Source: Vibrio vulnificus CMCP6 (GTDB lineage: Bacteria; Pseudomonadota; Gammaproteobacteria; Enterobacterales; Vibrionaceae). From it: 32,000 nucleotides of DNA. The stretch is taken from NCBI RefSeq assembly GCF_000039765.1, contig NC_004459.3, positions 510,001 through 542,000 of the forward strand. Reading direction: 5' to 3'. Below the pieces are notes generated by a model. It did no database searches. It was not told where the DNA came from and saw nothing but the letters and a program-made list of their open reading frames with translations. Of the stretch, positions 1 to 32,000 are shown in pieces. The number at the start of each line of letters is the position of its first letter. The stretch's first letter is position 1. The translations under genes and the position numbers were made by a program.

Positions 1-446
1 AACCAAAGATAAGGAAAGGTGATTTTGAGCATAAAGCTGGCAAGCTCAAATTTTTCCGCGGCTGGCCCACCATGTAACCAATCAATAAACCATCCCGCGC
101 CAAACAATGCCGTGACAACGCCAGAACCGAGCACCCCTAAAATCGTCACGACGGAAACGATCACTCCGAGCGTCCCTGATGCTTTAGCGATGAGATCCCG
201 TGTTTTGTTTAGATCGCCACTGGCGTGGTATTCCGTCAGTACTGGCACAAAGGCTTGAGAGAACGCTCCCTCAGCAAAAAGTCTTCTTAAGAAATTCGGA
301 ATTTTGTTGGCAAAGAAAAATACGTCGGCACTGGCACCTGCGCCCATTAAATTGGCGACAACCACATCGCGCACTAAGCCTAAAACACGAGAAACCAACG
401 TCATAGCGCTGACGATCATGCCGGACTTGAGTAGTCGTTTACTCAC
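1..446 (-). CDS. murJ: Lipid II flippase MurJ (MviN), N-terminal 148 codons; the gene continues past the left edge of the window
   Basis: This ORF is absent from the track because it runs off the window. Minus-strand translation from GTG at 446 gives VSKRLLKSGMIVSAMTLVSRVLGLVRDVVVANLMGAGASADVFFFANKIPNFLRRLFAEGAFSQAFVPVLTEY... This matches the conserved MurJ N-terminus (SRVLG..RD and LRRxFAEGAFSQAFVP blocks of E. coli MurJ). Confidence 0.9.
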   Translation of the reverse strand, partial: MSKRLLKSGMIVSAMTLVSRVLGLVRDVVVANLMGAGASADVFFFANKIPNFLRRLFAEGAFSQAFVPVLTEYHASGDLNKTRDLIAKASGTLGVIVSVVTILGVLGSGVVTALFGAGWFIDWLHGGPAAEKFELASFMLKITFPYLW

Positions 447-619
447 TGTAACCTCGAAATATCACCGTAGCTTAACTTTTATCCGTCTTTTGTTAGGACA
501 GACGCGGATATTTATTAGCATTGGTCTAAAAATGCTGATAGAATCCCCGCCATCTTAACCGCGATGCCCTTTCTTACCAAAACTTGTTTTGGTCGCGATG
601 GGGTTTTTGCACAAATCAT

Positions 620-648
620 TTGACAATCGGGCATAAATGAGGGATATT
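620..648 (+). promoter_or_regulatory. Candidate sigma70 promoter for rpsT
   Basis: TTGACA (620-625), a 17-nt spacer, then GATATT (643-648), about 50 nt upstream of the rpsT start. This is a motif match only. Confidence 0.4.
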
Positions 649-696
649 CCTCGCCCTTAAATTGTCACCGAACTAAAGTTTTTGGGAGTTAGACCC

Positions 697-957
697 TTGG
701 CAAATAACAAATCTGCTAAGAAGCGCGCTATCCAAGCTGAGAAACGTCGTCAGCACAATGCTAGCCGTCGTTCAATGATGCGCACTTACATGAAAAAAAC
801 TGTTGCTGCAATCGCTGCTGGCGATAAAGAAGCTGCAACTGCTGCATTCGCTGTAGTTACACCGATCCTAGACCGCATGGCGACTAAAGGCCTTATTCAC
901 AAGAATAAAGCAGCTCGTCACAAGTCTCGTTTCGCTGCACAAATCAAAGCTCTTTAA
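697..957 (+). CDS. rpsT: 30S ribosomal protein S20
   Basis: From the TTG at 697 the translation is (M)[33 protein letters not shown]...[13 protein letters not shown], collinear with E. coli S20 ([16 protein letters not shown]...). GGGAG at 684-688 is a Shine-Dalgarno 8 nt upstream of 697. E. coli rpsT also uses a UUG start. The track start at 682 adds 5 non-homologous residues. Confidence 0.95.
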
Positions 958-975
958 TAGAGTCTCGATTCAGTG

Positions 976-1006
976 AAAAAAGCCGGCTTTATGCCGGTTT
1001 TTTTAT
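976..1006 (+). terminator. Rho-independent terminator of rpsT
   Basis: GC-rich hairpin AAAAAGCCGGC-tttat-GCCGGTTTTTTT followed by a T-run, 19 nt after the rpsT stop. Confidence 0.85.
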
Positions 1007-1026
1007 TGCTATCAAATTACCCATAT

Positions 1027-1056
1027 AAAAAAGCTGGCTTGTAAGCCAGCTTTTCT
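1027..1056 (-). terminator. Rho-independent terminator of hlyU (structure is bidirectional)
   Basis: AGCTGGCT (1032-1039), tgta loop, AGCCAGCT (1044-1051). An A-run lies on one side and a T-run on the other. On the minus strand the hairpin is followed by TTTTTT, 24 nt after the hlyU stop. Confidence 0.8.
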
Positions 1057-1079
1057 TTTCTACACGGCACGCAAAAGCA

Positions 1080-1376
1080 TTATTCTTCGCAATAAAGACT
1101 GTGCAGCAGTTTAATCATTGCTTTTACTTCTTCACTTTTCAGAGTGTAGTAAACCGTTTGTGCTTCTTTACGCGTGGTCACCAAACCATCACGACGCAAC
1201 CATGCCAGATGCTGAGACAATGCAGACTGACTTAATTGCAATTTGGCACAAAGTTCCCCGACCGATAGCTCTTGATTGTGTAGCATGCATAAGATTTGCA
1301 GGCGTCTTTCATTGGCCATGGCTTTGAGTAATACGACAGCTTTAGCAGAATTCTGCTCCATATCTTTTAAGTTCAT
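1080..1376 (-). CDS. hlyU: ArsR/SmtB-family winged-helix transcriptional regulator, HlyU type (98 aa)
   Basis: MNLKDMEQNSAKAVVLLKAMANERRLQILCML...ELSVGEL...LSQSALSQHLAWLRRDGLV..RKEAQTVYY is the ArsR HTH signature. It matches my recollection of Vibrio HlyU (98 aa in V. vulnificus). GAGGA Shine-Dalgarno 7 nt upstream of the ATG. Its position next to nhaR/rpsT is as in Vibrio genomes. Confidence 0.85.
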   Translation of the reverse strand: MNLKDMEQNSAKAVVLLKAMANERRLQILCMLHNQELSVGELCAKLQLSQSALSQHLAWLRRDGLVTTRKEAQTVYYTLKSEEVKAMIKLLHSLYCEE

Positions 1377-1504
1377 GTGTTGGTCCTCTAGCTACAACTC
1401 ACATGTCCCAACGGTTGTTGCAGATAGTTGTGTTAAACAATTTTATAATTTAGGTTTATATTTTTGTAGATAGTAATCTATTTGGGGTATTCAAGGGAAC
1501 GGTT

Positions 1505-2395
1505 TCATTCAAACAATTGGCTAAAATCTGCGTCACATACATTCTTTACTGCGGGATGTTGAATCATACGCTCAGCAAAGATCACGTAATACTCTTCTTT
1601 GAGATCGTCAACATGGCCAATGAGTTGTAAAGTCAGATCTTCTTCGATTTCTGAGATATAGACGGTCGGGGCAAGGAAAATGACGTCATCATGGTAGCGA
1701 GCAAAGGCTTTCATTAGGGCCACATCATCAAATTCCCCTAAGACATCAGGTTGAATCCCTTGGCGATCAAACCACTGTAAAACCTTACGCCCCATCGCTG
1801 TTCGGCTCCCAGGAATCAACAGTTTTTTCTGCTCCAAAATTGCGGGAAATTCAGCATTATCTATTTTGGTGGAAGAGAAGAAACTCATGCTCGACTCACC
1901 CAGTTTCTTACTATATAGGCCGGGACTTTGTGTCGAGTCGACAGGACAATCAGACAGAATCATGTCGAGCTTGTGTTGTGCCAAACGTTCCAGCAGCAAT
2001 TCGTGCGTCGATTCGTAACAACATAAGTGGATTTTTTTGTCTTGAGGTACAGTGGTTTTCAGCACCTTACTCACTAGCCGTTTTGACAACGCATCAGCAA
2101 CACCGACTTCAAATAGAATATTGGCATGCTGGCTATAGTTGACGATATCGAGCATTTCGTAACTTAAACCGAACATACGGTCAGCGTATTTGAATACCAA
2201 TTGCCCAAGCTCAGTGGGTTCAACGGTACGGCCGTTTCGCTTTGTCAGCTTGCCTTTCATGCGATCTTCTAGCGCTTTGATCTGTCCAGTCACCGTTTGT
2301 GGCGTGAGAAACAGCGCGTCTGCCGCTTTAGTAACGGAACCTTGCTTACAAACCATCCAGAAATAGTAGAGGTGATTATAATTGAGATGTGACAT
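1505..2395 (-). CDS. nhaR: LysR-family transcriptional activator NhaR
   Basis: [43 protein letters not shown]...[12 protein letters not shown] is collinear with E. coli NhaR ([21 protein letters not shown]...[13 protein letters not shown]). GGAAGGG Shine-Dalgarno. Confidence 0.93.
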
Positions 2396-2685
2396 AACCC
2401 TTCCTTAAAAGAAACCACTGCCGTCCCTGAGAACGTGACAAATATGACAGACGTCGCCAATTATATCGAAAAAACCGAATTTAAAACGCAATAACATTAA
2501 AAAAAACAGAACCAATCAATTTCATATTGTCATATTTTGTGACATACCACCCACTAATTGAACCAAAAAACAACCGCTTGAGATGAAGTAAAAAACAACT
2601 AAAAATCAAAAACTTAATGATGAGTTATTTTTATTTCAGCAAATTAATCCGAGCTCAACGGTGAAAATATCCAGATGACACCGAA

Positions 2686-2703
2686 TTGTCATATTACTGA
2701 AAT
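2686..2703 (+). promoter_or_regulatory. Candidate Pho box (PhoB site) upstream of nptA
   Basis: TTGTCAT ATTA CTGAAAT compared with the Pho box consensus CTGTCAT AWAW CTGTCAY. The 11-bp repeat phasing is kept (6/7 and 5/7 matches). The site lies 74 nt upstream of the nptA start. This is a motif-level call only. Confidence 0.4.
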
Positions 2704-2776
2704 ATTTCATCTCTAGTATCGGCCTCAGTTTCAACAACAGACCAAACTGAGATTTAGACGGTCAATGGAGAAAATT

Positions 2777-3925
2777 ATGATGAACCAAGCTACTACGGCA
2801 GCAACGCCAATTTCGAGCACAACTCGTTGGCTTCGCTGGGCTAACTTGGCATTCATGTTATACCTGCTACTTTTAGCAGTATCTATGGTAGGTAGTGGTT
2901 TTAAACTGGCTACTGGCGATCAAGCTAAAGTACTTTTTGAGTTTGCCTCACACCCTGTTGCGGGCCTAATGATTGGTCTTGTGGCGACAGCTCTTATTCA
3001 ATCTTCCAGTACTGTGACCTCGATTATCGTCGGTTTGGTCGCTGGTGGCTTACCAGTAGAAACTGCAATCCCTATGGTTATGGGTGCAAACATTGGCACC
3101 ACAGTAACAAACACCTTGGTTTCTCTTGGCCACGTACGCTGTAAAGAAGAATTCAAGCGCGCTTTTGCAAGTGCGACAATTCACGATTTCTTCAACCTAC
3201 TTGCGGTTGCCATCTTCCTTCCTTTGGAAATGATGTTCGGCATTCTAGAGAAAGTGTCTCACTGGCTTGTGTCACCACTATTGAACACGGGTGATATGAG
3301 CATGAAAGGGTTTGACTTCATCAAGCCAATTACCAAACCTGTCGTAAGTGCAGTGAAAGGTCCACTAAGCACATTTGGTGATACTTTTGCAGGTGTTGCG
3401 CTGATTGTACTGGGTATCGCTACCATCTTCGTTGCTATCACGGTGATGGGTAAATTGATGAAGAGCCTAATGGTTGGCCGCGCTCGTGACATCCTGAAGA
3501 ACGCAATTGGCCGCGGTCCTATCCACGGTATCGTGTCAGGCTCTATCGTAACGGTGTTGGTTCAGTCTTCATCAACAACAACCAGCTTAATGGTTCCACT
3601 CGTTGGTACTGGTGTACTGAAAGTACGTGATGTTTACCCATTCACTCTGGGTGCGAACATTGGTACTTGTATTACCGCACTGCTTGCAGCAACGGCAGTT
3701 TCTGGTGAGTTTGCTGTGTTTGCACTACAGATTGCTCTCGTCCACTTAACCTTTAACGTGTTAGCAACTCTGTTCATCTTTGGTATTCCGTTCTTACGCG
3801 AAATCCCAATTAAAGGTGCAGAATTCATTTCAGAGATGGCGATTAAGAACAAAGCGGTGGTTGCTGGGTACCTACTTGCAGTATTCATCTTCATCCCAGG
3901 GTCGATTCTGGCACTAACGGCATAG
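2777..3925 (+). CDS. nptA: Na+/phosphate cotransporter, NaPi-II (NptA) family
   Basis: Polytopic membrane protein with the duplicated QSSS signature (LIQSSSTVTSIIVGL and LVQSSSTTTSLMVPL) and GANIGT repeats typical of type II Na/Pi cotransporters. It resembles V. cholerae NptA. The start is set at ATG 2777 because GGAG (2767-2770) lies 6 nt upstream; ATG 2765 and 2780 remain possible. Confidence 0.88.
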   Translation: MMNQATTAATPISSTTRWLRWANLAFMLYLLLLAVSMVGSGFKLATGDQAKVLFEFASHPVAGLMIGLVATALIQSSSTVTSIIVGLVAGGLPVETAIPMVMGANIGTTVTNTLVSLGHVRCKEEFKRAFASATIHDFFNLLAVAIFLPLEMMFGILEKVSHWLVSPLLNTGDMSMKGFDFIKPITKPVVSAVKGPLSTFGDTFAGVALIVLGIATIFVAITVMGKLMKSLMVGRARDILKNAIGRGPIHGIVSGSIVTVLVQSSSTTTSLMVPLVGTGVLKVRDVYPFTLGANIGTCITALLAATAVSGEFAVFALQIALVHLTFNVLATLFIFGIPFLREIPIKGAEFISEMAIKNKAVVAGYLLAVFIFIPGSILALTA

Positions 3926-3941
3926 AACATTGAAATACCGG

Positions 3942-3971
3942 AAAAGGAGAGCAAATTGCTCTCCTTTTTTG
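3942..3971 (+). terminator. Rho-independent terminator of nptA
   Basis: GGAGAGC-aaatt-GCTCTCC hairpin followed by TTTTTT. Confidence 0.85.
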
Positions 3972-4044
3972 TTGCTGAAGCAAAGGTTTTCATTGGCAAA
4001 AATCGTTGGCTGATACACACTGAAGAAAAACAGCGGTGTACGCA

Positions 4045-5193
4045 ATGATGGAACATAAAGAGAACCAACAACGGTTAGAAGCGGCAAGAAAGATTGACGA
4101 CCAACTTTCTCTACTTGTTGAAAACATAGACATTTTGAGCAGTGTCACGCCGCAAAACTACAAGGAAGAGCGGCAGCTCTTTTTTGATAATCGCTTTTCC
4201 ATTGAACCCAGCTTTACCTACAAAGATCAAACGTTTGATGTTCATCAAGCTAAGCGAAATCTTTACTCTCTTCCCATTGAAAACATCGACAGCGTGAAGC
4301 TACGTGCTCTGTACGCGGAAGTGATCCAGTCTTATGCAGACAAACTCGATCAACTTTGTTCCATCGGTAATGCGGAGTTTCTCTATAACTCACTGCGTTA
4401 TTATGGTGAACCGAGCAGCAAAGATATCCGTAATGCCAATTTTTTATTGCATCTTCCCATTGAAGAAGAAGCCTCCCAGCGCCACGATTGCCATGAAATC
4501 GCCGCCTTTATGCAGCAGTTTTGTCAGGATCATGGCTATACAGGGGAGATTGAGATCAACAACAGCATGATTGCTAATGCGCTGGTCTCGGGAACCAAAG
4601 TGAAAATTAATGCTTCGGCCAGCATCACCACGAAAGAGATGCACGCTCTTGCCCATCATGAACTCGGTGTTCACTTGCTTACGACGTTGAACGGGCGAGC
4701 CCAGCCGTTGAAATTACTCAGCTTGGGTTGCCCAGTAAATACGACCACACAAGAAGGATTGGCTATTCTCTGTGAGTTTCTCTCTGGGCATTTTAGTCTC
4801 AAACGCCTTAGAACCTTGGCTCTTCGAGTTATTGCTGTCGAATCGATGATCAAAGATCGAGATTTTCGCAATACCTTTTTACTGCTCAAAGAGCAGTATA
4901 AAACGGATGACATGACAGCATTTACGATTACGGCTCGCGTCTATCGTGGCGGTGGTTATACCAAGGATTATCTCTATCTACGCGGCTTTAGAGAAATCCT
5001 CAATGCCTATGATCAGCTCGGCGACGATTTTAATTTGTTGCTCGCAGGCAAAACAGAAATACGCTATTTCTCCACCATCAAGTCGCTGGTCGCAGATGGC
5101 CTCATTCAGCCACCAAAATTCATTAGCCCAGCCATCGCCAAACCCGCCCCAGCGGATCCTATCTATAAATTTGTCGCCAATGCGCTCAAATAG
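4045..5193 (+). CDS. DUF1704 / QEGLA-motif protein (annotated in databases as flavohemoglobin expression-modulating QEGLA motif protein or tyrosine/phenylalanine carboxypeptidase-domain protein)
   Basis: Contains the family-defining TQEGLA motif (NTTTQEGLAILCEF) and a metalloprotease-like HHELGVHLL motif. The start is ambiguous among GTG 4036, ATG 4045 and ATG 4048. Confidence 0.75.
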   Translation: MMEHKENQQRLEAARKIDDQLSLLVENIDILSSVTPQNYKEERQLFFDNRFSIEPSFTYKDQTFDVHQAKRNLYSLPIENIDSVKLRALYAEVIQSYADKLDQLCSIGNAEFLYNSLRYYGEPSSKDIRNANFLLHLPIEEEASQRHDCHEIAAFMQQFCQDHGYTGEIEINNSMIANALVSGTKVKINASASITTKEMHALAHHELGVHLLTTLNGRAQPLKLLSLGCPVNTTTQEGLAILCEFLSGHFSLKRLRTLALRVIAVESMIKDRDFRNTFLLLKEQYKTDDMTAFTITARVYRGGGYTKDYLYLRGFREILNAYDQLGDDFNLLLAGKTEIRYFSTIKSLVADGLIQPPKFISPAIAKPAPADPIYKFVANALK

Positions 5194-5212
5194 CACAAAC
5201 GCTGTAGGTAAC

Positions 5213-5238
5213 AAAAAAGGGCTCTAGGAGCCCTTTTC
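5213..5238. terminator. Bidirectional terminator between the DUF1704 gene and thyA
   Basis: AAAAAAGGGCTC-tag-GAGCCCTTTT: a perfect GC stem flanked by an A-run and a T-run between convergent genes. Confidence 0.85.
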
Positions 5239-5251
5239 AACCATCGTGATG

Positions 5252-6103
5252 TTATACCGAGAATGGGTACTGGATTGGGTCATGATGTTCATACCCTTCT
5301 ACCCAGAAATCATCCAAAGTGACCCAAGTTTCCAGATCTTCCAAAGATTTGATCTCAGGGTTGATGTGGAACGTTGGCGCTTGTAACGGTTCTCGCTTGA
5401 GTTGCACATCACGCATCAGTGCTAACTGATCTTCATAGATATGTGCATTAACAATCTTATGGAATGCTTGGCCCGGTTTCTTGCCCGTAATCTGTGCCAT
5501 GATCGCCAAGAACACATACACCTGGACCATGTTGAAATTCAGCCCCAGTGGCACGTCACACGAACGTTGTGTGCTATTGAGGTATAACGTATCACCCAGC
5601 AATGAGAAGTGATGACTGTACATACAAGGGCGCAAACAACCCATATGAAATTCACCTGGGTTGTAGAAATTGAGGATCTCCCCGCGATCGTCTACTCCGC
5701 GCGTCAGGTCATCGACAATTTTACGCAATTGGTCGATATGACCACCATCAGGCTTCGCCCAAGCTCGACCTTGTACGCCGTAGACACGGCCCATGTCATC
5801 TTCGCCTTTGCGATATGGGTTATTCAACCAAGCATCATTGAGATTGGCGTTCGCATCCCAGGTTTTCGTACCTAACTTGCGAAAATCTTCCGCATTGTCA
5901 TAACCTCGAATGTAGCCAAGCAACTCTGCAACCGCCGCCTTCCAGAAACTCTTACGCGTGGTAACCAAAGGAAACTGATTGTTGGCAACATCGTAGGTTA
6001 AATCCGCGTTGATCACAGTAAGGCAGCGCTTACCGGTACGTTCATTTTCAACCCAGTGCCCTTCATCAACGATGCGACGGCACAATTCTAAATATTGTTT
6101 CAC
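5252..6103 (-). CDS. thyA: Thymidylate synthase ThyA (283-aa Vibrio/Haemophilus-type)
   Basis: [15 protein letters not shown]...FPLVTTRK...RPCMYSHHF (catalytic Cys)...[13 protein letters not shown], collinear with ThyA. GTG start at 6103 with an AAGGA Shine-Dalgarno that overlaps the lgt stop. Confidence 0.95.
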
Positions 6104-6112
6104 TTCAATTCC

Positions 6113-6928
6113 TTACTTCACGGTTACTTTGTCTTGATAGTGGCCACGTTTATAAGCCCAAGCCATCAGCGCCAATCCACCAATAATCATCGGTGACGAC
6201 AAGATCTGTCCCATTGAAATGAAACCACCAAACAGACCCAGTTGCGCATCCGGCTCACGCACGTATTCAACGAGGAAACGGAATGTACCATAACCAGCAA
6301 GGAATAAACCAGATACGGATCCTAAAGGTCTTGGTTTGCGGATAAACCAGTTGAGGATAAAGAACAGCACCACCCCTTCTAATGCCATCTCATACAATTG
6401 CGAAGGGTGGCGTGGTAGTGGTCCGCCGGTTGGGAACACCATCGCCCAAGGCACATCGGTCACTCTGCCCCAAAGCTCGCCGTTCATAAAGTTGCCTAAG
6501 CGCCCTACCCCTAAGCCAAATGGCACTAACGGAGCAACGAAGTCCGCCACGCCAAAAAAGGTTCGGCCATTTTTCTTCGCGTACCAGAGCATAGCCGTAA
6601 TGACACCCAGCAAGCCGCCATGGAAAGACATGCCACCTGTCCAGACTTTAAAGAGGTAAATCGGATCAGCGAGGAAGAGATCGAAGTTATAGAACAGCAC
6701 GTACCCAATGCGACCACCCAGCACAACGCCTAGGAATCCAGCGAACAGCAAGTCCGAAACTTGCTCTCGCGTCCAGCCACTGCCCGGTTTGTCTGCTCGG
6801 CGATTGGCGAGCCACATCGCAAACAAAAAACCAAATAGATACATCAACCCGTACCAACGAACTGAGATGGGTCCTATCGAGAAAAAGACGGGGTCGATAT
6901 TAGGAAAAGGCAGGTAACCCTGAGACAT
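6113..6928 (-). CDS. lgt: Phosphatidylglycerol:prolipoprotein diacylglyceryl transferase
   Basis: Full-length similarity to Lgt ([24 protein letters not shown]...HPSQLYE...) and the conserved lgt-thyA arrangement. Confidence 0.95.
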
Positions 6929-6967
6929 AATGAAGTACTCTTAATCATCAACTTTGAAATAACGCGG

Positions 6968-7759
6968 CTAGACTAACATGCTGAGCGCGACAAACATTAA
7001 AAATAACGCAAAGATTTTTTTCAGCTTTGCCGTTGGAAGCGTGGTGGCCCAGCGAGCACCAATTCGAGTGGTTAGCATTGAGGTTCCTGCAATCGCCAGC
7101 AGGGCTGGTAGATAAACATAGCCCACACTGTAATCAGGTAATGAAGCGACGCTGTAGCCATGCAGGATGAATCCCGTCATCCCCGCTATCGCAATCACAC
7201 AACCGCATACCGATGAGGATCCAACAGCTTTGCGCATTTCAACGCCGTGTCGGTTAAGAAACGGAACCGATAAAGAACCACCACCGATCCCTGCTAAACT
7301 CGATACCACTCCGATACCTGTACCATACAGCATGGTGACTGGGCTGCTTGGCATTGCGCGGGTTGTCGTCACTCGAATCGAGCGGAACATTTGCAGTGCC
7401 AAGAATAAAACGATAACCCCAAACACTCTCGGCAAATATTGGGTTGGGATCCATTCGGCGATATTCGCCCCGACAAATCCACCAATCACCACTCCCGGCA
7501 TCAGCCACTTCACGACAAAGATATCCACGTTGCCCAATTTGAGATGATTTAACGCTGAAGAGCCCGAGGTAACAATAATACTGGCTAAAGACGTTGCTAA
7601 TGCCATGTGCATGCTCAATTCTGTGGGAATTCCAGCCCACGGCAATAAGTAAAGCAACGCAGGCACCACAATCAAACCACCACCGATGCCTAATAACCCT
7701 GCCATCACGCCAACAAACGCACCCAGCACCAACAACACACTTAATAATTCAAACGTCAC
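6968..7759 (-). CDS. TauE/SafE (DUF81) family anion-export membrane protein
   Basis: 263-aa polytopic protein with the duplicated GxGGG motif (GLLGIGGGLIVVP and SLAGIGGGSLSVP) typical of TauE/YfcA. GTG start 6 nt after the ptsP stop. Confidence 0.8.
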   Translation of the reverse strand: MTFELLSVLLVLGAFVGVMAGLLGIGGGLIVVPALLYLLPWAGIPTELSMHMALATSLASIIVTSGSSALNHLKLGNVDIFVVKWLMPGVVIGGFVGANIAEWIPTQYLPRVFGVIVLFLALQMFRSIRVTTTRAMPSSPVTMLYGTGIGVVSSLAGIGGGSLSVPFLNRHGVEMRKAVGSSSVCGCVIAIAGMTGFILHGYSVASLPDYSVGYVYLPALLAIAGTSMLTTRIGARWATTLPTAKLKKIFALFLMFVALSMLV

Positions 7760-7765
7760 AGCAAC

Positions 7766-10012
7766 CTACTTCTTACCTGCACGGATAAAACCGGCAAAAT
7801 CATGATTAATAAAATAATCCCGCATCAACTGGTGAATATCCTTGCCATAAGAAAGCGACAAAGCTTGTTGAGACAAGGCTTGTAAATCGCTCAATTGGCT
7901 ATGGCGAATCAAATATTTGATCCGCGCGACGTTTGAGGTGTTCATGCTCAAACTACGGTAACCCAAACCAAGTAGCAGTAATGCGCCAAATGGGTCTCCC
8001 GCTAACTCGCCACAAATACAAACGGGTAAGTGGTATTGTCCACACTGCTGATAAATCTGCTGCAGGGCTTGCAATACCGCTGGATGCAACGATTCATAGA
8101 CATCAGAAACTCGTGCATTGTTCCGATCCACAGCCAATAAATATTGCGTTAAGTCGTTTGTCCCCACCGAGACAAAATCCACGCGCTGAGCAATTGATGG
8201 AATCAAATAGACCATCGAAGGGACTTCAATCATCACGCCAATTTGTGGCATCACCACGCGTTCATCCAGCAACACGACCTCATGATAAGCTTGCTGAATC
8301 AAACGAATGGCGTCATCAAGCTCTCCGACACCAGAAATCATCGGCAAGAGAATACTCAAATTGCCATGCTCAGCACTGGCTCGTAACATGGCTCGTAACT
8401 GGATAAGGAAGATGTCTGGATGATCTAGGGTAAAACGGATCCCACGCCAGCCTAAAAAGGGGTTATCCTCTTCAATAGGCAGGTAAGGCAGCGGTTTATC
8501 ACCGCCAATATCTAAGGTGCGCATCACCACTCGCTGCTGAGGATAACTACTTAAAATAGCGCGATATTGCTGATATTGCTCATCCTCAGAAGGAAAACGA
8601 TGTTGCAAGAGAAAAGCAATTTCAGTGCGATATAATCCCACACCATCCACACCCGCGTTGATCGCGATATTACTGTCGGCGCTCAAGCCCGCGTTGAGTA
8701 ATACCTCGACGTCGACGTTATCCTGAGTTTTCGCGGGCAGAGCAAGCTCCTTGTTCACCATCGCGAACAATTCACTCTCTTCCGTTACAAGGCTGCGGTA
8801 CTCACGCAAAATCTGGCGATTAGGCTGAATATAAATCTCGCCGGAGTAGCCATCGACGATCCCCTGCTTGCCATGCACCTCTTCCAGATTCAGGTTCGCC
8901 CCCATGACAGCAGGCACTCCTAGCGCTCTGGATAAAATCGCAGCGTGGGAGTTCGCCGCGCCTTCTAATGCCACCACTGCCAACAGGTATTTTTTCGGTA
9001 CAGACGCCAAAAGTGAAGCGGTGAGTTCATTGGCAACCAAAATTACCGGTCGCTCAATTCTTGGCTGCTCTTGCTCACTGTTGTGTAAAAAGAACAGTAA
9101 ACGCTGACCTAACTCACGAATATCATGCGCTCGCTCTCTCAGGTAAACATCCGACATTCGTGCAAAGCGACTGGAATAGCTTTCGACCACTTGACGCAAT
9201 GCCCAGTCCGCGCGATCTCCGCGCTCCACATGCTTTTTCAAGTCTGTACGTAACATAGGATCGTTCAGCAAGTGCGTGAAGAGATCGAATATGGCCAGCG
9301 CATCTTTATTGATTTCACTGTCGAACTTTTTGCGCATACGGCGAAAATCCGCCAACGCGGCTTCAATCGCAACAGCTAACCACTCTTGCTCTCGCTCTTT
9401 ATCGAGTGTCGAGGCTGGGCACACCTCCGACAATATCGGCTGTGAATTGTCATACCAAAACTCGCCAATTGCGACCCCACTTGAAGCGGCAATGCCCTGC
9501 ACCGCAGCAGGTTTAGACGCCAATGACCAATGGCCAAGACTTTGTGCATGCGCAATGATGACGGCTAACTGAGCGGATAGAGTGACAAGGAAGGATTCTT
9601 CCATCTCGCTGAAAAGTCGTGGGGTTTTCTGCTGGATAACCAGCACGCCCAATACTTTTTTACGATGGATGATCGGCGCACCTAAAAACGAGTGATACGT
9701 TTCTTCGCCTAACTGAGGAAAATATTTAAAAGCGGGATGCTTCGAGGCTTCGGCTAAGTTAAGAGGCTCGGCGCTGCGTTTCACTAAGCCAACCAAGCCC
9801 TCTTCAAACTGGATGTGAATACTGTCGCCATGAAAAGTCAGGCCTTGCGTTGCCATTAGCTCTAGTCGTTGCCTTTCTTCATTCGCCAGATAAATCGTGC
9901 AACACTCTGTGCTCAATGCTGTGCAAGTTTCTCGTACCAACGTATTCAATGCTTGGTGAACATCCTCGACACGAGAAACCTTTTCAACTATCTCCCTGAG
10001 TTGACTCAGCAT
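7766..10012 (-). CDS. ptsP: Phosphoenolpyruvate-protein phosphotransferase EI-Ntr (GAF domain plus EI domain)
   Basis: 748 aa with an N-terminal GAF domain and a C-terminal enzyme I domain (GGxxSHAAILSRALGVPAV with the phospho-His; ...VDFVSVGTNDLTQY). The start lies 2 nt after the rppH stop, as in the E. coli rppH-ptsP operon. Confidence 0.95.
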   Translation of the reverse strand: MLSQLREIVEKVSRVEDVHQALNTLVRETCTALSTECCTIYLANEERQRLELMATQGLTFHGDSIHIQFEEGLVGLVKRSAEPLNLAEASKHPAFKYFPQLGEETYHSFLGAPIIHRKKVLGVLVIQQKTPRLFSEMEESFLVTLSAQLAVIIAHAQSLGHWSLASKPAAVQGIAASSGVAIGEFWYDNSQPILSEVCPASTLDKEREQEWLAVAIEAALADFRRMRKKFDSEINKDALAIFDLFTHLLNDPMLRTDLKKHVERGDRADWALRQVVESYSSRFARMSDVYLRERAHDIRELGQRLLFFLHNSEQEQPRIERPVILVANELTASLLASVPKKYLLAVVALEGAANSHAAILSRALGVPAVMGANLNLEEVHGKQGIVDGYSGEIYIQPNRQILREYRSLVTEESELFAMVNKELALPAKTQDNVDVEVLLNAGLSADSNIAINAGVDGVGLYRTEIAFLLQHRFPSEDEQYQQYRAILSSYPQQRVVMRTLDIGGDKPLPYLPIEEDNPFLGWRGIRFTLDHPDIFLIQLRAMLRASAEHGNLSILLPMISGVGELDDAIRLIQQAYHEVVLLDERVVMPQIGVMIEVPSMVYLIPSIAQRVDFVSVGTNDLTQYLLAVDRNNARVSDVYESLHPAVLQALQQIYQQCGQYHLPVCICGELAGDPFGALLLLGLGYRSLSMNTSNVARIKYLIRHSQLSDLQALSQQALSLSYGKDIHQLMRDYFINHDFAGFIRAGKK

Positions 10013-10014
10013 GG

Positions 10015-10533
10015 TTATCCTCTTCGTTTAACTTTTTTACCTTTCAATTTACGTTCGCGAAAAGGCATGGCTAACGATGCAAATTCCTTCATCGCTCGGC
10101 GATAAACGTCTCGCTTAAATGAAACCACCTGACGCACAGGATACCAATAGCTAACCCAACGCCAACCATCAAATTCAGGAGAGCTACCTTTTTGCATATT
10201 GATCTTGGATTCATCGCACTCAAGACGCAAAAGGAACCATTTCTGCTTTTGGCCGATACAAACAGGCTTAGAGTCCCAACGAACCAGTCTCTTTGGTAGC
10301 TTATATCTTAACCAATGACGACTGCTCGCAATGATCTTAACGTCTTTGTGCGTTAGACCGACTTCTTCATACAACTCTCGAAACATTGCTTGTTCCGGAG
10401 TCTCACCATCATCAATCCCCCCTTGAGGAAATTGCCAAGAGTGTTGCCCGTATCGCTTAGCCCAGAAGACCTGACCATGGTTATTACAAATCACTATACC
10501 AACATTTAGCCGGTAACCATCGCCATCTATCAC
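10015..10533 (-). CDS. rppH: RNA pyrophosphohydrolase RppH (NudH)
   Basis: (M)[16 protein letters not shown]... with Nudix box [23 protein letters not shown], collinear with E. coli RppH. GTG start with a GAGG Shine-Dalgarno 7 nt upstream. Confidence 0.95.
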
Positions 10534-10702
10534 TGGCTAACCTCTAAGATAAGTTTTTTATTACAGTGATTTTTCCACATATCCCCAACAGTAGCAAACT
10601 TACTGATGTGATATAGCTAAGATTTATCGTGTTTCAGACCCAATTGAATAACTTTTCAGCACAAAAACAGTTATCAACACAAGTTTGAGACACAGACCAC
10701 AT

Positions 10703-10737
10703 TTATTCACCTTTTCTGTGAATAACTTTGTGAAGAA
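10703..10737. promoter_or_regulatory. Cluster of three DnaA boxes in a DARS-core-like arrangement
   Basis: TTATTCACC (10703-10711, + strand, 8/9 to TTATNCACA), then 5 nt. TGTGAATAA (10717-10725, = TTATTCACA on the minus strand, 9/9), then 3 nt. TGTGAAGAA (10729-10737, = TTCTTCACA on the minus strand, 8/9). One box therefore faces two tandem boxes. Confidence 0.6.
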
Positions 10738-10920
10738 TAACTTCTTTTCGTCAATGATAGTTTCATCATCACTCACTCATAAACATTACCTCTTTCCAAA
10801 AATAAAAAATAGCCTTTAATATTCAATCAATTAAAAATACAAACAAGATCTTTCAGCAAACTAACTCTTGATGATCTTTTGACCACAAACAGATCGGTCA
10901 AAGATCATACAACGCCTATT

Positions 10921-10929
10921 TTATCCACA
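10921..10929 (+). promoter_or_regulatory. Perfect consensus DnaA box
   Basis: TTATCCACA, an exact 9/9 match to the high-affinity DnaA box. Confidence 0.6.
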
Positions 10930-11040
10930 CTCAAAGTTTTAAAAATGACTAACATCACCAAAAATCAAGCAAAATATCGCTTACCATATACTGTTTATTG
11001 ATCCATGATTTTACTTTTCACCTTTGAGAACGCCCCTTTC

Positions 11041-11049
11041 TGTGGATAA
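11041..11049 (-). promoter_or_regulatory. Perfect consensus DnaA box (minus orientation)
   Basis: TGTGGATAA = TTATCCACA on the minus strand, 103 nt upstream of the mutH ATG. Confidence 0.6.
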
Positions 11050-11151
11050 CTTATTAATAGATCAAAACACCAGCAATGATGATCCTTGAGCGTATCGCTT
11101 CGATCCGATTCTTTGTTACCATATCGCTTTCCCATTATTACGGCCTTGGTT

Positions 11152-11835
11152 ATGAAACCCATTCCACAAACAGAAGCAGAACTGCTCCAACGAGCGAATC
11201 AAATTGCAGGTTGTAGCTTCGCCGAGTTGGCAGAAGAAGCGAATATGGACGTTCCTCTGGATCTCAAACGCGACAAAGGTTGGGTGGGGCAACTTCTTGA
11301 GTGGCACTTAGGCGCGCCTGCTGGCAGTAAACCACAGCAGGATTTTTCCGAACTGGGTATTGAGTTAAAAAGTATTCCCGTCAGTTATAGCGGCAAACCG
11401 CTTGAAACGACGTTTGTCTGCGTAGCACCACTGACGGGTGTGCATGGATTAACGTGGGAAACCAGTCATGTGCGCAATAAACTCTCCCGCGTGTTATGGA
11501 TTCCGGTTGAAGGGGAGCGAGAAATCCCACTGGCAGAGCGTCATGTCGGTACACCACTGCTTTGGTCTCCCAATGACGAGGAAGAAATATTACTCAAAAA
11601 TGACTGGGAAGAATTGATGGAGATGATCGTGTTTGGTCAATTTGATCAAATTTCGGCCCGACATGGCGTGGCTCTTCATCTCAGACCAAAAGCCGCGAAT
11701 AGCAAAGCACTCACCGAAGCGTATAACATCAACGGAAAACCGATTAAAACACTGCCACGTGGATTTTATTTACGAACTCAGTTTACCGCTCAGATTTTGC
11801 AAAATGCCTTCAACTCATTGCTCAATGAGGAGTGA
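11152..11835 (+). CDS. mutH: DNA mismatch repair endonuclease MutH
   Basis: From ATG 11152: [27 protein letters not shown]...[38 protein letters not shown]...[10 protein letters not shown]...[10 protein letters not shown]..., collinear with E. coli MutH (229 aa). The track start at 11086 adds 22 non-homologous residues. Confidence 0.93.
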
Positions 11836-12133
11836 GTTGCAGTTCAATATCATAGTAAGAAGCCAATCGGTCGCTACCAACTTCTTCGTAGACGTTATGT
11901 AAACGAAGATACGCTTTCTCCACCCCCAATCTCAGTAATTCTTCTTTCACTAAATCCAAAGACGAGAAATGCATCAATTCCTCCCCTTGTTTAATAGGCT
12001 CAAGATGATGTTTGTACTCTATGGCCAACAGATACTCATTGGCATCAGAGCAACCTATTACGAACATTTTAGGCGGCACATAATGATCATGATGTTTACT
12101 GTGTAGCCAAAGATCCAATTGATGTTTCTGCAT
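11822..12133 (-). CDS. Conserved hypothetical protein, 103 aa, function unknown
   Basis: Clean ORF with a strong Shine-Dalgarno (GAGGTAGG) before ATG 12133 and non-random composition. I recognise no motif. The 3' end overlaps mutH by 14 nt. Confidence 0.55.
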
Positions 12134-12341
12134 AGCCTACCTCAATCCGATTTCGCGATTTGTCCATTAGGCTGTAAGTGTAGTCCATGATCAATATGGT
12201 AGGGCAAGAGAGAAGCTCGCTTAAGTTGATGAAATTATCAATTATGATATTGCATCTTCACCTCTTCTCCTGAGCGTTAAGTCGGCATAAGATGTTGAAC
12301 AATAGGTAACCGACAATAAATCCAATTAACAAGGAAGTGCC

Positions 12342-13376
12342 ATGCAATACACTAAGCTGCCCCATTCCACGCTTGAGATCAGCAAACTTTGCCTTGGAAC
12401 CATGACCTTTGGTGAACAAAACTCTCAACAAGACGCTTTCGAACAACTCGATTATGCGGTCGCTCAAGGTATTAATTTTATTGATACAGCAGAAATGTAT
12501 CCGGTACCACCAAAAGCACAAAGCCAGGGGTTAACGGAGCAGTTTATCGGTAATTGGCTAAGCAAAAGTGGCAAACGTGAAAAAGTCCTCATCGCCACAA
12601 AAATAGCCGGCCCTCGCAATGTTCCCTATATTCGAGACAACATGAGTTTAAACCGACGCCATATTCATACGGCGATCGATGACAGCCTAACGCGCCTACA
12701 AACCGATTATGTCGATCTCTATCAATTACATTGGCCTCAGCGTCAAACCAACTGCTTTGGTCAACTCAACTACCCTTATCCCGATGCGCAAGAAGAAGTG
12801 ACGCTCATTGAAACGCTAGAAGCACTGAATGAACTCGTTAAAGCAGGAAAGGTACGTTATATAGGCGTGTCTAATGAAACCCCTTGGGGCGTAATGACCT
12901 TGCTGCGTTTAGCCGAAAAACACGACTTACCAAGAATTGTTTCGATTCAAAATCCATACAATTTACTCAATCGCAGCTTTGAAGTTGGTTTGTCCGAGAT
13001 TAGCCACTATGAAGGCGTTCAGTTGCTTGCCTACTCTCCGATGGCGTTTGGCACGTTAAGCGGTAAATACCTCGATGGCGCTCGCCCAAAAGGCGCTCGC
13101 TGTACTCTCTTTGAGCGTTTTCAGCGCTACTTTACCCCGCAAGGGCTAGAAGCAACCAAAGCGTATGTTTCACTCGCCAGAGATTACGGCTTGGATCCCG
13201 CGCAAATGGCGCTGGCTTTTGTTAATCAACGCCCATTTGTCGCCAGTAATATCATTGGAGCAACGACTCTCGATCAGCTTAAAGCCAATATCGAGAGTCT
13301 CAATGTCAAGTTAGAAGATGAGGTGTTAAATAAAATACAGCAGATTGGTACCACCTACTCCAATCCATGCCCATAA
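12342..13376 (+). CDS. tas: NADP(H)-dependent aldo-keto reductase Tas
   Basis: MQYTKLPHSTLEISKLCLGTMTFGEQNSQQDAFEQLDYAVAQGINFIDTAEMYPVPP... is collinear with E. coli Tas (MQYHRIPHSSLEVSTLGLGTMTFGEQNSEADAHAQLDYAVAQGINLID...). AAGGAAG Shine-Dalgarno. The mutH-tas neighbourhood is conserved. Confidence 0.93.
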   Translation: MQYTKLPHSTLEISKLCLGTMTFGEQNSQQDAFEQLDYAVAQGINFIDTAEMYPVPPKAQSQGLTEQFIGNWLSKSGKREKVLIATKIAGPRNVPYIRDNMSLNRRHIHTAIDDSLTRLQTDYVDLYQLHWPQRQTNCFGQLNYPYPDAQEEVTLIETLEALNELVKAGKVRYIGVSNETPWGVMTLLRLAEKHDLPRIVSIQNPYNLLNRSFEVGLSEISHYEGVQLLAYSPMAFGTLSGKYLDGARPKGARCTLFERFQRYFTPQGLEATKAYVSLARDYGLDPAQMALAFVNQRPFVASNIIGATTLDQLKANIESLNVKLEDEVLNKIQQIGTTYSNPCP

Positions 13377-13382
13377 CATTGC

Positions 13383-13413
13383 GGGCTGTAACCACCAAGG
13401 TTACAGCCCTTTC
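13383..13413. terminator. Bidirectional terminator between tas and the DUF1127 gene
   Basis: GGGCTGTAACC-accaa-GGTTACAGCCC, a perfect 11-bp stem followed by TTT. Confidence 0.8.
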
Positions 13414-13415
13414 GA

Positions 13416-13667
13416 TTACGTCGGTATTCGCGCACTAAGCACACGGCGAATATGACGGATTCGACGCGCGACTTTGACTTCGTCCGGAGTGGTGTTTGGG
13501 TTCGCTCGACCACCTTCATCTAAACCAATGTCTCTTAGTAAGAAGGCGTTGTTCCAAGGAATTTCATAACTACTACGACGGACACGTTTCGCCCATTCAC
13601 GTTCTTCACGTTTTAAATCGGCTTGAACCAAAATAGTGGCTAATTTCAAATAAATAGAGTGACGCAT
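13416..13667 (-). CDS. DUF1127-like small protein (83 aa)
   Basis: From ATG 13667 with a GGAGA Shine-Dalgarno: MRHSIYLKLATILVQADLKREEREWAKRVRRSSYEIPWNNAFLLRDIGLDEGGR... The LLRDIGL(D/R) segment resembles the DUF1127 signature. The track start at 13745 has no Shine-Dalgarno and adds an implausible extension. Confidence 0.6.
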   Translation of the reverse strand: MRHSIYLKLATILVQADLKREEREWAKRVRRSSYEIPWNNAFLLRDIGLDEGGRANPNTTPDEVKVARRIRHIRRVLSARIPT

Positions 13668-13799
13668 TATTTTTCTCCAAATAAAAATGATTGCTGAGAA
13701 AAATGACGTGCTTTCGGGTAGATCAACTCGTAGAGAGAGACACAAACTAAGCTGCCATTTTCCGCAGCTCAGTTAAATAACAATGAGGGTGCGGATTAA

Positions 13800-13907
13800 C
13801 TAACCATTGATAGCGGTATCAGCGCCGATGCTGATAACCACACTCATCTCAGATGAATGAGCATCACGAAGAGCACAAACAGGTTGATTTGCATTCAATT
13901 TCAACAT
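13800..13907 (-). CDS. Candidate small ORF (35 aa) inside a putative short transcript; it may instead be a non-coding sRNA
   Basis: ATG 13907 is preceded by a strong Shine-Dalgarno (AAGGGGG, 5-nt spacing). Peptide: MLKLNANQPVCALRDAHSSEMSVVISIGADTAING. I recognise no homology. See the corresponding finding. Confidence 0.3.
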   Translation of the reverse strand: MLKLNANQPVCALRDAHSSEMSVVISIGADTAING

Positions 13908-14117
13908 GTTAGCCCCCTTCAATGGTTTATTAATCCTAAAGTTTTGATGTGGTATAACTCGAAAGTTACGGTTAAATTGTAAGCAAAAACGGTTGCTAAT
14001 CAATCACTTTTTCTCCAATGCAGCAATTACAAAACATCCTACTAAATGTCAGTTGCATATTGATTGGTTATAACATATTCACCTTAGCAATATGAGGTTG
14101 TTAGATGATTATCTGAA

Positions 14118-14146
14118 TGTAAAAAGGCCATTCAATAGAATGGCCT
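14118..14146 (-). terminator. Rho-independent terminator of vpsR
   Basis: AGGCCATTC-aata-GAATGGCCT (9-bp stem). On the minus strand it is followed by TTTTT (forward A-run 14120-14124). It lies 33 nt after the vpsR stop. Confidence 0.85.
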
Positions 14147-14178
14147 CAAGCTTTGGGTGATTTAAACAGGATATTCCG

Positions 14179-15513
14179 CTACACCGTTTGTTCGGAAATC
14201 AAATTGTGTTTGTTTAGCAGTCGATACATCGTCGCACGTGAAACCCCCAATTCTTTGGCGGCATTAGAGACCTGACCAGAATGAGATTCCAGTACCAGCA
14301 ATAGCGCATCGCGCTCACTTTTCTCACGGATATTTTTTAAGCTGCGTTTACTATCGCCACGTTTAGGAAGATCCAATTGCGGCACATCGATGATCACGCT
14401 ATCTGACATCAAGACAGCACGCTTAATTTGATTCATCAGCTCGCGTACATTGCCAGGCCAGTAATAACGCATCAAAGCTCTCAGCGCTTCTTCAGAATAG
14501 CCTTTTGCCTGCGCGTTATACTCTTTTGAGTACTCTTGCAGGTAGTAACGAGCCAACAAGGTGATGTCACTGGCACGCTCTTTGAGACTTGGCACATTAA
14601 TCCGCAGCACATTGATGTAGTGGTAAAGCTCTTCACTAAAATCCCCATCGATCAATGCTTTTTCAATATCGGAAGCATTCGCCGTCAAAATGCGGACATT
14701 GACCTTCTTCATACCATCGCTGGTTTCTATCGTTCCTTCTTGCAAGAAACGAAGAAGGTGCAGTTGCTGAGTTTTGGAAATGGTTAGAATGTCATTAAAC
14801 AGCACCGTGCCACCATCAGCCTGCTCTAGTATTGACGGCCCTGCATTTGCGTCAGCCCCAATGCCAAAAACATCCGCTTGAAAACGTTGCTCGCTCATTG
14901 CACGACATTTGACAGAAAAGAATGGCTTCATCGCACGCGATGAGATTTTATGAATGGCTCGAGCGACCGTTTCTTTTCCTGAGCCATTTTCCCCATTGAT
15001 CAGAATGCTCACATCGGTAGGACCAATGCGTTTAATTTGATCGCGTAGGCGCTTCAAAGGAACCGATTCCCCAATCAGTCCCATATCTTGATTATTGCCA
15101 AACGTCGGCCAAACCTTCTTCTCGAGCTTTAACATGCCCAATTGATGGCCTATCGTACTGAGCAGTTGCGCATCAGGGATAGGTGCGGTGAAAAAGTCGA
15201 TACAAAAGTTAACGATAAACTGGCAAATCGTGTCAGAGCTGAGTTGCTGTTCACGAATAAAGGCGAGCCAGCGCACGTGCTTGTGTGTACTCACAAGATT
15301 AGCGATGCCATTGAGACTGAACTCATCATGGCTAAGGTCAACAATGCCGATGCATGGCCCAATATCTTCTAACAGCGCGTCCACTTTGCGTAAATCCGCA
15401 CATTGATGGCACTTCCAGCCCACCTGCTCCAAAACGGACAACCAAGGCTCATAAGTACCACCAACCACTACCAATGACCCCGGTACAGAATCCATCTTAA
15501 ACTGAGTAGCCAT
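14179..15513 (-). CDS. vpsR: VpsR-type response regulator (receiver + degenerate AAA+ + Fis-type HTH), 444 aa
   Basis: From ATG 15513 (AAGGG Shine-Dalgarno): MATQFKMDSVPGSLVVVGGTYEPW...IGIVDLSHDEFSL (receiver Asp)...GENGSGKE (Walker A)...WPGNVRELMN...GVSRATMYRLLNKHNL. This closely resembles my recollection of V. cholerae VpsR, which also sits next to lysS. The 5-codon track extension to 15528 is not supported. Confidence 0.85.
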   Translation of the reverse strand: MATQFKMDSVPGSLVVVGGTYEPWLSVLEQVGWKCHQCADLRKVDALLEDIGPCIGIVDLSHDEFSLNGIANLVSTHKHVRWLAFIREQQLSSDTICQFIVNFCIDFFTAPIPDAQLLSTIGHQLGMLKLEKKVWPTFGNNQDMGLIGESVPLKRLRDQIKRIGPTDVSILINGENGSGKETVARAIHKISSRAMKPFFSVKCRAMSEQRFQADVFGIGADANAGPSILEQADGGTVLFNDILTISKTQQLHLLRFLQEGTIETSDGMKKVNVRILTANASDIEKALIDGDFSEELYHYINVLRINVPSLKERASDITLLARYYLQEYSKEYNAQAKGYSEEALRALMRYYWPGNVRELMNQIKRAVLMSDSVIIDVPQLDLPKRGDSKRSLKNIREKSERDALLLVLESHSGQVSNAAKELGVSRATMYRLLNKHNLISEQTV

Positions 15514-15670
15514 ATACAACCCTTTCACTATTTCGATCGTTAGTTACATTATCGAGACTAATGATTCATAAGTCTGTTTCAAATATGAGACAGTTAATTA
15601 ATTCTAGACTCAATTACTAATACTTGGAATGCAGGTAGCATTTAGTGATGTAAAAGGAATTCTGCTCGAT

Positions 15671-15697
15671 AAAAAAAACCACCCGAAGGTGGTTTTT
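15671..15697 (-). terminator. Rho-independent terminator of lysS
   Basis: AAAAAAAACCACC-cgaa-GGTGGTTTTT. On the minus strand the hairpin is followed by an 8-U run, 14 nt after the lysS stop. Confidence 0.85.
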
Positions 15698-15711
15698 CAA
15701 TCTATTTGCTC

Positions 15712-17244
15712 TTACGCCTGAGGACGCATCGCTGGGAATAGAATAACGTCACGAATCGTGTGCGTGTTGGTCAGTAGCATCACTAGACGGTCGATGCCGA
15801 TACCTTGACCAGCAGTCGGTGGTAGGCCGTGCTCTAGTGCTGTGATGTAGTCTGCATCGTAGAACATGGCTTCGTCATCACCCGACTCTTTCGCTTCAAC
15901 CTGTGCTTTGAAACGTGCGTCTTGGTCTTCTGCATCGTTAAGCTCAGAGAAACCGTTCGCCACTTCACGGCCACCGATGAAGAACTCAAAGCGGTCTGTG
16001 AAGAACGGGTTGTCATCGCTACGACGAGCCAGTGGAGAGATATCTGCTGGGTAGCCAGTGATGAACGTTGGCTGCATTAGCTTAGGTTCTGCTGTTTCAC
16101 CAAAGATCTCTTCAAGAAGCTGACCACATGTCCAGAAAGGTTCGACTTCTACGTGAACCGATTTCGCGATAGAAACCATTAGGTCACGGTTTTGAATGTC
16201 TTCTTCCGTTAGCGCTTGGATTTGCGCGTGGTCTGGGTTGTAGTGCTTGATTGCTTCAAACATGCTCATGCGAGTGTATGTGCCACCAAACTCAACAGTA
16301 TGCTCACCGTAAGGCATTGACGTTGAACCTAGAACTTCTAAAGCCACCGAGCTTAGTAGCTCTTCAGTTAGATCCATCAGATCTTTGTAGTCCGCGTACG
16401 CCATGTAGAATTCCATCATAGTGAATTCAGGGTTGTGACGTGGAGAAAGACCTTCGTTACGGAAGTTACGGTTGATTTCGAATACGCGATCAAAACCACC
16501 AACAACTAGACGCTTCAGGTATAGCTCTGGCGCAATACGTAGGTACATTGGCATATCTAGCGCATTGTGGTGCGTAACAAATGGACGCGCACTCGCACCG
16601 CCAGGGATCACGTGCATCATTGGCGTTTCAACTTCCATGAACTGTTTAGAGATCATGAAATTACGGATTGCCGACATCACTTTTGAACGTACTACAAACG
16701 CATTACGAGAATCTTCATTCACGATGAGGTCAACATAACGCTGACGGTAACGCATTTCTTGGTCAGTGAGACCGTGGAACTTCTCTGGCAGTGGACGAAG
16801 TGCTTTAGTTAGCAACTCGTACTCTTCCATGTTTACGTATAGGTCGCCTTTGCCAGATTTGTGCAGCGCACCTTTCACACCGATGATGTCACCGATATCA
16901 AGACCTTGGTATTTGTCTTTCAATACTTTTTGTACATCTTTGTCCGCGTAAGCCTGGATACGACCAGAAGTTTCTTGGATCACCAAGAATGGACCACGTT
17001 TCGCCATAACACGACCCGCAATAGCAACAACGTGGTTAAGTGCTTCTAGCTCTTCCTTACTCTTTTCACCGAACTCTTTTTGAAGGTCGCCAGCTAGGCT
17101 GTCACGACGGAAGTCGTTTGGGTGGCCATTTGCTTTGCAGCTCTTTCGGATTTGATCCAATTTTGCGCGGCGTTCAGCAATGAGCTTATTCTCTTCTTGT
17201 GCAGAGGCTTCTTGTACAGTTTCGTTTTGAACAGCATCAGTCAT
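15712..17244 (-). CDS. lysS: Lysine--tRNA ligase (class II)
   Basis: 510 aa, full-length LysRS similarity (...[10 protein letters not shown]...[11 protein letters not shown]...FRNEG...[12 protein letters not shown]...). The start lies 32 nt downstream of the prfB stop, as in the E. coli prfB-lysS operon. Confidence 0.96.
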
Positions 17245-17276
17245 TTTCGATGTATCCTGTTTAGTCGGTGAAAAGC

Positions 17277-18375
17277 TTAAAGGCCTGATTTCAGGCTAGC
17301 TTCAATAAATTTGTCCAGATCACCGTCAAGAACCGCTTGAGTATTACGGTTTTCGACGCCCGTACGGAGGTCTTTAATGCGTGAATCATCCAATACGTAA
17401 GAACGGATCTGGCTACCCCAGCCAATGTCAGACTTAGCGTCTTCATTAGCTTGTTTTTCCGCATTTTGCTTTTGCAACTCAAGTTCAAACAGCTTAGCGC
17501 GAAGCTGCTTCATCGCTTGATCTTTGTTTTTGTGTTGAGAACGGTCGTTCTGACACTGAACCACGGTATTCGTTGGTACGTGGGTAATACGTACCGCAGA
17601 TTCGGTGGTGTTTACGTGCTGACCACCCGCACCAGACGCACGATACACGTCAATACGGAGATCGGCAGGGTTAATGTCGATGTCGATGTTTTCATCAATC
17701 TCTGGGTAAACAAACGCAGAAGCAAAAGAAGTGTGACGACGACCGCCTGAGTCAAACGGAGACTTACGCACCAAACGGTGAACACCCGTTTCGGTACGCA
17801 ACCAACCATAAGCATAATCACCGATAATACGTACGGTGACCGACTTAAGGCCAGCAACATCTCCTTCGGAGACTTCGATCACTTCGGTTTTGAAGCCTTT
17901 CGCTTCAGCCCAACGAAGATACATGCGAAGCATCATGCTCGTCCAGTCTTGTGCTTCTGTACCGCCAGAACCTGCTTGCAGGTCAATATAGCAATCTGAA
18001 GAATCGTGTGCGCCAGAGAACATGCGACGGAACTCTAGGCCCGCGAGCTTCTCTTCTAAAGCTTCAAGTTCTGGACCGATTTCATCAAAGGTCTCTTGAT
18101 CTTCAGCTTCAATGGCCAACTCAAGCAAACCTTCAACGTCATCCACACCTTGATCAAGTTGATCAATGGTTTCAACAACCGCTTCCAGTGACGCACGTTC
18201 ACGACCGAGAGCTTGCGCTCGATCAGGCTCGTTCCAAACGTCCGGTTGTTCAAGTTCTGCGTTAACTTCTTCTAGACGCTCTTTCTTAGCGTCATAGTCA
18301 AAGATACCCCCTCAGGACATTTGTGCGCTCAGACACGTCCTGTAGACGGTTTTTAATGGGATTGATTTCAAACAT
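17277..18375 (-). CDS. prfB: Peptide chain release factor 2, requires a programmed +1 frameshift (25 + 340 codons = 365 aa)
   Basis: Frame 0 runs from ATG 18375 and encodes [25 protein letters not shown], then an in-frame TGA (18300-18298). Shifting +1 gives [38 protein letters not shown]...[10 protein letters not shown]..., which joins the track ORF 17277..18146. SPF and GGQ (SGAGGQHVN) motifs are present. Confidence 0.96.
18297..18312 (-). other. prfB programmed +1 ribosomal frameshift site
   Basis: The minus strand reads AGGGGG TAT CTT TGA C. This is an internal Shine-Dalgarno-like AGGGGG, the slippery CUU codon and a UGA stop followed by C, identical in form to the E. coli prfB autoregulatory site. 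Confidence 0.95.
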
Positions 18376-18476
18376 GTTGGCTCAACATTTTAGAGTAGAA
18401 TTTAACCGAGGAATTCTACTCAAAAATGTGACAGAGATACAGGAAAAATTGGGAAGAAATTTGCCGAATCCTGAAG

Positions 18477-18510
18477 AGAAAAAAGGAGCGAGATTCGTTC
18501 TCACTCCTTT
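18477..18510 (-). terminator. Rho-independent terminator of recJ
   Basis: The minus strand reads AAGGAGTGAGAA-cgaa-TCTCGCTCCTT followed by TTTTTCTCTTC, starting 9 nt after the recJ stop. Confidence 0.75.
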
Positions 18511-18518
18511 AATGACGG

Positions 18519-20258
18519 TTATCGAGCTTCGATGTGTTCAATCATCAATTGCAACGATTGATTGTTGCGAAACTCATTGATATCCAGTTTGTAGGCAAGG
18601 CGAACGGTTTTCACCGAGGCATCTGGCCAGCGACGTAAATCGACGTTGAAGGCGATCCCGTCAATCATGATGTTGGTTGGATGACCTTTGAATAGAGGCT
18701 CAAGCATCAATTTTAGATGTTTTTCGCCGACCAATTTCTGGTGTAGCACTTTAAATTCGCCATCAAAAATGGGCTCTGGAAATGCCTGCCCCCAAGGCCC
18801 CGCAGATCGCAGCAGCTCCGCAGTATGCATAGAAAACTCTTCAGGCTTGAGTTCGCCATCAGAAAGCACAATACCTTTCAGTGCGGCTTCATCCAATTCG
18901 CGTTTCACCAGTTGATCAAACAGCTGACTAAATCGTTCAAAATCGCACTCTTTGATGGTCAAGCCAGCCGCCATCGCATGACCACCAAATTTGAGGATCA
19001 AGCCGGGATTTTGTGTGTCAATCAAGTCCAGCGCATCGCGCATGTGTAGGCCAGGAATAGAGCGACAGGATCCTTTGATATACCCATCGCCACCATCGGC
19101 AAATGCAATCACCGGACGATGATATTTCTCTTTGATTCTCGACGCTAGAATGCCAATCACGCCCTGATGCCAATCACGCTGGAAAAGAGCCAAACCATAA
19201 GGCAACTCGCTGTTTTCGCCAAACTGCAGACGTTCACAAAACGCCATTGCCTCTTGCTTCATGCCCTCTTCAATTTCTTTACGAGTTTGATTGAGCCCGT
19301 CCAGTTCATGCGCCATACGACGCGCCGCGTGGATGTTGTTGCACATCAGCAATTCAACCCCAAACGACATGTCATCCAGACGCCCTGCGGCATTGATGCG
19401 CGGGCCCAGTGCAAAACCGAAATCTGCCGCCACCAAACGACGAGCATCGCGCTTGGCCACTTCAATCAAGGCTTGAATACCCGGACGCGCTTTCCCGGCG
19501 CGAATGCGCTGCAGGCCCTGGTGCACCAAAATGCGGTTGTTCTCATCCAGCGGAACAACATCCGCAACGGTGCCTAAGGCCACCAAATCCACCAGCTCCA
19601 TCAGCTTCGGCTCTGCCATACCTTGCTCGGCAAACCAACCGCATTTACGCATGTGGACACACAAGGCCATCATCAGATAAAAAGCCACGCCAACCCCAGC
19701 CAGTGCTTTGGAAGGAAAAGCGCAGGTCTGTAAGTTTGGATTGACCATCGCATCTACCTCAGGCAACACTTGCCCGGGCAAATGGTGATCGGTCACCAAC
19801 ACTTTTAAGCCATGCTCTTTGGCATAACGCACCCCTTCAATGGAGGAGACGCCGTTATCCACGGTCATGATCACTTCAGCGCCCAAGGCGATAGCCTGCT
19901 CGACCACTTCAGGGCTCAAACCATAGCCATCTTCAAAGCGGTTGGGCACTAAGTAGTCGACATTGTTGCTGCCAAGCATGCGCAGGGCAAGCACTGAGAG
20001 TGCCGAACTGGTCGCGCCATCGGCATCAAAATCCCCGACCACAATAATTCGCTTCTGCTCACGTATAGCCTCAAAAAGCAGCTCAACGGCAAGTTCAATT
20101 CCGTGCAGTTTTTGGTATGAATGCAACCCTTTGACGGCAGTTTCCAACTGGCTTATGTCTTGAATACCACGGTTGAGATAGATGCGTTTGAGGATATCCG
20201 GCACACTGTCGGGCAAGAGGGAAAGATCGGGTTCTGGTCGTCGTTGTATTTCTATCAT
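18519..20258 (-). CDS. recJ: Single-stranded-DNA-specific 5'-3' exonuclease RecJ
   Basis: 579 aa with DHH motifs (IIVVGDFDADGATS, ...VTDHH...) and a DHHA1 region (GGHAMAAG). The xerD-dsbC-recJ order is conserved. Confidence 0.96.
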   Translation of the reverse strand: MIEIQRRPEPDLSLLPDSVPDILKRIYLNRGIQDISQLETAVKGLHSYQKLHGIELAVELLFEAIREQKRIIVVGDFDADGATSSALSVLALRMLGSNNVDYLVPNRFEDGYGLSPEVVEQAIALGAEVIMTVDNGVSSIEGVRYAKEHGLKVLVTDHHLPGQVLPEVDAMVNPNLQTCAFPSKALAGVGVAFYLMMALCVHMRKCGWFAEQGMAEPKLMELVDLVALGTVADVVPLDENNRILVHQGLQRIRAGKARPGIQALIEVAKRDARRLVAADFGFALGPRINAAGRLDDMSFGVELLMCNNIHAARRMAHELDGLNQTRKEIEEGMKQEAMAFCERLQFGENSELPYGLALFQRDWHQGVIGILASRIKEKYHRPVIAFADGGDGYIKGSCRSIPGLHMRDALDLIDTQNPGLILKFGGHAMAAGLTIKECDFERFSQLFDQLVKRELDEAALKGIVLSDGELKPEEFSMHTAELLRSAGPWGQAFPEPIFDGEFKVLHQKLVGEKHLKLMLEPLFKGHPTNIMIDGIAFNVDLRRWPDASVKTVRLAYKLDINEFRNNQSLQLMIEHIEAR

Positions 20259-20309
20259 TAATTGAATAGAGCCCGCGGGTCAGACGCGCAGGCTCTGCTC
20301 CTTGAAGGT

Positions 20310-21095
20310 TTATTGTTGCTGTAAGCGCTCTAGCAGTTTTTCTGGTGGCAAGTAACCAGCAACCAGTTCACCATTTGGCAAGAAAATTGCAGGCGTGCCT
20401 GTAATACCGAGTTGCTGACCAAGTTGGTAATGTTGAGCCACGGTCTGCTTGCACTGTTGTAAATCATTTTTCGCTGGGGCAAATTTGCGGTTCACTTTAG
20501 CATCATGCATCGCTTCTTGCGGATTAGCGGCACACCAGATGCCCGCCATTTGTTCTGCCACTGGGCCCGTGCCACCTTGGCGTGGGTATGCCATGTAACG
20601 CACGGTGATACCTAAGTCATTGTAGCCCTGCATCTGGCTGTGTAGACGAACGCAGTAACCACAAGTAATGTCGGTAAACACTGTCACCACGTATTTTTCA
20701 TCTTTGGCTTTGTACTCGATCGCGCTGTCAGCAAATTCGGCAATTTTCTTGGCGTTGAGCGGCGCTTGGCGTTCTGCAATCACATCCTTGTATTGACCAT
20801 TTTCGTCAATGGCATACAAGGTTCCTGCGATAAAGTGGCTACCGTCATTAGACGCAAATAACACCCCGCCACTGGTTTGAATTTCGACTAAACCAGCCAC
20901 ATCCGAAGGTTGAATATCCATGATGTTCAGGCCCAGCTTGGAAAAACGAGCTTTGAGAGCCTCGCTATCAAAATGCGTGCTCGCCGCCACTTGTGCCGCT
21001 GGCTGAGCTGTTTCGACAGCTTGGCTTTCTTCAGCACCGCAGGCCGTCACAAAGAGAGGAAGAGTTAAAAGAGTTAATCGGCGTAATACGCTCAT
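20310..21095 (-). CDS. dsbC: Thiol:disulfide interchange protein DsbC, with an apparent lipoprotein signal peptide
   Basis: FTDITCGYCVRLH (CGYC active site), ...ITVRYMAYPRQG...IWCA...GTPAIFL, collinear with E. coli DsbC. The start is set at ATG 21095 (AAGGTGA Shine-Dalgarno). The N-terminus MSVLRRLTLLTLPLFVTAC carries a lipobox. Confidence 0.9.
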   Translation of the reverse strand: MSVLRRLTLLTLPLFVTACGAEESQAVETAQPAAQVAASTHFDSEALKARFSKLGLNIMDIQPSDVAGLVEIQTSGGVLFASNDGSHFIAGTLYAIDENGQYKDVIAERQAPLNAKKIAEFADSAIEYKAKDEKYVVTVFTDITCGYCVRLHSQMQGYNDLGITVRYMAYPRQGGTGPVAEQMAGIWCAANPQEAMHDAKVNRKFAPAKNDLQQCKQTVAQHYQLGQQLGITGTPAIFLPNGELVAGYLPPEKLLERLQQQ

Positions 21096-21121
21096 TAAAA
21101 TCACCTTGTCGTTATTCCGCT

Positions 21122-22039
21122 TTAAGCACGCGGATGATGTTGGCTATGAATCTGTTTTAGTCGTTCTGTTGCCACGTGAGTATAAATTTGCGTGGTCGAT
21201 AAGTCACTATGACCAAGCAGCATCTGTACGACCCTGAGATCGGCCCCATAGTTCAATAAATGGGTGGCGAAAGCGTGCCTCAAAACGTGTGGTGACAAAT
21301 GATCAGTATCGATACCTGCAATCACCGCATAGAACTTGATGCGATGCCAAAAGGTTTGTCTGGTCATTTGTCTGGCACGCTTACTTGGAAACACCACATC
21401 CGAAGAGGTTTCACCCAATAACGCCGGACGACCTTGTTTGATAAAGGTTTCGATCCAGTCGATGGCATTTTCCCCCATGGGCACTAAGCGCTCTTTGCCA
21501 CCTTTACCCGTCACCCGCACCACACCTTGACGCAAGCTGATGTTTTCCATGGTTAAACTCACCAGCTCGGTAACACGCAATCCCGTGGCATACAGTAGCT
21601 CAAGCATGGCTTTGTCACGCAGTTCCACCGGATCATTCGGATCGGGCGCATCCAATAACGCATCGACCTGCTCTTCACTGATGTCTTTTGGCAAACGTTG
21701 CGGTAATTTAGGGCTGACCAATAGGGCACTAGGATCATCGGCGCGCACTTTTTCTCGATGAAGATATTGAAACAGACGACGAATCGCTGACAACATCCGT
21801 GCTCTTGAAGTCTGCTTGTAGTCTTGATCCACCAAATAGCTTTGGTATTGCTGAAGCCCAGACAGGCTGATGAAATCGAGCCGATAATGATTCGCCTCCA
21901 TCCACTGCAATAACTTCATCAGATCGTTGCGGTAAGAGGCCAACGTATTCTCTGCGAGGCCTCGCTCCATCCACATCGCATCGAGAAATTGCTCTACGTA
22001 GCCAAAATCTTGCATATTAACCGATGCCGTTTGTTGCAT
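21122..22039 (-). CDS. xerD: Site-specific tyrosine recombinase XerD
   Basis: ...VEQFLDAMWMERGLAENTLASYRNDL...LLYATGLRVTELV...HVLRHAFATHLLNYGADLRVVQMLLGHSDLSTTQIYTHVATERLKQIHSQHHPRA is nearly collinear with E. coli XerD. The start is ambiguous: ATG 22039 has an AAGG Shine-Dalgarno, GTG 22045 is the track start, and ATG 22015 best matches the E. coli N-terminus. Confidence 0.93.
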   Translation of the reverse strand: MQQTASVNMQDFGYVEQFLDAMWMERGLAENTLASYRNDLMKLLQWMEANHYRLDFISLSGLQQYQSYLVDQDYKQTSRARMLSAIRRLFQYLHREKVRADDPSALLVSPKLPQRLPKDISEEQVDALLDAPDPNDPVELRDKAMLELLYATGLRVTELVSLTMENISLRQGVVRVTGKGGKERLVPMGENAIDWIETFIKQGRPALLGETSSDVVFPSKRARQMTRQTFWHRIKFYAVIAGIDTDHLSPHVLRHAFATHLLNYGADLRVVQMLLGHSDLSTTQIYTHVATERLKQIHSQHHPRA

Positions 22040-22198
22040 GGACACACCTTAAATCACTGTAAATCAACAGTGCTGAGAGTAAGACAGCCACAGATTTAAT
22101 GCTATAAAAAATCCATTCGGACGCGATATTCGCTGCAATCCTCCGCAGAATCGAGGTAGAATTCGCCATCGCATGGCAAAACAGTACTGATAACGCAG

Positions 22199-22717
22199 AT
22201 GAAAATCGGACTTTTTTACGGCTCAACCACCTGTTACACCGAAATGGCGGCAGAAAAAATGCGCGCCATTTTGGGGGATGACTTGGTTGAGATCCATAAT
22301 GTCAAAGAGTGCGACCTCGCACAAATGGCAGACTATGACCTGCTGCTTCTTGGCATTTCCACTTGGGATTTTGGCGAAATTCAAGAAGATTGGGCTGCCA
22401 TTTGGCACGATCTCGCCTCCTCACCAGTGCAAGGTAAAACCATCGCACTTTTCGGTCTTGGTGACCAAGAAGGTTATGGTGAATGGTATCTCGACGCGAT
22501 GGGATTGCTGCACGATGAGCTTAAAGCGGTAGGTGCGGAGTTCATCGGCTATTGGCCAAATCAAGGCTACCAGTTTGAAGCCTCCAAAGCCCTCACTGAA
22601 GATGGCAGCCACTTTGTTGGCTTGGCGCTCGATGAAGATTCCCAATACGAATTGAGCGACGAGCGCATTGAAACTTGGATTGAGCAAGTTCTAACGGAAT
22701 TTCACGACAAGCTGTAA
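22199..22717 (+). CDS. fldB: Flavodoxin 2
   Basis: [26 protein letters not shown]...[14 protein letters not shown]...[12 protein letters not shown]...LSDERIETW is collinear with E. coli FldB. It is divergent from xerD, as in E. coli. Confidence 0.93.
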
Positions 22718-22767
22718 CGCTTAAGGCGAATTTTCTGAATCTCGCCGGTTTGTGAATCAGAAGTCAG

Positions 22768-22800
22768 CAAAAAGCCCGTCACATTGGACGGGCTTTTTAT
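22768..22800. terminator. Bidirectional terminator between fldB and brnQ
   Basis: AAAAAGCCCGTC-acattg-GACGGGCTTTTT, a perfect 8-bp GC-rich stem with an A-run and a T-run. Confidence 0.85.
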
Positions 22801-22828
22801 TGTCTTACGTTTTCTTAAAGTGCTGCGA

Positions 22829-24142
22829 TTAAGCGGCTTCTTCAGCCAGTTCTTGACGAACAGAGCGGCTGACAAAGAACATACACACAATCGCCGTCAT
22901 GGTTGGTAGCAACCACGCCATGCCCACTTCAAATAGCGGCAGTACTTTGAATGCAGACACATCCACGCCCGCCACTTTTGCTGCATCAATCAAGGCAAAC
23001 AGCAGTGAAACAAGGATAACCACGCGGTACGCCACTTGTGGGTTTGGCAATTTCTTACGCACGAAAGTCAGTGCCACCAACGCAATGGCCACTGGGTATA
23101 GTGCAAACAGGACCGGCACAGACAGAGCGATAAGCTGTGCAAGACCAACATTCGCCACCACAGCACAAGCAACGCCATTGATCACAACCCACGCTTTGTA
23201 TGAAAGCGGAGTCAGTGAGCTGAAGTAATCTGAACACGCTGAGATCAGACCAATCGCAGTGGTTAAACAGGCAAGCAGTACAATTACAGACAACACGATT
23301 TGACCATAAGGACCAAACAGCGCTTGAACGTATAGGCTGAGAACCACGCCACCGTTGTCTGCACCAGAGGCCACCGCCGCGCTCGTTGCGCCAAGGTAGA
23401 ACAATGAGATGTAAACAAATGCCAGACCGGCTGCAGCAATGAAACCTGCGTAAATCAGGTATTTAGTCGTTGCAGAACGCTCCGTAATACCACGGCTGCG
23501 CAGCGCATCAACGATCAGCATACCGAACATCAGTGAACCAAACGTATCCATGGTGTTGTAACCTTCAAGGAAACCTTTGGTGAGTGGCTGTGTTAGATAC
23601 TCACCTTGCGCAGCAAGCATTTCGCCCTGAGGATCAATAAATACCGCAAGCGCCAAAATAATCAGACCAACAAACAACGCCGGTGTTAATACCTTACCAA
23701 TGATGTCAATCAGTTTGCCTTGCGACCAAGAAAAGAACATCGCCACCGCAAAGAAAAGGATCGAGAAAATGGTCAAATGCGACTGAAGCGCATCAACAAA
23801 GAAAGGCTTCACCGCCATTTCGTAGGCTACTAGGCCAGTACGTGGCGCGGCAAACGCAGGACCGATGATGATAAAAATCAATACCGCCATCAATGTTGCT
23901 GCTTGTTTAGGAAGATCTTTGGTTAAGTGATCCCAAGATCCACCAGCAACGGCAATGGCAATAATGGTGATCAAAGGAAGACCTACTGCCGTCACAAGGA
24001 AGCCTGACATCGCAGGGAACAGATGCTCACCCGCAAGTTGACCTGCTAGAGGAGGGAAAATAATGTTGCCCGCTCCCAAGAAAAACGCAAACAGCATAAA
24101 GCCGACTGCGATAATATCGGTTAGTTTTAAAGTCTGATTCAC
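22829..24142 (-). CDS. brnQ: Branched-chain amino acid:cation symporter (LIVCS family)
   Basis: 437-aa, 12-TM protein. The N-terminus (M)NQTLKLTDIIAVGFMLFAFFLGAGNIIFPP is the BrnQ signature. GTG start with an AAGGG Shine-Dalgarno 6 nt upstream. Confidence 0.92.
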   Translation of the reverse strand: MNQTLKLTDIIAVGFMLFAFFLGAGNIIFPPLAGQLAGEHLFPAMSGFLVTAVGLPLITIIAIAVAGGSWDHLTKDLPKQAATLMAVLIFIIIGPAFAAPRTGLVAYEMAVKPFFVDALQSHLTIFSILFFAVAMFFSWSQGKLIDIIGKVLTPALFVGLIILALAVFIDPQGEMLAAQGEYLTQPLTKGFLEGYNTMDTFGSLMFGMLIVDALRSRGITERSATTKYLIYAGFIAAAGLAFVYISLFYLGATSAAVASGADNGGVVLSLYVQALFGPYGQIVLSVIVLLACLTTAIGLISACSDYFSSLTPLSYKAWVVINGVACAVVANVGLAQLIALSVPVLFALYPVAIALVALTFVRKKLPNPQVAYRVVILVSLLFALIDAAKVAGVDVSAFKVLPLFEVGMAWLLPTMTAIVCMFFVSRSVRQELAEEAA

Positions 24143-24450
24143 AGATAACCCTTAGAATAATTCTGAATGATGTTGTGTATGCATTCGCCGCTCTTGCGAC
24201 CGACGATTGTGCTAATTTTAGGGGCGCATAATGACGAAATGACCACCAATTGGCAACCTTTAAGCCCGAAAACACTATATTAATTTATATAAGTGACAAT
24301 ATCACAGTGAATGTGACTGAGATCTAATTTGTATTTAGACAGATAACCTACACAATGCCGCATCAAAGCGATAACAGATAGAGAAATAATTCAAACAAAT
24401 CCTTAACAATGGTTTTTCTATCTAGAAATAGAGAAAATGAAGAGATAAAC

Positions 24451-25170
24451 ATGAAGAGTGGCACATTAAAAACTAAAGGGTTCAAATTTAAACAGTTTTC
24501 AATCGCCAGCAGCAACTCAGGTATGCCTGTCAGTACTGATGGTGTATTACTTGGTGCTTGGGCCGACTTCCATCACTGCCAAAACCTACTCGATATTGGT
24601 ACAGGGACAGGATTGCTTAGCTTGATGTGCGCTCAGCGATACGTACATCTTTCGATCACAGCCGTCGATATTGACGCGCATGCCATGGAAGCCGCACAAG
24701 AAAACTTCAGCCACAGCCCTTGGCACTCAAGGCTTCAGTTGCAACACGGTGACGTACTCAAGCTCAATTTTACACATCGTTTTGATGGCATTATTTGTAA
24801 CCCGCCTTATTTTAATAGCGGCGAACAAGCCCAAGCGACGCAGCGCGCTACCGCCAGACACACCGATACTCTGGCCCACGATGCGCTGTTATTACGCTGC
24901 AGAGAATTACTCACCCCGAATGGCAAAGCCAACTTTGTGTTGCCACTGACCGAGGGAGAACAATTTCTGCAACTCGCTCAACAGCAAGGTTGGCACCTGC
25001 ACCGGCTATGTCGTGTCAAGCCTAGTCCGAATAAGCCTGTTCATCGCTTACTGTTTGAACTCGGTTTATCCACGGCTACAACGAGTGAAGAGCATCTCAC
25101 GATCAACGATGGATCGACCTACAGCGCAGCCTTTGTCAAACTGTGCCAGGATTTTTATCTCAAGATGTAG
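24451..25170 (+). CDS. yfiC: tRNA1(Val) (adenine37-N6)-methyltransferase (YfiC/TrmN6)
   Basis: From ATG 24451: MKSGTLKTKGFKFKQFSIA...VSTDGVLLGAWA...LLDIGTGTGLLSLM (SAM motif)...IICNPPYF (NPPY). It is collinear with E. coli YfiC and adjacent to srmB. The track start at 24409 adds 14 residues with no homologue counterpart. Confidence 0.88.
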   Translation: MKSGTLKTKGFKFKQFSIASSNSGMPVSTDGVLLGAWADFHHCQNLLDIGTGTGLLSLMCAQRYVHLSITAVDIDAHAMEAAQENFSHSPWHSRLQLQHGDVLKLNFTHRFDGIICNPPYFNSGEQAQATQRATARHTDTLAHDALLLRCRELLTPNGKANFVLPLTEGEQFLQLAQQQGWHLHRLCRVKPSPNKPVHRLLFELGLSTATTSEEHLTINDGSTYSAAFVKLCQDFYLKM

Positions 25171-25278
25171 AAATAACGTGTGATCAAAATCACCGAACAC
25201 TCTATAATATTCGCCCTTTTAAACTATTGCTGCCCATTGAACTTTGTATCTCAGGGCATTGCTTGTGGAGAACACGCT

Positions 25279-26505
25279 GTGATCAGAACCTTTGCCGATC
25301 TTGATCTTGACCCAAACTTGCTGGCTGCCATCGAAGAGATGGGCTACGAGCGTCCAACTCAAATTCAGGCAGAAGCAATTCCACAAGCCCTAGAAGGCCG
25401 TGATATTCTTGCTTCCGCTCCGACAGGAACCGGAAAAACCGCCGCATTTGTCTTGCCTGCGCTGCAATACTTGCAAGATTTTCCACGCCGTAAACCAGGA
25501 CCAGCACGCGTTCTTATCCTCACGCCAACCCGTGAGCTAGCGATGCAAGTGGCCGATCAAGCTCGTGCGCTTGCCAAAAATACCAGTTTGAACATTTTCA
25601 CCATCACAGGTGGTGTTCAATACCAAGAACATGCGGATATCCTTGCGACCACGCAAGATATCGTGGTAGCGACACCGGGCCGCTTGATGGAATACATCCA
25701 AGCAGAGCGCTTTGATTGCCGCGCGATCGAATGGCTGATCCTCGATGAAGCAGACCGCATGCTTGACATGGGCTTTGCTCCGACAGTGGATCGCCTATCT
25801 AACGAATGTCGTTGGCGCAAACAGACCATGCTCTTCTCTGCAACGCTAGAAGGCAAAGGGGTGGAAGGTTTTACCGCGGATCTGCTGAACGATCCTGCGG
25901 ACATTGATGCTGAGCCTTCGCGCCGCGAGCGTAAAAAAATCACCCAGTGGTATTACCGTGCAGATAACATGGAGCACAAGCTCGCGCTACTGAAAGACAT
26001 CATCAACAACCAAGCGGAACGTACGATTGTTTTCCTCAAAACACGTGAACGTCTGGCGGATCTACGTGCTCACCTCGAAAGCGAACAAGTCAATTGCGCT
26101 TGGATTCAAGGTGAAATGCCGCAAGATCGTCGTAACAACGCGATTGCTCGCTTCCGTGATGGCAGTGTGAATGTACTACTTGCAACCGATGTCGCAGCTC
26201 GTGGTATCGACTTGCCTGACGTGTCACACGTTGTAAACTTCGACATGCCACGCAGTGCCGATGTTTACCTTCACCGCATCGGTCGTACCGCTCGCGCAGG
26301 TAAGAAAGGCAACGCAATCTCTATTGTAGAAGCCCACGACCAACCAATGATGGATCGCGTTGCTCGCTATGTGAAAGAGGATATTAAAGAGCGCTTTGTC
26401 AAAGAGCTTCGCCCTCAACACAAGAAGCCGGTGTTTAAGAAGAAAAAGAAAAAAGACGATAAAAAAACGTCAGTGAAAAAGAAAAGCACCAAAAAGAAAA
26501 AGTAA
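25279..26505 (+). CDS. srmB: ATP-dependent DEAD-box RNA helicase SrmB
   Basis: From GTG 25279 (GGAG Shine-Dalgarno 8 nt upstream): (M)IRTFADLDLDPNLLAAIEEMGYERPTQIQ...APTGTGKT...LILDEADRMLDMGF...SAT...HRIGRTARAG, collinear with E. coli SrmB, with a Lys-rich C-terminal tail. The 33-codon track extension from 25180 has no homology. Confidence 0.93.
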   Translation: MIRTFADLDLDPNLLAAIEEMGYERPTQIQAEAIPQALEGRDILASAPTGTGKTAAFVLPALQYLQDFPRRKPGPARVLILTPTRELAMQVADQARALAKNTSLNIFTITGGVQYQEHADILATTQDIVVATPGRLMEYIQAERFDCRAIEWLILDEADRMLDMGFAPTVDRLSNECRWRKQTMLFSATLEGKGVEGFTADLLNDPADIDAEPSRRERKKITQWYYRADNMEHKLALLKDIINNQAERTIVFLKTRERLADLRAHLESEQVNCAWIQGEMPQDRRNNAIARFRDGSVNVLLATDVAARGIDLPDVSHVVNFDMPRSADVYLHRIGRTARAGKKGNAISIVEAHDQPMMDRVARYVKEDIKERFVKELRPQHKKPVFKKKKKKDDKKTSVKKKSTKKKK

Positions 26506-26520
26506 TGGTTCGATAACGTA

Positions 26521-26555
26521 AAAGGGTTGGCACTGTGCCAACCCTTTCTGTTTTC
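26521..26555. terminator. Terminator hairpin between convergent srmB and yaaA
   Basis: GGGTTGGCA-ctg-TGCCAACCC followed by TTTCTGTTTT. Confidence 0.8.
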
Positions 26556-26577
26556 AGACCTTAACTAAAACCAAATC

Positions 26578-27354
26578 TCAGTGTTGCTCTTCGCGCTTAA
26601 ACACCAATTCTGTCGGGGTCGACTCTTCTTCGACGAAGTAGTAACCCGCACTGTCAAATTGAGTTAAATCCGCCACACTCGAAATACGATTTTCAATGAT
26701 GTAGCGCGCCATCATGCCTCGCGCCTTTTTAGCAAAAAAGCTAATGACCTTGTATTGACCGTTCTTCGCATCTTTAAAAATCGGCGTGATCACTTGCGCG
26801 TCCAAGGCTTTCGGTTTCACCGCTTTAAAATACTCATTGGACGCCAGATTGATCAACACGTTATCACCTTGAGCCACAATCGCCTCATTAAGTTTCTCAG
26901 TGATCACATTGCCCCAAAACTGATAAAGATTACTGCCTTTGGGGTTGGCCAATTTTGTGCCCATCTCCAAGCGATAGGGTTGCATCAGATCCAGTGGCTT
27001 TAATAGCCCATACAGCCCAGATAGCATACGCAAATGTTTTTGCGCGTAATCAAAATCGTCATCGTTGAGCGTTTCCGCTTCAAGCCCTGTGTACACATCA
27101 CCTTTAAAAGCCAGAATCGCTTGGCGCGCGTTATCTGGAGTGAATTCTTCGCTCCACTCTTGGAAGCGACCCACATTGAGATCGGCGATTTTATCACTCA
27201 CTTTCATCAACGAAGCCACATCCGCAGGCGTCAACTGGCGGCAAACTTCAATCAACTGTTTTGAGTAATCCACGAGCTCTGGCTGAGTGAACTTGTGGGT
27301 CACGAGTGGTGATTCGTAGTCCAGCGTTTTAGCTGGTGAAACAACGATAAGCAT
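26578..27354 (-). CDS. yaaA: Peroxide stress protein YaaA (UPF0246/DUF328)
   Basis: From ATG 27354: [16 protein letters not shown]... is the canonical YaaA N-terminus, giving 258 aa. The track extension to 27432 is unsupported. Confidence 0.9.
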
Positions 27355-27391
27355 GACGATTCTTTCCCTTATTTTCTTTTTGTCTAGGGTA

Positions 27392-27424
27392 CAAAAAAAG
27401 CCGTGCATTGTCTGCACGGCTTTT
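27392..27424 (-). terminator. Rho-independent terminator of the alanine/glycine symporter gene
   Basis: AGCCGTGCA-ttgtc-TGCACGGCT. On the minus strand it is followed by TTTTTTT (forward A-run 27393-27399). Confidence 0.85.
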
Positions 27425-27458
27425 CGAATCACAGTGATAGAAAATCTCGATTTCTACC

Positions 27459-28889
27459 TTAGTCTTTCTTGTTGTTGTCCCAAATGCCTTCTTCCAGTTG
27501 AGATTTCAGCTCAGGAAAATCATCGGCATTAAAGGTTGGCAACTTACCCGCTTGTAACTGACGGTTGTAGTCTTTTGCCAGTTTAATCACGATACCAGAT
27601 AGCAGCAGGATCGCGACTAAGTTCACAATGGCCATCAGACCCATCGATACGTCAGCCAGAGCCCATACCACTGGAAGTGGCGCAATCGCACCAAAGCCCA
27701 CAAGACCAAGCACGACCAAACGGAAAACATTTAAGCCAGCTTTGTGGTTGTGCTCCAAGAAGACCAAGTTGGTTTCTGCATAAGAGTAGTTAGCAATGAT
27801 GGAGGTGAACGCGAAGAAGAAGATCGCGACCGCGACAAAAATGCTACCCCAGCTACCCACTTGCGAGCTTAACGCTAACTGAGTCAATTCAATGCCCGTG
27901 ATCTCACCATGCGGCACGTACTCGCCCGACATCAAAATAATTGCAACGGTCGCTGAACAGATCACAATAGTATCCATGAAAACGCCCAGCATTTGCACGT
28001 ACCCCTGAGAAGCTGGGTGTGGAGGATATGGCGTTGCTGACGCCGCAGCGTTTGGCGCGGAACCCATACCGGCTTCGTTCGAGAACAGGCCACGTTTGAT
28101 ACCATTAATCATCGCTTGTGCAATCGCGTAGCCCAAACCACCCGCAGCCGCTTCTTGCAAGCCAAAAGCGCTCTTGAAGATCAGCATGAGTACGTCAGGT
28201 AGTTTCTCCAAGTTAGAGAGCATCACAAACAGCGCTAAAGCAAGGTAAGCCAATGCCATCACTGGAACGATAAGCTCAGCAGTACGCGCGATACGTTTGA
28301 TACCACCAAAGATAATCACACCAGACAGCACCACAATCACAACGCCTACGTAGGCATTTTCCCAACCAAAGGCATTTTGCATTGCGTTGGCGATCGAGTT
28401 GGCTTGCACCGCGTTAAACACCAGACCAAAAGCAATGATAAGGAAGATGGAGAACAGCACCCCCATCCAACGCATACCAAGGCCTTTTTCCATGTAGTAA
28501 GCAGGACCACCACGATAGTTGCCATCGTCATCTTTGGTTTTGTAGAGCTGAGCTAGCGTACTTTCAGCAAATGATGTCGCCATACCCAACATGGCGATGA
28601 GCCACATCCAGAAAATCGCACCAGGGCCACCGGCGGTCAGCGCAACAGCCACACCGGCCATGTTACCAGTGCCTACACGTGCAGCAAGGCTGGTACAAAG
28701 CGCTTGAAAGGAGGAGATACCAGCGTTGTCCGATTTACGGCTGTTTTTTAGAACAGAAAACATGTGGCCGAAATGGCGGAACTGAATGAAGCCGAGTCGA
28801 ACCGTGAAATAAATTCCCACACCGACAAGCAAATAAACAAGAATGGAACCCCAAAGCAGGTCATTCATTAGATTGATCAAGTCTGTCAT
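27459..28889 (-). CDS. Alanine/glycine:cation (Na+) symporter, AGCS family
   Basis: From ATG 28889 (GAGG Shine-Dalgarno 7 nt upstream): MTDLINLMNDLLWGSILVYLLVGVGIYFTVRLGFIQFRHF...SSFQALCTSLAARVGTGNMAGVA... is typical of AGCS transporters (AlsT/DagA-like). The track start at 28934 adds 15 residues without a Shine-Dalgarno. Confidence 0.9.
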   Translation of the reverse strand: MTDLINLMNDLLWGSILVYLLVGVGIYFTVRLGFIQFRHFGHMFSVLKNSRKSDNAGISSFQALCTSLAARVGTGNMAGVAVALTAGGPGAIFWMWLIAMLGMATSFAESTLAQLYKTKDDDGNYRGGPAYYMEKGLGMRWMGVLFSIFLIIAFGLVFNAVQANSIANAMQNAFGWENAYVGVVIVVLSGVIIFGGIKRIARTAELIVPVMALAYLALALFVMLSNLEKLPDVLMLIFKSAFGLQEAAAGGLGYAIAQAMINGIKRGLFSNEAGMGSAPNAAASATPYPPHPASQGYVQMLGVFMDTIVICSATVAIILMSGEYVPHGEITGIELTQLALSSQVGSWGSIFVAVAIFFFAFTSIIANYSYAETNLVFLEHNHKAGLNVFRLVVLGLVGFGAIAPLPVVWALADVSMGLMAIVNLVAILLLSGIVIKLAKDYNRQLQAGKLPTFNADDFPELKSQLEEGIWDNNKKD

Positions 28890-29423
28890 AGTTACCTCAA
28901 ATTGAGTTTGCGCCAGTCTGTGCTTCCGAGCCATCCACCAGATTGCTTAACCAAGTGTCAAATTAGCTTGGTGAACTATTATTTTCTTTCTGCAATCTAG
29001 AATCGTAAATGTCGCTTCATGCATCCGTTTTACGTACTAGCGTTTTTTGACGGGCGGATAATGCAGCCTAGCCACGCAAAAATCAATATGAAACTGCATA
29101 CTCAATTTTTGTATTTTTCACTATTTTTATACCATTTTTTAACATACAAACCAGAATCAAGAATCAAAAGCAGTTACATAAACCAAACAATTCCATTACA
29201 ACAAAATATATCGAAATATTTTGTTTTTCATTTCGCGTCAATTCTCTGTTAAACCAAGAGTGACAAGGCTTTTACTCTTTCCCCACGCCCCCTCCCTCAC
29301 TTACCTGTTGTGGATGAGAAATTCACAAGCGCCTTTTCGGATCCTTACCCTCCTCTCTTTGACTTCGTACTGTATAAACACACACATTGTTAACATTAAA
29401 ATTCTTTTCATTTAATCGTTTTC

Positions 29424-29446
29424 GTGAGATCGATCGCTCACTTTTT
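29424..29446 (+). terminator. Weak terminator-like hairpin in a long non-coding spacer
   Basis: GTGAG-atcgatcg-CTCAC followed by TTTTT on the + strand. The stem is only 5 bp, so this is tentative. Confidence 0.3.
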
Positions 29447-29600
29447 GAGCTCTTATTGCAAGCAAAATGTGATGGTGTGTTCAGTTTTAATCGAAATCTT
29501 CATCATACCGACACAAATGCGAAATCTATCATGGTTATGCTCGGAGAAACTGTGGTACTTAGTGACTGCACAAGCGCTGGTGATTTATGTGAGGTGGCTT

Positions 29601-29786
29601 ATGGATGGCTTTGAACTAGATGACTTACTGGATTTTGAAACAACAAGCACAACGAAAACGCGCTCTAAACCAGTAAAAAGGAAATGGCGTGAAATTGAGG
29701 CGATGCTTGACCGACGTAACTTACTCAAAGAGCTGCGTGATATGGACATGTGTCACGACTACTCACTGGAAGATATTAAGCTTTAA
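29601..29786 (+). CDS. Small acidic/basic protein, DUF3545-like (61 aa)
   Basis: ATG 29601 is preceded by a GAGGTGG Shine-Dalgarno. MDGFELDDLLDFETTSTTKTRSKPVKRKWREIEAMLDRRNLLKELRDMD... resembles small conserved gammaproteobacterial proteins of this type; the family name is from memory. The upstream 59 codons of the track ORF are low-complexity and unsupported. Confidence 0.6.
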   Translation: MDGFELDDLLDFETTSTTKTRSKPVKRKWREIEAMLDRRNLLKELRDMDMCHDYSLEDIKL

Positions 29787-29824
29787 CCACATTAACGAAC
29801 AAAAAATAGCACTCTTACTCAACG

Positions 29825-29860
29825 AAAAAGGCACCTCTCACAGGTGCCTTTGTTTATTTT
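29825..29860. terminator. Bidirectional terminator between the DUF3545-like gene and the hemerythrin gene
   Basis: AAGGCACCT-ctcac-AGGTGCCTT followed by TGTTTATTTT, with an A-run upstream. Confidence 0.8.
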
Positions 29861-29863
29861 GGG

Positions 29864-30415
29864 CTAGATCATCTCTTTTTCACTTTGCTGTACACGCTCT
29901 GCCAGTTGTCGGTAATGATCGGCAATGGTTTCACCAAAGACGGGATCGTCTTCATTAACCAGCCATTGCGATTCCACTTGTTGCCAATCTTGTGTGGTAA
30001 AAGACTCGGCGATCAATGGCAGAATCAAGCGCTCTTCAATGTCCAAATGTTGGCGTTGTGATGAGATAAACGCCTCTAACTGCTCAATGAACATCGCTTG
30101 TGGCACCACTGCATCGTTCAAAATCATATGCACCACGTCAGCAAAGGCTGCGGTTTTCTTCGCTAGTTCTTTGTGTTCAAGCTCTAAGTTTTCAATGGTT
30201 CTCTGCGCGCCGTAATGCTCTAAGTAATGGCGATAAAGGATGTCTTCTTTCGGATGGTGCACCTTCTCCGCATGATCAGATAAATAGCTGACAATCTCGG
30301 CGACCAAACTGTAGTTAATAGGTTGCTCATTTTTGAGCAACTCCACTTTATGACGCAGTATAGCGAGCATGCGCACAATGTAACCGTGTTCGCGTCTTAT
30401 CCGTTCAATCATCAT
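29864..30415 (-). CDS. Hemerythrin (HHE cation-binding) domain protein
   Basis: From ATG 30415 (AAGGAG Shine-Dalgarno 7 nt upstream): MMIERIRREHGYIVRML...HAEKVHHPKEDILY...LELEHKEL...QRQHLDIEERLILP. The spaced His/Glu ligand motifs are typical of hemerythrin-like domains. Confidence 0.7.
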   Translation of the reverse strand: MMIERIRREHGYIVRMLAILRHKVELLKNEQPINYSLVAEIVSYLSDHAEKVHHPKEDILYRHYLEHYGAQRTIENLELEHKELAKKTAAFADVVHMILNDAVVPQAMFIEQLEAFISSQRQHLDIEERLILPLIAESFTTQDWQQVESQWLVNEDDPVFGETIADHYRQLAERVQQSEKEMI

Positions 30416-30526
30416 AGCGTTTCTCCTTAACACCTCATTTGTTGTAAGTGTATAAGATAGAACGCCATTCGGCTTAGATGTCGCTCAAAAAACCATCGCT
30501 TTCTACGAAATTACATTCAAATGTGC

Positions 30527-31207
30527 TTAGAGCGACAAAGGTAGTTGCCAGTCTATTGCTTGCTTTCCTTGATCAAGTAAATGTTGATTCGCTTGTGAAA
30601 AATGCTTACAGCCCAAAAAGCCGCGGTGAGCAGAAAGAGGGGATGGGTGTGGCGCGGTGAGAACCACATGCTTATGGCGATCAATAAAGCGGCCTTTTTT
30701 CTGTGCGTGCGATCCCCACAATAGGAATACCACACCTTGTTGGTGCTGATTGATCGCCTCAATCACTTTGTCAGTGAATGTTTCCCATCCTAATGAAGCG
30801 TGAGAATGCGCTTTGCCCTGCTCCACCGTAAGCACCGTATTGAGCAGCAATACGCCTTGTTTAGCCCAAGCTTCAAGGTAACCATGCGCCGGGATCTGAA
30901 AGCCCTGGATATCCTGCGCCAACTCTTTGTACATATTCACCAAAGAAGGAGGTGTCTTGATACCCGGTAATACTGAAAAACACAAACCATGAGCTTGGTT
31001 GGGGCCATGGTAAGGATCCTGTCCTAAGATCACCACTTTGACATCTTGAAACTCGGTATAACGAAAGGCATTGAAGACATCCTTTGCTGGAGGGTAAATC
31101 ACTTTGCCAGCTTGTCGCTCTGCTTCAACAAAGTTGAGTGTCTGTTGAAAATAGCTTTGCTCTTTTTCCGCACCAATTACATCGTGCCAAGTGAGTTGCT
31201 GTGTCAT
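30527..31207 (-). CDS. ung: Uracil-DNA glycosylase (family 1)
   Basis: From ATG 31207: [27 protein letters not shown]...[22 protein letters not shown]...LLLNTVLTV...HPSPLSA, the canonical UNG motifs. The 8-codon track extension is unsupported. Confidence 0.95.
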
Positions 31208-31508
31208 GGGGAGAATCCTATTGAAAACCATCAGGCGGTTATTCTATGTCAGGTCACTCCCCTAACCAAATTCATCACAGGCTATTGGTTTTTTTCGTGA
31301 CTTTGTGGGCTTTTTTGTGGCGTTCTTACATGCCCCTGCCCGGTAATATGACGGTTCGGTATTGGCCATCTTGCGACAGCACGAACAACGTAAGTGGAAT
31401 GGAACATCATGGTTGTAAACATAGTGGCATCCTCCTGTGACAAACTCGATAAACACTATTGTTCTTGTTTGCTATGAAAGAAAGATGCCAATCTGATGAC
31501 AAAAAGCG

Positions 31509-32000
31509 CTAAGCGATTGAAGAGAGATGATATTTTCTCAACTGCTCAATTTCTTGCGGCCAAAGTTCAGGTTCAATAGTCTCTAAAATCAATGGGATAG
31601 AATCAAAACGGCTGTCTTTCGCAATGTATTCAAAACAGTCCCAGCCAATTTCACCTTTCCCTAGGGCATGGTGCCTATCCACCTTACTGGCTAATTTTAC
31701 TTTTGAATCATTAATATGCATTGCACGTAAATAGTGCATTCCGACCACACGTTCAAACTCAGCGAAGGTCGTCTCACACGCCTCAGGAGTTCGCAGATCA
31801 TAGCCTGCGGCAAAGGTGTGGCAAGTATCCAAACAAACCCCAACTCGACTCTTATCTTCAACCTGCTCAATGATTTCTGCAAGGTGCTCAAATCGCCAAC
31901 CTAAGTTGGAACCTTGTCCGGCCGTGTTTTCTATCACCGCCACCACATCAGGTACCGCTTGATGCGCTAAGTTGATCGATTCTGCGATTAAAGACAAACA
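31509..32000 (-). CDS. nfo: Endonuclease IV, C-terminal 163 codons; the gene continues past the right edge of the window
   Basis: ...[52 protein letters not shown]...[13 protein letters not shown]...IPLILETI is collinear with E. coli Nfo. The reading frame is open to position 32000. Confidence 0.93.

Follow-up and report, generated by a model that had tools for sequence, protein, structure and literature searches.

The genes rppH and mutH point away from each other in Vibrio vulnificus CMCP6, and a preliminary description of this locus recognized a DARS2-like arrangement of DnaA boxes between them. In E. coli, DARS2 chiefly accounts for the regeneration of ATP-DnaA that precedes every replication round. 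The question raised by the locus is whether the Vibrio spacer is the orthologue of DARS2, and what its architecture would imply for a genus with two chromosomes. The window analyzed here is the whole stretch of 32,000 nucleotides. On the left flank of the spacer, rppH (10015-10533, minus strand) encodes a NUDIX RNA pyrophosphohydrolase of 172 aa with a GTG start at 10533, a Pfam NUDIX match and 76% identity to E. coli RppH. On the right flank, mutH (11152-11835, plus strand) starts with ATG at 11152 and encodes a 227-aa product with a Pfam MutH match and 64% identity to E. coli MutH. Both starts and the 618-bp length of the spacer are as first described. The order ptsP-rppH, spacer, mutH and a tas-like aldo-keto reductase gene is common to the window and E. 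coli, and the rppH-mutH synteny expected of DARS2 was seen in the E. coli annotation, in the window through its ORFs and Pfam matches, and in 78 Vibrio loci. The MutH of the window has an exact match at 2.40 Mb of the 3.29-Mb replicon CP035731.1, and its best GTDB representative is V. floridensis (MutH 90% and RppH 99% identical). Downstream, a 103-aa ORF (11822-12133, minus strand) runs toward mutH and shares 14 bp with its 3' end; it is a gene in public annotations and has no Pfam match, and E. coli carries ygdQ and ygdR in its place.

The spacer has a GC content of 0.33 compared with 0.46 for the window overall, and a search for a conserved ORF in it found none, in agreement with the earlier view of an AT-rich spacer that lacks a credible ORF. 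A protein-coding spacer was rejected, as the largest ORFs are 40-55 aa long and lie in regions of ~0.5 conservation. An Rfam scan of 10300-11400 (E ≤ 1) found no family, so the conservation described below is not explained by a known RNA. A counterpart of E. coli YgdT is absent from every Vibrio locus examined. In E. coli, ygdT (48 aa, 5331-5477 in L001, the numbering used here for the MG1655 locus) lies wholly inside the right half of DARS2, from box V to the distal box, and the lack of a homologue in any Vibrio spacer makes it doubtful that ygdT is a real gene.

Seven DnaA boxes occupy the spacer, with the positions and sequences that had been listed for them. Three of the boxes form a 35-bp core at 10703-10737, TTATTCACC-TTTTC-TGTGAATAA-CTT-TGTGAAGAA. 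Box I (TTATTCACC, 10703-10711, plus strand) is the same as E. coli box I and is nearly invariant in Vibrio. It stands head-to-head with box II (TGTGAATAA, 10717-10725, minus strand, where it reads TTATTCACA, a 9/9 match) across the 5-nt spacer TTTTC (10712-10716), which is also the same in E. coli. After a gap of 3 nt, CTT, box III follows (TGTGAAGAA, 10729-10737, minus strand, reading TTCTTCACA, 8/9), again the same as its E. coli namesake. The plan of the DARS2 core is the same: box I faces boxes II and III, and the gaps are 5 and 3 nt. To the left of the core are a perfect box with TTTTCCACA (10571-10579, plus strand), which lies inside a conserved block at 10564-10586, and an upstream box, TTATCAACA (10671-10679, plus strand, 8/9), whose genus consensus is TTATCCACA. 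To the right are box V, TTATCCACA (10921-10929, plus strand, 9/9), and a distal inverted TTATCCACA (11041-11049, minus strand); the left flank of this distal box, CTTTCTGTGGATAAC, is similar to box II plus its spacer.

Such a density of boxes exceeds chance. Four perfect TT[A/T]TNCACA boxes lie in 618 bp, against 0.09 in shuffled sequences and, outside the spacer, 0.10 per 618 bp of the window, and the seven boxes with no more than one mismatch compare with 2.05 in shuffles (P = 0.0045). The 35-bp core pattern occurs once in 32 kb and in 0 of 100 shuffles. Box II and its left flank recur at the distal box as the direct repeat D1 (10710-10728 with 11034-11052; CCTTTTCTGTGAATAACTT versus CCCTTTCTGTGGATAACTT, 89%), and the E. 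coli distal box resembles box II and its flank in the same way. The repeat suggests either that the TTTC flank may matter or that the distal box may derive from an ancient duplication.

In E. coli, the elements other than the core were located with consensus sequences and oligonucleotides taken from the literature. The E. coli core, TTATTCACC-TTTTC-TGTGGATAG-AGT-TGTGAAGAA, was found at L001 5136-5170 in the MG1655 gap between rppH (ygdP/nudH) and mutH, where the preliminary description had placed DARS2, and it is exactly the segment that published DARS2 box I-III deletion primers remove (PMC4585315). The cores of the window and of E. coli DARS2 align at 31 of 35 bases with equal spacings; box I, TTTTC and box III are identical, and box II is perfect in the window but has one mismatch in E. 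coli. The E. coli DARS1 core (TTATCCACT-ATTCC-TGTGGATAA-CCA-TGTGTATTA) has the same three-box plan, with box I opposed to II and III across gaps of 5 and 3 nt, but matches the window core at only 25 of 35 bases. DARS1 also differs in its genomic context, between bioD and uvrB upstream of uvrB, in needing neither IHF nor Fis, and in having no FBS/box V module, whereas the window has the rppH-mutH context and such a module. By its core, then, the window element belongs with DARS2 rather than with DARS1.

A different reading of the same boxes is that they resemble E. coli datA, the DDAH site, and restrain initiation by titrating DnaA or by stimulating hydrolysis of DnaA-bound ATP. datA is likewise a non-coding cluster of DnaA boxes with an IHF site that alters the nucleotide state of DnaA, and the high-affinity box cluster and the IHF-type site of the window are both features that datA has too (PMC5742627). 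However, datA promotes ATP hydrolysis, uses ATP-DnaA, has another box arrangement and is not syntenic with the window locus, whose sequence and synteny are orthologous to DARS2. In addition, the head-to-head pair of boxes I and II is typical of DARS elements, and a Fis site is not used by datA. We therefore consider a sink or inactivator of this kind extremely unlikely.

The DARS2 reading extends well beyond the core. For six of the seven window boxes, E. coli has a box at the corresponding place. In the window as in E. coli, the start of the upstream box precedes box I by 32 bp; the E. coli box (TTATAAACA, L001 5104-5112) falls outside the 455-bp DARS2 fragment (primer D2TET-1). Also left of this published fragment is a further segment, CAATTGAATAACTTTT (10642-10657), which most Vibrio species retain; it has a match in E. 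coli, CAATTGAATAACTCAC (L001 5076-5091), and none in V. cholerae. On the mutH side, the homologue of FBS2-3, a region essential in E. coli, lies at 10896-10916, with FBS2 as GGTCAAAGATCATAC at 10896-10910; it would be predicted by homology to bind Fis. The E. coli FBS2 is GGCGAAAGATCAACC at L001 5322-5336, as defined by published oligonucleotides (PMC8682772), and from FBS2 through box V the two sequences match without gaps at 28 of 38 positions. In DARS2, box V next to the Fis sites is the feedback element, and in the window this place is taken by the perfect TTATCCACA at 10921-10929, which starts 25 bp after the start of FBS2, as does the E. coli box V (L001 5347-5355). The distal inverted TTATCCACA of E. 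coli is at L001 5466-5474, 119 bp from box V as compared with 120 bp in the window. A search of the window spacer with the strict Fis consensus GNNYANNNNNTRNNC came back empty, a point against the DARS2 reading. The same pattern picks out a single E. coli site, probably FBS1, and misses FBS2-3, so this consensus is too strict to be useful.

Box I and box V are 218 bp apart in the window and 211 bp apart in E. coli, and since shifts of the IBS or FBS by 5 bp impair activity in E. coli, the additional 7 bp count against the DARS2 reading. The window also departs from E. coli DARS2 (455 bp, rppH/ygdT-mutH, 64 min) in its spacer, which is 618 bp long and lacks a ygdT ORF, compared with 702 bp in E. 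coli, in an extra conserved box beside rppH, and in its number of GATC sites, eight compared with two. The flanking genes are alike, and a candidate site of the IHF type in the window would lie, like the IHF sites of E. coli, about midway between the core and the Fis site.

The preliminary description had found no convincing IHF consensus in the AT-rich DNA to the right of the core. Here a candidate did emerge, ATTCAATCAATTA at 10821-10833 (plus strand), with one mismatch to WATCAANNNNTTR and at a position conserved across the genus. Its match is as good as those of E. coli IBS1 and IBS2, which have one mismatch each. The two E. coli sites, at L001 5229-5241 and 5245-5257, are 3 bp apart as published, whereas the window has a single recognizable 13-mer. 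From the center of the candidate it is 90 bp back to box III and 76 bp on to the FBS2 center; for E. coli IBS2 these distances are 81 and 78 bp. Within the window alone, a match to the IHF consensus is not significant (P = 0.42). In 69% of the Vibrio loci, however, a site with no more than one mismatch is centered 65-100 bp after box III, compared with 1-20% for control intervals, and 17 loci have a perfect match at this distance. The genus profile, AAWCAWnnnnTTA, has its C and A nearly fixed, with conserved specified positions and free n positions. The orientation of the site differs between Vibrio clades, and V. floridensis, the nearest relative, lacks an IHF site at the exact spot of 10821-10833. 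It is the comparison across species, and not the match in the window, that supports 10821-10833 as a candidate IHF site.

How faithfully the architecture is kept was assessed across the genus. Using MutH as the anchor, we collected 80 loci from different Vibrio species, and 78 of these loci have both genes. Their spacers are 601-670 bp long (78 loci), and the median identity to the window is only 54%. Against this background, the core arrangement was recovered in all 78 other Vibrio species, with the strict pattern in 73 and one further mismatch in 5. The TTTTC between boxes I and II is present in all but two of the 78 loci, which have ATTTC instead. Box II varies among species mostly at its N position (TGTG[A/T/C/G]ATAA), and variation in the core as a whole is concentrated at the box N positions and in the 3-nt spacer, the pattern predicted if selection acts on DnaA binding. 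From rppH to box I the distance is 165-170 bp across Vibrio, and from box I to box V it is 216-220 bp in almost all. The distal box is perfect in each of the 75 loci in which it was scored, 118-120 bp after box V. Overall, distances are constant within 1-2 bp across the genus.

The frequency of the major allele across 79 species gives a second measure. It is 0.96 for the core, 0.90 for FBS2-3 and 0.98 for box V, compared with ~0.5 for the intervening DNA and with 0.45 and 0.68 for fourfold-degenerate sites of mutH and rppH, respectively. All 79 species keep the G, Y, A and C of the Fis consensus in FBS2. These values indicate that the DNA between the sites drifts at a neutral rate, and that the core, FBS2-3 and box V are under purifying selection.

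The genus-wide data also bear on the idea that the spacer is a conserved orthologue with a diverged activity. The Vibrio element could, like DARS1, be constitutive and need neither IHF nor Fis, or its chief role could lie in nucleoid or SeqA organization; the timing known from E. coli would then not apply. The AT-rich interval between the core and the FBS is poorly conserved, the IHF site moves or flips between clades, a GATC cluster is specific to Vibrio, and the 7 bp added between the core and box V might be seen in the same light. On the other hand, purifying selection on FBS2 and box V is as strong as on the core, the IHF-type sites stay in the narrow zone of 65-100 bp, and the distances are fixed to 1-2 bp throughout the genus. 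On balance, we regard such a divergence as very unlikely.

Two conserved blocks of the Vibrio spacer lie away from the core. The first, GTGATTTTTCCACATATCCCCAA at 10564-10586 (major-allele frequency 0.98, 79 species), contains the box at 10571-10579 and is absent from E. coli, whose spacer has no box at the matching position. Read by eye on the rppH strand, the block has the form TTGGGG-17 nt-TGTAAT, although the promoter scan made no call there. By this reading, the box may lie in the spacer of an rppH promoter, in which case DnaA might repress rppH-ptsP from it. The second block, at 10985-11005 between box V and the distal box, has the genus consensus CCCTGTTTATTcATcCA (frequency 0.87) and is partly common to E. 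coli (GGCTGTAAATGGAAACA). Comparison by eye with the DnaA, IHF, Fis and LexA consensus sequences found none that fits; a LexA box was rejected here, as the block reads CTGT-N8-CCAT and does not have ACAG. Nearer to mutH, TGTTACCAT at 11113-11121, ~30 bp upstream of the ATG, has the genus consensus TGtTAcAAT and resembles an extended -10 element, conserved in the genus, that would serve mutH.

These promoter-proximal features raise the alternative that DnaA acts at this locus as a transcription factor, and that the boxes are operators for the divergent rppH-ptsP and mutH promoters with no role in recharging DnaA. The box at 10571-10579, in a block conserved at 98% and possibly between the -35 and -10 of an rppH promoter, and the distal box at 11041-11049, ~70 bp upstream of the conserved TGtTAcAAT-like -10 element of mutH, are both placed as operators might be. 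The core, however, is far from either gene, ~170 bp from rppH and ~415 bp from mutH. A scan for promoters and terminators returned one weak promoter-like match (10879-10908) and nothing at the boxes; the lack of a strong promoter there can be held against operators, the scan itself being neutral on the idea. Moreover, operators leave unexplained why the DARS2-specific core, the exact spacer, FBS2 and box V are found from E. coli to Vibrio. An operator role could coexist with a DARS2 function instead of replacing it, and as the sole explanation of the boxes we judge it most improbable. The preservation of the DARS2-specific arrangement since the split from E. coli is explained neither by operators, nor by a datA-like site, nor by a diverged activity.

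The GATC sites are a further feature of the Vibrio spacers. In the window, all eight sites are on the mutH side, in 259 bp (10847-11105), compared with an expectation of ~1.3. Vibrio species have a median of 5 sites toward mutH and of 0 toward rppH, and E. coli has 2 in its entire spacer. At aligned columns, GATC is present in 75 of 79 species at 10903, which is inside FBS2, in 54/79 at 11081, in 51/79 at 10892 and in 40/79 at 11060. The cluster might constitute a genus-specific control of the Vibrio DARS2, in which Dam hemimethylation and SeqA silence the reactivation of DnaA just after passage of the fork, but we consider this layer unlikely. If it did exist, the regeneration of ATP-DnaA on chromosome 1 would be tied to the progress of replication, unlike in E. 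coli, and the firing of chromosome 2 that is triggered by crtS would be indirectly tied to it as well.

Taken together, the match of the core, the homologous FBS2, box V and distal box, and the arrangement kept throughout the genus bear out the DARS2-like reading of the preliminary description and make it highly probable that the rppH-mutH spacer is the orthologue of E. coli DARS2. As an orthologue, it very probably reactivates ADP-DnaA. In E. coli, and in E. coli only, release of ADP from ADP-DnaA that depends on IHF, Fis and negative supercoiling has been shown. Homology, synteny, spacing and purifying selection are read directly from the Vibrio sequences; each binding event and the nucleotide exchange in the following scheme are carried over from E. 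coli. ADP-DnaA would bind the core boxes I, II and III (10703-10737), and the molecules on the opposed boxes I and II would meet head-to-head through their AAA+ domains. IHF, bound ~90 bp away at the candidate site 10821-10833, would bend the AT-rich DNA, and the bend would bring the core complex up to Fis on the FBS2-3 homologue (10896-10916). ADP would then be released, and apo-DnaA would leave and bind ATP, restoring initiation-competent ATP-DnaA for oriC of chromosome 1. At box V (10921-10929), ATP-DnaA that has accumulated probably displaces Fis, which would provide negative feedback.

The literature already holds part of this picture. Kasho et al. 2014 (PMC4245941 Fig. S10A) set the DARS2 core, IBS1-2 and FBS2-3 of E. 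coli alongside those of V. cholerae N16961, Shewanella and Aeromonas in an alignment, and Miyoshi et al. 2021 gave an alignment of FBS2-3 and box V that includes the V. cholerae homologue (PMC8682772 Fig. 8). The V. cholerae DARS2 alignments in these two papers come from the Katayama laboratory (PMC4245941; PMC8682772). According to a 2017 review, related proteobacteria keep both the sequences and the spacings (PMC5742627), and the published work as a whole describes the DARS2 core, IBS, FBS and their spacing as conserved in gamma-proteobacteria including V. cholerae. Since the V. cholerae homologue appears in published alignments, the element counts as already known, and the preliminary description implied more novelty than the element has. 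Our searches on DARS or DARS2 together with Vibrio agree with its remark that an experimentally characterized Vibrio DARS is not known: they found no paper testing the element in any Vibrio, and the Vibrio papers that they did find mention DARS only as an analogy for crtS. The gap is thus experimental and not conceptual, and what the present analysis adds is a genus-wide quantification and exact coordinates.

The analogy with crtS was drawn explicitly by its authors, who likened that site to DARS2 (PMC6139311; PMC3937223). Like DARS2, V. cholerae crtS, which is on chromosome 1, is a non-coding chromosomal site that activates an initiator with the help of a global regulator, in its case by remodeling RctB. 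It differs in acting on RctB with Lrp for chromosome 2, in its unrelated sequence and in its location outside the window. The exact coordinates given here can now be used for mutagenesis of the DARS2 orthologue. A DARS2 mutant would offer a clean way to shift the timing of both chromosomes, because the firing of chromosome 2 depends on chromosome 1 being replicated. From the core through the IHF zone and the Fis site to box V and the distal box, the architecture is kept with near base-pair spacing in 78 other Vibrio species, so that chromosome 1 initiation can reasonably be expected to be under the same control.
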